Source: Haplodiscus bocki
Taxonomy: Eukaryota
NCBI GenBank assembly: GCA_965655095.1
Contig: OZ296653.1
Coordinates: 36,146,001-36,210,000, forward strand
DNA length: 64,000 nt
Direction: 5' to 3'
Shown: piece after piece, positions 1-64,000 of the stretch
How the letters are laid out: each line of letters begins with the position of its first letter
Position numbering within the stretch: position 1 is the first letter of the stretch
Made by a program: the position numbers and the translations under genes
The notes under the pieces: generated by a model
The model's input: the letters and a program-made list of their open reading frames with translations, nothing else
Told to the model about the DNA's origin: nothing
The model's database searches: none

Positions 1-132
1 CCGCTTTTTACGGCATATCTTCCTGATATAGTTACAAGTTATAACTCGCCAGAGCGAAAACCACAAAAACAGTCAGGAACGAAATTTAGTAAGACTCCAG
101 CAGGAAAACGCAAAACTCATCATCAAAAATAA

Positions 133-2529
133 CGCAGATCTCCTTTCAGGATCACAACACTGCTATACATCTGGACAGTACTTTGCATTGCAAACACCAT
201 ACAGTACTCGACTGTCAATAAACAACAGCTACCGGAATTTGAACGAGGAGCCGCTTTCATCTTTAAATACCAAGTTGTGACTTCCGAAAGTGAGAGCCAA
301 GTCCGACTATTCTCTCCTTTCCCGACGCTCCCAGATGTTAACATTGACAGCGTGCGTGTTATCGTTCACGAAAGCAATGAGAAGCTCTCACACTTGCAAC
401 ACCGCGTCACACAGGCAGGGTGTAATAACAATACGTTCAATGAGTCTCATATACCAGTTTTACAACAAATGGACAACATGTACAATCATCTTAAGACTGA
501 AATTCACGAAGCACAATCTGAACTCAACACTCTGAGTGCCATTGCAAAATCCTTCTTTCCACCAGAATCATCACCGCGAACCTCTGGACAAAGACGTTCA
601 ACTGCTGAGGAAGAACCTCACAACAGAACACGACGGCTCATTGGTGCTGTCGCAGCCCTAGCCGCGGGTACAGGATTCATCTTGGGAGAACCAATTAAAG
701 ATGTAGCATGCAATGCACTCTCCATTTTTAATCTTTGTGATTCTACTGAAGAATTAGAACGAGAACTCGCTCAAGTGACCAAAAAACAAAAGACACAACA
801 ACAGGCATTTCAGATGGTCCAAGATAAGAACAACGAAAAACTTGCATTACTTAGAGACGAAATTCGCCTAACCCAGGAAAGTGTTGAACGAATTAAAAAC
901 GACACCTACCTACGTATCTCGTATATGCTCGAGCGTATATACAGTCTTGAAGATGCGTTTCGATGTTATCAATTCGAAAGTGCGTACCGCCACTTTCTCC
1001 AGTCTTCACAACTGTATTTATCACAAATCGGCACTTTGTACACTCATTTCAAAGCTTTTCGTGCAGCATTTTACGCGTATAGAAACAATTTCTTTTCAAT
1101 CATCTCATCTCTCGCTACTGGACATATCACACCACAATTCCTACTCCCCACTCAACTTGCTACAATAGTACAGGAATTAGCCGCTGAAGAATTTCGGAAA
1201 GGTAGCAAACTGACACCTGCTATACCATCGGGATTCGACGCTATCTATTACGAATTGCAAATCGTACTAGAAGTCACAATGTTACCTAAAGGCATCTCTT
1301 TTGTACTCGGCATTCCAATGAACTCTAAATCCGCGACCTATAATGTTTTCCAAGCCGAACCTCTATACCAACCCAATGACGACGGCAAAACGGCATCACT
1401 TTACCAATTTCCAAAACCCTACGTCGCGATTGCAACAGACAATACGAATTTCGCAGAGTTAGCCGCGTCTACGCTACAACAATGCACGGGCAGTAATCGA
1501 ATCAAACTGTGCCGCAAAGGCTTTTCGACTACTACTGATGAAACGCTTCTCTGTTTGACGTCGTTGTATTTTAATCAAGACATACCAGCACTCCGAAATT
1601 GCCCCGTTTCCTCTGTCTTTCTCCCGGACGCCCCACAGGCAATCTACTTGGCAAACGGCGTCTATCACCTCATTTCACGGCACCCTACAATCGACATTAA
1701 GAACGATAGCCGATCAAATGGACTCAGTTTGTCTACGATCGATTGTCACGCGTGCGTCCTTCGACCAAGTTGTGAAAGTACTCTTTACATCAATCAAGGC
1801 GATCTTGTTCTGTCACCCGATATGGACGCATGTAAAACAACTCCGGAACCGTACATTGCAACAATCAAACTGGCACCACCTTTGAATCAAGTTTTTCAGA
1901 ATGTCCCTTTCGATCGACTTAACTTTCCAAGTTACTCAATCGGTGCCGCTCGGAAATCAATTCTTGAGAGCGTACAATTGGAACTGACTGAAATTCCAGA
2001 CGTTAGACGAATGGACCCAGAAACTTTGCAAAAATTGACAGAACCAATTGTAGCACACTACACGTCTCTCAATCCTGCAACAGAAGCCGCACTTGACAAA
2101 TTTGTACCGGCGAAAACTTCATTCTTAATCGCAGGCGGATCAATCGTACTCTCTTTATTTTTGTTTTTACTTAACTTTCCACTCTTTCACAGACAGGCAC
2201 GTGCACTTTGCTGTGCCCCACGTCGTTTCTTCAAGAATAAATCTGGCCAATTTATTCATGTCACGAACGACATCCAACCAGACTCAGACTCTTCATTTCT
2301 AATTTTGACTCGTGAGGAATTCACTGCACTACGTGCTCTTGCTAAAGAAGCCTTACTGAAGACTGAAGCTAACGCACCGTTTGTTTACTCCGCCGAAGAT
2401 GAAGAAAAACTGTACCCGGACGTCACCGCACCAACCAGAACCATTCGTACAACACCTCCCTTGGTTCTGACCACCTTCACTCCAGCTCCGGTACCTCACG
2501 TCGACACCACACAAACTACATCAGCCTAA
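133..2529 (+). CDS. env: Envelope (class I fusion, baculovirus-F/errantivirus-env/paramyxovirus-F-like) glycoprotein of an LTR retroelement; open frame begins after TAA 130-132, no ATG before the signal peptide
   Basis: Frame is open 133-2529 (track ORF 277-2529 is its GTG-started part). Contains a hydrophobic signal-like segment ITTLLYIWTVLCIANT (151-198), furin site RTRR (625-636) followed directly by a fusion-peptide-like LIGAVAALAAGTGFILG (637-687), a heptad-rich helix (TEELERELAQV...ERIKND), a Cys-rich mid region (LQQCTGSNRIKLC; CLTSLY...RNCPV; CHAC...PSC), N-glycosylation sequons (NNT, NES, NRT, NDT, NDS), a TM segment FLIAGGSIVLSLFLFLLNFPLF (2122-2187), a juxtamembrane CC and a ~110-aa tail. 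Confidence 0.88.
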   Translation, partial: RRSPFRITTLLYIWTVLCIANTIQYSTVNKQQLPEFERGAAFIFKYQVVTSESESQVRLFSPFPTLPDVNIDSVRVIVHESNEKLSHLQHRVTQAGCNNNTFNESHIPVLQQMDNMYNHLKTEIHEAQSELNTLSAIAKSFFPPESSPRTSGQRRSTAEEEPHNRTRRLIGAVAALAAGTGFILGEPIKDVACNALSIFNLCDSTEELERELAQVTKKQKTQQQAFQMVQDKNNEKLALLRDEIRLTQESVERIKNDTYLRISYMLERIYSLEDAFRCYQFESAYRHFLQSSQLYLSQIGTLYTHFKAFRAAFYAYRNNFFSIISSLATGHITPQFLLPTQLATIVQELAAEEFRKGSKLTPAIPSGFDAIYYELQIVLEVTMLPKGISFVLGIPMNSKSATYNVFQAEPLYQPNDDGKTASLYQFPKPYVAIATDNTNFAELAASTLQQCTGSNRIKLCRKGFSTTTDETLLCLTSLYFNQDIPALRNCPVSSVFLPDAPQAIYLANGVYHLISRHPTIDIKNDSRSNGLSLSTIDCHACVLRPSCESTLYINQGDLVLSPDMDACKTTPEPYIATIKLAPPLNQVFQNVPFDRLNFPSYSIGAARKSILESVQLELTEIPDVRRMDPETLQKLTEPIVAHYTSLNPATEAALDKFVPAKTSFLIAGGSIVLSLFLFLLNFPLFHRQARALCCAPRRFFKNKSGQFIHVTNDIQPDSDSSFLILTREEFTALRALAKEALLKTEANAPFVYSAEDEEKLYPDVTAPTRTIRTTPPLVLTTFTPAPVPHVDTTQTTSA

Positions 2530-2544
2530 GTTTCACTCCAAGTA

Positions 2545-3025
2545 ATGTATCATAGTGTCTATTGTACAAAGTTCACCACGTAACATAGGTAAGTATCCAA
2601 AAAGTAAACGCCTCTTCGGAGCCTCTGTGTGGCACTAGCGTGCCCCCCTCTAATCCGTCATTCCGTCCATTTCAGCCTGCATCAATGTTTCATTTGCCTC
2701 CAAGGCGATCACCTGGTCTCTCCCCGAGCCACACGCTGTCCATTTTGTTGCCAACCCTTGGCTTTTGTCCAAAACTTCCTTCAGCCCCATGTGCTCAACT
2801 TGCTCCTTTGCCCCTGCCGTTGCTCATTGCCATAACCCCCAATTTATAACTGGCCCCACTTCTACATCTCTTTGCAAACCCTGCTCCCAAACGTCATATT
2901 ACTTCACACACATTTGCCCTTCATGTGCTCCACGGAAACCAATTTCCTTTCATGAATTACCCAGATTTACTTTGTTGCGACCCCCGCATTCTCTTGTTTG
3001 CCCAACCTCCGCCTCAATTTTCTAA
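2545..3025 (+). pseudogene. Cys-rich zinc-binding (RING/B-box-like) accessory ORF downstream of env, probably two-exon (2545-2588, 2676-3025), with one in-frame TAA and one +1 frameshift
   Basis: ATG 2545; donor AG|GTAAGT at 2588/2589; branch-like CTAAT 2650-2654; pyrimidine tract and TTTCAG| at 2675 (87-nt intron). Reconstructed: MYHSVYCTKFTT*HS-LHQCFICLQGDHLVSPRATRCPFCCQPLAFVQNFLQP/MCSTCSFAPAVAHCHNPQFITGPTSTSLCKPCSQTSYYFTHICPSCAPRK..., with five CxxC pairs; frameshift most simply one extra C in CCCC 2785-2788. Confidence 0.55.
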
Positions 3026-3541
3026 ATTTTTTACTTTTCAACGTAGATACCCCAACCATGAGAAAAACAATTGAGACGATGATACGTAATAAACTTCAAA
3101 TTATAGTGACCGGCTCTTATAGCCCTTCAAAAATGTCTTGCTAACCTAATAGTTCTTATTAGTGCTTGGATCTTTTTAACTCAGTTCATCAGCGAACTCC
3201 ATTTGTAAGCTCAGCAGCTTCCTATTTGTGAGACGGTTTCCGCGTCTCCCCTTGAATATTTTAGCCTACCTTCTGCATCAATGACAACTTGTGATGGGTG
3301 AACTCACAACGTTCTAGCGGGTCATGTGCTTCACCTCTTCGATGACAGCCAATACCGCATACTCAGGGTCACACTTTTCTCTGGCCCGGCGATCCTAAAA
3401 AGGACAAACCATTCTACAAGTCGCAGTTTTTTTTTACGGACCCCTTCACAACTTTTCATGAGCGCTCCTCACATGGTCAATCAGTCAATCTTCTTGAACC
3501 CGTCAACGATGTCTCAGTTTAGTTTGTGGGACACAAACTTC

Positions 3542-3554
3542 AAGAAGGAAAGCA
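3542..3554 (+). other. Putative polypurine tract preceding the 3' LTR
   Basis: AAGAAGGAAAGCA ~1 kb downstream of the env stop, followed by TATGACAAT (3556, read as a mutated TGTGAC LTR start). Confidence 0.45.
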
Positions 3555-3555
3555 T

Positions 3556-4875
3556 TATGACAATCAGAAATTGTCAAAAGAAATAACATGAACGTTTTGA
3601 TAAACATGAACACTTTTAACTCGAACAATTTTGAACTACTTTTTCTATTCTAATTTTGGTGCTCACCTCTATTATTCTTAAATTAGATTGCACTTATCAT
3701 ACTTCTGATCACGCCAACATATCACGCCACCTTAGTCTAATAAAAGTGCAGAATTATTATTAAAATGACGATGATTTCTGGTGCTTTAACAATCTCTTGG
3801 AGATGGCTGCTACATGACAGCAACGTCCTGGAAACGCTTTGACAACCAACATTCCAGAACATTCCAAGGACGAACTCCAGAGACTTTTTACGCCATCGAT
3901 TGCACCAGATCGACAAAAATAGCCAAAAATCGTCAAAAGCACCAACAGGCGTGAAAATTCATCACGCCGATCGGGGTATAAAAGCCAGAGCTCCAAAATC
4001 AACTTTTCAGTGCTCAACTCGGTAATCTGAAAATCAACCTACGACGTTAGACGTCTTGTGAATGAATCTTCAAAACAAATAGCCAATTTCTATCTTCAAA
4101 TTTTCTGACGAATTCGAATCCCGTCTATTCAAAGAACACCCCAGAAGGATCAATTGGCTGTCTAGAAGATTTTGATCGTCCACATAAGTTTCCAATCATA
4201 ATGTCGTGAGTTCTATTAGTTTAATCTTATAATTTCTTTTGTAAAATACAATTTTGTTAAACCGTACCTTAACGAAAAGAAATTCAATCAACTTCATAAT
4301 TTTAGTTCTTTCACTTTTACCATAGCAAGCTCTAAACAGATCAAAATTTTTGTAACCCCAAAGTAGTTAAAACTACTTTTTCAATTCAATAGTAGTGAAG
4401 TATCCCAGACTCACTACTAACAAAACCATTTACGTGACGAGAACCTGAAACACACATCCGAAAGAACAGTAAAGATGAAATTTGTTCAGAGCTTGTTAAA
4501 ATTTGAGAAGATAGAAAGTCAGAACCACCACCACCATTAATCGAGATTATAAAATTTAGAATTAAGAAACAACTCGTTTGCATAGAGTTGATAGTATTCC
4601 AAACCAAATTCACTCTATACCGTGCGGTGGGCTAAGTGACGGTAAGGTACCAGCGTAGCATATTGACCCGAACCAAGTAGAACCTGGAAGCTCTGCAGTA
4701 CGGAAGATTTGCATGGTTGTGAACTGAACGTCTTACGGTTCTGCCAAACACCATAGAGTGGATTATTTAAGACGTATAGTTAAGAAAGAATAAAATTCAG
4801 CCACCACCATTCAATACAAAAAAAGCAAGCCACTCGAGCAGAAAAAGAATATGAAAACACAACACACACGTCACA
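3556..4875 (+). mobile_element. Putative 3' LTR of the env-bearing retroelement (right end uncertain: GTCACA at 4875, or CGCAACA at 5938)
   Basis: Follows the PPT; T(A>G)TGAC...GTCACA would be inverted termini; internal TATA/Inr pair; AATAAA near 4789. The 5' LTR is outside the window, so no confirmation by direct repeat. Confidence 0.4.
3977..4011 (+). promoter_or_regulatory. Pol II core promoter in the putative LTR (TATA box + initiator)
   Basis: TATAAAA at 3977-3983 and TCAGT at 4007-4011, with the A 32 nt from the first T of TATA, which is canonical spacing. Confidence 0.6.
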
Positions 4876-5951
4876 ATAGTTATGAACGAACTTTATCCAT
4901 TCGCAACTCTGAATATTCGATCTCCAACAGTTTCCAGGTATTTTTCGCTCTGAGATAATACATGATTTCAGCTTTGTTTTTTGATTGTCTGTTATTCCTT
5001 TGTTTGATGGTGATATCTGTTTTAGAATCTAAATTACAGCGAATTCAATCTATTTCACCGCCAGATTAGTCGGTCAAATGACGTTGACTCATCAAAATTT
5101 TGTTACCTTCTCGACAAAATAGAACGCGTAAATAATCACAAGCTGCGCCTCAGCCTAAAAGACTGGTTTAAAAACTACTTAGGCAACACATTCATTCTTC
5201 CACCTATTCCACACATTGTGTTTTATACTAGCCTTGCGATTCCCCATTTAGGGAAATGCTTTAGTTCTTCAACTGAACCTCAACCTTACGTTTTATCCCT
5301 CCAATATTTTTCTAATTATCTTGTATCACAAGTGGCTTGCGGAAATACAGCAACATCACCTATGATGTCGGAAAATAGTAAATGGTTGACTTATTGAAAA
5401 GCGAATGTTTTCCTTTTAGTTTTAGAATTTTTGTAACTCGACGCAATGCCTTTTAGCAAAACAGTCACTCTTTTAGTGTGTTTCAATACCTAACCACTTT
5501 TGCTTGGGCGATTAAGATACAAAACGTTTCCGAGAAAGCTATCCAAAACAATTGGACTCTCTGCCGCTGACCTAATCAAATGATGTGTCCTCATCATCAA
5601 GTACTCTTACGTTTCCTTATCCCGAACAAAATAATCGGAACTGGGAGTTCAAAATCCAGAGCTTCACGTTCCACATTCGTTTTTCTCCGACAAAAACAGA
5701 CAACTCTGACGAATTTGTTGTACAAGCATTGTGGGACCTCACATAGAAAACAAGCGAACACATTTTGTTGGAGCGCATTCCAACTCCTCAAGGAGACTCT
5801 GCTCGAGACACTTCTGAGCACATATCACAAGACTGTGGAGTCTTAGGATCCCCATATTGGCTGAAATTCCTTCCTATGAGATAATCTTGTCTTTAAACTG
5901 TCCCACCAAAAGATATCTACAACGAGGAAGCCGCAACATGTAGGAAGAGGT

Positions 5952-6470
5952 TATTATTTGCGTCATGTTTTTAATTATGGAAACAAAATCATCCAGACAA
6001 AGGGGTTGGTTTTTACCCCATTTTTACAAATTGCATTCACGCATGTTAAACCATGTTCGTTCTCGTTTCTTAACATGAAAGTTAGTTTCCACCGAAATGT
6101 AGCAACTTTACCGTAGAATGCGACTAAAATAGTAAGATTTTCCAGAACGTTCAAAATTTGGGTTTTTTGGAAAAAAAAGTAGAGATGTTTTGAAAAAGAA
6201 CTTTCACTTCTTTCAAAATCGCTAAATGTGGCATATTTTTTGTAGAATGCGCATCAAAAGATATCCTTTCTTGAAAATATTTTTCTAAGTTTTTCCACCT
6301 TATTTGTGGGATTTTTGGTTCCAGATTGCAAAATTTTTGAGATAAGAAAATTCGGAAAAAATTATGAAGAAACAGGGTACTTTGAAAAATCCGTTCTCAT
6401 TTTATTAAATTGGCATTTTTATCAAAATGGGAAGGCGCATTTTTTGACGGTTTTAGACGGCCGTCTTGTT
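5952..6470 (+). mobile_element. Non-autonomous Helentron-associated element (HINE, DINE-1-like), copy 1
   Basis: 5' subterminal TATTTGCGTC, 3' inverted GGCGCATTTT followed by a GC-rich stem and GGCCGTCTTGTT; body homologous to 43406-44749. Confidence 0.6.
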
Positions 6471-6779
6471 ATTCTTACTTTTAGAAGTGTATGGTAACAA
6501 AAAGACATTGAAGACACACAAAGGTTGTTTTTTTAATAGTAAATCACTTTTCCCCAAGTTTACCTCCGGGAACTAGAGAAAGAAAGTGAGCATTACTTCA
6601 CGTTTCTACCACACTTATTTATCTCTTTGGCCGATGGGAAACGAACACAAACGCTGTCCCAAATTGATCTCGATTTGATAGGACCACCAAACTCTCAAAA
6701 AGTTCTGGTAACTAAAATTCGCAGCAACGTAACGTCCAGCGATGCATTCTTGGTACTCTTGTCATCTGCAAGACACGTC

Positions 6780-7420
6780 AGTGACTAGACTCGATGGTGC
6801 CGTCCAATCGATCGCCACAGGTGAAACAATTCGCAGCGTTTTTGATAAAGTTGTTTTCCGCCACCTGTTTCCTCAAGCTTGTCAGGAACGAATGCCGAAA
6901 CATTTTGAAATGGGTGTTGGGAATGCCTGTGAGATAATCATTCAGACCACCAACGGAAATGTTGAGTTTTCTGCAGCTTTATTGGCAAGGACTTGTCTAA
7001 ATTTGAGGCAGTCATGGTGGAAAGAAAAATACTTCTGGACATCATCTGCTTTTCCTATCGTGAAGTTTTTAGGTGACAGTGCTTTTGCTACAGCGCTTCT
7101 TCCACAAACGGTTTTGATGCCCACTAAGTTGAACGTTCGTGCGGTGTTCAGTAACGAAAAATAATAGGCTCATTTTCTTCATTTTGGCTCTGTCCGTACT
7201 CTTTTCCTTTGTAGAAGACAGCGCTTAATTATTTCACAACCTTTGTTGCAACAATGGTTGCGAAAGCCTTGGCATTTTTACGAAATTTCCCGCCATGGCA
7301 TAGATTGAAAAAAAATTGGGGCAGCTTTTCTAATAGCCCTCACTACGCATTAAAGTTTGGCGCATGATCCTAGCATAAAAGGTTATTATTCTGATGGAAT
7401 GGATTTGCTGAGATCATGCA
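6780..7420 (+). pseudogene. Degraded non-LTR reverse transcriptase fragment, CRE/RLE-clade-like
   Basis: DGAVQSIATGETIRSVFDK...PKHFEMGVGNACEIIIQ resembles the GGxRPIAVGETxRRL...PxQxGVGVxGGCExIxH motifs of CRE-type RTs; frame broken downstream. Confidence 0.5.
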
Positions 7421-8629
7421 TTGGCACTGGTCTCAACAATCAATTGCCGAATCAGAAGCGCTGTGACATTTACCGAATCTTGAAAATCTTTTCAAGTTAA
7501 AGATTCCGAAAGAAAAGTTAGTCTTCTAAAAACTCGTTTTGGTGTAGTTTAAGTGACTCGTCTGCTCCAGACAATTAAGTCAGATTCTATATCGCCGCTT
7601 TTATTGAAACTTTCAGTAACAAAATATGGCGCACCTTTGGAAAATTCACAATTTAGAGCCAATTTCTAAATCCGAAAATTTTGTTTGCTCTTTGACTCTT
7701 TACCTCGCGAAGAAGAAAGCTCATCAAGTTTTAGTTTTATGTAGAAAAATCGTTTTTTTTTTGTGATATGGCTCTTGTGAGTTGGAGACTGACTCTCGTA
7801 GATAAAAACAACAGAAACAATGTGAACGTACTTGATTTGATGAGGTTCAACAATGTCTTCAAAATCTTTCGTAATCATTGCCGCGTTGAGGTTTTAATTC
7901 AATATGCTTGTTTTTCATAAAGTACCGAAGACTCCAAAGTATGCTGAATAAATAATTAATCACAATTAGAGAATGAAATATTTGACGCTGCGGCTTTGCC
8001 ACAAAAGCAAATGTTCTCTTCTAACCGTTGCATTTTTCTACTGAATTTTTATTTACCCGTCACTGCAACTGGGCAGCCTTCATACCTCTAAAAGTGCTGA
8101 CCTCAATGTTGACTTCTGTTGATTGTTGCAACTACTCGTGTTCTCGCCTTGAAGAACAAAGTTGTATATCGTGCAGTTTCATCTTTGGTTGACCATACTG
8201 TCAGCTGCATCGTTTTTTGAAAACTTCCGTTTCAACTGCTTTAGTCAGATACTTTGAACACGACACTCAAAACAAACCAGTTGAAATCTGTGAAGTTTCG
8301 CCATAGCTATTCGGTTCAAAATTGCACGTTTGGCTTCGGATGTGACTATCGCTCGCCCTGCAGGTGTTTCTCATTTCTAAAGCGGTAGAGGGGCCTAGCT
8401 GTGCAGTTTCTGTCGCTGAAAAATAAAAATCCGTTCATTTTGGAGTTTTGTGCCATTTAGATGGGTTACTAATCATTCCTCTAATTCTTGGAGCTTGCAG
8501 TGGGCCTATTGTTGAAGCTAAAACTTACTGCAAGATTCTGGCCAAATGTTACTTGATAAAATTTTCCGTGATACAGCTGGTGCCAGCACAGTAGTTCAGA
8601 AGAAAAGTTCAATGGAATTGTAACGTTAC

Positions 8630-10900
8630 TATAGTAATCGCACGAAAAAGCAGCTTTTCCCATGACTAATAACCCTGAACCCTAGAACTGGAGTGAGCAA
8701 GTCAACCACACAAATTTTCAGCTCAACGAAGTTTTTTTGATATTCCTTCTTGAACATCAGAAAACCGCTTCTCTGAAAGTGTGGAATATTTTTCGGTAAA
8801 GAAGTTTTCCTTCGAGCACATTGTTTCCGGCCTTTGAATAAAAAGAAAAACACGGAAGTATTCCCAACTGCGGAGATTCGCAACTGTTTCGAAGAAAACC
8901 AATCGACTGCCAAATAATGTCTTACGGCCCCTGTTTTCGTAACTGTCAACCTTGAGCCGACATTTCGCTCCCTGCCAATGTCTCCACATCGTCTGAATAA
9001 TTTGACCCTTACAGGTTCTAGCACAGGTTCCTGCAAAATTACTCCAACATCCAATTTTTCTGTAGAATTAATGCTAACTTAAGCAGCTCCGCCATTTCGT
9101 GAGGTGAGTTCCTATTGTGTACACCCATATTAGAATCATGAAGTGGGGTGTATGGAAAAGTTATCTAAACACATGGCTACTCAGGTTCTCTGTTTCAGCC
9201 AATAGTTATACTATCATTTTTCTACCGGAGCACACCTAGACGGTGGTTCGAATTTTTATGATTGAGCTCGTAGATCAGTTCGACTCGTGTAAATACGTGT
9301 AACCTGTTTGGAAGACCACCCTGGAAATATGTCATCCTCAACAGCTTGGTGTTTGACTAGTTCGCAATTGACAAAATGGCGAAGAGGTTTACCTCTTCAC
9401 CTAAAGGCTCAATAATTTCAAGGCTTACTTGACTTAAATTGGCGAGCCGATTGACACTCCGTTATTACAATACCAGACCATATTTTCGCAAGATTATAGA
9501 TGGAATATTTTGCAGTCAGCCTACAAAGTGTAATTGCCGGTAAGCATGGACACTGAAGATCTGTCTGCTGCAATCAGGATGTGCCAGCTACTTCAAAACG
9601 TTCAAGGTGAACGATGGTTTTTGAGTCCTAGCCACAGTTTGCCCCAATAAAAAATTCCGGAAACTTCAATCTAACAGAAGCTTTAAGAAGCTGAAAAAAT
9701 TGAATAAGTTACAGATTTTCGGTGGCATTGAAGTATGTTTGTTTTCGTTTTGTTGGAACAACTTGAAACCCAAACGAGTGACGCATTGGCATCCCATTTT
9801 CTCAACAAGGCTAAATTGAAGAAGAGAAAAATAGTTCCTCAGTCATGGAACTTTTTCATGGCCAACAATTTTTGTGCAAACTGAAGGCAGTGTTTCTCCT
9901 ATTGCAATGGTCCCTATCCCCACCTGGTTTTTTCAAGGCAATCAATCTCCGCGTTGCTGTTGCTCTAGGACAGTAGGCAGTAGATATCCTTTTAAAAAGT
10001 CATTGGCTGAAGGCATCGACTGTTGAAGGGTTTTCTCAGCGAACGCAGGGCAAAGCACAAAACTGCTTTTTTCAGGTGCTCAAAGCCTGAAGATCTTCCG
10101 GGCAAAACTTTGTCGTTCATCGAACTGGAGTGTCACTAGCTTTTTTTTGCTGATGCGTAAAAACAGCTTTTCTTTGTCAAAGATATTTCAAAACACAACA
10201 TTGCCCAGGGTTCTTTAGACAATATTTACCAATTCCTCACACTTTTCTGCAATGCCGCCCGGACGAAGAAGTTGCTCTGCATTTCTCAGTCTCTGTACTT
10301 GAGCCATCAGATGAGTTCCGCGCATTCTCTTCAATATGGCTCTGTATCGTTGAGCACTTCTGCTTTTGGTGTCCTGATAGGTGTTGTTGGTTCTCCAGCG
10401 AGAGTGCCATGAAATATTTTTCAACGAAACGGTGACAAACCAGCTATTTTTTGGCAATTTTTTGCCCGACCAGTTTGTAGCGGCAATCGGAAGCAGCTAA
10501 CTAACTGTAAGCATGTACAGCAAATTGTAACCCTTCTCATTGTCAGTTTTTGGGACTAGAACTGAAAACTTCCGACGATTTGTTCTTACAAGACCGTGGA
10601 TTGTGGCAAACCGTAGAGAAAGAACAAGTGAGATTTTCATCAAAATGAAAATGACTCGAGTCGTTTCAGAGTAAAACTTCCTCAGGTTTGGACATTATAG
10701 ATTGTTAATGTATACTGTGATCAGTTTTCACGTGAGGCATTCAGTCCTGGTTTTCGTGCCTATTGTGAAATCTGGGGTTGAGTGGCACTGACCATGAGCA
10801 GGTATCGCTGGAACAGCCTTCCAATTCAAAGAAAAATGAATCTGGAGCATGATGCGCCTTGTTTTGTCGCAGTTCTCAATGTGAAATAAGATGACAGAAA
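8630..10900 (-). pseudogene. pol: Highly degraded Gypsy pol remnants (two fragments: RNase H-integrase ~10900-9750; RT-RNase H ~9600-8650)
   Basis: Decayed motifs on the minus strand: HVKTDH (~10720), integrase zinc-domain-like RAILKRMRGTHL...PGGIAEKCEELV (10215-10350), EPWAML (PWERL-like), ADCK (LCADYK-like), SSP(A)FCQ...YFQGG (FQDD-like), VGVILQ...SRLT...LAVDWF (RNase H). Confidence 0.45.
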
Positions 10901-12556
10901 AAAGCTGTTTCTACCTTGTTGCAAATTTTTGGGCAATGCAAAACTGGGAAGCTATGAAAGAGGCAGAGTTGTGGATCAATCAAAAATTATGAATTTTTCG
11001 TTTCATTTTTTTTCTTTGTTGGGTGGCTTAATTCTGGTCCTCGAATTGAATCACTTGTTTTTACTATGTTTGCCGTGGTGAAGTCATGGAAGTCCCAGTG
11101 AGAGGGAAAAAGGAACATGTTGTTAGATTAATATTAATCTCTTGCAGTTTTCCACTTTTGTATGGAGACGAAACCAAAATGGAACATTCATAGAGAACTA
11201 CAGGTTACTTTTGTCGGTATAGTTGTGGTTGATGGGTAGAGATCCAGTTGAAGACCCATAATTTTATTATCATAGCTGTGGTTCATTCTCCATTTTGACG
11301 AGGAGTCAGAAATTACTACTTAATCACAACTCTAACCAAAAGTAGTTTATTATAGAAGTCAATCCCACTCACGTTTTTGTATGGTTGAGAGAAAAGATTC
11401 CTTTCATGACGTGTATTTTTTTGTATCTTTCATTTTTTGTCGCTATTTTGTGGAAGAAAAGCTAGCTTGATTTTTGGAATTAAATTATTTCGCCAAAGTT
11501 TAACTTCGTTGCGGTGATTTTAAACTGTCACACCTTCATGTCATCGGACAATCATTATCTTTCAATGTTTTTGCTTTAAAAAAATCAAGCTTGAAACTTC
11601 GTGCTAAGCAGACATATTTCATCTACAAAGTACGTACCATCTATTCAAACCATATTTTACGAGACTTCAAAAAAGCTCCTTTGAAACTTGTTCCATGAAC
11701 TGAATATAGCTATTGATTTTTCAATAGTTGAACAAAAAGTGTTTAGTGTACAGAGCTAGGTCATTCCTCAAGCTATAACTCGGGGTCTGTACCTTATCAA
11801 AATCCTGAATAAATGATCGCGAATGGAGAATGTAATGTAGAACACCTAGAATTAGGAACCTCAAAAAGTTTTGAGATTCAAGTAAAAAAAAGGCCAATCT
11901 TCCTCTCGAATCGTTTCATACGTTTGAAGTTCAAGTAAAAACCACATAAGTCATCTTTTCATACATGTATATTGTTTTGCATAACTATACTTTAAAATGT
12001 TATATAGAATTGCCCGATCCTGTTCATGACACTGAATAAATATTGCCGATCAAAAACTGCAACGCTTGTGATCAAATGCGCTATGCTATGATAGCTAACG
12101 CATAAAAGTTTATGTTCGTTTCAAGTTTCTTTCATACTCGTTAAAAAATTATGTATAGCTCGATTTGTTCTGTGTAACGTTTTTTATAGCAGTAACGTTT
12201 TTATAGCAGTAACGATAATTCAATTTTGCAAACACGTATACACACAAAAAACTGGAAACGTAGGTTGAATGTTCCATTAGCGCAAACCTTTCTGAAAGGT
12301 CCTCCAAAAACTGCAAAGAGGTTTCTCAACAACAATCAACAACATTATGTAATCAAGTCTGTATGTTACGATGTCAAGTTCAGAAAAAATGAACAAACAG
12401 TACTCAAAAATGTTCACTTTATTACGTAGGTTGAATGTTTGTGCACAACGTTGAAGGTGGTAATTGCAGTGCCAATTTAGTTACCACTTTGTCCCACAGA
12501 AAATGCGTTTTCTCATCATCACCTTTTTGCTTGTTAGCTTTTCTTGCTATTACATA

Positions 12557-12756
12557 NNNNNNNNNNNNNNNNNNNNNNNNNNNNNNNNNNNNNNNNNNNN
12601 NNNNNNNNNNNNNNNNNNNNNNNNNNNNNNNNNNNNNNNNNNNNNNNNNNNNNNNNNNNNNNNNNNNNNNNNNNNNNNNNNNNNNNNNNNNNNNNNNNNN
12701 NNNNNNNNNNNNNNNNNNNNNNNNNNNNNNNNNNNNNNNNNNNNNNNNNNNNNNNN
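12557..12756. other. Assembly gap (200 N)
   Basis: Run of N; the poly-X ORFs in the track are artefacts of it. Confidence 0.99.
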
Positions 12757-13950
12757 GAAAAGTGTCGCTTTTTTCCTAGACTGTTAATGTTCATCGGCGG
12801 CGTTGACTTTGTTGAAATGCCTGAAAGGCACCGGTGATACAGGGTGTCTTTTTGTCGTACTGTGGCGTTGAGGGATGCACCACTGCCATCGTTACTTTGA
12901 TGTTAAACGCGTTGGGTGGTAGTTTCAAGTCATTGAGATTAAGTGATACAATAGTTGTCTGCCTCCCGAACCCGTATGGAATTTTTGGCTCATTTGAATC
13001 AGAATCAGACGTATTGATTTTGTTCCCGAGAACCGACAGATGACAAAGTAATCATTTCCTTTATGTGGACCCCGGATAGCTTCGTTGAATTGAAGACATT
13101 TTGGGTATTGTGTCTGGGTGGACTTGCTTCTTCCGACAACATTTCCATTTAGAACACGTCTTAATAAATAATCAAATCTGAAATAAGGAAGTGATTAGGT
13201 ATTGCGGGGAATGTTGATTCACTTCCATCCAGCGGGATACTCTTTGATGTTCGCGCGCTAAGAATTAGAGTTGATGAAATTATGAAGTCAGAAGTGAATT
13301 TCAAATTGATTGGATGTAAACAAATTGAAAAACAGTTGGATTTGAAAAAAAAAGGAACACTTGAGTATCGTTCTGCAACTCGTCCTTGAAAATGCATGCT
13401 GACGTCATTGCTGGCAGACAAATTATTCAGACTTGAAAATAAATGATTATGATTTTTAATGAATGAAAATGTAAATCCACCAAGTAATAGCCACGACATT
13501 CATTGCATGAAAAAATGATTTCCACGATGGCAGAAGTAGGGATCACTTCCCTTGTCGGCGGGAGTGTATCCAGTGAAGAACGAGAGCTGGAGATCGACGA
13601 GGATGCTGCAGCAAGAAGTTTGTCCCCTATTCTCCCCGTTGTCATTTATTTGAGTAGCTGCTTGAAAAGAAGTGTGTGAGGAGTGCGTTGGAGGAGGTTG
13701 ACGCGGGCGTTGGCAGTCATGCTGACTGTCGAATGGAAGAAGCCAGCGACGGAGAGAGTTTCTTCGACATCATGGGCAGCTTGGAGAGAAGGAATAGAGT
13801 GAATCAGAAGAGTTCACATTTGCTGACATTCTGCAGCGTGCAGATTTACTGTCAGAAACTCTGCTGGAGGGTGTGGTCGATACACTTGATTTGCCATTGT
13901 GTTAGTCTTCATTCTTCATTTTTGTTAGCTTTTTAGTCTTAGGAATATTA

Positions 13951-16900
13951 TAGTGACCATCCATATTTTCCATAAGCTTTTTTACCGCGAGCGCTTGTAC
14001 ATGAAGATGGCATCATGGGATTGTTGTGTTTTATAATAATTCTGTTCCGGAGAACCTGATGTTTGCCCTGAGGAGACAATTTGTGATGTTCCGAGCAGTT
14101 CCGGAACAGAGTTTTTGGTGGGACGCGCTACATCCGATGCGGAGATTTTCAGCGCCTGGACAAATGCTCTAGTGGAGATTCCGTCACTTTTGTACAGTTT
14201 TCGTGCTTGTATTGAAAAAATTGGTACAGGTTATCATCGATTTCCTCTTTTGCAGGTCCAGCTGATGACAATCCAGATTTCTCCGGAGCTGGTGATGAGT
14301 CGACAGAGGCGAAGGTGACGAGTGACAGGAGACGGAAACACGTTGTTATCACGCGTCGTTTCGTGCCGTTATCGGGTCGGCAGCCAAGCCCAGTTGAGTT
14401 TGGAAGCCGCACCTGAAGCAGAGCATTGCTTGAGCAGGCTTTCGACGATAGTAATGATTAATTCAAATGAGGATGTTTTGAGTTTGGTTCCTTGAGGACT
14501 CCCCTTTCCGTTGAATTTTGTTTTAGAACACATTCCCGTTGAACCTGTAATTGCTCCAATCAATGCCACCAGGCATCAGTTGGTGATGCCGTGCCGCACT
14601 ATTTGCGCAGGAAGCGTTAATTAAGATCCACTGATGGGGCGTAAGTACTGTCGAGACATGTTCCATAGCTTTCGCACCTTTCCTTTCTTCATTGTATCCT
14701 TTCTGTTCACAGAGCTAGGTGCTGTTCGTCATCAAATGGGACAGCGTGTTGCACCTTCTAGCCCTCATGTTCTTGAAACCAGTGACACCAGTGGCGACGA
14801 ATCAGTGGCCAGCCAACCCCGTCGGCGTGTGCGTTCAAGTGGACGTACAAAATGCAGAAAGTGTGGGCGAGGGGCAGATGAAAAGGGCCAGTTTTTTGTT
14901 ACTGGTGCTACGGATTCCGTTGGCAATTACAGCCACTTCTACTATCGCATCTGCCGCAAAGACGTGTCGGTGTTGACACACGGCCTGCATGAAGTCCTTA
15001 GGCGCTTCCAAGGTACCGAACCTTTCCTTCGTGACCAGAGGCTGACACTGGAGAAACCTGGTTGGCGGGTATTGAACTTTGAGGGAAACACCTCGGTGAC
15101 AAAAAGATTCAGCGCCAACGAGAGTGCATTGTTCGAGGTCCTCTGGTCATTCGTGATCGATACGCTTCTTTAGCTGGGGATCCTATTGTTGACGATTCCG
15201 GGACCTCAGATGCCACATTGCCAGTCCTTGCAAAGGTGTCATCTCTGATCGAAGTGTTGTGACTGGGCAGCTTTTACGCGTTGGTTCACCAACTGTGGGC
15301 ACAAATCACCCTGACAGCCAGCCGGGTGAAGGATGATGTGACGTGGTCCCGCAATGAGGTGCTGGTTTGTAATTTCCTTGTTCAATATTTCTACGTATTC
15401 ATGTGCATTGGTTTCTGGTGTTGTGTTTCATTCGAATAATTTGAATGGGAGGTACCCCCGCATCCTCTCTCGTGTGTCTGGTTTGGTGAAATTGTATGGA
15501 TAGTGCAGCATCGAATTTGAGGAGCGCAGGCCAGAGGTTTGGCAGATGGTGCGGACGTGAGAGAGGTCCATATTTCGGCGTGTTTGTATTGCGGTTTCAA
15601 CACCAATAGAATGCTTGAGGCCACCATGTTGGGGAAGCTTCTGGATGCTGCTGGTCCAGATGTGGCTGTAGTGTGTTTCCATGGCGGACCACATGTAATC
15701 ACCAAAGCCTTTGCCAGTTACTTTGGTAGTGGGTACCAAGCAAAACTTTTGGAATACCCAACGTTTGACCTCCGGTTGTTGAATCGTTGTTTTCAGCGGA
15801 CTGCGGCATCTGTGTATTAGAGCGTTGACCCATTCTCATTGACGGATTTTGTAGTGAATCGTTTGATGGACTCAATGACTGACGACTGGACGGCGTTTCG
15901 TCCCGCATTGGGAAGGGCCATCATCACAAACGACCTCTCGGTTCCAGACCTAGTCAATGTGGTAGGTTACATCATTGGGGTATGGCCGCTAATGGTGTCA
16001 TACCCGAAAGAGACCGGGCCAAAGGAAGATGGAGATAGTCTTGTGGTAAGGTCTTCCATTTTGGCTAGCCACTTTTGCGACTTTACATTGTATTCATTGC
16101 TGCTTTGTTTTTTAGAAGAAGGGGATGGACGGTATCTGTACCTGGATCAGCTTGCCCGCATGAAAATCAGACTGTTTCAGCTTCTTCTCAAAATCTGTAC
16201 GTATTTTCGTCACCCTTTCCTTTACATTATGCGTTGGTTAGGTAGCAGATCCGGTTCGGTTCCCGGAAAATCTCTAGGAACGCACTAGTAATGTTCCTCA
16301 TTGGTTCCTTGTTTAGTTTTCATGATGTTCCATGCACTTTGGTCTCGTTTGCGTAACAGTGGTGTTGTTTTTAAGCCTGTGACGTATAATGTTGTTTCAG
16401 TTGCCAACATTTTCTTGCATCCCCAGACTGCGAGTGAATACGGCTATCACTGTTTGGCGAGTTGGCTCGGTTCATCTAATGCCTCCTCCAGCAGGTCAAG
16501 CAAATGTCTTTTTTGCCTCTCGTGGAGCAGTTGGATCAGTATGTTTTGGCCAACCATTCCAGGTTCCCCTCAATTGCCGATGAAGAGTTTTTGTCGGGGA
16601 CTCATGTGGTGATAGCTGTCACTAAAGTTGGGAGCTTTTATTTGAACAAAGAGTTCCGTCGGGAGGCCCGGCAGTTCCTGGAGGAATATACCAATTCAAT
16701 GCTTTCTAATGTCGCTGCACGATCCCACATCGGGCAGCGACTAAGCTGTTTCTGCCATACAATCGTCATTGGTGGAGACGACCACGCGCCGGTTCATCTG
16801 TTTGGGTTGTTGCTTGATGGGCTCCGGGAGAAGGGGTGGGTTGGAGGCAGCGATGTAGAAGCTTGAAGTACTGAGTACCAATCATTGTCCAAGGAAAACG

Positions 16901-17796
16901 ACAACTAGAGCGGTCTTCAACGAGGAGCCGCCCTGACGTAGGGAACGTCCTGCCGTTTTACCCTTTGCAGGCTGGCTTCCTTGCTTGCCAGCATCTGTTT
17001 AAAAGATGTTGTCTGACCAATGATGTAAAGCATTGTTACAGTAGGTGTCATGAATAAATTGTCTTTATTGCAGGTGTTGCAGCTGACAGCTCTGATTGGT
17101 CGTGGGCCCGTGACTTCCTCTTAGGAGTTTGTCATCAATATGGACTTTGTGATGATCACTGAGGATGAAGTGCGTGGTGCTCTGCTTTGCGTGCAGGATT
17201 TCGTCAGGATCCCGCACTTCACTCAGAGGAATTTCTTTTTCGGACCTCGGTGTCGCGATGTTGACTGAGTCTGCGGTGATCTCTGACAGCATTACTACCA
17301 GTGCTGTGTAAGAACCATGGAGCCACGTGGAGACTCAGTCCCGCTCTCAGGTGGTTACTGAGTTTTGTGTATGTGTCAAACGGGCTGTGGATAGTCGAAA
17401 GGTAGTCAAAAATTCAGAGGATTATTGGTATGCGATGGCTGGTGTCTGGCCGTCCTCAGAACATTCGGCATCTCGATGTAGGGTGCGGATCTCCAGCGTA
17501 TTTGAAGAGGGACGGGTTGAGTAAGTTCCTGTCGGCGCTCCTAGTATTAGTGCTCCCAGCTCCAGCAGTCTGCGTGTTTCTTCAGGAAAAACGAAGAAGA
17601 GAAGGGTCAGCTGGAGCCCGGCGAAGCTGCCTAGGCGGTTTGAATTTCAAACCCTCCTGGAACATCTCGCAAAAAATCTTCAGTTGAAGATTCAGGCTCA
17701 AGTGCAGCATTGGACGGCCAGAAATCCCACGGGAACTCACGGCGAAACGGAGGAGACCGCAAAGCCCCTCCTGTTTTCCAAAGGGGATTGTCAATA
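13951..17796 (+). mobile_element. Decayed ~3.8-kb TIR DNA transposon, hAT-like, with fragmented intron-interrupted transposase
   Basis: Imperfect TIRs TAGTGACCATCC / (rc) TATTGACAATCC; GC-richer interior with broken + strand frames 14.7-17.5 kb, including a BED/U1-like zinc finger (HFYyRICRKDVSVLTHGLHEVLRrFQG) and hAT-like C-terminal pieces; intron-like GTAAG...TTTAG at 16046-16115. No TSD found. Confidence 0.5.
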
Positions 17797-18177
17797 TTGA
17801 AACTGCTTCGCTTTTGAGTTCTGTAAACTTCTCAATAACTTCTCAGTTCATTTGTTTTACCTATTGTATACATATTTTGTCGAACAATCAGAAAAGGATA
17901 ATCTATAGAACATTTTGAATCCAGCCTTCGTTCAGGGATGAATTTAGTATTAGTGGCCTTGTCTTTGAAGCAAGTAGGACCGAGTAATAAGTGAGTTAGT
18001 CGCCAGGGAAAATCCACAAACAGGTAGAAAAAATTTCTGAAAGGCTAAGTATCGATTCTGTAGCGAGTACCTGGAGTTTTTCGGAACGTCTAGGTATGCG
18101 CTCTTAATGCAAATTTAGACTTCTATATCTGTAGTCACCAACGCAATTAGGTTTCGAATTGTGACATAGGTCGTATT

Positions 18178-19031
18178 TCATACCGCAGGGATTGAAAGGA
18201 GTAGGGCTGGGTCAATCGGAACGCGTTTCCGCATCAGTATCCATGGGGGAATACGTCTCCCCTCCGTCACATAATCCGTCTGTTTGCGGAAAAAATTGTG
18301 GGAATCCTCTCGTGAAGTTCCTCGAGTGATACTCGTTTCATCGGCTGTTAAATCAGATTGTACTGCAGTCTCGGATGAATTGGGTGTCGCAGCATTATCG
18401 TAATCCTTATCAAAGGTTGGCTTTTCGTTTTCACATTCCCATGCTCTGGCGTACAAATCATCGTGTGTAAGCGTGTTTTCTGGGTCGCATTTCCATTTTC
18501 GTGGCGTCATTTGTACATCGGGTATGGGTTGTTTGGGTGTGAATTGGAGTAGTGTCATACGATGAAGCGCTTGTGTTTTATCTGTACCGGTTTTGCAAAC
18601 CAAAAAATTGATATTTGGTAAGGCCTTTTCAATAATGTCAGGCGCAATCCACCAAAATTCTGTAGAGGAAATTTTGGTTCCTTGGTGGCCTGCTTTATGT
18701 TCTAAGACATACACATAATCTTTCTCTTTCAGATTCGAGGCATTTGCTTCTTTTTCATAGTACCCCTTGTACTTGATGTAAGATCGGAGGGCACTCTTTC
18801 GGACATCTGGATAAATCATTTCTGTCTGTTTAAACACATTTTGAGCAATTTGTGAATTTGGCATGAGTTTTTCTTGCGCGAACGTATGCCCATTTTCAAA
18901 TGTAGGACATTACAAGGAACGCGTCCATGAAACACTCTGCTAGGTTCATAGCTATTACTTGCATAATAAGATGTGTTGTAATTAAGGACCACAATGCTGA
19001 CATATTTATGCCGTTTTTTTCCAATTGCCAT
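18178..19031 (-). pseudogene. pol: Gypsy integrase C-terminal remnant (core end + GPY/F-like region)
   Basis: KYVSIVVLNYNTSYYAS..EPSRVFHGRVP.NVL.LKMG, then YIKYKGYYEK...LKEKDYVYVL...WIAPDIIEKALPNINFLV...LHRMTL, typical of Gypsy IN C-termini; frameshift near 18.83 kb. Confidence 0.8.
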
Positions 19032-19044
19032 TTTTTCAACCTGA

Positions 19045-19245
19045 GTGTTTCGACCGTTGTAGGTGAATCGAACAGAGAACTCTGTTCGACAGAAAGTAAG
19101 TCTTAGTGGTATGGGAAGTAGACATCATTTTTGAAAAGAAATTGGTTGTTACTCAATTGTTGTAGCTGTAGATCAACAGAATCGAATTGTTCGGTCGACA
19201 AAAATGAGTATGATTGGTGTAGGAAGTAACTCTCATTTCGAAACG
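19045..19245. repeat. Diverged two-unit tandem repeat
   Basis: GTTGTAG...AATCGAA...TCGACA.AAA.T.AGT.T...TGGT.T.GGAAGTA...TCATTT.GAAA occurs twice. Confidence 0.55.
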
Positions 19246-20329
19246 TCTGCGGTTACTTTTCATTTGATGTTGTTGACGTTGTTAGTTTGATTAAATTCCT
19301 CGCTATAAATCAAGAAGACAAAAATCTCCAGCGAAAATAGAGTTAGCGCCTCTGGTATGCTAAGTAGATCTAGCGGAAAGGTGCTCGTAGTTTTTTTCAA
19401 CCTCATTAATTTTCTCAAGGTAAAACGCCAAAAAAACACTAAGAGACATTGCGACGGTTCCAATGCAAGCTTCCGTCAAAAGTTTTTGACTCTGCGTCAG
19501 AATACTTGAAAGGAAGTTCTCTAGATTCGTTTTTGCATGCATAGAGGTTTCATATACTGACTTATGGCTAAACTTAACCATTCACAGGCTACTGAATAAC
19601 AGAACTTAGGCTGCTTTTGCATACATTGAGCTTCCGTACTCTGACTTGCGGATAGAATTAGCTTCTAATACGTACTTAATGAAGAATCATCAGAAAATTT
19701 CACTGTTTTTTAGATTGGCTCGCTACTCTTGACACAAAATTTTTTGAAAAAACTCTTTTTTGAAAAGCAAACGAAGAAACCCAAAATGAAGCACTGTTGT
19801 TCTGAAGAGTTTCTTCAGAAATACTTGAGCTTTTTAGCACTAAAAACACGAAAACAAGATCTTTAATTTATAAATCATTGGCTATCTTTCGCAGTCCTCC
19901 GACTTTGATCCCTTGTTTGCTTTTTTCTGATTCGTTTTCCGTTGAAGAAGTGTCAAAGTCAGAATATTTTCCAATTCGGACAGCAAGACTCTGGCGTTCT
20001 CTAGCGCTAACCTGAAGACTGTGTCATTTGAAATGTCATTTATGATGTTCTATGATCTCATGTTTTTCCATATTATCTTCCTCAGCTTCATCTACAATGA
20101 AACATTTCCCGATGAATAGGTTTCTTCGCGATCCATTGTTTCTGTCTTAGTCAAATTTCTAATAAACTCCTCGGGAAACTGAAAATTCTTGATTGATTGC
20201 AGTATCCATGGGTGTCCGAAGAGCTTACATAAGTTCAAATGGGTTCCCGTTTGATAGTTTCTATAGTTGTTGCAAGACTGGTATCAGATAAAAATACCTC
20301 GTTTAGCATCTCACTCCATGTTGGAATAC

Positions 20330-23250
20330 GTTGTATAGATTGTGTTCACCATTCGTCATCTTGTAGTATTTGTCGGAAGGCTTTTTAATGGAATGGTCAT
20401 CAAATGGAAGACACGCAAGTCCGTCTTCCTTTAGGAACGATTTTTCTTCCAAAGCACTGATTAGAGCGTATTTCATAAAACAATTTGCAGTTGTTGGCTC
20501 GGTCAAACAATTCGGATGTCTGTTTAGCTGAGAAGCTTTTCTGTGCACAATAATTTACAGCGCATTCCGTTTTTCCACATTCGTTTAGCAAAGTGTGCGA
20601 AAACTTTTGCCTTTTTAATTTCTCCTTCACCACCACCGATTATCAAAGACTTTTTAGAATCCAACTTGTCGGACTCCTTTATCGGACTACCTCCAAACTC
20701 ATACTTGTTTCTGCGCGGAACCATTCTTGATCAAAAAGGTGCAACTGGTGCTTTTCGATATAGTCCAGCAAATCAAAGTGTTGTTTGAGTAACCGATTAT
20801 TGTTCACCTGCTTGTGAAGATCTTTCCCTTTAACTTCCAACATTAGAGAACCATTTGTTTGAAAAGGACCAGCGGCAGTGGAACTGATCCTTCATAAATT
20901 TGTAACGAATGTCCTACATGGGATACTTAGCAAAGTCAAGGTTTTTTGCTGCAACAATAGTTGATTCGGTCCGTAAAGATCATTTCGTAAATGGTTTCTG
21001 AGAAGTTCGACATCCAATTCACCATGAAAAAACGTGAATGCACGCAACAAATGGGGTGACGTCAGTTTTCAATTCCACTTCTGAAAACGGCAACCAGACG
21101 TCGAACCTATTGCAATTCTTGTCCTGTGTTTCGCCGTAGCAACAACTATTCATCACTTTGAACTAGAAGAAACTTTTTTCGGACTAGTTTTTTGCTTTTT
21201 GGCGTTTTTCTGTATCATGTTGTATGTAGGGTTTAATCCAAGCTTCTTGATGAAATTTCAGGATCTTGTGCACTTTCTTGACATTGCATTGCAAGGCTCA
21301 CAAAAGACCGGAGTATGATGATTGTTTTGTCTCATAATTTTTTTTTCGATTTTTTAAACTGTTTTTTCTGTAAACGGTGCCTGCCTCTTTGAGTATGTCT
21401 TGTTGCCAACAGTGGACACACCTCCTTCTATCATGTTTTGAACTACTTTCAAACGTTTTCCATCAGGTGAGAGCTAGAAGTCGGCTGAACAAATACGTGG
21501 AAACGCAACACCATACAAATGAGAACATGTTAGATTGAAACCTGTGACACATTTTGCAGAAGTCTGCCTCCTCAGCGTATGCAAGAAGGAGCGTGTCTGT
21601 TTCTGACTAACGCTCCTGGTGGTCTCCTATTTCTGTACAACTGAAAAAAATGATTTTTTTTGCCGGAATGATTTCATTGCCGATGACCTTTTCCTGTTTC
21701 ATTCTGGATGAGCCAGTCTTTTTTCAAAAAATTAAAGGTGGAAGACACTTTGAACTAAAATCGAATGGGTGTCAGAAAGGGAAAAAGAATAAAAACCTTT
21801 GTCATGCAGCAGACTCTTTCGCTCCATTTCTTTTTGGCTGATGGTCCAGGTGGATTAGTTTGTACTAAAGACTAGAGAATACGAACTTCCCGAGCGATAA
21901 GGCCATGGAAGGGACGGAACCAACATACCGCAAAAGTTCGCTATCAGATTCTGTAACACCATTTCGGTCCTGGTAACTTTGCATTGGCACACGAACGGAG
22001 AATCTGATCTACTTCTCTTTAACTAATCAAATCACTTCAACTCTGCACTCTCGACCGAAACGATGAATTTTGTACAACAAGTGTTTGAAGTCGTAATTCG
22101 ATAAAAAGTGCGCAACATCAGGATCGAAAATCAACGTTAGCTTTTGAGATTGCGTTGCTTGTGTGCAGAGTTCAAGAACTCTCCAATTTTTTGGCAGTGA
22201 CCATCCACTCTGATCTTTTGGTCTTCATCGAGGAAAAGAGCCGTTCTGAAACAGATAATCGGGGAACTCGAACTCAAAGTACATAAATATTAGGGCGAAC
22301 CGTTGGGTTTTCAGGCTGGTGATTTGCACGTTGCTTATCAACAGCTTATGCATCTAAAAATTTGCTGTTCAAGGGTAAGACAGCTTGGCAGATGTCTTCT
22401 TTGGGATATCCTACGGAAACCAGACGTGAATTCAATTTCGACATAAACAATCTCATGCTGGCAATGACCATGCAATGTCGTTACAGATGACATTCTCCAG
22501 GTTTGTGATAAGTACATAGTGGTCGGTACGACCATCCTTCAACAATGATATCTCAACTTCCAAATCAACGTTCAATATCATCGAAACCAAAATGGGATCA
22601 CGTTTTGGTACTAAAAACAGTTGATTTCGCATTCAGATAGATCATCGAGCCATGATACTGTCTTCATCGTATTGGAATCCTGATGACGTCTGCGGTTTGG
22701 TGAGCTAACGGGTTTCATGACAAACAAGTGGTCGGTTTCTTTTTCCGGCAGTGAACTTTTTGACATTGGTTTGGCAGTCACGGAGGTTGTTACAAATGCC
22801 TACCTTCATTAGAGGAAGCGATAATGATCTTCGTGATTGCGATTATTGAGTGATTAATGCGTAGATTGAGTGACAAATTATGGAAGTCCAATTTAATTAA
22901 ACATTCTAAATGAGTTGAAGTCTGCAGTGGGCTGATTTTGTTAAGCTCACACTCATTACCAGAATTTTTCAAGATAAACATCGTGCAAAAAACTTCGTCT
23001 ATAAACTTGAGATAAACTTCGAACGCTCAGCTGTCCCCAAAAGCATGTTTGAATTTGGGATTGTACGATTTTTGGTTTGCCCTCTAACGCAATACAAGAC
23101 TCGGGAGATTCCTTTATTGCGTAAAACTTTTTGTTTTGCGGTTTGCAGATCAATTTCGCATCTATTAGGACATCAACATCACGTCTTTTTTTCACAATGA
23201 ACTCGAACAAGTCTTCTTCATTGAAACCGGGAAGTGTATAGTCTTTCAAT
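20330..23250 (-). pseudogene. Fossil Polinton/Maverick (adintovirus-type) DNA polymerase B
   Basis: Collinear decayed motifs on the minus strand: DHYVLITNL..CLCRN (~22.5 kb), FMYFEFE, VDGHCQKIGEFLNSAHKQRNLK (endonuclease-VII-like DHCH..G...AH..CNL), AHFLSNYDF (HN..YD exonuclease), ETDTLLLA, NMIEGGVS (IRGG), VMNSCCYGET (KxxxNSxYGK), FGGSPIKE...EIKKAKV, ISALEEKSFLKEDGLACLPF (DDKR..DGI.TLP). Confidence 0.75.
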
Positions 23251-25079
23251 GATCCCTTGACAACTGCAGTTGTCGTTGTTCATAAATCGTTCTTCTGGCG
23301 ATTGAAAGCTCAGAGTACGTCATGCTGTTCCAAACGACAATAGACTGAATATTGATTGAGGAAGATTGTTTCAGGCTAGCTGCCAACTTTTTGCTAGGAA
23401 GAAGCATTCAATGTGTCGTTTCAGGAAGTGTATTGCCAAGCTTGTCAAAAAAGTAGTTTTGAAGGAAGATGAGAAACACGTTTTATTGGATTGTAGGAAG
23501 AAAACAATCATGACTGCGACGATAATAGCAAATCAGGTTCTGTTTGCCTGCAAGTTTGTTGTTTGAATGTTCACAACTCAAATTCTTTTCCTCCTGTACT
23601 TTGAAGAGATTTGTTTGCCATCCTTCTTTCTCTCAAGAAATGGATGCTGGTTACGCTCACCGAAAGGTTCTTAGTGGTTGATCTGTGGTCCAGCTGAAGG
23701 CCTTTTAGGACCCTCAGAGCCAAGTTTTTGAAACAAAATTTTCATTCAATATTTATGATTTTTCAGGAGACTTTTACTATTGTTTTGTTTCAGAAAGAGA
23801 GATAGAGAATTTCTCCTTACAAAGAATTGGTGTTATTTGCTCGTTTTTCGTCAGCTTTTTGGGCTCGTCGAGTTGTTTCCAATCCGGGTCTTTTCTATTC
23901 CTTGTTCTGTTTTGTTGACTGTCGTCTCAGCCTAAAGTGTTAAGTTTGATTTACTTATAGCTATGTTTAACCCGATTTGAGGATACTTCCGATATTTGAG
24001 TTTCATCCACAGCTTTGAATAATTCGTTTTGTTTGTCCCAATGCAGACGGTTTCTGAAAGAATCAATGTTGGTAGTTTCGGGAAGTGCAGAAAATCTTTT
24101 CCGATTGTTTTTGAGGTAGAACCCTAAAGTAGGCTCCTTAACTTCTCTTTTTTTGGTTTTTGGGTTGCTCAAACTCTGACCCCCTCCAATAGGTTCTAGT
24201 TTCGCATCCCAATACAAGGAGCCAGTCAATAAAGACATGAGTCAAAATGACTTTTTGTACAAGCCGCATACGTGGCCGGTTAGATTACGCTTGCGCCCCG
24301 AAGCAGTGTTGGTGTCAGTTTTTGCAACAGTAAATAAAAATTCAGCGTCTTTCAGCGGCTACTTGAAGATTATGGAAATGTATTCACAAAAAGACGGCGA
24401 AGTACAACCGACAGCTGCTAGCATACAAAAACCTGCCACCATCTGGAGCTAGTGAACATTATTGCTAACCATCTCTCTGTTTCGATAGCAGACTTAAGCA
24501 GAGCGACCGACAGCATTATCCACCGCTTTTTGATGCCTCTCAGATTTGGGATTATGAAAAGATTTTCATAGACCCATACAAGGCGGGGAGTTCCGGAATA
24601 TTCATCTGTCTGAAGCCTAGAAATCCAACGATTGAACTTTCCAGACGCAGCAGTTTAGCTGATCAAAGGGAGATGCAAAGGAAAGCTTGAGATTTAAAGC
24701 AACATTTAGGGGAGTAGATTTTTAAATAAGAAATCTTGCGCTGACTGATTCACAGTTGTCCAAGAAAATGGAAGCTAATTCCAATATACGAGCAAATCGG
24801 TGAACCTTTAGTTCCTTGGACTACTGAGTAATTTGATTCAAACGTCCAAATTTATTAATTTCTTGTTAACGTCTCTGAGAGCAATTGGTCAGTTTTCTTG
24901 GAAAGACGAATCGAAAAGAGCCGCTATATTTCTTCAAACCGTTGATAGTTTAAAAAGTTTCACTTCGGTGACTGACGATCAGAAACAGAATCGTGATTTT
25001 TCCACCGTATCAATGTTACGGGAAAAAATTAATCCACTCGAAGCGAATTTTCTCTGCGCGTCTATTTCACGAAAAAAGC

Positions 25080-25387
25080 GAATAGTTAAACGGTTTTGTC
25101 TTTTTGAAAACTGTTACCACCAAAGCTCAACAATTCTGCCATTGAATGCGACCAAATCGTAAGGAATCTCAAAACCTACAAAATCTGGGGAATTTCTTAA
25201 AACTGCTGCATTTCTTTCACATGAATTGATGGTTTTATGCTAAAATCAGAGAAACTTTCAATTTGAAATAGTTGTCGAAGAAATCATTTTTTCCTGCAAA
25301 CAACGCTTTCATCCTTTTAAAAATTATTTTTAACACGCCAGAAGTTGTGAATAATGCCAGTTAAGGCCGCGGTCGGCTGGTCTTTTT
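25080..25387 (+). mobile_element. Degraded HINE fragment
   Basis: Body similar to 6100-6400 (GAATGCGAC.AAA...GTAAG); GC-rich 3' end GGCCGCGGTCGGCTGGTCTTTT. Confidence 0.4.
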
Positions 25388-25395
25388 GTACTATC

Positions 25396-26666
25396 AGTCG
25401 AAATTACATCAGTGGAACTATCTTAAGTTTCTTAAAGCTGAAACTAAGAGGAGCTATACTCATGCAAAGGAGTCTCACAAACTGTGATTGTTGAAGCTGG
25501 AACAGACTGAATTGGTGTTCTATTTCTGATCAACTTTCTCCAGTCGTAGTAAAAGTGCAGTTATGCTTGATGCATTATAAAAAGAATTCAGAAGTATCAT
25601 AATTGCTCGATTACTGGAGTTACAAAACAAATTGAATTCAGCGTTCAAAAACCGGAGGTTTTTCATACGGTTGGGTTCCGTAACCAAGAACGAGATGCAA
25701 AAATTTCTAGTTTACTAGGAAAACTGCATTCGTGACCATCACTGGAGTTGAATCCTGTCGCTTTTGGTCCACGACTTTTAGTCGTGTAGCTTCTCCGATA
25801 ATTTCACCCAAACGATAAAACTTGCAACTCTTGAAGAGCCAATTCAATCGAGGTAAAGCAACTTTCAGTTACAGCAGATCAAATACGCCCTTCTCGTCTA
25901 TTTCTCTAAGCGGCCGGAACATATATTTTCCGAGTCTTGTACCATGATTTTTGGTGTATGCTTTCTGTCAAAAGAAAGCTTGTACTTCGTGATTTGGAAT
26001 GTATTTCATTCTCAAGTCCAATTATAGTTTTCTCTCTTTTGGGCACTGACTGGTGATTATCTTCTTTTTTACATATACTAAATTTATTGTTGAAGCTTTC
26101 TACCGTATGGGTCAAATTATATACACGCGGCTCCTCCAGCATCAGGCGAGTAGAAACAGACTTTTCCGTCAAGCGGTACCCATCATAATAAGTAAAACTT
26201 TCTGTTCCATATTTTTTTAGTCTGTGGTGTAGTTCTTGATTGACTCGGAGCTGTATCATTCAGAGCTGACCGTAATAACTAAAACACTGACAACAGTTTG
26301 AATTCTTCCTATTGACAAAAAGAAAAATTTATCCTGTTGATTATCGCGAGCCGCCTAACTACTATGATTCATTGGTTTCATATTAATAGAAACTATTTTA
26401 CATCTACCTCGATGCCTCGGTGGACTAATATTTATGACGCCTAGTTGACAGCTCATGATGGTGAGTTCGAGGCACAGCTAAACTATTGGTTTTCATTCAG
26501 AGTCGGATTGTGTAGAGAGAGAAATTGGATGTTCGGAGAATAAGTTTACTGTGATTAGGATTGACCTGTGAATAGCTATGTGAAGATTAGTATTGACTTG
26601 TGCTAAGCCATGTACAACTATGATTATGATAGGATTGACCTGTGCAAAACCGTGTAATATCGCACA
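25396..26666 (-). mobile_element. Solo LTR (family F) containing the start of an ORF
   Basis: Minus-strand start TGTGCGATA at 26666; end ...TTTCGAC(T, expected A) at 25396; 5-bp TSD CTATC at 25391-25395 and 26667-26671; ATG ORF 26259-25906 lies inside, same orientation. Confidence 0.6.
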
Positions 26667-26734
26667 CTATCCATTGCAGCTTACAAACTTTTCGAAAACT
26701 TGCATTTTAGGTTTTCTCGACCAGGCTGATCATA

Positions 26735-27162
26735 TAGTCTGGCCATAGTATGGCACCATACTAATCTTACAAAATTTGGGTCTTTTCCGTTTCTTCCCCC
26801 CCCCCAGCGGATTATTTCCCCCCCCCCCCCCCCAGTCGAAGCTGTAGCTGCTGCTACCAGTGTACATGTATTTATTCACTGAAAACGTCTTTCGCGAGTC
26901 AGTAGGCAGTGCACACAATTCACAAATCTCAAGTACCTTCCAAGAAGCTGACGGCTTGCTGAAGCTAGTTAAAGTAAACAAACAGGTATTTGCAATAACT
27001 TTATTAAGCAGAAACTTGAACAATACTGCTCAGCTGAGCATATCAGCTAGGGGGGAAATAATAATTTTGCCAGTAGGGCTGGGGGGGAAGAAACGGAAAA
27101 GACCCCAAAATTTAATATATGATCTTGATGAAAAAAATCTGGGACCATATATGGCAAGGCTA
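26735..27162. mobile_element. hAT-family MITE
   Basis: TIRs TAGTCTGGCCATA / (rc) TAGCCTTGCCATA, inverted subterminal block GGGTCTTTTCCGTTTCTTCCCCCCC, and 8-bp TSD TGATCATA (26727-26734) / TGATCAGA (27163-27170). Confidence 0.8.
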
Positions 27163-28187
27163 TGATCAGACGCATTGTAGAATTCTTTCCACAAGTTTGA
27201 GTTATTTCACTCTTATCATTCTCAGGCTTTGTGTCAGAATAAGGAAATCTCACTGAAAAAGATATATCCCTTCTTCCCCACAAGACTCAAGGTAATATCA
27301 CTGTACGATGTGGGCACATGCTATGTTTCCTATACAAATATGGGCTGTCATATAAATTTAGATCGAACATTTGTTGTTTCGCTAAACTCCGTTCTTTCAA
27401 CAAAAGTACAGAACAGAAGGACAACCCTTGTGGGCCTTGAACAACCACCACAGTATAGCTGTTCGAGTTGATAAGTGTACAAAGGAGAGACATTTATGCA
27501 CTACTATGGAGTTCTGCATACATGATGTTGTTTGTTTTCTTGATGTACAAGTGTACTTTGCTCGTGTTATGTAATATTGGTATATTGATTGGTACCGGTG
27601 CATAAAGACCTAGGAATATCAGAGGTATTTATTCGGTGAAGCTCCCTTCTTCAATTTCTCCAAAGAATTTCTCGCTCTCAACTCACGGAGGTATGTTGTC
27701 CTTACAATTTACAGTAATTATCAACGTCAGCTTCAAATATTATAAATTGATGAAAAGCTACCGAATGTGACCGAAAATGCTGGCGCATCTGAAAATAGTG
27801 AAAGATTAAAGTTTCCGATTTCTGGTAAATTTTGAATGTTTTTTTTTCAAATGAATTTTTTTTAACTAAATCGTTTACGTAGCTTCATACACGAAATATA
27901 GCGCTGCTTGCTTCTTTTTTGAAACATGGCGAAGGAGCAGAGAGACATTCCGTGTATCGATTTCATTTTGGAGAGATTGGTCTCCAGAAACGGTATGAGA
28001 TTTAGTTCCACCGAACAATGTTTTCCATTCTATAAAATGACATTTTCGATACTTTTCCCAATCAGTTTTTTCTTTCATTGCTTTTTATTGCCGATTAATT
28101 CAACAATTATTTGTGTATTTTTCGAAAAATAACAGACTCAGGTCGAACTGTTTGGTCAAACGTAAAAAAAATTACCATTTTTGCTTG

Positions 28188-29941
28188 TGTGATGTGTCTC
28201 TTCCTGCTCTGGATCATTTAGGTTAGTGGTGTGACAGGCAGAGAACACCACTTCGGGACAGGGATTGCCTTGGGAAAGATCCCCAGTGGGTTTCCAGTTT
28301 TCTGCAATGTTGTTCCTGGATGTTCCCGGAAGAACTACGGAACAAGTCTGAACTTATGGGTTCAGAAAAAATTCATCGAGTTTAGACAAGGCACCCAAAA
28401 TGCGCGACTCCGTCCGGCTAAATTCTTGGGAAAGTTTTTTAGTGATCCTCCCTTCAATTTCTTCACAAACCTGGTTGATGACCTCTTCAGCCATCCCGGA
28501 TTAAGTGTGTCTTGTGACTGATTGTTCCTTGTATTTTCTGGTGTTTTTCTCGAAACTGCCTCTAACTTTCTTTTTCCTCAGAGTTGCCATGATTCTGAAG
28601 GAAAAGCACTGTCAGTTCTGAAGATTGAATTTTTTTATTTGTAACAAAAAGGTCGATCTCCTCTATTATGAGGGAAAAGTTTCTTCAACAAACGCAAACA
28701 GTTAATGATGTCAAATTTAGTACAATGGCAAAAGGTTACAATTTATAAAACAATAATAGTACTTTCGTTTCTCCTTTTTATACCTTTTCCTTGGCGGGTA
28801 ACATAATTGTTTACACGCCAATTCAAGGTACAAATAGGGAAAAGTACTTCAATCATATTATCTATATAGGAAAAATGCCGACTCTGGCGGGGAAAAACAC
28901 CTCTCCGTCCATTTCTTTTTTCATAGATTGCGTCTTTTCCATCTTTCGACAGAAAAATGTACGGGTCTAATCCGTCAGAAATGGACATCAAAGTGGTTAT
29001 TCCCGCTTGGATACAATAAAATTTAACATAAACAAAAGATCAAAAAGATCTTCCATAGGAGGAAATCACTGAAAAAAGCATCAACCATAAGTAAATTAGA
29101 TAAAAATAAATAAATAAAAAGTACAGATAAAGTTCATGTTTAGATGTGTTTACATGTTGCATCGATTAAAACCACTGCTGGGAACAAAACCAAGTTTCTC
29201 CTAGTCCGTTCCTTATTTCTACTAGCCGGTTCCCCATTTTGGCCGAAGCGTTCCGGAACGACCACGTAACCGCTTGTAGTACTGCTCTCCGCAGTGCTAC
29301 TGAGTAGAATGAAATGGGTGGCTATGTAACCGTTCCATGTTTGTCCAAAATGACACAGCGTAGTAGCATAGCGGATTGGATTAAATTCTAGTGACGTCAC
29401 CAGATTGGTTGCGACGGAACACATACGGAACAAACATTCACTTTTCAAGTCACGCTCTGTATTATAGCTGTACTAAACACTGCAAACTCATTAACACTCT
29501 CGATCTTGATTTAAATTACTGCACAAGGCAATTTCGAAAGGTTGATTTATATATTATTTAACCAAATTAATTATAAAATAGCACCTATTAATGATATAAA
29601 TAAACAGTAGGGAAAGTAAATGAATATCCGTTTGTTCCGTAGTTGCTCCGTCTCAATCCGGATCAGTACACCATAATTCCACGTATAAGATACGTACCTT
29701 TACATGAAGTGAATAATATGGAACGATACGTAACCACTACGTATGGTTTACGTGAATTACATATATGTGCATGGGGTTGATACGTAACTACTACGTGTCA
29801 TTTATGTACAAATAATGAAAATAATGTAATACATATGTATGAAGTTTTCAGTCTTGAGTTTATAGTTTGTTGACGATGAGCCAGCCTGGTGTGTCGGTTC
29901 AGGGATCGACTGTCCACAAACCTCGCAAACGTGCTGCGACA
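28188..29941 (-). mobile_element. Solo LTR (family A, copy B) including the gag 5' end
   Basis: Minus strand TGTCGCAG...CATCACA; TSD GCTTG (28183-28187)/ACTTG (29942-29946); homologous to 38242-39806; ATGGCAACTCTGAGG at 28590 (MATLRKK..., frameshifted). Confidence 0.85.
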
Positions 29942-30252
29942 ACTTGACTGAATTAACTCTTTTTTCAGGCGTTGCAGCCGACCGAGTCTTTCTTTCCCAA
30001 AATTTTGACTTCCAATATTGCTATTGGTATGCGGTTACGCAAATGGAATCTGAAAAAAGCAAAATCAATGAAAATAATGAAAAAGCAGACATATTCATGA
30101 GACAAGTTTTTGAAACAGTTAATTTTCCTAGGCACGCGAAAAAACTAAATAGTTACACGAAATCATAACGCTAACTTTTTTCAGCCTAAAGTCTTGATTC
30201 AAGAAAAACTTTCAAATTTATCCTGATGTTTTAGGCCAAGATGTGCCAAGTA

Positions 30253-30607
30253 CCCCGGTTTGACGTCTCAGAGATGTTCAAGGCTGATCAGCTGTGATTC
30301 AGAACTGGCTAAGTTCTGATTTAACGCTGTTCATTACCTGAAAATATCTGAACAGCGCTGATTCAGCTCTGTGTAACGCTGAAAACAAAAATTTTCAGAC
30401 CCACAAATCAGCCCGATTCAGAGCTGATTTTCCCTGAAACAGCACTGAATTTTTCAGTTCTGAACAACTCTGATTCAGTGAAAATCAGAGCTGATCAGCT
30501 CTGAAACAGTGTTGATGTTTTTCATGTTCCCTGAATCAGCACTGAAAAACGTAAGTCTCTGAAACAGCGCTGTTCGGCACTGATAATCTCTGAGACTTTA
30601 ACCCGGG
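30253..30607. mobile_element. MITE with internal short repeats
   Basis: TIRs CCCCGGTTTGACGTCTCAGAGA / (rc) CCCGGGTTAAAGTCTCAGAGA; interior made of TCAG/CTGA-rich units (CAGCGCTG, TCAGAGCTGA); related fragment at ~63560-63670. Confidence 0.7.
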
Positions 30608-33600
30608 ATTGTCTAACTTTCAGATCTATCGAGTCTCGAGAAAATTTTGCGTTTCCCTTTCGTTTTCGAGAGACTCAAAGCTGGTACAGGAGCTAAAATC
30701 GTTGCCTTCGTTTAATTAGTCTGAAATGAGAAAAAAGTTTGGGTGAAAATAGAGGGTTTTTCCTCTTGCCGCAAAAACACCTTGCAAAAGGGCCGAGCTG
30801 GAAGGCCAAAGTTTCCTGCAGGACTCAAATATCTGTTCTTGGAAATTATTGAGTCTATTTATACAAAATATTGTTTGTGGCCTGTTTTTTGACAATATTT
30901 GGCACTTCCAAAAAAACATGAGGCGTGGCCTTCCTTACTTATGCCAGGGAATCATGTCCAAAAGCAGCCACATTGTACTGAGGAACTTCAGTTTTCAGCT
31001 TCCCAACAATGTTAAAGGATTTCTTTGCTCACAAAGACAGTCAGTTTTCTTTGAGGAAACAAGTCTCCAGCCTAAACGGAACCTTGGGTCGTACGCAAAT
31101 GGATCATCACCACTTGCATATGAAACGTTTCTTTTAAAAATGCAAGAATCAAAAAACAGATTCTCTCCGTTCGTATGTTGGACCGGATCAAGTTAGCGAT
31201 ACCCCAAAAGGCATAGGGTGGCGATATATAATTCGGTAACCAAAGAATCTGAGTTATATAATTGCGCCAATGGCACGAGCGAGCAAGCGAAGCGAAGTGT
31301 ATTAAGGACGTTTTCGTTTTTTCTCGTGCGTCTCCAACTCTTATTTTCTGTGAAATTCACAATCGCACAGAAATTGTTCATGCGTTCTCGTTTCGTTGCA
31401 AATCTTTAACCATGTTGTTTCATGGGTTGTCAAAATTTTCTTCTACTTGTGACCTATTGAACTACTGAGGTACAATTGAAACATTTCTTCAGGAGATTAT
31501 CTTATTAGGAAGTCGAAAAACGGAATTCTTGAAATGTCTATCGAGAAAAGTGATTTTTTTTGAAATCTAGTAGTAGATTGCGTTCATCTCGCAGCAATTA
31601 AAGTTCTCGCTACCAAAAGGTCTTGTGAAGTGGTAGGGAGTAACAGTTCAAAAATTTTCTGGTAGAAACTACTGATTTGGAATTGAAAACTCAAAGTTGT
31701 TTTAACTTTCGCCGTTTGTTAAAAGTGTTTTTCTGAAGAATAGACAATCGGATTAGGTCTACCCGGTGCTGCTTTAGTTACCAGCCTGTAAATACTAATG
31801 AGAAGCCGAGGTGGTCATTTTTTAACTTTTTTTTGCGCAATCTCTCCAATTCATCATAGTAAAATCGAAGATGTTTTTACTTCTACCGTTTGTTAGGTGT
31901 GTGATGACTACTTTTCGGATTGAGTCCCCCGGAATTGATTCAACAATTTAATCTCGGAAGCTTCTGAAATACAGCTCTGATGATTTACTTTCAAATTCAA
32001 AGTCGAATGTTTTTTTTTATTGTGTCGTCCAGTCAAAATTTTTTTGATGAATATTATCCGAATTGGGCAAATTAAGTCCTGATTGAACGGATTACTACCG
32101 GGAAATTCTGGCAAGAAGCGTGGATGGTCTTTCTCAACTCTTACTGAGATTTATCCTAACTGGTGTCTGAAAAATTAGAGAAGAATTTGTGTTGTTCGTG
32201 TTAACTTCGTAATGGGCACAGTGAGACAATTTTTATATTGGCCTTGGGTCAGAATTGTTTTTCTTGCACTTTACATCACTTTCGAACACATAGTTTTGTT
32301 CGATTTCTAACATTTTGGGGTTATTCAGATTTCTCAAGCTGGTCTCTTTATTAATTTTTCCATCGAATATCTTGAAGCGTATTTAAAAAACATACCGCAT
32401 TTTGCGTCATTTGTCCAAAACATTTTCTTGGAAAATGCTGCGTTATTCCTCAGAAGTGTTGTCGGTGTCTAATGATCAAACTGTCAATTCGTGCACGTTT
32501 ATCAAATAAAACATGTTATTTTCAATCATTAAAAGAGCAACTTCTGTTAAAATTTGATTGTACAGCAATTTGAGGTTGACCAAAATACTGCGTTTGTTTT
32601 GTTTTCGTTCAACCGTTACGTCACAGATGAGACGTTTTCATAACTGTCACCAGGGTTTCTTTTTCGTGTGGCCAGACTTTGCGAAGCATAGTTTCGAATC
32701 GGTGTTACACTTGCGATGAGCAAATGTCTTGGAATCAGGATAAGCCGCCTTTTTTCTCCGACCATACATAACAGCAACTTTCTGTGCAGTTCCAGCAGCT
32801 TTGCTACAGACCAGAGTTTGTAGCTGCCGCGCTCTCAATTTACATTGCAGTTATTGTGCACGGATGAACTAAAACTGAATTCAATTTTGTCTTTTTACTT
32901 TCAATTCATCCTCTACTCCAAACTGTTTGTGAATGCTAGTGATGATTTTTTATGCAAAAAACTCAACTTCTAATATAAAAATCGATTATAATTTCACTTG
33001 CTTTTTTCTCGACAACAATTTTTTGCTGTGAGTGGTAGTGGAAAAAGGTGTAGTCAGGGCTCAATTAACTACTAACAGCCTGAATATTCTACGGAGTAGC
33101 CTAAATGGTCTTTTTTGTTTTTTCATTGCTGAACTTTTTCACTGGTAATTGGAAAGTAAATAAATAGTTCACTTGCGTTGTTCGCTGAAATTGTTTTCTT
33201 AATAACGAAAGGTAGGCTTAAGTCTATCTTCAGTCTGATCGGGTATTCGCTACCTTGCCTTTGTGTTGAATAAGGGTTGCAGCCTTTTTTTCAATTGTTT
33301 CTCTAAAATTTTCAACATGCAATCGGAAAATTCAAACGTATTTTATTTTCGTTGTTGTTCAAAATTATTTTTTTCGCAAAGACTTCTTGTGGGAGTAGTT
33401 CCATACAGCGGTGGCTGACGTACCTGCGTTGCTTAATAAACATGTTTCCTTCAATGATTACGGTTGGAGTGGGCTCATCTAGCGCTCTTCTAACCATTTG
33501 TAAATTCTACACCATCCTATAGTTTCTGTAGAGTAGCTTGGAATACCTTTTGTTGAATTTTGTTGCTAAAAATGTTGACCTGAGGTTAAGAAAAATTAAT

Positions 33601-34355
33601 GGTGCTTTTACTTTTGTAGTTCGATTAAACTGTTTCTTTTACTAGGAGTCGAACTGGATCTATCTGGTTCTGCTTCAACCACTTCAGCTTATAATTTCTG
33701 TAGAGTAGCATAGAGGAATTTTGTCTAATGAGGTAATTGAGGAGATTACGTTGGAATCAGAGTTCGTTTTTTTTGTTTTTTGGGCTTTTTTCGCTGTCAT
33801 AATTGACTTCGCAAGTTTATGCGAAGCCCAACTTCGCCTCTGTGTAATTTTGGACAGGTGTAACTGGATTAAAATGGTATTGAAGGTTCATATAATTTCT
33901 TGATACTTTGGTCTTCGCTTGAGTCAAACAATGGAGTCACTATGAAGCAATCCCCATTTGTATGTTCTCCCTGGGTGTCAGTCCTAGTTTTTGAAGATGC
34001 TTTCAACCCGCCGAATATTATACAACAGATTGGAAAAAAACTAGAAATTGGCACAGCTTATAGTTATTTCAAAAATGAAGTCAAAGTCTGTTGTTCAAAA
34101 CTGCTTGGTGCCCAGAAATTCAAGACCGATCCTTTTCAAGGATAAGTTCGGATTCACATTGTGTGGAATTTTGTTTCGACCAAGAGATAGATAGTTTAAT
34201 AATTGCTTATGACACTCCCCCTAAGCAATGCACACACAAAGCACATGTTTCACCCGAAGTAAGGTATGTGAGAAAAGGTTTTTTGGAACAGCTTGGAAGA
34301 TTTCAAAATGAATTAGCTTCCAAAAACAATTATTCGTTTCGGTTTTCAGTCAGAC

Positions 34356-34415
34356 ATCTCCGCGGCTAATGAAAGCTCATATAACTCACAATACTTCCGC
34401 GGCTAATGAAAGCTA
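34356..34415. repeat. Short direct duplication
   Basis: TCCGCGGCTAATGAAAGCT twice. Confidence 0.7.
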
Positions 34416-36689
34416 GCTGGACTAACGGTTCTACCGAAAATTAAATTTAGTTTGAAAAGATTCCTCGAAGAATTTGTTTATTACTTTTTTGTTTTGAAAG
34501 ACAATAAAATTTTAAAATTGCTATGATCTTGACCTGGAAAACGTGTTCTTACATAAACCTTGTGAATGGAGAAAATGTTAGCGAGTTCAATCTCATGGTA
34601 GGTTGTCATAACATAAAAAGCTTGAATTAGAGTTCCATTGAAACAAAATTTCAAGCTAAAATAACTTTCGGCAGCATGCACTAGCTAGCTCAGTGGATGA
34701 AGTCTGACTAATAACCGGTTGCAATCGAAGTTAGAAACCTGTGCTTGCAAACAACATAGCCAATCAAGCAGTGCAGTGCAAAATCAAGATTGTATGGTAA
34801 AGAAAGAATATCCACTAATAAATGGACGCATGTGGAAGAGATGTAGGTACTTTTCACATAACAAATGCCAAGAGCTTGAGGATGTAAGATTACAACACGC
34901 TCAATTTGCAATGTGTAACGACTGCTTAAAGTTCGACAGCAGATTCGCACGTTGCTGTGGTTTTTGGGTCATAGTGTTTTCACCAAAAAAACTATTCTAG
35001 TTCCTGATGGACTGTCGTCTTCAATTGATTCGAAACAACTCCATTCCAAGCTTCGAAGGTTTCTATATTCAAATGCCTCTTTAAAATAGAAATATGTGGT
35101 GATAATAGTCCTAAATATGACTAAAATGTGTTTCCAGGAACCGACTATGATGTAAGGTCTCGAATTATACAACACCTTCTTCCTAGTGTTATTCAAAGTA
35201 TTGCTAAACAAGAGCCACAGTCGCATTGCCATATTTTCCATCAAAGGTGAGTAGAAATGATTGATCGAATATATAATAAGTTGTTTTCGATCAAGACCTT
35301 GTCGGAAGAATTCAAGTTTCCATTTTCTAAATTGATTCTTTAATTTGTAATTTTCTACTCAAAAAGTTTATGACAAACTCTTATTACACTTGTGCAAGCA
35401 GTGTTATATCGCAGGAGAGCCACAGAAAATTAAGAGTTTGATAATCGACGGAACAACAAATACAGTTGCATTTTTCGGCATCTCATGGCCTATGATGAAA
35501 AATTTTTTGATTGTGCGGAAATCGAAAATTTTCAATTTGAAGACCCTTCTACAGATAAAAAGCCATCATTTAATACCGAGATGGAGGAAATGAAGCTAAC
35601 AGTTATGGAGAAATGAGAATTTGAAGAAAGGGATATGTCAAAATTGTTATCACTTTTACGGCCTTTTTGGATTATCAGCATTACGACGCACCGATCAAGA
35701 TCCACCAATTTTTTGATAACTAGTTCTCCTCAAGCCGAGAAGTGATGCTTGAGCTTTTGATGGAAAAAATCGCGCTCGCAGCTGTGGAGAAAATATTTTG
35801 TTCGAAAATCTAGGTAACTTTATCGATGACTTTCTTGGAATTTTGGGCCGATCACGAAGGGAAGCCAAGAAAAAACGTGTGCAGTAAGAGCTTAGTGCTA
35901 AACTAAGGTCAAGAAATTTCCAAAATAGAAGGTTCTCGTGACATCACTTCTTCGAAGAAAACTCGGTGTTTCACGGATTTTGCCAAAAAACTGAGTTTTC
36001 AAAAAGTTTTCGAAATAAATTGATTTGAACGTTTTATCGAGAAAACCAATCGAAGAAAATTTCTGACTGCAACAAAAACCTAGTGAGTGATACATTGGAG
36101 ATCTTTGTTACTGCAACGCCATATCGCCCTCATTTGGCTATTGATCCCATAATTGGAAGTTTATTTCGTTCAAAAAATTTTGAAAAATCTTCTGACCCAA
36201 TAATAAGTGAAGAGATGGAGCCTCACAAATACATTACGTAATGAACCTATTAGTTTTTAGACATAGCTGCTTAAATTTAGACAAAAAGTCCACAAAAACA
36301 AAATTTGCCCAATTTACACGGTCTGTCGCCAAAAAACCTATCAAAAAAACATGCTGGCTTGAAGCAAAAGTTGATAGAAAAACAAACTTCTTGCATAAAA
36401 CTTTCTATTGCATAGAATTGTTTGGCGTCGGAATCCAATGACATAACGTTTGACAAAAATCGTGTCGGATTTGAAAAAATTGGCTTAATTTTTGATTTTT
36501 TTGAAGAAAAACGTCGAAAATGTCGGACTACAGCTAAACCTCAATTTGTGATAGAACAGAATGTGTTCGTTACGCTTGTGTAATATTTAGGCAATTTGGA
36601 GCCCCACTTCCGCAAACAGACAATGTACTCTTCGACAACTTTTGAAAATGGCCAAATTGCGCTCGGTTTCTGATTGTTTTTTGCAAGAA

Positions 36690-37050
36690 TACTAACGAAA
36701 AATTATCGGACTGCAACTAAAAGTATCGGACTTTGGAAGATACTTTTAGTGCATGATTGTCAAAAATGCATTTCACTTAACCAGAGGAATTTTTGGGAGA
36801 AGTTTATATATTGAGAAAAATTTCATATTCAGTTTTTATGGACATTGAGCAAAATTTTTTGAGCAGGGTTGTCAAAACTGCTTTCTGCGTGTCCAGTGGA
36901 ACATTTTATTTTCGATTTTCGTTGGGAAACAATTATCAATTCCTATTTTCTTTTGGATTTGAGCGAAAACTTTTGGAACTTTGAGAAAAAAAGTACAGCA
37001 GGTGTGTCAAAACTACATTCTGCATGTCCAGAGAACATTTTTGATTTTGA
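36690..37050. repeat. Diverged tandem repeat (~100-120-bp units)
   Basis: TGTCAAAA.TGC.TT...GT.CAG.GGAAC.TTT recurs at ~36758, ~36870 and ~37005. Confidence 0.55.
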
Positions 37051-38241
37051 AAAAAATGTGATCTTGTCCAATCCGAATTGACAAAATGGGCAGAAAAAGA
37101 AGTAAACTTACTGAGAGATTGATGCTCCTTTTGTAAAAGATCACAACTGAAAATAACAAGCTTTACAATGCATTATCTATCTAGCAAACATTGAATCGGT
37201 GGCAACTGTCAAATTGAAGTAATAAACCCATAATAAAAGATGGAGAGAAAGCGGCCAAGATATAAATTAACAAATGGTGATCAAAATCAACAAGTTACCT
37301 CAAGGTATCTCAAACTGAAAGATTACGTATGACTTTTGAGGAATCGTCGAAACATGCGTATATGTGGCTGCGTAAGCAATAAAGATATCACATTGGGTCA
37401 ACTATTATAAAGCCATAAAGAAACATGTGGCATCAATACAAGCATTTTAGATGCTTGTCGAAGTAATTGATTTGCGTGATTCTATCGTGAACAATGGTCC
37501 GAGATGGGTGAAACGCACCGGAAGTGGAAACCACGCCATGAAACACGACATTCGGAAAAAAACCCTGAAACTCCTACCTCCTTCCAAACAGAAGCTTCAA
37601 ATGACAATCTAAATAGACCAATAAACACTACATAACCTGTCAAGCACATGTGATTATAGTTACAATGAAACTCAATTGGGAAAACTGTTTACGAATTAAA
37701 AGAACTTGTTACAATTACATCAGCTGTTGGGCTCAAACAGTATTGTAAAAACATGAACTATTCGATCACAAACAAGTTCTGGCTGGTCAAAAAGCTGTTA
37801 CGGGTTTCGCCTTGCAAGGGAGGTGTTGATAGATGCGGTAAAAGTCGGCGAAATCGATCAGAGGAAAGTTTCATATTTTGATCGGTAGTTTTGATCAATC
37901 AAACTAAGAAGATGGGAAAAGCGCCGAAGATTTTGTTTTCTCCATTTGGCTTAAAGTTTGCTGGGCTGGTAGTCCTCCTATAATGATTATTGTAGACCTA
38001 AAATTTGAGTCGATGACTTTTTGATGAATTTCAAGATTGCTGTCTCAAAAATTGGATTGGGTTAAATGTGCAATTGGGTTCAGGGTCAAAATATTACTGT
38101 TTGGCAGGAATTTCAAAGATGTTACAAGGGTCCTGAAAAAGGGTTTTCAGAATCCAGGTATTGTAAAATTCGGAACTGTAAAGAAAATCTGAAAATCTAA
38201 AACTTTTTCAAACTTTTGTGCTTTCTGATTTTGTACAACAC

Positions 38242-39806
38242 TGTCGCAGTATAACCGCGAAGCCTACGTACATTAAGAAAGAAAAGGACATCCCCAGATT
38301 GCCTGAAATTTAGAAGAAACTTTATCAATACTTTAGACTTTTCTATTTCCATTCACATAACAATATTGCAGTAATTTCATTGCTTTTACATGTAGTGGAT
38401 ACGTATCAAACACGTACCACTCCCCAGTATATTTTCATACAAATTCTACGTATTTATACGTAGCACTCCGTGTACTGAACCAGATTGGGACGCAACCTTT
38501 ACGTGGCGAACACGTACCTAACTAGCAGTATTTTGTTACGTGCGCGGTACGTGGCTACCGATCTGGTGACGTCACAAAATTCTCAGCCAATCCGCTGTGC
38601 TTTTGCGCTGTTTCACTTTGGTCGGCTACGTGCGTCTACGTGGCCACCAGATTCATTTCTCCTCAGTAGTACTGCGGAAGGCAGTGCTACAAGCGGCACG
38701 TAGCCGCACGTGCCACCACGGCCAAAGTGTGCCGTAAGCTAGTAAAAACGTGGAACGGGCTAGGAAAACGCCTAGTTTCGTTCCGAAAGTGGATTAAATC
38801 GATGCAGCAGTATTACCAAGCAAGTAATTATGAATTTCTGTGATTATGTTACTGTATTTTAGTTAATTTTACTGCATTTTTCATTACTTTCCTCTTATGG
38901 AAAACCTTTTTGATTACTTGTTTATGTTATTATTTATTGTGTCGGCGGGGGAATAATCACTTCGATATCCATTTCCGACTGATCAGACACGTATATTTTC
39001 CGTCGAAAGATGGAAAAGACGCGGTCTGTAAAGGAAGAAATGGAGGGAAAGTTGTTTATTTCCCGCCAGAGTCGGCATATTTTCTTTGTAATTATTATGA
39101 TTAAAGTACTTTTCCCTACTTTGTACCTTTACTTGGCGTGTAAACAATTATGTTTCCCGCCAATGAAAAGGTATAAATAGGAGAAACGAAAGTACTAGGA
39201 GGAGATCCTTAATATCACTTTGTATATCAGTTGACTGTACTGATTGCGACTAGTTGTTTATTTTAAAGAATAACATTTTGTTATAATCTCAAGTTTATTA
39301 ACAAATACAAAATAATTCAGTCTTCAGAACTGCGTAGCATTTTCCCTTCAAAAAGATGGCAACGTTGAGAAACAAACGAAAGTTGGCAGCCGTTACAAGA
39401 GAAACACAAGAGGAAAATCCTAGGAACGGCCAGTCACGAAACACGTCCGTTCCTAGAATTAACGAGGAATATATCACACAAGTTTCTGAGGAGATTGAAG
39501 GCAGAGTCAGTAAAAAACTGTCCCAGGAGTTCAGCAGGACAGAGTCCCGCATTTTGGGTGCTCTGTCTAAATTAGACGAATTTCTCTTGAACCAACAGAT
39601 ACGGACGCATTCCGAAACCGTTCCGGGAACATTCCGGAACATAAACGTGGAAAACCAGGGAACGAATGAGGACGACTCCCAGAGTGATCCTCATCCTGAA
39701 GTGGGACCCTCCGTCTGTCAATCCCGTCATTCAATTGACTCAGACACAGGCGAGACTCATGACACGATGACAGGAGTTATAGAACAGACTTCCAAGGGTC
39801 CTCACA
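38242..39806 (+). mobile_element. Solo LTR (family A, copy A) including the first 150 codons of gag
   Basis: TGTCGCAG...CCTCACA with perfect 5-bp TSD AACAC (38237-38241 and 39807-39811); homologous to 28188-29941 (rc) and 41155-42788. Confidence 0.92.
38940..39180 (+). promoter_or_regulatory. LTR promoter module: E2F-like sites, forkhead site, TATA
   Basis: GGCGGGGGAA 38944, TTTCCCGCC 39059-39067 and 39153-39161, GTAAACA 39140-39146, TATAAAT 39172-39178; CRE TGACGTCA and CCAAT further upstream (~38566-38591); conserved in copies B and C. Confidence 0.6.
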
Positions 39807-39817
39807 AACACAAATGA
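39356..39817 (+). CDS. gag: Truncated gag-like N-terminus (MATLRNKRKLAAV...) carried inside a solo LTR; last codons and stop come from flanking DNA
   Basis: 153-aa ATG ORF; homologous starts at 28590 (-) and 42383 (+); the LTR ends at 39806. The gag assignment is inferred from position behind the LTR promoter. Confidence 0.6.
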   Translation: MATLRNKRKLAAVTRETQEENPRNGQSRNTSVPRINEEYITQVSEEIEGRVSKKLSQEFSRTESRILGALSKLDEFLLNQQIRTHSETVPGTFRNINVENQGTNEDDSQSDPHPEVGPSVCQSRHSIDSDTGETHDTMTGVIEQTSKGPHKHK

Positions 39818-39944
39818 ACTGATGATTGGTTAATCTTAAATTGATTCAAAGAGTGCAAAATCTGGACCTTGAAGGACATCCTAGTTTGATGTTAATTGTA
39901 AAAAAGATTTAATGTGAGCATCAAAAATTCGAAAAAATCCTGCA

Positions 39945-40080
39945 CCATCTCGTGAAGTATATCGAGAGGGGGTATTTTATAATCAATACATATAATTACA
40001 TTCGGTGTTTTCAGTCCGCGCTGTAGTAGTTCTACTAAAAGGTCCGACTAGAACGGTGGAACGTACCAAAAAACCTCCTG
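39945..40080 (+). repeat. Dispersed repeat, second copy at ~62787-63020
   Basis: ATCTCGTGAA.TATATCGAGAGGG...TTCGGT...GCGCT.TAGTAGTT.TACT...GAACGGT.GAACGTACCAAAA shared by both loci. Confidence 0.7.
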
Positions 40081-41154
40081 GATAGCTTATTACAGCACCA
40101 GCAGAAACTGTTCGGATAAGCAAAAACCAAAAAAATCTCAAAAAGTTGGCCACCAACCGCCGGTCCAATTTTTTTTCGGATACCCTCATACGTTTTGATG
40201 AGAGCGTTGAATGCCACACATATTTTTCCAAGAAGTCGATCACGTTTATCAAGTATTGGGAAATAAATTTAGGAACGAAGATTCCCCCCTCACATAAACC
40301 ATTTTTTTGAAACCTTAACTTTATTTTAGGTAAAAAGTTAGGAGTATGAAATGGGAACAAAACCTGACAGATTTTAGTGAAGGCTTCCTTTGAAATTCAC
40401 CGATATAAAATTGCGGAGCTATGAAACACTTTTTTTTTCATTTTCAGAGCTACGGCATGGAACCTTAGATAAGATGAAGTATTTCTCTCGTCCAAAGTTT
40501 CCATTACTGGAATTTCACTCCCGCTAGTAGGATTTATTACAACATTGATACGATGACCGTTAATCTATTGTTTGTTCATAAGTTACGCTGAGTGGCTTAA
40601 TATCAACTCAGCTTAATTTACTTTAACTAAAAATTGCGGTAAAAGGGAAAAATATCTGCTACATATAAAACAACTTCAGTTCCCTCCTAAAACTTGGAAA
40701 GTTTCATTGAACTTTTGTGACTCAAATTTTGAAAGTTACTTATAAAACCCAGCCGAAATTTGCAAAAAGCATCAAAGAAACTTGGAGAATAGGAAAGCAA
40801 CAAACAAAATTGAGACACAAAAATTTTTATATGAATCACTTCAAGTCATTCAAAATGTGTCAAGTAACCTACAAGATCATACAATAATTTCACGCAACCT
40901 CCACCAAGGATAAAGCACCATACCGCACTTACACCTTTGCATTTTTCGCTATTTTGTCACAGAGACTGATTTCCGTCATCAACCGAGGAAAGACATTAAG
41001 TGGCCACAGAGTATTCTCAGCACTCCTGGACACCAGACGTGATTGTGACGGAGAGATTTGATGATCAAACTTCTGCGTAATCTTCCAAAAGAAACGAAAT
41101 TTTTGATGTTCGCGAACACCATCAGAAATCCACCAAATCAAGAAATTATTCAAC

Positions 41155-42788
41155 TGTTGCAACACACCTGCGAAGCCTGCGGTCAACCCTTGCCTGCAAA
41201 AAAAACGTCTCAAGACTCAAAATGAACCTCAGACTTCCATCTTTGATTTATTAACACTCATATATATTTACAATTATTGTACATGTAAGCTGATCGGTAT
41301 TATGTACAGATCACCCTATTGAACTGATGCAGACTAGGATGGAACTGTTAAAGAACAAATGAACCTGCACAGAGCTTTACCATTACAAAGGTGCAATTTT
41401 TTTGAAAATTTTTTTGAATTTAATGTAAAACCACCTTTATGTGCGATTAATTTGATTGCCTGCAATAAAAGATGTTTAGGACAGTGCAGTCTATTACTTG
41501 AGCTAGATTAACAGCATGACTAAAACCAACATGGAAAACTCCAAGAGTGAATTTTTGTTCCGTACTTGTTCCGTCGCTACTAGTCTGGTGACGTCTTAAC
41601 AATTCCGATCACTCGGTGACGCCGTAATACTACACTGAATAAGGAGTCAATCCGTATCCGCTCCTACTTTGTGCTTAACTTGAATGACTTTAACTGTCAC
41701 TACTAGTTGATACGAATAATCTCCGGAGACTACTAGTAGCTACTGGCCAGAACGAGGAGCAAACTAGTAGAGCGACTAATTTCTCCCCATTTATGGCAAT
41801 GACTACCGATGCATTAATGAAAACACTACACAAGAGATGTCATAAATACTTTCACTTTTATCATCAATTTTTGTTTTTTTTTCCATAGATGCTGCAAAAA
41901 TCAACAACTCTTCATTTTTTCAGATTAGGGATGCAATTAATTTTTGCAATCATGGAATGTACACTATTTTCCTTGTAAAAAAAAGTCGGCGCGGGAATAA
42001 GCACTTTGATGTCCAATTCTGACGGATTAAGTCTGTCTTTTTTCTGTGGAAAGATGGAAATGACGCGTCCTATGAAGAAAAGGACGGATAAAAAAGGTGT
42101 TTCCTTCCCGCCAGAATCGTCATTTCCGATTTGTAAGTTGTAAATGAAAGTACTTTTCCCTATTTGTACATTGACTTGGCGCGTAAACATTTATGTTTCC
42201 CGCCAAAGAAATAGTATAAACAGGAAAAATAAGTGCAAAAACAGAACAAATAATTGTATTAATGCTGTAACGCTGTTATTGTCTTTCCTGAAAATTTGAC
42301 TCTGCCATGTTTCCCAACTTTTACAAATTAATAATTTTCATTTCTGTCCTAATACTTTGGTGACTTTTTACCCTCTTCAAATATGGCAACTCTGAGGAAA
42401 CTAGGAAATTTAACAGCCATCAGCAAAGGTATTCTTGAAGATTATGCCAGGAATGATCAGGCTCGAAACACAAATTTTCTGTGAATTCAGGAAGATTATA
42501 TTACTCAGGTGTCAGAAAAAAATTGGGGATAGAGTGACAAGAAGAACTGTCTCAGGAGTTCTGTAGGACAGAAAGTCGCATTTTGGGCCCCTAATCAAGA
42601 CTAGGAGAACTTCATCTGAGCCCACAAGCCCGAGTTCACTCCAGGTCCGTTCATGAGACATCACGGATTTCAAACAGAAAAAAAAACAGGGAGCAAATGA
42701 GGACCGCTCCCAGAACGATCCTCATCCTGATGTGGGTGTCTCTCTAAACCAATCCACACAGGATATAAGCCAGAAAAAACGCCTTACA
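41155..42788 (+). mobile_element. Solo LTR (family A, copy C) including the gag 5' end
   Basis: TGTTGCAACACACCTGCGAAGCC aligns with the copy A start; promoter block 41.95-42.23 kb homologous; ATGGCAACTCTGAGG at 42383; ends CCTTACA at the homologous position. TSD not recognisable. Confidence 0.75.
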
Positions 42789-43405
42789 ATCTTGCTTCTT
42801 CTGGAAACAAAACATAAAAAATAAAATTGAAATTGTTTTTGCTGCAACACCTTGTTCTGTTACACCCCTTGCAAAGATAGAGCAATTTGTTTTGATTTGG
42901 CTGGTTGTTGAAACTCTTTTTTCTTCGGAAGTACTTGGTTCAGTTTCTTCATCAGCTCTGGTTTGACAGTCTTTTACTTGATTAGGATTTTTCCGACAAA
43001 AATTTATCAGTTTTTGTGTCCAAATCTTGACAGATCAAAAATAAGTTGCTTACAGGTCTTGTCTTCGAAACTCATTTCTCAGCAAAACTACAAACTTAAA
43101 ATCATCCATCATGGACTTAGTCGATGGCTCCTTACTTGAAGAGGACTATGTAGAAAACATGGATCATGGTCTTCGCGTTAGAATCATGATAGTCCAAAAA
43201 AGCAAAAGAAAAAAGTAAGTGTGATTTATCGCAATTTAAAACACCATATTTCTCCATATCTATCGGCTTGACTTCTTACATCAAAATATTAATCGACAAT
43301 TTTCGATTTAGTTCGAAAATGTTGTAATAGTTTTTTTTGTTTGTTCAATCAACCCTTTTTGTAACCCTTTGACTGAAAATTTCGCAGTGCGACCGCGCCT
43401 TTTTC

Positions 43406-44749
43406 TATTTTGCGCCATATTTACATTTATAAATTATAGGAGCAAAGTCTTCCTTTCAAATGGTCCGTTTTTTAACCGATGTTTGCTATTTGCGTTAACG
43501 ATGTTCATTCACGTTCCTTAAAGTCAGTTTTTTCACTAAATTGAAACCTATTCGCCGGTGAGAGCGACTGAAGTAGTAAGATTTTTCAAAACGTTCAAAC
43601 TTTGAAAAAAGAAGAGTTTTTCCAAGAAAAACCTGATTTTTTCGACTTCGTTAAAAGTGGCAAATTTGCTGCAGAAGGAGTATATATTGGTATGATTTCC
43701 TAAAAATGTCTTCTCTTCTCTAATTATGAAGTTTTTTGGCATCAAATTAGAAACTTTTCAACTTTGGAAAAATTAAAAAATATGATGAAAAAGAAGTGAA
43801 TCTTCAAGAAAAAAACGTGAATGTTAAATTTCTGAATGTGAACTTTTGTCATCGAATTTTAACAAATTTGTTGCAGAATGCGACTGAAAAAGTGAGATTT
43901 CCCAAGACGTTCAACATTTGGATTTTTTAAGAAATAGAAATGGGTTTTTCGAAAAAAAAATCTAGAATTTTTTGAGAATCGCTAAAGGTAGCAAATTCGC
44001 GCGAATGGGTATTAAATGGTAATATTTCTTAAAAATGTCTTTTCTGCCCTAATTATGAGGTTTTTAAGGCAAAAAATTAGAAAATTTTGAACGTTGGAAA
44101 AATTAGAATTTATAATGAAGAAAGAGTGTTTTTTTTCGAGGAAAAAATGTTTGCATCTTTTAAAATTGCATTTTTACCAAATTGGGAAGCCGCAAAATAT
44201 GAGGGTGGTAATCGGCCGTCTTGTTATTTTGCGCTATCTTCTTAAGAATATGAAAGCAAAATCTTCCACTCAAACGGGCCATTCTCGACGTTTTCTTTTT
44301 ACCCGATGTTTGCCAATTACGTTCACACCACATCGGCAAATATGTTCACGCTACTGAACGTGAAAACATTTTTCAACCAAATTGTAGCGAATTTACCGAA
44401 GATATCTTCTGAAATAGTAAGACTCCTCAAAACGTTCGAAATTTGGGTCTTTTTTGAAAAAATAGATGGTTTTTTCGAAAACAAAACTTGAATTTTTCCC
44501 GAAACCCTAAAGATGGCAAATTTGCTGTAGAATGCGTATCAAATGGTTTTATGTCTTAAAAATGGCAATTCCACCCTAATCATGAGGCTTTTTTAGCAAA
44601 AGTTAGAAAACTTTGAACATGGGAGAAATTAGAAAATATGATGAAGAAAGAGTGTTTTTTCGAAAAAAAAAACGTTTTCATCTTCTTCAAAGCCTTCTTT
44701 ACAGAAATGGGAGGCGCAAATTATGCCACTGGCAGCCGGCCGTCTTGTT
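43406..44749 (+). mobile_element. Two head-to-tail HINE copies (43406-44225, 44225-44749)
   Basis: Each starts TATTTTGCGC and ends G(C/G)CGCAAA(A/T)TATG + stem + GGCCGTCTTGTT; the first has an internal duplication of the core. Confidence 0.7.
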
Positions 44750-45111
44750 GTATATGCAATCGGAGGGGACTCGTCTACCGACCCAGGCAGTATCCATTGC
44801 CAGAACCACGTTGATCTAACGAGGTTATTACCGGTGCCTTTGGTAGTACGTTTCCTGATTGTCCCGTGATCGAACTGTCCACTGGAACAATACTGAACGT
44901 GAAAACTTCAAAAATGAACGATGACATAGAAAAAAGGTGTTACACTTTCCTTTATTAGGTTTTCCAGGCCTTTAAAGTGTAATTTTTACCATCTCTTCTT
45001 CTTTCTTCAGCAAAACCTTACTTTTACACTGAAGCTTCTCTAACTTTTCAAACATGCAGAGTGTTTTGGCAAATCGAGTGTAATTGAAGCACTTTAATTT
45101 GAGCTAATATT

Positions 45112-45180
45112 ACAAGACGGCCGGCTAGCACCGGCCTATTTTTCGCCCAATTACAAAGTTTTGATCAACTTTCGCAAATA
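45112..45180 (-). mobile_element. HINE 3'-end fragment
   Basis: ACAAGACGGCCGGCTAGCACCGGC...TTTTCGCCCAA.TACAAA...TTGATCAACTTT.GCAAA is the reverse complement of 59540-59609. Confidence 0.7.
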
Positions 45181-45449
45181 TACGAACAAACGAGAATAAT
45201 GTTTTGAATCCAGTTTTCAAAGGTTAACCACGAATATCAATTCAACCACTGATTTTTGCAATTCTTAGCATTATCAGTTTAGAAGGGCTTCAGAGCAAAA
45301 CACCAAGTGGTTGGTAATTTTCTGAATCAGCTTCTGAAAAGTCAAAACTATCTTGTGACATCTGGATACTGGAAACCCAGCCAGTACCTATAGAGGATAC
45401 AGGTTTGACTGTAGAGAAAAGCCGCTATATGTCGCACTTTCGCTAATCT

Positions 45450-47450
45450 CAGCCTACAAGAGTACAAAAGCAAAGAAAATATTGCGGAAAATGTTTTTTA
45501 AGCATACACAAACGAAATTGTCCACCGAGACCATAAAGGAGGAAGTCCAGTCGGTAGTTTTGGAGACAAATGAGTTGGAATCTCAAGAACAACGACATGC
45601 GTATGCAGGTTTCGGAATTTCCAGCGAATCAAGTTTCCGGTAAGATCACAAAAACTTAATGTTTTTCATTTAGAAACTATTCAAAGTTTAAAACTTGTCG
45701 ATTTTGACAACTTGATGAGGAAACGCAGCTAAAAGCTTCGGAAAAAAATTAGTTCTATTAAAGAGAAGAATGATACATATAAATAACTTGTGGCATATCA
45801 GGCCTGTGAAATTTTCAGAAAAGGATGGAAAAAGAATAAATGCACTCACAATCATCTTGTACGAAAACAATTTTTTTGACTGCGACCTTAACCGAAGAAT
45901 TCCAGACCGATTTTATTTCAAAGCGAATAATACCAATGTTAAGATTTTGAGTGTTTTGGCCCACCAAGTTTCCGTTACAAGGAACCATATGCATTGTTTA
46001 GCAATCAAGTCACTTTATACAAAAAAAAATAAGTCGATTGAACCCATGACGGACGAATTGGAGCCAGTGGTTTCAGAGAAAAAAGTTCGATTCTGAGGAA
46101 AAATCAAAGTACTTTTTGCAAATCTGGCCATTTCGGTCAAATTTCCAATCTGAGAAACGTTTCCCGTAGTAGTATCAGTAAAGGACGCATCACGATTATG
46201 AAACTGTTGATTAAGCAATGACGAATGAACTTCCGCCGGTAATTTTGAAAAGAATCGAATTTGAACAACAAAATCAATCATTTGAAATGGCAGTTTCTGG
46301 CATTTTCTCCCTATCAAGTTTGCGGTGCGAGGAACCAAACGCATGAATTGACATTTCCGCATAATTTTCAAAGTGTTGAAACATGACTGAGACATTGACT
46401 GAAAGAATAAAGATGGTAGTTCTGGAAAAATTTATGTATGAAATTCGAAAGAAATCCCTACGGTAAGCACATTTTGTTTAAATCCATCCGATGGGAAAGA
46501 TACCTATCTGCAATGAACGTTCCGATGGAAGACCCCGCATCAAAAACAGTGCTGTTGAAACACGTTTTGCAGGAAGGAATCTGTTGATTGAAAGATTGAC
46601 AAGAGGTTTATATTTGGTAGTTTTGAGGAAAATTTAGTTTGATAATCAAGTTTGATCATACATAAATGGAGTTCTTGTTACTGTCGGTCAGAGAAGTTTT
46701 TCGTGGTTATGTTAGTTCGCATGGGTATTTTCAACGAGTAGCCTTCTAAATATTGTCAATGATCGAATGAGACGTTTACGGATCAAAACCAGCACGTTGA
46801 TTTGAAGAAACTATGGTTTCGCTAAGGATTGAGAAAATTACCTGTCTAATAATTTTTAGCAGAATGGCCCTCTGTTCCAGGTGCTAGGTGTTCAAACCGA
46901 ACTATTTGGGTAATAACGGACCTTCTAAAGTTGAAAAAATGTCAAATTTGGCAATGATGGAAGAATTCTACTTGGTCATTTTGGAGGAAGATATCCTTGA
47001 ATAACGAGAATATCAAATTTCTTATTTCTAAGTCTAGGTGACTCTGAGAACTTTCCAACGTACACAGCTACGTCTTGCTGGAAAAATGTTATTGAAATGA
47101 TTTTTAAAGTGTTTGAGGCCCGGATATGGAAACAAGATAGAAGTACTGGATGAAATTTTTGAGAAAAATGTTCCAAACTTTTGAATCGGATATGGTTTTA
47201 CGAAAAGAAGATAGACTTTTCAAAAAGTTAAAATTTATACCAAGGTGAAGTTTTCTGCCTTTGTTCTAAGTATGAGTTGATTCGTTCATACAGAAAACGA
47301 GTTTTTCCTGGCAACAGAAAAACCCCAAAGTAGCTGGAAAAGTTTGTAATACGGGACTAAAGGGATCAAAAGTATTCAAAAGTTCCCAGAAATATAAAAC
47401 CAGCGTGTAGTCCAAAAGTCATTGCCTACTATATATTAGCTACCTATCTG
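45450..47450 (+). pseudogene. Very degraded Gypsy gag-pol remnant
   Basis: Weak ordered motifs: knuckle-like (~45.6 kb), protease-like (~45.7 kb), YINGVLV (YxDD-like, ~46.66 kb), NYLSNNF (YLGH-like, ~46.84 kb), LEKFVIRD.KGIK (EKEALAI-like, ~47.34 kb). Confidence 0.35.
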
Positions 47451-47799
47451 GTGTGACACTGCAGAAATGCATTTTACCACAGGCCAGAAATTCTGCTACA
47501 TGAAGTTTGTGTGACGTTCGCAACTTCTGGAAAAGGAAAAACCTGCTCTATTAAATTGGCTCGTTCGCCTCTGGAAAATTTATGGACGGAAAAAAACAAG
47601 CTGCAATCTGGACAAAGTTGATGCTGCTCATTTGTCTGGCGCCAAAGCTTCAATAAACCATAGGAAAGTATCACCAAAAATTGTGAAGTTTTTTTGGAAT
47701 CACTGCATAGGGGTACCAAAAAGTTAGGGCTTTTTCTGTTCGTTTTTTTTTCTGGAAGTTTTTGGTGTTTCTGAATTATTCTGGCGCTGAATATTCACT

Positions 47800-48447
47800 G
47801 GGTGTAAAGGCTTTGGTGAAGCTCAAAGTAGGATTTGAGAAAAGGGTGTCGAAAACTTTTTGTCTCCAAGAAAAAAGTTGTGAGAGCGCCAATCCGCGAT
47901 TTTTAAAAATTCGGATATCGGGGTAGCACGATTTTTCGTCAAATTTCTTTTGTCTCACAGTACCGAAAATATTCGTAGAAGGGACCTTCTGGTGTATGTG
48001 AGTACTCACCTGTGCTTGGCATAGACTGCACTCGCATGCTTTAAAATAGTATGCTGGGGAAAACAATTAGGGAAAAAAGTTTTAGTTCCTTGTGATCTTG
48101 AATATAATAATGATAAAATAGAAAAAAAGTGCTTGCAAGAGTCCGCTTTTTTTTCTGAAAGCACCTACTGAAAATCAGCGGACGATAAGAATTTTTATAG
48201 GTGTAGAAAAAACAATCCTCAAAATTCAAAATAATAATAATAAAGTGAAAAAATGTAGGTAAAAAATGCTGTGATTCGAACCCATTACTAGCACTTCAGA
48301 ACCTTGTTGTCCGACCCACTGTTCCATGGGAACCATCGAAATGTGTAAGAATTGTCAGCAAAATGCACAATTTTATGGCACAACAGAGATTCAATCCCGG
48401 ACCGGACCCACTGCTTGAAATTTTTTTATCCTAACCTCACTGCCAGG
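47800..48447 (-). repeat. Repeat related to 59138-59609, with two tRNA-like segments (~48265-48330, ~48380-48447)
   Basis: 47900-47990 is the reverse complement of 59345-59450; minus-strand GGACAACAAGGTTCT.AAG...GGTTCGAATCAC matches 59271-59313. Confidence 0.6.
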
Positions 48448-48529
48448 AGTTTCTTTAGAAATGAAAAAAATTGGCAAATATGCGGCAAAAAATATGTGTC
48501 GAAAAATGATAAAAATTTCTATATCATTT

Positions 48530-48960
48530 TTGTACAACCAGTCAATGGCGTTCAACAGTTACTTGGAGAAGTTGGACAAAATGTTAAAGTATTGGAAAAT
48601 TTGATGGTGAACAATTTTAGTTTGTAAGCTTGCAAGACATCAAATAATATTGACATTCTAAAAAATGAGGAAACTGTTGTTGATATTTTGTTTTCTGACG
48701 CTAAAATTGGAGAATCCTAACTCAAAAATATTTAGCTGGACGTAAAATTAAACCAACTTCGCAGAAATTTAGGATCACATAACTTGAAATTTTTGCAGCA
48801 TGTCAAAATTGTTTCCAAACTTTGGTCCCACTTCTGGAGTCTTAACGCTGGAGCAATTCAACAACGCTATTACGAACATTGAAAAGATCGAGTTCATTCA
48901 GTGATGGACTTGGAATTTGTATGTTTATGAAGAGTGTCAACAAGAAAGATGCATAATTTT
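48530..48960 (+). pseudogene. CR1/L2-like LINE RT C-terminal remnant
   Basis: VQQLL...ENLMVNNFS..CK, DILFSD.K..., SKLWSH...LEQFNNAITN resemble LQ.DL...N.L..N..KCK / DLG..D / S.VWSP...LE.VQR..T motifs; many stops. Confidence 0.35.
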
Positions 48961-50907
48961 AATCAAAATTGAATTAATATCTTTCTAGGAGGTATGGAAT
49001 ATGAAAAGTGACAACATGGTACAAAATGGTTTTTCTCAAACTTTTGAAAAAAAAGTGTTTTGTTATTTTCAAAGTGTTCGTTGTTATAGAAGCAACAATC
49101 AGGATTCGCATAAGGACTGACTCCTGCCTGCAGTCAGTCTGCAGCAATGTACATTTAAAGCATCGTTCAACTGATTCTTTATTTTTATTAGTTTTTACGA
49201 AGAAAATTTAAACTATTTTCATTTAAATGATTCTGATTAGGTTCAAAAATCTAAAATGGTCAAAATTTCAAGATTTTAAGCTCAATTTCATTCAAGTTGA
49301 CGCCAAATAAAAGCTTTCCGAAGTAAAATTCATTGACTCAGCGATTACAAGCTATTGAGAAAGAATTTTTGAAAAAAATTGCTAAGACAATACTTATGTG
49401 ATCAGATAAACTTTAGACAATTTTGTGCTTTTGGGAAAAAATAAAAAGTCAAAAGATTCCTTTGAATTTCTTGATTCCTTTAAATCAAAAAAAGCCTTCA
49501 AAAATAATACACTGTAAATCACTGTCCATTTGGTTCAGGAAAATACTAGTCCAGTTTTCAGACTGGTTAAGATTAATATCTCAGCCGTTCAATAATATTT
49601 TGATATGGAAGTTGTCATATGCAGCACCAAGTGCATACTACTTTGTATCCAATTATGCTTATACATTTTCATGAACTCGAGCAACCCTTACCGTTATTTT
49701 GGCCAGAAAGTCTCCGTATTCATCCAACTTCCTCCCCATAATAGTTCTCTTGTGTCTGTTTTATATGCAGTCATGATTTAAAATATTGCGATTATACATT
49801 TATAAAATGTCAATTTTACGCACGGATAACTTCGCGAATATTCATTTCGGACAAAAGCAGCAAAAACAAAATAATCTTGAAAAGTTCAAAAAAATTATAG
49901 CATTTGAAAAACCTCCAACGAAGAGAGCAAAAATAAAGAACTTCGTTTTTGCCAAGTTTTTCAGTTTTTTGTAAATTTCATAACATTAGAAAATATATTT
50001 GTCGCGAGCTGCCGCCTGCGACGGACAAACATACGACATCACCTACGGCAGTGCCCACAATGAGACACACGGGGGATATTTCCTCTTATTCCAGTACGGA
50101 AACGACAACTAAAACTATTACATTCAGTAATATTTATAATGTCGTTTATGAAAAAAGAGCCTCAAATAAGTGTACATGTATAGCAAATATATGCAACGAA
50201 AGAAAACGCCAAAGTGAAGTCAATCACACTCAAAATAATGCGGTAAGACATAAACAAACAGTATTCGGGGCTACTTTTTTTATTGGCTACTAACTGGATA
50301 TCAAATCAAGTCATTCAATTATGGCAGTGCTTGACAATTAAAATTAATCCACGGTCAAAATAGCTTGCGTTCACTGCTAATTAACCGACCAGAAACAAAG
50401 GCAGCGACACTAAGTAAGTGAAAGGCTGGTCTTTTGACTGGTTTAAGATCGAACAAAGAAAATGACGACTTACACTACTGGTAAAGCTTTCAAAAGACAG
50501 TAAAGGTGCCGTAATTAGTCCCATTGACATATTGGATGAATGTTGTTGATCAGAGCAATTTTATACAATAACCATCCCTATTTGAAATAGGACTACATAA
50601 GTTCAACTTGTGACCACAAAAACGTTTCCAATAATAGTGTACGTTATACATGTGTTTTATGAAATCTTTACCAAAAGAGCGAAACTCAGTGATGTGAATT
50701 AAACAATAGACGCTATATTATGAGAACAGAACTCCAATGGACCAACAGATTGTGTTTTTAGTGATATCTTGCCTTTTCGAGCTGTTTTAGAAAGACGGTC
50801 ACAATATTCTTTGGGACCGGTCTTTCAGCTAGCTATATGGGCAAACACCGGTCACGCATAAAGAACTTGACATAATCTTAAAGTTAGCCCCAGAGTGCAG
50901 TTGAAAG

Positions 50908-51937
50908 CGTTCTAACACGCCTTGCGGCCGCAGAACCAGCTTGTGAGCTCATGCAGAGGCTTCACTCGTTCACTGCATGCTCTTCTCATGAAGTGTATTT
51001 CTTTTTGGGAAAACCGTAGTTATACCTTAAGTGCTTTCCATCTTGCTGCTATATATAACAAATATCAAATGACTTCATGTAAATGTGGTACAATTTCCTT
51101 CGATGTTATTTATAGTTTCAGTTGCAGTTCTGTTTGCAATTGTGCCGTCATGTAACGATATACTCTGATTGGAGGCCGAACCGGAAGTCAATGGAGGGGA
51201 CATGACCGACAGTTGACCAAGAGGAGAAAAATTCACTCGAAAAACAGAAAGAAGGACAATAGATTGCTTCCAAAACCTTTAAAATTGGTTTGTTATTATC
51301 ATTCTGATCAATCTTGTGTCTGTTTAGAATGAGTTAACTTGTTTAATAGATTTGGTTAATTCACGTGTTGATTTCATTATGGTTCCTACTCGAAAACTGA
51401 GACAACAAAACAAGAGACTTATTGGTCAGTTCAGCGAATCCGATACTGATTTCATGATTGGATAAAACCATCATGAACCCCGAATCGAGGAAAGAGTTAA
51501 CGCGGATGATGGAGTTATATCTTTAAATAACGCAAACAAACCAACTCAATTTAGTGGTTCACAAGTGGATATTCAGACACTTGAGAAAATTTTTTAAATA
51601 AAGTGCGAAGTGAATTGGATAGTGTGATAACAATAGTCAAAAGCAGAATAAAGGATGCAAAATTGACTGCAATAGAGAATTTGATGAATCCGAGAGTAGA
51701 ACTTGCCATGAAGTCAGTAAATGCGTAATCTGGACGTGGGATCGAAAAGGTTGTATAGTATCTTGACTAGGAGGGTTCTTCAGGAAAGATCGGAGGCCTT
51801 CAAATGACCATTTCAAATAAAATAAACTCGCACAAAGACCTAAATAGAATCAATGAGACTCGGGGTAATTTTACCGTAAAGGGAGATGATTTGACGGTCA
51901 ACGAAACGAATTTTGACCGGCAAACACACACTCATCA
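50908..51937 (+). mobile_element. Solo-LTR-like element (family D) with decayed gag-like 5' end
   Basis: Start CGTTCTAACACGCC resembles TGTTGCAACACACC of copy C; decayed frame from ATG 51379 (MVPTRKLRQQNKRL...PRVELAMKSVNA...FDRQTHTH) ends abruptly at ACTCATCA, similar to the ACACATCACA end of copy B. No TSD seen. Confidence 0.5.
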
Positions 51938-53174
51938 ACTAATGTTAAAATTTTATTCAATCAATTCTTGCCCCCGACTTTTCTGTGACAGATAATATCA
52001 TCTGGTTGCACAAAGTTTTCAAAAACTACTCCAAAAACTACATTCAAGCTGCTAAATTTTGAAAATCAAGGTGCTAAAATAGCATGTCAAACTTATACTT
52101 TCATTTCTTGCAATTTTTCCGGGAAACTCACAGTTTTGAAAAAGAATGTTGAATATAAAAGCTTTTGGAGATAAACAAGACTGAATATACACAAACTTTT
52201 GTCGACTGAGTTGCGTCACTGTCAAATTTTTTTTTCAAAAACGACAAAAGTTCGTCAAAATACGCAAAGCTTACATAATTCACTTGCTGAAGTTTGGGGT
52301 GCGGTTTTCCACCTTTTTTTATCCATGTGTGATGTCAAATAAATCAACCATCTGATGGCCCTTTGAATGAGTTTTCCGAGAGCACTTGTCAAATCCGCGT
52401 GAGACAAATACTGAGTTACGTATAAATTCCTGAATTTATGCCTCTGTTCTGTATGTATGACTCAACTATGAAGAAAGAAAAAGATTTTGAGGCAAGTTCT
52501 ATAACTGAAAAATGGATAGAAGTCTAAGTTCGATTTTTCATACTACTTCACCCCCCTACACCGCTATGAAACGGATTATGTATTATCAAACACATTATAT
52601 AGCATTTGAAAATAAGTATTGCTGAGCATTTTATGAAATAGCGGTACCATTACACCAGAACGAACGGTGCAGAAATAACCTGAAAAATGTAACATATTGG
52701 CGATACATTCTGGCTACATTTCAAAAGTTAAACTTCATATTCAGACAGTAACAGACACCGGCAAGCGTTGACCGGCATCTTCCATTTTTACGCGTGCCCT
52801 GTGTTTAGCAGTAACTCCACCAATGAGACTATAAATCAAACAAATGAGCTGAATCTACACCACACCGGAAAACATCCAAGCTGGCGTGTTCTTCCCCACA
52901 ATCTAATTCAATCTACAGTAGACAAACAGGGGAACTTTCCAAAGGGGAAAACAGACACTCACTGCAAATAGGTGTAACACAAGTAGAATGGATTAGGACA
53001 AAGTATAGGAATACATCGTTTTCCAGCCCTCCAGAATGGAGAACGGTGACTTATGTCCTTGTAACTGGTCTGCCGACAAAAACCAATGGATTAGATTTCA
53101 CAACTATAAGCAAGATATACAACATCGGTTTCCTTTGGAAGGCGGAGTTACTTCCAAGCTCAGTTATTATCCGA

Positions 53175-54390
53175 TGTCCGAGTACGAAATTGACTAAGTG
53201 ATGTATAACACAAATTATGGGATGTCCTATTCAGTAATTACATGAAATGGTGCTTACACAGACCTTACCCGATGTCTGATGACCCGTAAATTTGAGTGCA
53301 GCTGATGTATCAGCTTAGAAGACATTTTCCCACGTCCCAGAGTGACAGTGACAGTAGAGAAGACAGCTGAACAACCGAACAAGTTAATACATCAAGATAC
53401 AGATAAATTGCGATGTCTGCATAATTCAAGCACTCTCCTAGATCTACGAGACGGACATTTCTGAAGTAAATTGTAAAAATTACCGGACACCTCCATTTGA
53501 TGATTATGTGAACATAAAAGATCATACATATGTCATATGAAAAGCCTATTTTCAGTAACCGAACTATTTTTTCCGCCATTTTTAATTTCTTCTTGAACTT
53601 ACGCAAAACTTTGCATGAATATCATGCGCTTGACACCCTAGTGGCGGATTTGCGCTGCACACTTAAATGTAAGAATTAGCACCAAAAATGAAGAGCCAAT
53701 GAAAGCTCGCTGATGGTAAGAATTGCGTCTAAACATCCGTCACGTGACAGCGCAAATCCGTCTGCGAACAAAAACCGCACCATTCATTAACACAGCAGCA
53801 ATAGAGAACACAGTAACGTAGAGATATCTGCCAAGAGGACATAGAGAAAGCAGAGTTGGCCAGTACTGATCAGAAGAGTAGAAACTTTACTTGAACACAA
53901 GCATTGCTATAAATCAGTATTGATTTTCCCTTCATAGAATCGGTAAATGTTTCTCAACCAAAATATTTCTGGTGAAGTATAATTTTCAATCTTTTCAGTG
54001 CTTGTACTAGTTTTCCCCCCGACCATATATCTCCCAGAAACGGCAAAGTTTACAGTCAGAAATTACATCTAAATTTGTCCGTGAAAGCTGAAAACACCGC
54101 TGATGCACCCGCAGCGCGTGATTTGGAAAGAATGTTTAAACCCATCAACGGAATCTTTCCTGAATTGATGGAGGAAAGAATTAAGGTAAACTTAGAACCC
54201 CTGAATGAGCAGATATCGACGTTGACTCAACTGCTGAAGCAAGTAGATCAAGAAACTCTGCATGTAACTCCCGAATGGTGGGTTCCCGGTACTCATAAGA
54301 CAGAGTCAAGCCACTGACCCAGTGTTGAAGTGGCATTCTCTAGAACCCTGCCAGGAAATGCAAGCGGGAGTATGGGAATTCCGCCCGACA
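53175..54390 (+). mobile_element. Solo-LTR-like element (family E) with decayed gag-like 5' end; left boundary uncertain
   Basis: TGTCCGAG...CCCGACA termini; CCAAT (~53696) and TATAAAT (~53908); decayed frame from ~54025 (MEERIKVNLEPLNEQISTLTQLL) ending GIPPD+A at 54390. TSD not found. Confidence 0.5.
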
Positions 54391-56029
54391 GTACTTTTGC
54401 TTACTGTGATCTCCTGTTGTTTACTTCTCGACTTAGGATTTTGTAAAGCGTATTAAAATTGCTTAGTCGCAATATTCGAAATCATGAACGTACAGGTGGG
54501 TGAAACAACATTGCAATAAATTATCATGATCTGAAATATTTTCTCTACAGGTTTTCCTTCGCTAAGAATCGAATCCGCAATTTCCAGGGAGCTATTTGTG
54601 TCTTGAAAATTCTTTTTTATAAGCTAATATTCGGTGCACAAATAATAATATGGAAGGAAAAATTGTCATGTTTTTTGAAGTACGGCGGACCCTTCTTTTT
54701 TATAAAAGTTCTTGTATTTCTATTAAATGGAAAACTGTACCGTCATTTAAAATTTTCTTTAAAATGTTTGATTTTACCAGAGGTCTTTTGAAAGATTCTA
54801 AAGTAAGGAGTCAATTTCTAGTGAATTTTGCTAATTTTTACCAATATCTGTATTAATGCAAACCCCTTGTGGACTTGAAGTTTCAAGGAAAATGGAGATA
54901 AGTGCATTTTGTTAAGGTAATTTCCCGTTGAGGTATGCAACATAACATAGCCAGAAATATGGTTGGGGTGTTTTCGATTTCCGGAGTCTGGCTTTCCAGA
55001 ATTTTGTTGAGATAGAAATCAAAAGCAGCGTGGAAGCAGATTAGCTTTCTTCTCTGGTTAGCTGTAGCTGAGACCGGACCGGCTGCTTAAGTATATCCCC
55101 TGGCATGGAGCGAAAGGGAACAGAACATAACAGAATGTATCGGATCAGAACCCCCAAGTGCAATTTTTATTTCTTCATCTTCAATCAAGCAAAATGGGAA
55201 CACGCGAACATGCATATTATTCCTCAAATATCCGTGTCGCATAATATAAATTAGTGTAGATATACATATACAGGTATGTAATATAGATGAAATACATGCG
55301 CGCAACATTTTATTGTTATAGCAAATAATTCTTGCTTCAATGAATAAAAAGAATGGCGGGTTGGATTACAATATCTGGAAGTGGAGCAAGGATAGGAACA
55401 GAGAGGGGAGAGAAAAAATGAAGAAAAAGAGAAGGCGTTTCCTCTTCCTTCTTCTTCCCGGTTTTCTATTCCCTTGCTGCGTCTCCCCCCAACCAACCCC
55501 TCCCCCCACACACACAACCCCCCTCACGGGCGTGTTGCCATTGAAATTGGTGTTAAAGTAGAACGGAAAGTGAGTGAAAGGAATTGAAGAAGAAAATAAG
55601 AGAAGGGACGATATTAGTTAGCAGCATTAATAACATGCACTCTCGTCGGTTATACTCTCCTCCGCCTTGGTAGTTTTTCATTGCTCGCTTATTATTCTTC
55701 AACATTTCCGCCATTTTTTATTCACAATTATTGGACGCCTTACTGTTCCGTGCCATGGCAATCCATGGGAAGAGACTGAGGAGAAAGAAAAACTGGAGGA
55801 TATATATCCCTTCATAATTCAGCTCAACTCCACAATCTAATTTCATTCCGAGGCTTTGCTTACACAAACATAATTTTCCAATGCCACCGATACACCGGAC
55901 ACATAATACGCAACACATACACATAAAGATACACACACATACAGCACGTGTATAAAGTTACGAACAGCCCCTGAAAGTGCGAAGAAAAAAGGAATGTGCT
56001 GGAGGTCGGCGACTGCTATGGCGGCATTC

Positions 56030-56210
56030 CTCAATCCAATCGGCTTTGCTTTCTGTGGCACCAAACAACCGGCTAGCTGCTTACCACCATAATTCCCATA
56101 TTTACTGCATTTCCCTTCTCTGCTGGCTCTGTCTTCTAATAGTAGCGGCGGCCGTTTTGGTATTATATAAAAGCAGAAGGGATTTTGAGGATAGCTAGTA
56201 AAGGAGTTGT
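56030..56210 (+). promoter_or_regulatory. Probable core promoter of the host gene (CCAAT + TATA)
   Basis: CCAAT ~56036, TATATAAAAG 56164-56173, within a ~2.5-kb TE-free stretch upstream of the coding exon; possible UTR donor AAG|GTAATT at 56919. Confidence 0.45.
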
Positions 56211-57571
56211 CACTCCACTACTCGCTCTTGCCTCTCTCTATGGTTGTTTCCTGTTTAAAAAGAAGCAAAATTCATTCGTAAAAAAGACGAGACCTAATAC
56301 CGGTGGTTGTCCCTGCACGTACAAGTAGCTAGCTTTTCTCCTCTCTGTTCTAACACCTCACGTTCATCAACACATTAATTTACATAACTGGTGTTGAAAA
56401 CATCCTTTTCTCTTTTTAGCAGCAACAAAAAAATACAAAAAGAGCGGATGTTTCAACACTACCACCAATACCACCAACTAGAAACAGAAGCAATAGAAAC
56501 AAAAAAGTAAGCAGCAAAAAATAGTCTCTCCACTCAACTTATTCCAATTTTTCTCTTCTAAGTATTCAGACATCCATCTATATTATCTGTTCCTCAATCC
56601 TTTCCAAACAACTCGCACGGGGCGAAAAAGTAAAAAGAGTGGTGTAAAGAAGAAAGGCTACGCAGATAATATTAGGTCGGTCACCTGGCATCATATTATA
56701 TTCTCTCTACCTTCAGTTCAGTTCTTTCGTTCATTCATTTATCCTACCTTCTCCTTCTCCCGCTATTTGTGTTCTATTCAATTCACTTAGTCAAGCAAAC
56801 CAGCCACCAACTTTAGTATCCATTTTTGGACATTTTTATCTTTACTACCTCATTGTTGTTTTATAATTCCGCTTCCCGTCGTTTTATTTACACTAATTGT
56901 AACCTTCTGAATGCAAAGGTAATTATTCTGCCGCATAAATCCACAAAAAGCTTCTTTTTATTTAAAAAAAAAAAACATTTTCAATTCCACTTGGTTGCTT
57001 TTCTGACATCGCTTTGCATAAAAATTGCTTATTGAGCTTCCAAAAACAATTTCATACCTTGATTCTAATGACGCGAATACAGAACCAAAGGTCGCAAGAA
57101 CAGTTTGATTGTTTTGTCCGCCACAAAATAAACTATAAAACCACGGGATTTACAGGAAATAAATAAAAATAACCATCTGTATCTTCCGACCGACATTCCT
57201 GTGTTTTTATTTTCCAACTTTTGCTGTTTAGAAAAACAAGAAGCGTATGCAAAGGAAAAGAACATCACAGCCTGAAAGATCGCAGGCATACCATTCAATC
57301 TTTTCCATTCACTCATCCACTTTTGCTTTCTCCCAAAATGCACGGTTGGGTCAAAGTGCCAAATTGACGTCACGTCTGGATCAGCAAAACTTAGAAATAT
57401 ATTTGCATAAATTATGAAGACGACCAATTGTGTAAACTCTCTTGAAAAAGCACTACACTACATCATGTTGTGAACTACTTGAAAGACAGCGGCAAATTGT
57501 TCATTCTGTTCAAAGAAGAAAAGCAATCATCGGAAACAAAATAAAGACTCGCCTCAACCCACGTGAGCAAA

Positions 57572-57803
57572 ATGTCCTTCGAGGAAAGAAAAAGCAACTA
57601 TGTGCACACACCTGATTGCGGCCCATCTTCCGCGACCTCGTCTTCGTACCCCCCAAGTGTGAAGTATGACAAAGTTGATGGGTGCAAGATTGACATTGTT
57701 CTCCTGCCCGCGGACGAAGTTGGCCTGCCCGCCCAGTTCAGCCCCGGAGACCGCGTCATGGGGTACATCTATTGTCTTTTGACAAAGGCATTGGTTTGCA
57801 CAG
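57572..57803 (+). CDS. First coding exon of a host alpha-arrestin (arrestin-domain-containing, ARRDC-like) gene
   Basis: AAAATG start; GC-rich coding-like composition; KIDIVLL...QFSPGDRVMGYIYCLLTKAL matches the Arrestin_N start (I.I.L...Y/F.PGD.V.G.V.L); ends at phase-1 donor CAG|GTTAGT. No further exon identified in the window. Confidence 0.65.
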
Positions 57804-57983
57804 GTTAGTTTCACATTTCAGTTTTTGAATCTGACTAAATCTGACCACCATGCAAAAAACAGGAAATAAACTTCAAGAATCTCATGCAAGAGTATGGGCT
57901 ACATGAATATCTTCAGCTAGTCATAATGTGTAACCGTGCATGGTTGTCATGCTTCCAAAAATTAAGCTCAGAAACAAGAGAGC

Positions 57984-58320
57984 AGAATGCAATTAATGGC
58001 TTCGAGTTTCCATGATCAGCATCATACTATGTTTCAATTAATGGTTTGAAAATTTGAAAGTTTTATTTCCTTGAACGTATATATAAATATTCAAGCATGA
58101 TACTTATTATAATCATATTATTTACAATCGTTCAAACAGGACAGAAAAGGAGCAAAGTCAGCTCCTCGAGTTTCTGCCCTGTACCTTAGAGAACCAAAAT
58201 TCAGGCCAACTCATACTATATGCCTGGTTACTGTTATAACAATTGTAACTAGGCAAATCATTGATTGAAACATAGTATGATGCAGATCATGGAAACTCGA
58301 GAAGCAATTAATTGCGTTCT
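57984..58320. mobile_element. Intronic MITE/foldback with ~60-bp TIRs
   Basis: AGAATGCAATTAATGGCTTCGAGTTTCCATGATCAGCATCATACTATGTTTCAATTAATG is inverted at 58260-58320; flanks GCTCAGAAA/ACTCTGAAA may be a 9-bp TSD (Mutator-like). Confidence 0.75.
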
Positions 58321-59137
58321 AATCTTCCCACTCTGAAAACATAGAACCAGTATTTATACTTTCAATTGTTTGGACCATAGTGGCCGTTTTTAGCGAATTA
58401 GCAAAAATATTCAAAACGTGAATTCGCTGTCAAAACTTTTTAAACATTTCGGAAAGTGGGAGGTAAAAGTGCGAAGAGTGTCATTATATTGATGGCAGAC
58501 GAAATCAACAACCTGGAATAGCTTTACGAAAGGGACTGCATAAAATGGAAATCAATGGCAATGCGATGAGGCTTAGACAAAAATTGAATTATATTGGTTG
58601 ACCACAAACAAAAGAGACAAAGGATGAAAGAGCAGTCAGATTGTGAAAAATAGCAACTTGAGGAGTCACAGCATGACTTTCATGACGGGTCAACTCGGTA
58701 TGGCCAACTCAAATTCAAAACGTTTTTAGTTTATTAATTAGCTGTATTGCGCGTTACTCAGTTCAATTCCAGTTTTTCGAAAAAAATTTTGATCATTAAC
58801 CCAGTTGAGATCTCCAGTCATCATGATAAACTTGCAAGGTGATTGTTATTTTACAACTTATTCTTGAAGATGAATGAAAAATCATTCAATAAGTAGGGCC
58901 GTCTTAATTTTTTCTCCAGTCAACATTGCCAATTTAACTCACCGGCAAAAGCCTTGATCTCATGGATTATCAACAAAAACTTTCAGGTTTATAATCAAAC
59001 AGGCCGCCTCATCTCCGTTCTCACAGTCTTTGATAGGTCCATCCTCGATGTAGAAATTGAAGCCAAGGGCTATTTGCAGGGGTCTTTTGAAACAATTCGG
59101 ATGTTAGACTTTTTTGCGTTTTCGCCTTTTTCGCCTT

Positions 59138-59609
59138 TATTATTTTTTGCCGCATATGTAATATGCAAGAACAATTATTCATTATTCATTCAGTAGGGTC
59201 GTTTTTCTTTTTTTTTCAGACCAAAATTGCCAACTTTTTTATTCAAAAATAAATGACAGCGGTAGGCTTAGGACAACAAGGTTCTCAAGCAGTAGGTTCG
59301 AGGTTCGAGTCACTGCCCTGCCAAAAATTTTCAAGATTTATCCTTAACATTTTTCGATACCCCGAAACTTTCTGAAACACAGAAGGGTTCCTCTACGAAA
59401 TTTTTCGGCACTGTGAGACGAAAGTTTTTCAAGGGAAAATCGTGATACTTTTTTGCATAAAGTACAGAAATCAGTGGTGGAATTGATTTGTAAAAACTCT
59501 TTGAAAACTAATTTCAAAACACTAGTTTTATTTTTAACCGTTTGCAAAAGTTGATCAAACTATTTGTAGTTGGGCGAAAAATATGCCGGTGCCAGCCGGC
59601 CGTCTTGTT
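59138..59609 (+). mobile_element. HINE subfamily carrying a tRNA-like segment
   Basis: 5' TATTTTTTGCCGC; 3' GGGCGAAAAATAT + hairpin GCCGG-TGCCAG-CCGGC + CGTCTTGTT. Confidence 0.65.
59255..59323 (+). pseudogene. tRNA-derived (SINE-head-like) sequence, not a functional tRNA
   Basis: B-box GGTTCGAGTC 59302-59311, acceptor-like ends GACAG...CTGCCA; cloverleaf incomplete. Confidence 0.45.
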
Positions 59610-62299
59610 TAATCATCTTCCAAGCCAGTTGGCTAATATTTACTTCCACAATCATTGGATTGTAAAAGCGTTTTAAGTCAGATAGTATAACAAAATTTAG
59701 GAGACTTAGCATCCAAAATGCTGAGGCAAGTTTAAAAATTGAACAAACATTTACGAACGACTTAACAATTCAAACGTTAAGCCGAGCTTTTATAATCATT
59801 TCCGGAAAAAAACTTGAAAGTAAAAGTGACCAAATTGTTCACCGGTGAGTTTTTATATACTGGGGAAAAATTTAAAAAACGTATTCACAAAATCATGTAT
59901 TTTTTTCAAAAATAGAGAAATAAGCCGAAGTTGACTTTGTGTTTGAAAAAATCAATGAAATCTGAAATGAGTAGACTTTCTGAAACGATGTTGTGAAAAT
60001 AAGATCTCAATTACCAAGCTTAAAATTTACTGAGATTAATCAAGTGACTGCATTGCTCCACAGTTCAGCTTCTTAAAGGAACAAGTCGACGACTTTTCGA
60101 TTACAACAAATCAACGAATATCCGCCTGATTTTACAAAATAAAAAGACCGAATCAATTTTTTTGCAGATAAGTATTCCTGGGAAACACTTTGACAAAAAT
60201 ACAAAAAATGCATGATCATGCTCTAGTCACTATCTTTGAGTGGTTGAATATACCTGAGGTGGTTGAAAAAAAGGCATCAAATCGGTTCTTAAATCAGTTA
60301 CCACATGCATAACAAAACCTGGATGACGCAGAGGCTTTTAAATTTGTTTCCACGCCTTAAAATTTAGCTGCGCGTTCTGATTTTTCCATTTTGTGTTAAT
60401 TTTTTCTAATAGTATAACTCACCGGCAAAATTCCTGATCTCATCAAACATTATTTATAGATTTTCGGAAACTGCAAGGAGTAAATCAGCAAAAAAATCGA
60501 TTTTTATGGTCTAATGTAAAAGTTTCCGCCCTTTCTTGTCTCTTTCTAGTTATTTACGGAATCGCTCGGCTGCAATTTTTCTCCACAATTTTTTTGTTGT
60601 AAGGGCTCGAATATTTCCTGTACCATATATTTTTATGGTTTTACTAAAATTTGTCACAAGAACTTTTACCCAATGGGTAGTACAACATGATTCGGAGGCG
60701 CTAAACACGATTTCGATTAGCAGCATTGCTTCTTATCATTACGATTTTGAGAATCATTTTTTAAATTTCCGCCTCATCTCGTTATCTGTGGAAATATTTC
60801 ATGTGGCCAGGACCTTTTTTGAGCTTAATTGTCAACTCCAAGATTGCCCAATTTCTGGCTGGCATCTTCTTGGTGTCTAAGTCGAAGCAGGTTTTGCGCA
60901 GAATGCAGATAAAACAGTAATATTTCTTAAAAATGTGCAAAAATTGGTCTTTCTGAACAAGAATTTTGGGAAAAATCGATTTTTTCAAAATCGATAATAG
61001 GTAAAAGGTGATCAATTTGCTGCAAAATGTGAATGAAAAAATGAAATTTCCATTGAGAGCTTTCTTTCCCAGACAATATTTTGGGGGTTTTTGCACATTT
61101 ATTTGAAATTTGACAAAGTGTTGGAATTAATGTAGAAAGCGTAGAAAAGAGAGTTTTTCTGGATAACATTTTTTCCAACTTTGAGTTGGCCGAAATTATA
61201 CCAAAGATAGCCTAATATCTTGTTTCTAATCCAGTCAGAAACGAGATTTTGAGATCGGTTTTTTTAATAAAAAAAATGTAAAGAGATCATTCAATTCAGC
61301 TGTTCATTTTTCCAGACTTCGGTAATGTCAAACAGACGTCGTGCTGCAGATATATTTGCGTTTTTTACATTTCATATAAAAGATGTCACCTCATTAATGT
61401 TTCGTACCTCGCAGGTAACGGTTTAGGATCTCTTCACGAGTAGACTTTATGTTTTAACAAACTTTTTCAACTTCTAGGATACGCTTTGTCCTGAAATTCA
61501 GTTTTTCCGAACACCTTTAGAGCTTGTGGACGTTTTAGCTTCGGTTTTCCGGAAAGTATACCTTTTTTCTACCTGAATGGAACAGCTCAATTCCTTTCAA
61601 ACTTTCGAAAAAGAAATGGAAATAAACTGGCTGTCGGATAACTTTCGACGTTTCGAGTTTTTTTTTAAATTTGAAAATAATTTGCACTTCAAAAGTAAAT
61701 AAGTTGGCTTGAAAAATGCTTTCAAAAATCTGTAAAGTGTTTTTGATGGGTTTCAATAACCAAAAAGCAATTCCAAAACATTTTGCTCAAAACACTTCAT
61801 TGTGTAATTTCGATTTTTTAAATAAGTTTTGCAAGTAATATTTTCCTGGATTTCCTTCATTGAACAAAAATTGCCTATAGTTTTGATTGCACCTTCGCTC
61901 TCAATTTTAAAAATCACTTTTCGTCAAGGCTGTTGGCTTGATTTTTTACAGGAAGGTTTTAATCGACAAGTTTGTTTTTTAGAAGGTTACTCGATGAACA
62001 TAGTGTGAAAGTTCTTCTTTACATTGGAAGCCCCATTGGCTGAGATTTTTTAGTGTATTTTTCTCAATCCTCAAACTCAGTTTCTTCCAAAACTACCGAC
62101 TGCATATCCATAGAATTGGTCTCACTTGAAAGTTGCTTTTTTTTACCAGAATGTTATACAGAAGAATTTTTCGGGGTTTGTGTTATATATCCGGAGCCCG
62201 GATGAGTCGATAATGCCAAAAATGCATACAGCTACAATGGAGGAGCAATGGGGGGGACAATCTTTCCCAAAACTGGATTCAAACCGTTCTCATCATTGA

Positions 62300-62679
62300 T
62301 TATTTTCAGCGCAATTTTATGATATAAAAGGAAAATCATCCTCTGAACGCGCGTGTAATTTTTTTCCGAATGTCCGGTCGATTCTAAAATTGAAAAACTT
62401 TTAGCACGAACTTACAGCCAATTTGCCATTGAATGAAATTGAAATAATAAGTTTCTCAAATATTTACAAAATTAGGGGTTTTTTTGAAAAACAAGAAGTT
62501 TTTTTGAAGAAAAGTTTGAATGCTTCCATAATCTGTAAAGGTGGCAAATTTGCTGTAAAATTCATATCAAATAATATTTTTTGTTAAAAATTGGAAGATT
62601 TGATGAAAAAAAATTTCTTGAAGGCATCTCCATCAAAATTAGAGGGCGGAAAGTTGCCAGTGGTACCCGGCGTCTTGTC
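62300..62679 (+). mobile_element. Degraded HINE copy
   Basis: Core TAAAGGTGGCAAATTTGCTGTA.AAT as at 44510-44535; 3' end GGGCGGAAA...CCGGCGTCTTGT. Confidence 0.55.
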
Positions 62680-64000
62680 AAATATTGATTAACAGCGCAT
62701 AATCTCGACCTCGGAGGATATTCTAGTTTAATGTTAAAGGTTAAAAGATTGAATGGGAGCATCGTAACTAATACAAATCCTGAACAATCTCGTGAAATAT
62801 ATCGAGAGGGTTTATTTTATCTCCAATAAATTTAAATACGTTCGGTAGTTTTACTCGGCGCTTTAGTAGTTTTACTTCAACAGCCAACTATTGTACGGTT
62901 CAATTTTTTTTCACGGAAGAACTCACACTGTACGATGTTTCTTCTTTTAACAAATATTTTACGGCTTGACTGCTATTTCTATATTGAACGGTAGAACGTA
63001 CCAAAACGCCTTCCAGGTGACATATTACAATGATGGGTCTCGAGAAAGAATGGACTTCAGATTCTCGTCTTTACCACTGAAAATAAAATGGGAAAAAATG
63101 ATTTTTACTTCCTTCCAAGAAGTGTCTAACAAACAATCGTTTCGAGCTTCAAAAAACCGAAATGCTAACAGAAAATCACCAGGAAAAATAAATCTAGTGA
63201 ATTGGAATGTGCTTTTGAGTTTTAAAATCCAGGTTCTGGAAAAAGCTCAGAACATTTCCCAACAGGCGTTAATAATACGAAATAATTGAGTTTTTCATTA
63301 AATGGACATTTTGGATCTATTAAGACGAATGATTTCAACATTAACGTTTTCTGAAATACATTCAGACGTTGAATTTTTACCCGAAAGTTGATATTTTCGT
63401 AGCGAAATGCCAAATTCAATTACATGTAATGCAATTCTCCGGTCGAGGTACTGACTTTGTTGCTTTTTCTCGCAATTGACACGTTTTAGCCTGATTCAAT
63501 TCATTTCCAGTGTCTAAAATTGCTCTACCGTGCTATTTAGTAGGTTGACCTCTCACCATTTTCAGTGCTGACTCAGAAATTAGTGTTTTAGAAATTTTCA
63601 ACTACTTTCAGTTCCCTGTTTCAGTTCCGAGAAAATCTCTGAGCATCGCTGAAAGTCTCTGAATCAAGGTTGCAGCTGCACCTTACTAGTTAGTTCTCAA
63701 AGATTTCCGCGCCATTCAGATTCGAAGATTCTCGTAGATTTTCATCAAGATTTTCGGTTCTGAATCAGATCTACAAAGATTACATAACATTAAGGGGCCA
63801 AAAATTGAGTCAACGAAGACCACGCGTAGATGAGTCTCATAGAATGCCTTACAAGTAATCATCAGCTTGTCAGAGTGCTGTCAAAACATGATATTCATAG
63901 TAATTACAAAAACTCTGAAAATGAGTTGTTGGCTGAATTTTTTCGAGAGAATAGCTGAAATAATAAACCAGCAACCATAATTCCATCATGTTACCATGAG

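Follow-up and report, generated by a model that had tools for sequence, protein, structure and literature searches.

The window analysed here, a 64,000-nt stretch of the Haplodiscus bocki genome, opens inside an LTR retroelement whose features are collected in Table 1. Its env frame is open over 798 codons, a length expected by chance at about 1e-18 given the stop frequency of the window, and the second-longest ORF of the 64 kb has 228 aa. Reading upstream of the window, which had been proposed as a check, recovered both gag-pol and the 5' LTR, and env belongs to a complete gag-pol-env Ty3/gypsy provirus. The element has paired LTRs, a target-site duplication, a primer binding site (PBS), a polypurine tract and the gene order gag, PR-RT-RH-IN pol, env that are found in env-carrying Ty3/gypsy elements; gag carries a CCHC motif, and the pol domains, which match Pfam families of Ty3 type, are ordered PR-RT-RH-Macro-IN. 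The PBS matches one tRNA-3'-end-like genomic site that ARAGORN does not call as a tRNA. A putative -1 frameshift site, TTTAAAC, occurs in 18 of 19 stretches before a conserved hairpin in which 3 of 8 pairs are altered on both sides. The two LTRs are 99.6% identical (2 substitutions and one 3-nt indel over 1324 columns). Just upstream of the window, pol of this copy is frameshifted near the integrase C-terminal domain. As for the host, an animal, an axonemal dynein encoded nearby is no more than 67% identical to any named animal protein, and a tree of 41 rows gives its position no support.

Table 1. Features of the retroelement in the window (positions counted from the first letter of the window)
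Feature	Position	Strand	Details
pol 3' tail	1..132	+	low-complexity extension past the integrase C-terminal domain, in the frame of env; ends at TAA 130-132
Predicted env splice acceptor	142..150	+	pyrimidine tract, AG 148-149, phase 2
env ORF (predicted class I fusion glycoprotein of F type)	133..2529	+	stop TAA 2527-2529; ORF scan, model, structure matches, Pfam of relatives
Predicted signal-peptide hydrophobic segment	151..192	+	residues 7-20; helix at residues 5-21 of the model
Furin-type site and fusion peptide	625..696	+	RTRR at 625-636 (residues 165-168), fusion peptide at 637-696
Heptad-repeat A helices	748..1116	+	residues 206-328 of the model; residues 218-249 at pLDDT <50
Transmembrane segment	2122..2178	+	residues 664-682, Kyte-Doolittle 2.27; cytoplasmic tail follows to 2526
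Accessory frame 1	2667..2835	+	phase-2 acceptor AG 2674-2675; Cys-rich, 52 codons in this copy
Accessory KOW/SH3-like frame	3257..3555	+	phase-2 acceptor AG 3263-3264; premature stop 3299-3301 in this copy
Polypurine tract	3542..3552	+	
3' LTR	3556..4875	+	1320 bp; partner 5' LTR 7577-6255 bases upstream of the window
Putative TATA box and initiator-like motif	3977..4011	+	TATA box 3977-3983, TCAGT 4007-4011, in the LTR
ATG plus two bases, then GTGAGT donor	4201..4211	+	3' LTR copy; the working copy would be the 5' LTR motif
Putative polyadenylation signal	4789..4794	+	AATAAA by the LTR end
Target-site duplication	4876..4879	+	ATAG, 4 bp, repeated left of the 5' LTR

The ORF scan and a structure model of the protein (P0001, pLDDT 76.6) bear out the layout that had been read from the frame by eye, with a putative signal segment, RTRR, fusion peptide, heptad helix, Cys-rich core (15 Cys in the protein), transmembrane segment and a cytoplasmic tail of about 100 residues. 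The signal segment was judged by hydrophobicity and the helix in the model. The cleavage motif directly precedes a Gly/Ala-rich hydrophobic stretch (RTRR/LIGAVAALAAG), and [RK]x[KR]R before such a stretch was found in 46 of 51 aligned relatives that cover the region. The model places helices at residues 206-232 and 241-328, while residues 151-249, comprising the cleavage site, the fusion peptide and the start of heptad-repeat A (HRA), mostly have pLDDT <50.

Comparison of the model by Foldseek, as the original prediction had suggested, returned paramyxovirus and pneumovirus F in all 45 rows listed from the PDB (best E 8.8e-6), and chu-like glycoproteins, an abalone herpesvirus protein and baculovirus F at the top of the viral models (E 5e-20 to 1e-17). 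A comparison (VIA) with postfusion Nipah F aligned 284 residues at rmsd 5.2 with Z 8.9, a Z near the tool's "common" range, and whole-chain TM-scores of the structure matches are low (0.14-0.41); Atlas gave scores of 0.95-0.96 with clusters of Baculo_F and Fusion_gly. A sequence search with P0001 itself found no match in Pfam, including PF12259, PF07253 and PF00523, or in the PDB. Two relatives with 41-46% identity to it, P0067 and P0080, exceed the PF12259 cut-off. Among the 74 aligned members only 7 match Baculo_F at E up to 1, a profile of these 74 sequences gave only chance coiled-coil matches against the PDB, none of 14 distant full-length homologs matched Pfam, and cluster look-ups yielded no names. 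The predicted fold, the Pfam matches of relatives and the full provirus upstream together support the view that env encodes an F-type class I fusogen in an LTR retroelement, as had been claimed. Paramyxovirus and pneumovirus F, baculovirus F (PF12259), and chu-like and lispivirus glycoproteins share with it the predicted head fold, the long HRA helix and the cleavage-fusion peptide layout. They differ in sequence (identity 6-15%); the Env described here has a longer helical region close to the membrane (residues 582-657) and a longer tail, and the element has no attachment protein.

The same genome holds at least 56 close env copies with full-length matches at 92-100%, of which 38 are without a stop; together with the near-identical LTRs, these copies agree with the young multicopy lineage that had been proposed. 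For counts we used 30 copies, which are the best-scoring ones and thus overstate intactness. Five sister families (B-E and a sixth, F; the window's copy belongs to family A) are present in the genome, each with many near-identical copies; LTR pairs are at 99.3-99.9% in 8 of the 10 stretches taken from sister families. A search of metagenome_contigs returned three loci, and one of viral_contigs found no relative.

Variants shared among the 30 env copies have a pN/pS of 0.08, compared with 0.33 for singletons (Fisher p 1e-13), and across the five families counted the ratio for shared variants ranges from 0.05 to 0.18. Because of the low value for shared variants, env is kept by selection on the replicating element. 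The higher singleton value, and the loss or truncation of accessory modules in replicating sublineages, could also be read as elements that are now intracellular only, with env and the accessory genes as recently released passengers or serving budding rather than entry. We consider this unlikely, as the furin site, fusion peptide and transmembrane segment have been retained between families that are 40-50% identical and also beyond them, and the low shared-variant ratios argue against it as well.

Position 133 is not a start codon: it is the codon right after the pol stop, the first in-frame ATG lies at 469, past the signal segment, and the frame has no start codon of its own. A predicted YAG/G acceptor is kept in 30/30 copies (24 CAG, 6 TAG), and the TAAC around the pol stop may be its branch point. 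The ATG-plus-donor motif of the LTR is invariant at 11/11 columns in 10/10 family-A 5' LTRs, with only 2/40 upstream and 5/40 downstream flanking columns invariant; a short upstream ATG lies ahead of the mini-exon ATG in 3/9 LTRs. Families B, C and F have AT/GTAAG donors, and their env/ORF4 acceptors all (6/6) are phase 2 with G as the first base, a count weakened by the fact that a G after the splice acceptor is the general consensus. In families D and E env has its own ATG after the acceptor, and these families have no short ATG-bearing donor. The acceptor scan was unspecific, as at the threshold used it missed the family A env and family D ORF4 acceptors, and many of the sites it reported open nothing. 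In four runs of contigs of unrecorded kind, the 15 joints listed (159 more lay outside the listing) include none that matches the predicted splice, which is not evidence on expression. From these sequence patterns, env is likely spliced from the invariant ATG-plus-donor inside the LTR, and the envelope and extra genes likely share this one spliced-in start codon.

A second strong donor, AAG/GTAAGT, lies 100-113 nt past the PBS in 10/10 family-A copies, matches the consensus perfectly and has no ATG. Splicing from this donor to the env acceptor, with translation starting at a near-cognate codon just past it (ATC and ACG/CTG codons are present), would be a little less probable again than an intracellular-only element. 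No in-frame ATG lies upstream of this donor, and families C and F meet the same problem by AT/G. Protection of the poly(A) site in the 5' LTR may be what the donor is for, a speculation by analogy with HIV.

Less likely still is a Pol-Env polyprotein made by read-through of the single in-frame TAA, from which an internal signal segment would release Env. In family A a single stop does separate the pol tail from env within one frame in 29/30 copies, one copy and the database protein P0185 have no stop, an outside contig (L114) also shows one frame with one stop, and variation in the two codons that follow it is synonymous only (CGC AGA or CGA CGA in family A). We nevertheless rejected a conserved read-through on the grounds that the phase of the pol stop differs in families B-F, where it is out of frame, doubly stopped or variable. 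Read-through would also leave the invariant LTR ATG-donor and the CAG/TAG acceptor unexplained, and Pol itself would be merely a frameshift product.

Past env, predicted phase-2 acceptors open the accessory frames. The frame 1 acceptor is present in 27/30 copies, and the frame has 127 codons in 11 copies, 52 in 10, 97 in 4 and 59 in 2. The 127-codon form combines a RING-like part with a zinc ribbon, its zf-RING_4 match (E 2.5e-4) lying under the Pfam cut-off like every other RING match. Frame 1 has a pN/pS of 0.15 in the 127-codon form and 0.61 in the 52-codon form, and the KOW-like frame 0.08 in its 14 open copies; with shifted-frame controls of 2.09 and 1.75 for the values of 0.15 and 0.08, respectively, the accessory genes are under purifying selection. 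The KOW-like frame is homologous to the N-terminus of the ORF4 of sister families, which encodes a KOW domain, a coiled coil, an HPD J-domain and a Cys motif. DnaJ exceeds its Pfam cut-off in families C, D and E and stays under it in B and F; structure comparison gave Z 10.3 for the J-domain and Z 7.9 for KOW. Foldseek with ORF4 returned nothing at E 0.001, with J-domains and KOW as the weaker rows, an Atlas search returned nothing over 0.81, and the ORF4 homologs are all unnamed ENA proteins. The outside contig L113 has the same ORF after env, although the nearest acceptor-like site ahead of its ORF4 is not phase 2. In family B, a second extra ORF that looked SGNH-like by eye had no Pfam or PDB match. 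Within pol, the bridge contains a TARG1-like macrodomain (E 1e-32 to TARG1/OARD1).

The breaks downstream of env that had been noted are real, but they do not mark the window's copy, being common to others (the 52-codon form of frame 1 in 10/30; the premature KOW-like stop in 7 of 17, counting copies with that frame inside the 1.5 kb read). We reject as scarcely credible the suggestion that the host holds env open at this locus as a domesticated gene with a syncytin-like or receptor-blocking role: env is intact while pol and the accessory frames of the same copy are broken, but the locus is a very young complete provirus among many near-identical copies rather than a single- or low-copy gene outside a provirus, an intact 2.4-kb frame of that age needs no selection, purifying selection is strongest on shared variants, the accessory breaks were inherited along with other copies, and all three private codon differences of this env are nonsynonymous, which in these small numbers gives no sign of locus-level purifying selection.

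We therefore prefer, with a probability of roughly 0.8, a young Ty3/gypsy env that encodes an F-type fusogen, takes its start codon from an LTR mini-exon and serves entry into other cells of the same animal. Unspliced RNA would yield Gag and, by -1 frameshifting at TTTAAAC before the hairpin, Gag-Pol. Joining the LTR exon that ends in ATG plus two bases to the phase-2 acceptor at 149/150 would produce Env with its signal peptide. Furin would then cut after RTRR and free the fusion peptide, and Env would refold about its long heptad helix in the manner of paramyxovirus and baculovirus F, which would probably let particles into other cells of that animal. The same LTR donor could also be joined to the further phase-2 acceptors past env for small accessory proteins, which, together with the TARG1-like macrodomain in Pol, would most probably target the chaperone, ubiquitin and ADP-ribosylation systems of the host. 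Env would remain intact because those copies that retain it replicate better, and not through host use of the locus.

The original prediction had placed a young retrovirus-like lineage outside insects; the youth stands, but the host range is not new, since F-type env in non-insect Ty3/gypsy elements is already published (Chary & Hayashi 2026, PMC13524379; Rodriguez 2017, PMC5408684). Chary & Hayashi (eLife RP108449, PMC13524379) describe 1512 such elements across most animal phyla. These "ancient errantiviruses" resemble the present element in gag-pol-env order, a PR-RT-RH-IN pol, a tRNA PBS, many near-identical copies, non-insect hosts and an F-type env with signal, furin site, fusion peptide and transmembrane segment. 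The macrodomain in the pol bridge and the further genes past env set the present element apart; the terms macro, splic(ing) and readthrough are absent from the main text of PMC13524379, and DnaJ, RING and accessory/additional ORF from its 7 text supplements. A pseudo-RNase H duplicate within the bridge of pol marks the insect errantivirus clade (gypsy/ZAM/idefix), according to PMC13524379; the part of the present bridge that was modelled is the macrodomain. Similar in translation strategy are Drosophila gypsy, ZAM, springer and idefix, in which Env-F comes from spliced RNA and takes its start from a short exon further upstream or from an AU dinucleotide, both modes having been shown experimentally (Senti et al., PMC12992720). 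They are the two modes proposed here for family A and for families B, C and F, respectively. Compared with the Drosophila ERVs, families A, B and F have their donor within the LTR, and this donor seems to be used for several acceptors; Env, at about 780-800 aa, is itself below the PF12259/PF07253 cut-offs.

The env alone is thus one more divergent branch of a known class; what the element adds to it is the probable LTR-borne start and donor, the accessory genes past env and the TARG1-like macrodomain in pol. On balance we lean towards a broader reading, that of a 'complex' invertebrate errantivirus lineage in which a single mini-exon, located in the LTR or leader, supplies the start codon and several acceptors provide F-type Env and swappable host-modulating proteins (a J-domain co-chaperone with KOW and coiled coil, and RING-like zinc fingers), while Pol contains a TARG1-like ADP-ribose eraser. 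The lineage would be active in six or more families of one genome and present in at least one other source, possibly in a phylum missing from the published survey. Complex vertebrate retroviruses use multi-acceptor splicing, and this together with accessory genes is usually taken as their mark. If the broader reading is true, similar complexity would have arisen independently in Ty3/gypsy elements that combine a conserved J-domain gene with RING-like genes and a macrodomain, and Hsp70, ubiquitin and ADP-ribosylation would be named as host pathways in invertebrate retroelement defence.

Our search for a gypsy or other LTR element with this accessory layout (macrodomain, J-domain, RING, ORFs past env) found no description, which is not proof, as most subscription papers and Repbase lay outside it. 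Bdelloid rotifer LTR retrotransposons with ORF3 likewise combine a reported paramyxovirus-like F env, a non-insect invertebrate host and captured extra ORFs (PMC5408684). Their extra ORF is an alternative ORF3 (esterase, exonuclease or TM protein), whereas here env and one to four further frames occur together, with J-domain and RING-like content. Accessory host-like domains are also carried by fish epsilon-like ERVs with macro or CNPase ORFs, which belong to Retroviridae (PMC4977317), and in planarian Burro/GYPSM1 gypsy elements a giant ORF1 includes RING, BIR and further domains of host type (PMC6431247). Unlike vertebrate/fish ERVs and the planarian elements, the elements described here carry theirs as separate small genes after env on a Ty3/gypsy backbone.

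The open frame at window 133-2529 (+) spans 798 codons, whereas no other ORF in the window exceeds 228 aa; at the window's stop frequency it would arise by chance with a probability of ~1e-18. The original prediction had read a fusion-envelope layout in this frame, and all features that it named were located there. Pfam and PDB sequence searches with its product, P0001, gave no match. Database searching returned 123 relatives and a profile search 975 at E <= 0.001, and two relatives (41-46% identity) exceed the PF12259 Baculo_F cut-off. A single-chain AlphaFold2 model built from 64 sequences (pLDDT 76.6, pTM 0.61; poor at residues 151-249 and the tail end) revealed the predicted F-type class I similarity: all 45 PDB matches listed were paramyxo/pneumovirus F (best E 8.8e-6), and matching viral models were chu-like glycoproteins, an abalone herpesvirus protein and baculovirus F (E 5e-20 to 1e-17). 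Postfusion Nipah F aligned with Z 8.9 over 284 residues, a Z near 8 being by itself not decisive, and whole-chain TM-scores were low, which is to be expected of a protein whose long helix is mobile. Since the fold, the Atlas features (0.95-0.96), the relatives' Pfam matches and the cleavage site with fusion-peptide motif (kept in 46 of 51 relatives) agree, the F assignment is firm, and we are about 95% confident that this frame is an F-type env belonging to a young Ty3/gypsy provirus. A second basic cluster, QRR, at window 586-600 (env residues 152-156), 12 residues before RTRR, was seen only in family A, to which this provirus belongs; by analogy with RSV F, it might release a short peptide.

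Features of env, ORF4 and the pol macrodomain (L-numbers are separate stretches read; L113 is an outside metagenome contig)
Feature	Location	Context
Hydrophobic segment	env residues 7-20	
RTRR	env residues 165-168	
Gly/Ala-rich stretch	env residues 169-188	
Long helices	env residues 206-328	then Cys-rich beta core
TM	env residues 664-682	then tail
ORF4	L098:2781-3761, L102:2644-3609, L108:2811-3788, L112:2737-3753, L096:2636-3736, L113:2496-3350	after env
TARG1/OARD1-like macrodomain	L031:7756-8178	pol bridge, just upstream of window

The gag-pol region and 5' LTR were both found upstream of the window: gag with Retrotrans_gag and CCHC, pol with protease, RT, RNase H, macro, integrase and p58 C-terminal domains, together with a tRNA-type PBS. 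The 5' LTR is 99.6% identical to window 3556-4875, with a 4-bp duplication on the flanks. The pair differs by 2 substitutions in 1320 bp, so the insertion is very young. The pol of this copy carries a frameshift close to the C-terminal domain of integrase; of the 10 family-A copies read, 4 have a pol that stays open to the stretch end. At least 56 full-length env matches (92-100% identity, 38 without a stop) occur in the genome, a lower bound biased to intact copies since scoring covered just the top-ranking ones among 4855 candidates. LTR identity and copy number thus bear out the proposed young multicopy lineage. Four relatives at 42-49% identity, used as queries, uncovered sister families B-E plus a sixth family, F, and every one of these has many near-identical copies; LTR pairs were 99.3-99.9% identical in 8 of 10 sister-family stretches, one of the others being a tandem duplication and one lacking a pair.

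Among 30 family-A env copies, variants shared by at least two copies gave a pN/pS of 0.08 (70 nonsynonymous, 256 synonymous) versus 0.33 for singletons (121 and 113; Fisher p 1e-13), counts that leave out 60 multi-base codon changes. Shared-variant pN/pS in B, C, D and E was 0.05, 0.06, 0.18 and 0.05 (10 copies each). This low pN/pS is selection during replication, and env has very probably been kept by selection on the element. The alternative of an env held open by the host is not supported, because all 3 private codon changes of the window's env are nonsynonymous and the downstream accessory lesions, which are real, are not private to this copy but common to others.

The env frame lacks a start codon, opening after the pol stop TAA at 130-132 with its first ATG at 469. 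At window 148-150, YAG|G behind a pyrimidine tract is kept in 30/30 family-A copies and requires a phase-2 partner. In a donor scan, all 10 family-A 5' LTRs showed ATG and two more bases ahead of GTGAGT, downstream of a TATA box, with 11 invariant columns and variable ungapped flanks. Env RNA would join an LTR exon ending in ATG plus two bases to the phase-2 acceptor at window 149/150. Family-A acceptor exons can begin with any base, since TCN always encodes Ser, and they do differ: env has G, the first accessory frame C or T, and the KOW-like frame T or C. Families B, C and F have AT|GTAAG donors instead, and all six of their env/ORF4 acceptors open a long phase-2 frame with first base G; an ATG would form at the splice joint from AT| and G. 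G is generally preferred at +1 after an acceptor, and the scoring applied to acceptors is rough, having overlooked two sites that were expected. In D and E, env has its own ATG just after the acceptor. For Drosophila env, both ways of starting have been established by experiment (PMC12992720). Read-through of the in-frame TAA is only a minor rival because the pol-env phase is not conserved across families. Splicing from the LTR ATG exon is probable on these motifs, even though there is another strong donor after the PBS, and the same splicing more likely than not serves the accessory frames. Upstream, 18/19 stretches from six families have gag ending in TTTAAAC plus a stop and pol in frame -1, and a hairpin follows the site (89% of cells paired; 3 of 8 pairs change on both sides in 8 sequences); Gag-Pol would be made by programmed frameshifting at TTTAAAC. 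Two further conserved donor-like sites, neither with an ATG, are present in 10/10 family-A copies, at window 4638-4647 (LTR) and at L031:3840-3857 (~100 nt past the PBS). Family-A LTRs are mosaics, with several unrelated U3 and 3'-part versions flanking a conserved middle block that carries the ATG-donor.

ORF4 follows env in all five sister families (320-430 codons) and in the metagenome contig, has 127 matches in the genome, and encodes a KOW/SH3-like domain, a coiled coil, a J-domain with HPD and a C-terminal Cys motif. Pfam DnaJ is above cut-off for C, D and E and below it for B and F. The family C ORF4 model (pLDDT 70.7) gave Z 10.3 for the J-domain (74 residues, rmsd 2.5) and Z 7.9 for KOW; pN/pS of family C ORF4 is 0.32 on 14 changes. 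The J-domain part is lost from family A, which carries a variable cassette of RING-like frames (weak Pfam matches only), a 126-codon frame and a KOW-like frame. For the 127-codon RING-like frame, 11 copies give a pN/pS of 0.15 versus 2.09 and 1.75 in shifted frames, and for the KOW-like frame the value is 0.08 (14 copies, first 70 codons); the window's 52-codon variant, at 0.61 on 12 changes, may be decaying. Pol of A, B, C, D and F has a macrodomain, closest to TARG1/OARD1 (E 1e-32), that lies between RNase H and integrase, and the domain search across the six families detected none in family E pol. Judging by domain identity, the J-domain, RING-like and macro proteins could act in Hsp70 recruitment, ubiquitination and reversal of ADP-ribosylation. 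Longer family-A copies have a 126-codon frame (L042:2938-3318) and a second RING-like frame (L042:3465-3947), neither of which is in the window's copy. A fifth frame with its own ATG occurs in family B (L096:3941-4558, L094:3937-4578; 205-213 codons); it is SGNH-like by eye and without a Pfam or PDB match. Small frames precede gag in the long 5' leaders of C-F (L101:2793-3251, L105:2668-3159, and in L097 and L111); some carry a hydrophobic segment and could encode small membrane proteins.

An F-type envelope in an LTR element outside insects is not new. In the available parts of these papers, PMC13524379 describes 1512 env-bearing, mostly multicopy Ty3/gypsy elements, F-type included, from most animal phyla, and in rotifers PMC5408684 reports F-type env alongside other ORF3s. 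The available text of PMC6431247 and PMC4977317 mentions planarian gypsy elements bearing RING, fish ERVs with macro ORFs, and ORFs that lie after env, and that of PMC4695847 and bioRxiv 2021.11.30.470311 mentions no macrodomains in gypsy pol. The env itself belongs to an already known class. The literature searched held no description of an env with a conserved J-domain gene, RING-like genes, a macrodomain and a shared start-codon exon, and we lean slightly towards this layout being undescribed. The host is an animal, and the elements near the provirus may resemble those of acoel worms. If the host is an acoel, the range would extend, as Xenacoelomorpha are absent from the taxon list and supplements of PMC13524379 as available.

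Tandem or nested duplications of elements occur at L105/L106, L111 and G000 C3 106133533-106160370, including three copies ~12 kb apart with identical scores. Farther upstream, 8-11 kb from the 5' LTR, is a tandem array with a ~125 bp unit (L032:1075-4310). The window contains a 200 N assembly gap (12557-12756) and other transposable-element fragments (14634-18864 and 39298-40360), among them a minus-strand integrase-tail-like ORF (18178-18864). Long exons of a gene resembling axonemal dynein heavy chain 5 (L112:6221-8860) lie immediately next to a family-F insertion.

Follow-up and report, generated by a model that had tools for sequence, protein, structure and literature searches.

The window (the whole 64,000 nt analysed here, from Haplodiscus bocki contig OZ296653.1) starts inside an LTR retroelement, a young Ty3/Gypsy element with gag, pol and env, of which it carries the 3′ half. 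The stretch directly behind env is probably the decayed first gene of a four-ORF post-env array (ORFs a to d) of an F-type Ty3/Gypsy element, in whose relatives this gene would encode a leader-spliced RING protein, likely an E3 acting against host defence. Judged from its sequence, the stretch in the window is a broken relic of a gene that is real at the level of the family and dead in this copy.

Table 1 Features of the element in and next to the window (window positions unless a locus is named).
Feature	Position	Strand	Details
5′ LTR	L031:2423-3746		Upstream of the window; ATAG target-site repeat flanks the LTR pair
env main exon, likely F-type, without ATG	150-2529	+	Starts at phase-2 acceptor 149/150; stop 2527-2529
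Non-coding spacer	2530-2675	+	Donor-like sites 2542 and 2589; branch-like CTAAT 2650-2654; RING ORF acceptor 2675/2676
RING remnant of ORF a	2676-2775	+	First and last CxxC retained; loss of 22 codons (H,H,C,C) near 2705-2716, from tblastn and DNA alignment with unbroken relatives
Net one-base frame shift	2770-2785	+	Between RING remnant and second finger
Second Cys-rich finger remnant of ORF a	2783-2956	+	CxxC-x7-HC-x4-C-x9-CxxC-x11-CxxC in relatives
Tail fragment of ORF c (second RING gene)	3000-3083	+	tblastn 43% over 28 aa, E 2e-4
Remnant of ORF d	3265-3514	+	Phase-2 acceptor 3264/3265; stop 3299-3301
3′ LTR	3556-4876	+	TATA 3977; Inr-like TCAGT 4007; AATAAA 4789
Predicted leader, LTR copy	4201-4211	+	ATG-TC/GTGAGT: ATG plus 2 nt, donor GTGAGT (phase 2)

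The element and its post-env region in the window

Together with the upstream neighbour, locus L031, the element reads 5′ LTR, then gag, pol and env, then 3′ LTR (Table 1). Domain searches identified Retrotrans_gag and zf-CCHC in its gag (L031), and pol, also in L031, carries protease, RT, RNase H, a macro-like domain and integrase in that order, so that LTRs, gag and the PR-RT-RNase H-IN arrangement of Ty3/Gypsy elements (Metaviridae) are all present. The macro match (PF01661, E 2e-4, just below the cut-off; L031:7927-8112, pol aa 847-908) lies between RNase H and integrase and could represent an ADP-ribose-related counter-defence module. A frame break common to this element and L002 splits pol in the integrase C-terminal region (L031:9239-9357), while several sibling copies have a single 1580-codon pol frame. 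The two LTRs of the window’s element are 99.6% identical over 1324 nt. A DNA search of the genome (1.5 Gb) gave at least 47 matches (40 scored of 656 candidates), and among the scored candidates the window and seven other places are 100% identical over 901 nt. Elsewhere in the window, open frames of 155-243 aa resembling decayed mobile-element pieces (14625-16288, +; 18178-18909, -; 39338-39817, +) are accompanied by repeats at 28757-29434, 38532-39724 and 42148-42755.

The env frame comprises 798 codons (133-2529), and the context of its acceptor is identical in all 14 elements with the env 5′ end in view. RTRR, a hydrophobic stretch and a TM-like segment are visible in the window’s env, for which Pfam gave no env match and a PDB sequence search no match. 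It is nevertheless likely of F-type, because PF12259 is present on 2 of 116 env homologues. Window part 170-2066 is absent from six of the seven other 100%-identical siblings, whose LTRs are near-identical, and the corresponding joint, 169 to 2067, was also found in four sequencing runs that behave like genomic DNA; the remaining env deletions among related copies have other breakpoints. Among the 15 joints listed of about 231 in these runs, none coincides with a predicted splice, a result that has no bearing on splicing.

The initial annotation placed the 5′ end of a near-intact accessory gene in the spacer behind env, with a coding exon from ATG 2545 to the donor at 2589 (44 nt), an 87-nt intron and two lesions private to this copy. 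The motifs themselves are there (ATG 2545, TAA 2581-2583, GTAAGT 2589, CTAAT 2650, TTTCAG 2675), as are the env stop, both phase-2 acceptors (149/150 and 2675/2676) and the frames 2608-2835 and 2654-3025 with five CxxC and HCH. A local exon of this kind would also fit the phase-2 spacing in the window and the retention of donor AG/GTAAGT at 2589 in 60 of 93 rows (with GT in most others), a conservation that counts against the explanation preferred here. However, an open phase-2 ATG frame was found in none of 88 copies, 86 of which have a stop in the segment, and the segment is 45 nt long in 63 of 88; several RING-complete relatives are without donor 2589 yet keep the acceptor; and the lesions, including the loss of half the RING ligands, are common to 32 of 32 near copies. 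The local exon is therefore very improbable. Nor is TAA 2581 a lesion of this copy, since the spacer that holds it is non-coding in 88 of 88 copies. The donor-like sites at 2542 and 2589 are conserved in most relatives despite the non-coding state of the spacer.

The five CxxC pairs are not the full motif: 66 nt (22 codons) that hold four of the eight RING ligands in unbroken relatives are missing from the window, as is one further codon. Eight ligands in one frame are not found in the window copy, and Pfam gave no RING match for it. The frame shift is not private either: shift and 66-nt loss occur together in 32 of 32 near copies, one of which has a further one-base loss, and the two Cys-rich frames stay separate in these copies. 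A separate 56-nt loss in the same RING core is present in five or six more copies. The remnants hold 33 distinct non-synonymous and 13 synonymous variants, versus 51 and 52 in the env tail (Fisher p 0.013), which indicates that selection in the window family is relaxed.

ORF b and most of ORF c were not detected in the window, while the ORF d remnant matches the ORF d of a relative (60% over 82 aa, E 5e-32); the window’s subfamily has lost two other accessory ORFs, and half of its copies have lost env. Six loci (L029, L030, L032, L035, L036 and L038) have a window-like broken ORF a and differ after window-equivalent 2984; L030 among them keeps the ORF b tail and full-length matches to ORFs c and d, and may be an intermediate stage or a recombinant. 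The split could alternatively be a new functional state, for example programmed +1 frameshifting or the use of an acceptor at 2784/2785 to express the second finger by itself. A phase-2 TTCAG is present at 2784 and the family in which the split is fixed is young and expanding, but pN/pS among near copies is 0.61 and 0.88 in the two ORF a remnants (0.88 in the second finger) versus 0.33 in env, and the neighbouring ORFs b, c and d are also lost or broken, making this reading improbable.

Unbroken relatives and the accessory array

Relatives in the same genome have an unbroken ORF of ~117-127 aa, without ATG, in the slot of the relic, encoding an MDM2-type C2H2C4 RING followed by a second Cys-rich finger. 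The older copy L041 has ~70 nt more than the window, reading H-x2-CxxC ahead of CPFC, and a search with its natural frame gave at least 150 scored matches among 738 genomic candidates, mostly stop-free. Fifty loci were examined (30 best matches plus 20 chosen lower down, mostly for open frames). The exact spacing, CxxC-x10-H-x6-H-x2-CxxC-x11-CxxC and then the second finger as in Table 1, is present in 26 of the 50, a share that is inflated because likeness to the RING protein or an open frame guided the choice of loci. The eight ligands (C,C,H,H,C,C,C,C) are each present in 21-23 of 23 sequences. Across 39 open copies (301 non-independent pairs), pairwise dN/dS is 0.21, or 0.27 without Cys/His codons, and 1.32-1.38 in the shifted frames of the same copies. 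Homologues of the stretch are under purifying selection, and the likeness goes beyond chance.

Pfam RING models match the first domain of ORF a at E 3e-5 (best) to 0.06, all below the cut-off, and no match of ORF a reached the curated RING threshold. Single comparisons gave E 0.002 with RNF168 and E 0.009 with the MDM2 RING, which has the same C2H2C4 order, and the nearest Atlas clusters are viral RING proteins (0.92; recognition 2174, below the bar of 2300). Ile6 (21/23), Leu8 (22/23), Pro44 (21/23) and Arg47 (22/23) are kept, at what are presumably E2-contact-type positions. The AlphaFold model of ORF a (pLDDT 37.6) is unusable. The RING half of the RING/B-box-like spacing proposed initially holds in relatives, but the B-box half found no support: in five sequences the second finger had no B-box match at E up to 10, and profile searches returned weak double-zinc-ribbon matches only. 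Its likeness to the first finger, as a tandem RING would show, is weak (Probab 13%). A search for homologues beyond the element family gave 24 matches, all ENA proteins resembling the same family; 13 ORF a matches were found among 1.84 billion representatives, with P0163 (E 1e-3) probably an unrelated RING. One metagenome contig (L115) carries ORFs a, b and c.

In fuller relatives, three further ORFs (b, c and d) follow before the 3′ LTR, each at a phase-2 YAG. Their dN/dS of 0.12-0.25 versus 0.8-2.1 off-frame (ORF d being cut by the locus end in many rows) shows that accessory ORFs located between env and the 3′ LTR are selected. ORF b (121 aa) has no Pfam or Atlas match; its model (pLDDT 74) gave no Foldseek match at E 0.001 in PDB or BFVD, and VIA Z values of up to 5.4 (rmsd 3.5, 85 aligned), mostly with PH-superfold chains, are a weak lead. 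ORF c is a second C2H2C4 RING, in short and long versions exchanged between families, one version ending in an Arg-rich tail. ORF d (119 aa) is a shortened J-protein relative, matching the J-protein profile at E 4e-5 in the window and down to 1.6e-16 in relatives. ORF b is apparently duplicated in L074 (L074:2323-2508), which together with the two interchangeable RING versions of ORF c (L052 versus L076) points to cassette shuffling.

Sister elements (env 42-50% identical; L116-L178 and L192-L215) have a single ORF of 320-375 aa in the post-env slot, with a coiled coil and a J-domain. In four sister families an HPD-bearing ORF of at least 250 aa is present at 25 of 30, 19 of 30, 12 of 12 and 8 of 12 loci, and in a fifth (3 loci) Pfam identified a J-domain ORF. 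Six sister ORFs were tested: all have HPD, four reach the Pfam DnaJ cut-off (best E 1.5e-14), identifying a J-domain, and in each a pyrimidine tract followed by a phase-2 YAG lies near the 5′ end. The N-terminus of the sister J-domain protein is the part to which ORF d is homologous (E to 1.6e-16), and in the midpoint-rooted env tree the RING family and three J families stand apart from two others (100/100). Homology and tree grouping, the latter as far as the midpoint root holds, suggest that the J gene is older and that the RING genes may have been inserted ahead of it.

Predicted leader splicing and possible function

No start codon lies near the 5′ end of env or of the RING ORF, and each opens at a phase-2 acceptor. 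A candidate leader is found in the LTR, ~200 nt downstream of the TATA and Inr-like site; the working copy would be that of the 5′ LTR (L031:3068). It is exact in 31 of 36 LTR rows, many of them near-identical, and among LTRs below 91% identity it ties as the most conserved of 96 11-mers (9/12 versus a median of 1/12). Its phase is compatible with all five acceptors (env, a, b, c and d), and a YAG is found one base ahead of the first conserved codon in 43/47 (a), 30/32 (b), 12/12 and 21/32 (the two versions of c, c1 and c2) and 38/40 (d) sequences. If phases were independent, five acceptors would be expected to share the phase of one donor about once in 243 by chance. A leader candidate was also found in one of three sister families searched, and no matching one in the other two. 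From these signals in the DNA, ORFs a to d are likely expressed by splicing from one two-codon leader in the 5′ LTR. The earlier proposal of a spliced accessory gene sharing its leader with env has thereby gained a candidate leader, while its exon and intron details have not stood. A short upstream exon is also reported to be spliced to env in Drosophila elements, for instance in the ZAM/Beagle/springer subclades (PMC12992720, available sections).

Under the preferred explanation, one LTR donor would be joined alternatively to the five acceptors. The ORF a RING would bind an E2 and, as an E3 ligase, ubiquitinate a host defence factor, with the second finger or a partner ORF binding the substrate; the array would serve an env-dependent, cell-to-cell life style and decay as lineages drift to env-less copying. 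On the best reading, the accessory proteins may be E3-like antagonists plus a chaperone cofactor serving the env-dependent route. Of the 32 near copies of the window, 16 have an env deletion (14, plus 2 with other breakpoints) in the 1.2-2.2 kb of env in view, versus 1 of 26 RING-complete loci, which counts for the env link, although the association does not consist of independent events because the copies are related. Against the link, the other 16 RING-broken near copies retain the middle of env in the part in view. The RING is also dispensable in cis, as the 56-nt-loss group includes young elements, 99.8% identical in their LTRs, in which the gag, pol and env frames are unbroken.

The main rival for function accepts the spliced gene but makes the RING an RNA- or protein-binding regulator of the element’s own splicing or of the export of unspliced RNA, in the manner of Rev or CERV. 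One strong donor with five acceptors requires an export route for unspliced RNA, one ORF c version has an Arg-rich tail, and CERV of Cer1 performs such export with an essential Cys loop (PMC10309623, available part). However, E2-type residues are conserved in ORF a, and recent multiplication has occurred in subfamilies whose ORF a is broken (the eight identical places), which speaks against an essential cis function unless it is supplied in trans. This role is considered rather unlikely. Element-encoded RING and J-domain proteins would point directly to restriction factors of an invertebrate-type host. Because one genome holds intact, partly deleted and env-less copies in a graded series, it can be tested how infectivity and accessory genes are linked.

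Comparison with known systems

Accessory antagonists are a hallmark of vertebrate complex retroviruses, while env-bearing Gypsy elements are usually described as gag-pol-env only. Complex retroviruses (lentiviruses, foamy viruses, fish retroviruses) have several small accessory genes between env and the 3′ LTR. The array described here resembles these in its small post-env genes, which one 5′ donor is predicted to supply through alternative splicing, but has a Ty3/Gypsy-type pol and accessory proteins without sequence relationship to theirs. Vif and similar retroviral antagonists recruit E3s of the host, whereas the RING domains here are encoded by the element itself. Among E3s of the MDM2/MDMX type, the MDM2 RING can be aligned with ORF a in its order of ligands (C,C,H,H,C,C,C,C), but the similarity is weak, a second finger follows, and there is no p53-binding or other MDM2 domain; viral RING proteins are the other likeness, through the Atlas clusters. 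Accessory ORFs are mentioned for fish foamy-like ERVs in the accessible text of PMC6431247.

Among the closest known systems are the errantivirus-like Ty3/Gypsy elements with F-type env (PMC13524379; PMC12992720). The elements described here share with them LTR-gag-pol(PR-RT-RH-IN)-env-LTR, repeated env loss and, by prediction, the joining of the env main exon to a short exon upstream (PMC12992720), as far as the available portions go. They differ from the present elements, which have up to four further selected post-env ORFs with their own acceptors and a macro-like domain in pol. The terms RING and accessory occur nowhere in the main text and seven supplements of PMC13524379 as obtained, nor does DnaJ in those supplements, and in the accessible part of PMC3383448 accessory genes are described as not shown for errantiviruses as of 2012.

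The initial statement that nothing of this kind is described in Metaviridae was too strong for accessory genes in general, as CERV (PMC10309623) and the sORF1/2 of MDG1 (PMC11952523) illustrate, although no description of this particular array was found in the literature searched. In the available account, CERV of the C. elegans element Cer1 is likewise a Gypsy accessory protein with a Cys-rich loop, made from a spliced mRNA and encoded before the 3′ LTR, but it is a single gene for RNA export, without a RING, and takes the place of env rather than following it (PMC10309623). MDG1 sORF1/2 (PMC11952523), ORF3 of rotifer Juno/Vesta (PMC5408684) and planarian Burro (PMC6431247) are further extra genes in Metaviridae. 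According to the sections available, sORF1/2 lie upstream of gag and are unspliced, ORF3 occupies the place of env, and Burro combines env with ubiquitination- and apoptosis-related domains located mostly within the polyprotein; none of the three, as there described, is a post-env array on a shared leader. Nor did the literature searched, in the parts accessible outside subscription journals and Repbase, contain RING or J-domain genes arrayed behind env on one common leader.

Accessory genes of Metaviridae are known singly, and a post-env multi-gene array on a shared leader would be the new part. Ordinary ORF annotation would not reveal an ATG-less array of this type, so many genes of the kind may be overlooked. 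More tentatively, at somewhat less than an even chance, a whole clade of endogenous retroviruses of invertebrate type (Metaviridae) may have evolved the complex-retrovirus design independently. A two-codon LTR leader would then feed env and a swappable host-manipulating cassette (a J-domain Hsp70 co-chaperone in the sister families, two RING E3s and a PH-like adaptor here) that counters defence during env-mediated infection and is shed as lineages go env-less.

What the first reader, a model, noticed from the sequence alone, without database searches (positions are those of the whole stretch)
39765..39806. LTR end extended by one 42-nt, frame-preserving, PBS-like unit
Seen: copy A aligns to the ends of copies B and C at 39764 (ACTCATGACA vs ACACATCACA vs ACGCCTTACA) but continues 42 nt (14 codons) to a second end CCTCACA. 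The extension starts CGATGACAGGAGTT, 10/14 identical to a tRNA-Leu-type PBS (TGGTGTCAGGAGTG, vertebrate sequence). Inference: att+PBS was duplicated in tandem, the upstream PBS decayed, and priming moved downstream, so U5 grows stepwise into gag. This ratchet could explain how the LTR came to contain the ORF.
Basis: partly seen in the sequence, partly recalled or inferred. Interest (0 to 1): 0.75.

Follow-up and report, generated by a model that had tools for sequence, protein, structure and literature searches.

The report
Retrotransposon with tandem primer sites
The 42 flagged bases are a worn-out copy of the tRNA primer site of a jumping gene whose protein-coding region carries up to seven such sites in a row, and inserted copies show that the element's end repeat can stop at different sites, likely because copying sometimes starts at a later site, which in some lineages has become the permanent end.

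Summary
Confirmed and extended. 38242-39806 is a solo LTR (5-bp TSD) of a Ty3/Gypsy family primed by host tRNA-Leu(CAG). The 42-nt unit matches that tRNA at 11 of 13 bases, is present in 100 of 100 listed LTRs of this subfamily, and is absent from the ends of the sister lineages in which the subfamily nests. Gag starts inside the LTR and reads through an in-frame array of 1-7 [PBS + spacer + att-like CA end] units; 119 of 125 spacings are multiples of 3. Five full-length relatives with perfect TSDs carry extra units, with the inner PBS still intact or nearly so, in both LTRs: the product expected from priming at a later PBS. This is rare (about 2-3% of ends, none seen in this subfamily). Two other lineages also hold a dead unit inside the LTR. 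Ten literature searches found no natural PBS array. The scan noted a similar, non-coding case in another genome (e1-9523320).

The parts
38237..38241 (+). left target-site duplication AACAC
38242..39806 (+). solo LTR (copy A), TG...CA, 1565 nt, of a young gag-only Ty3/Gypsy subfamily
   Evidence: LTR pairs of 9 relatives 94-99.6% identical
39172..39177 (+). TATA-like box, candidate promoter (untested)
   Evidence: block shared by A, B, C
39356..39806 (+). LTR-encoded N-terminal part of gag (136 codons before the unit, then the unit); in full elements it reads on through the PBS array into the capsid region
39758..39764 (+). former att end (CATGACA), the LTR end still used by sister lineages
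   Evidence: L130, L134 with perfect TSD
39765..39777 (+). decayed PBS for tRNA-Leu(CAG); positions 1 and 3, which pair with the tRNA's CCA, are changed
   Evidence: intact at the same place in L166
39765..39806 (+). 42-nt unit (PBS + spacer + att), 14 codons, homologous to the internal array units
39800..39806 (+). current att end CCTCACA; followed by the working PBS in 5' LTRs
39807..39811 (+). right target-site duplication AACAC
28188..29941 (-). copy C, solo LTR of an older subfamily ending at the -42 position; TSD 4/5
41543..42788 (+). copy B, old decayed LTR (alignable part); end not confirmed by a TSD

Best explanation
The 42 nt are a former primer-site unit (tRNA-Leu PBS, spacer, att-like CA end) of a tandem in-frame array inside gag, which likely entered the LTR when reverse transcription was primed at the next PBS and likely became permanent when the inner PBS lost its pairing with the tRNA's CCA. 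Shown: the array, its 3n spacing, the primer identity, integrated elements whose two LTRs both end one or more units later, the decayed inner site in all listed copies of this subfamily, and the derived position of that subfamily in the tree. Inferred from the standard scheme of reverse transcription: everything 5' of the primed PBS is copied into minus-strand strong-stop DNA and so into both LTRs; because each unit ends in SACA the longer end is still an integrase substrate; the transcript is the same whichever site is used, so the shift is heritable only once the inner site is disabled. Inferred origin of units: short duplications across the LTR/PBS junction, some made by misplaced plus-strand transfer of the tRNA copy, kept only when the gag frame survives. 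The process adds one or two units per lineage and does not account for the rest of the LTR-encoded ORF.
For: Primer: host tRNA-Leu(CAG) ends in the complement of the PBS; 32 genomic sites have an LTR-type end followed by 16 or more bases of tRNA complement beginning with TGG, up to 46-47 nt in L152 and L153. Array: 65 distinct 5' junctions hold 1-7 PBS-like sites, 119 of 125 spacings are 3n; 120 of 120 database Gags show 1-6 strict [HDY]MVT motifs. Later-site ends: of 28 fetched candidates 17 have a perfect 5-bp TSD at the extended end, 5 have 4/5, 5 are unconfirmed, 1 was internal. Of 6 extended 3' LTRs whose 5' side was fetched, 5 have a matching extended 5' LTR, a further PBS behind it and a perfect TSD. 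Polarity: 12 subfamily-A rows form one group (96/87) inside sister rows that end at -42; L166 has an intact PBS at the same place, 23 of the first 25 nt identical. Fixation: 100 of 100 listed A LTRs carry the unit; 18 of 18 lack PBS positions 1 and 3. Repeats of the event: a 24-nt truncated-PBS unit in 100 of 100 listed LTRs of a 379-LTR subfamily; a 33-nt decayed unit in L128/L129/L061 that L153 lacks. Unit birth: L150 has a 42-nt unit made of 18 nt of tRNA copy plus 24 nt of LTR-end-type sequence; L109 has a 105-nt one.
Against: No reverse-transcription intermediate or RNA was observed; all evidence is from integrated DNA. Later-site ends are rare: 2 of 58 right ends in one subfamily and 2 of 84 in another, one of them without TSD, counted by eye from the first 100 rows; none among 44 junctions of the window's own subfamily, about 28 of which have a second PBS-like site (80 nt shown). 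In 7 of 7 arrays examined the tRNA imprint sits on the first PBS. Two elements are asymmetric, the 3' LTR holding a unit that the 5' side lacks (L141/L142 with perfect TSD, L096 with 4/5), which the simple scheme does not predict. The order 'priming shift, then decay' versus 'decay, then shift' is not resolved. The unit looks like a hybrid of two units (start as in L166, end 37/42 to the second unit of L107). Candidates were picked by a pattern fixed at 42 nt, and 19 of 45 hits were set aside by eye as internal or duplicate.
Confidence: 0.85

Rival explanations
1. Neutral coding minisatellite: the array grows and shrinks by DNA-level slippage or unequal exchange after integration, and extended LTR ends are recombination products, not products of later priming.
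For: Near-identical adjacent units (L148, L154, L092); asymmetric elements L141/L142 and L096; first PBS is clearly preferred.
Against: Five elements have the extra unit in both LTRs with a perfect TSD at the extended end, and 13 more fetched loci have perfect TSDs there; slippage next to a 5' LTR cannot place a unit at the 3' LTR end. Slippage may still drive copy-number change within arrays.
Confidence: 0.1
2. Full ratchet: repeated rounds of duplication, decay and downstream priming walked the LTR end through gag and so put the whole N-terminal ORF in the LTR.
For: At least three lineages fixed a unit separately; L107 and L113 hold two units in the LTR; old units could have decayed beyond recognition.
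Against: No PBS remnant above chance in the other ~1500 nt of LTR A, or in B or C; the ancestral end lies 20-26 codons after a shared DPxPE motif across subfamilies about 70% identical; the process adds copies of the junction, not unique gag sequence; Gags at 39-46% identity (P0165, P0207, P0212, P0181) have about 110-195 unrelated residues before one MVTG.
Confidence: 0.1
3. The array is selected as a functional device (several primer-loading sites, insurance against PBS mutation, or a decoy for 3' tRNA fragments), and LTR extension is a by-product.
For: Middle units keep the 12-nt PBS exactly in 32 of 59 cases, as often as first units (31 of 48), while spacers diverge to about 62%; arrays occur in families only about 45% alike in Gag. 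3'-tRF targeting of PBSs is described for mouse ERVs (PMC7472051, section 4.3 read).
Against: 11 of 65 junctions have a single PBS-like site and 155-LTR and 195-LTR subfamilies spread with few units; recent duplication and protein constraint could also keep the PBS letters; no RNA data.
Confidence: 0.3

Closest known systems
Ty3/Gypsy (Metaviridae) LTR retrotransposons
   Same: TG...CA LTRs, 5-bp TSD, PPT, tRNA-complementary PBS, gag with a CCHC knuckle, PR-RT-RH-IN order in autonomous relatives.
   Different: Gag starts in the LTR; 1-7 att+PBS units in frame; LTR end varies by whole units; the window's subfamily is gag-only.
Yeast Ty1 (PMC4974528, passages read)
   Same: PBS lies inside the GAG ORF.
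   Different: Ty1 is Copia, uses tRNAiMet and one (bipartite) PBS; no tandem att+PBS array is described in the passages read.
Engineered retroviral vectors with two PBSs (Voronin and Pathak 2004, PMC400373; title seen only in reference lists of PMC3902901 and PMC4227088)
   Same: By its title, initiation can occur at either of two PBSs.
   Different: Artificial, two sites; here natural, up to seven, coding, each with an att-like end, and fixed over evolutionary time. Paper not read.
Scan note e1-9523320 (another genome, unchecked AI note)
   Same: LTRs carrying extra 'LTR end + PBS' modules read as former primer sites.
   Different: That element is described as non-coding; here the units are translated, variable, and intermediates with intact inner PBS and TSDs are shown.

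Membership tests
Ty3/Gypsy LTR retrotransposon | LTRs TG...CA flanked by 4-6 bp TSD | tested here: met
   window copy and relatives, 5-bp TSD
Ty3/Gypsy LTR retrotransposon | PBS complementary to a host tRNA 3' end next to the 5' LTR; PPT before the 3' LTR | tested here: met
Ty3/Gypsy LTR retrotransposon | pol order PR-RT-RH-IN | tested here: met
   in 13.7-14.5 kb relatives that share the LTR termini, PBS and gag family; not in the window's own subfamily
Ty3/Gypsy LTR retrotransposon | RT phylogeny within Ty3/Gypsy, assignment to a named clade | not tested
   no RT tree built; BEL/Pao shares the domain order and was judged less likely only from the single CCHC knuckle (criterion recalled)
Autonomous element (window's subfamily) | encodes pol | tested here: not met
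   9 elements of 5.6-6.8 kb period show gag but no long pol-like ORF; the 8 non-gag ORFs scanned gave no pol domain
Ty1/Copia | IN before RT | tested here: not met
Functional PBS (the flagged unit) | pairs with the tRNA's 3' CCA and marks an LTR end | tested here: not met
   positions 1 and 3 changed in 18 of 18; 0 of 100 listed A LTRs end there
Alternative priming at downstream PBS | minus-strand strong-stop DNA starting at a later PBS | not testable with these tools
   only integrated products seen

The most novel reading that the evidence does not exclude
A Gypsy clade has a self-amplifying primer-site array: reverse transcriptase itself makes and shuffles att+PBS units by misplaced plus-strand transfer, gag reading frame filters them, and the array is kept because it multiplies tRNA loading or buffers tRNA-fragment silencing, so that the LTR boundary is a movable, heritable trait rather than a fixed one.
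Probability: 0.3. Interest if true: 0.8.

Novelty: new variant of a known kind. Interest (0 to 1): 0.62.

Why it matters
LTR boundaries are treated as fixed by one PBS. Here a natural family shows every stage of a boundary shift in one genome: arrays, rare later-site ends with TSDs, symmetric LTR pairs, and separate fixations. It gives a countable in vivo readout of PBS choice (first site preferred, later sites at a few percent), a route by which U5 lengthens, and tRNA imprints that mark the site used. It also warns that LTR and PBS annotation in such families is ambiguous.

Tried and rejected
Scan for older PBS remnants upstream in A, B, C: nothing above chance. Search for later-site ends in the window's own subfamily: none among 44 junction hits or 9 fetched unpaired junctions L084-L092; L032 and L083 turned out to be tandem elements continuing into gag. 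A pattern for decayed units in a further subfamily had a wrong spacing and found nothing; it was not repeated. RNA fold of the junction: not more stable than shuffles, z -1.3. No RNA holder listed. TSD for copy B not found. 5' LTR of L109 not found. Literature: ten searches returned no description of natural tandem att+PBS arrays, judged from listings; one search used a guessed host group and the host was not established. The library lacks most subscription papers and repeat-database entries, so this is not proof of novelty. No supplements were consulted. Scan notes: none for this genome or this protein.

Full report
Observation. The window holds three related repeats. Copy A begins TGTCGCAG at 38242 and ends CCTCACA at 39806, flanked by AACAC on both sides, so it is a solo LTR whose true end is the end of the flagged unit. 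An ORF starts at 39356 and runs through the unit. Copy C (28188-29941, minus) ends at the position homologous to 39764 with a 4/5 TSD; copy B aligns the same way but has no TSD support.

The unit is a subfamily trait. A search of the own genome gave 40 scored matches of 1163 candidates; all 29 other loci fetched end at the 39806 equivalent. A pattern anchored upstream of the unit found 155 LTRs, and 100 of 100 listed run on into the unit with a decayed start. A sister pattern found 198 LTRs; of 100 listed, 82 are followed by flank and 18 by a PBS-like start at the -42 position (counted by eye); L130 and L134 end there with perfect TSDs. In a tree of 65 LTR stretches taken upstream of the unit, the 12 subfamily-A rows form one group (96/87) inside the sister rows, midpoint root, older subfamilies outside. 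L166 and L167 carry a 42-nt-type unit at the same place with an intact or one-off PBS. The longer LTR is therefore the derived state.

The primer. 5' LTRs are followed directly by TGGTGACAGGAG. The genome has 709 matches to a tRNA 3' end with this complement; ARAGORN called 2 of 10 fetched loci tRNA-Leu(CAG) and nothing in the other 8. The unit matches tRNA+CCA at 11 of 13 bases; the two changes hit the CCA-pairing positions in 18 of 18 copies examined. 32 sites show an LTR-type end followed by at least 16 nt of tRNA complement; in the 8 fetched the match is 17-18 nt in six and 46-47 nt in two. As the CCA is not in the gene, these are copies of the RNA primer (standard retroviral scheme; PMC7472051, passages and section 4.3 read, states that HIV and MLV copy the primer tRNA during second-strand synthesis, and also that Ty1 and Ty3 inherit their own PBS instead, so this family behaves in the retroviral way at least at times).

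The array. Behind the first PBS lie further units of PBS, spacer and SACA end, in gag frame. In 65 distinct 5' junctions there are 1-7 PBS-like sites and 119 of 125 spacings are multiples of 3 (21, 24, 27, 30, 42, 51, 54). The sample is biased towards 42 nt by my patterns, but the other 3n lengths were not all demanded by them. All 120 listed database Gags show the repeat as 1-6 strict [HDY]MVT motifs. The flagged unit is homologous to these units beyond its PBS.

Later-site LTR ends. A pattern for PBS + 26 nt + SACA + purine gave 45 hits. I fetched 26 of them and 2, setting aside 19 as internal or duplicate by eye. Of the 28, 17 have a perfect TSD at the extended end, 5 have 4/5, 5 are unconfirmed and 1 was internal. 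Of 6 extended 3' LTRs whose upstream side was fetched, 5 (L094, L110, L114, L115, L147) have a 5' LTR 97-99% identical that includes the same extra unit or units, then another PBS, with a perfect TSD. This is the product expected if the tRNA primes at a later PBS. It is rare: 2 of 58 and 2 of 84 right ends in two subfamilies, none among 44 junctions of subfamily A, and the tRNA imprint is on the first PBS in 7 of 7 arrays examined. Against the simple scheme, L141/L142 and L096 have a unit in the 3' LTR that the 5' side lacks.

Separate fixations. A 379-LTR subfamily carries a 24-nt unit with a truncated PBS inside the LTR in 100 of 100 listed copies. A distant family has a 33-nt decayed unit that its relative L153 lacks. 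L150 and L109 show units made of a tRNA copy joined to LTR-end-type sequence, 42 and 105 nt, which suggests one way units are born.

What fails. The claim that this ratchet put the ORF into the LTR. Outside the unit the best PBS-like match in LTR A is 9/14, reached or passed by 274 of 300 shuffles. Distant Gags (39-46% identity) have about 110-195 unrelated residues before a single MVTG, and one is called from the MVTG itself (DNA not seen). The att CA and the PBS together spell an in-frame ATG, so a simpler inference is that the ORF extended upstream into U5 from that junction before arrays arose.

Classification. Relatives of 13.7-14.5 kb encode PR-RT-RH-IN: Ty3/Gypsy by domain order, no RT tree made. 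The window's subfamily is gag-only. Ty1 has its PBS inside GAG (PMC4974528, passages read). Dual initiation in engineered two-PBS vectors is known by title only (reference lists). Ten searches (listings only) found no natural att+PBS array. The scan has one similar unchecked note in another genome, which I count as a lead, not support.

Verdict. Real, mechanistically well supported, new variant of a known kind; interest 0.62.

Noticed in passing
L031:6279-6779; L032:2511-2963 (minus): Gag-only elements carry different host-gene-like pieces in place of pol: an Ig-like stretch (E 0.002) and a GTP_EFTU-like stretch (E 3e-5), both below Pfam's curated cut-off.
   Followed up: partly
L129:2664-4649, 471-1736 (minus); L125:607-1770 (minus): Autonomous 13.7-14.5 kb relatives have long antisense ORFs (up to 662 aa) after pol with no Pfam match.
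   Followed up: partly
G000:C1:161094516 onward: Long tandem array, period about 424 bp, of a tRNA-Leu-type 3' end; most of the 709 matches may lie here.
   Followed up: no
L143; G000:C4:57283875-57296243: A 2.4-kb element in which 18 nt of tRNA copy joins straight to unrelated internal sequence, with perfect TSD; a similar junction is tandemly repeated at about 2.46 kb on C4.
   Followed up: partly
G000:C5327:316-391; G000:C12:26702017: An LTR end joined through a tRNA copy to an LTR start (circle-junction-like), and an imprint that departs from tRNA-Leu(CAG) after about 28 nt, perhaps another Leu tRNA.
   Followed up: no
window 39060-39170: TTCCCGCC-type motifs just upstream of the TATA-like box, shared by A, B and C; they resemble E2F sites (motif recalled, not tested).
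   Followed up: no
window 133-2529; 5950-6470, 43430-44750, 62400-62600: A 798-aa ORF and a separate dispersed repeat family were not examined.
   Followed up: no
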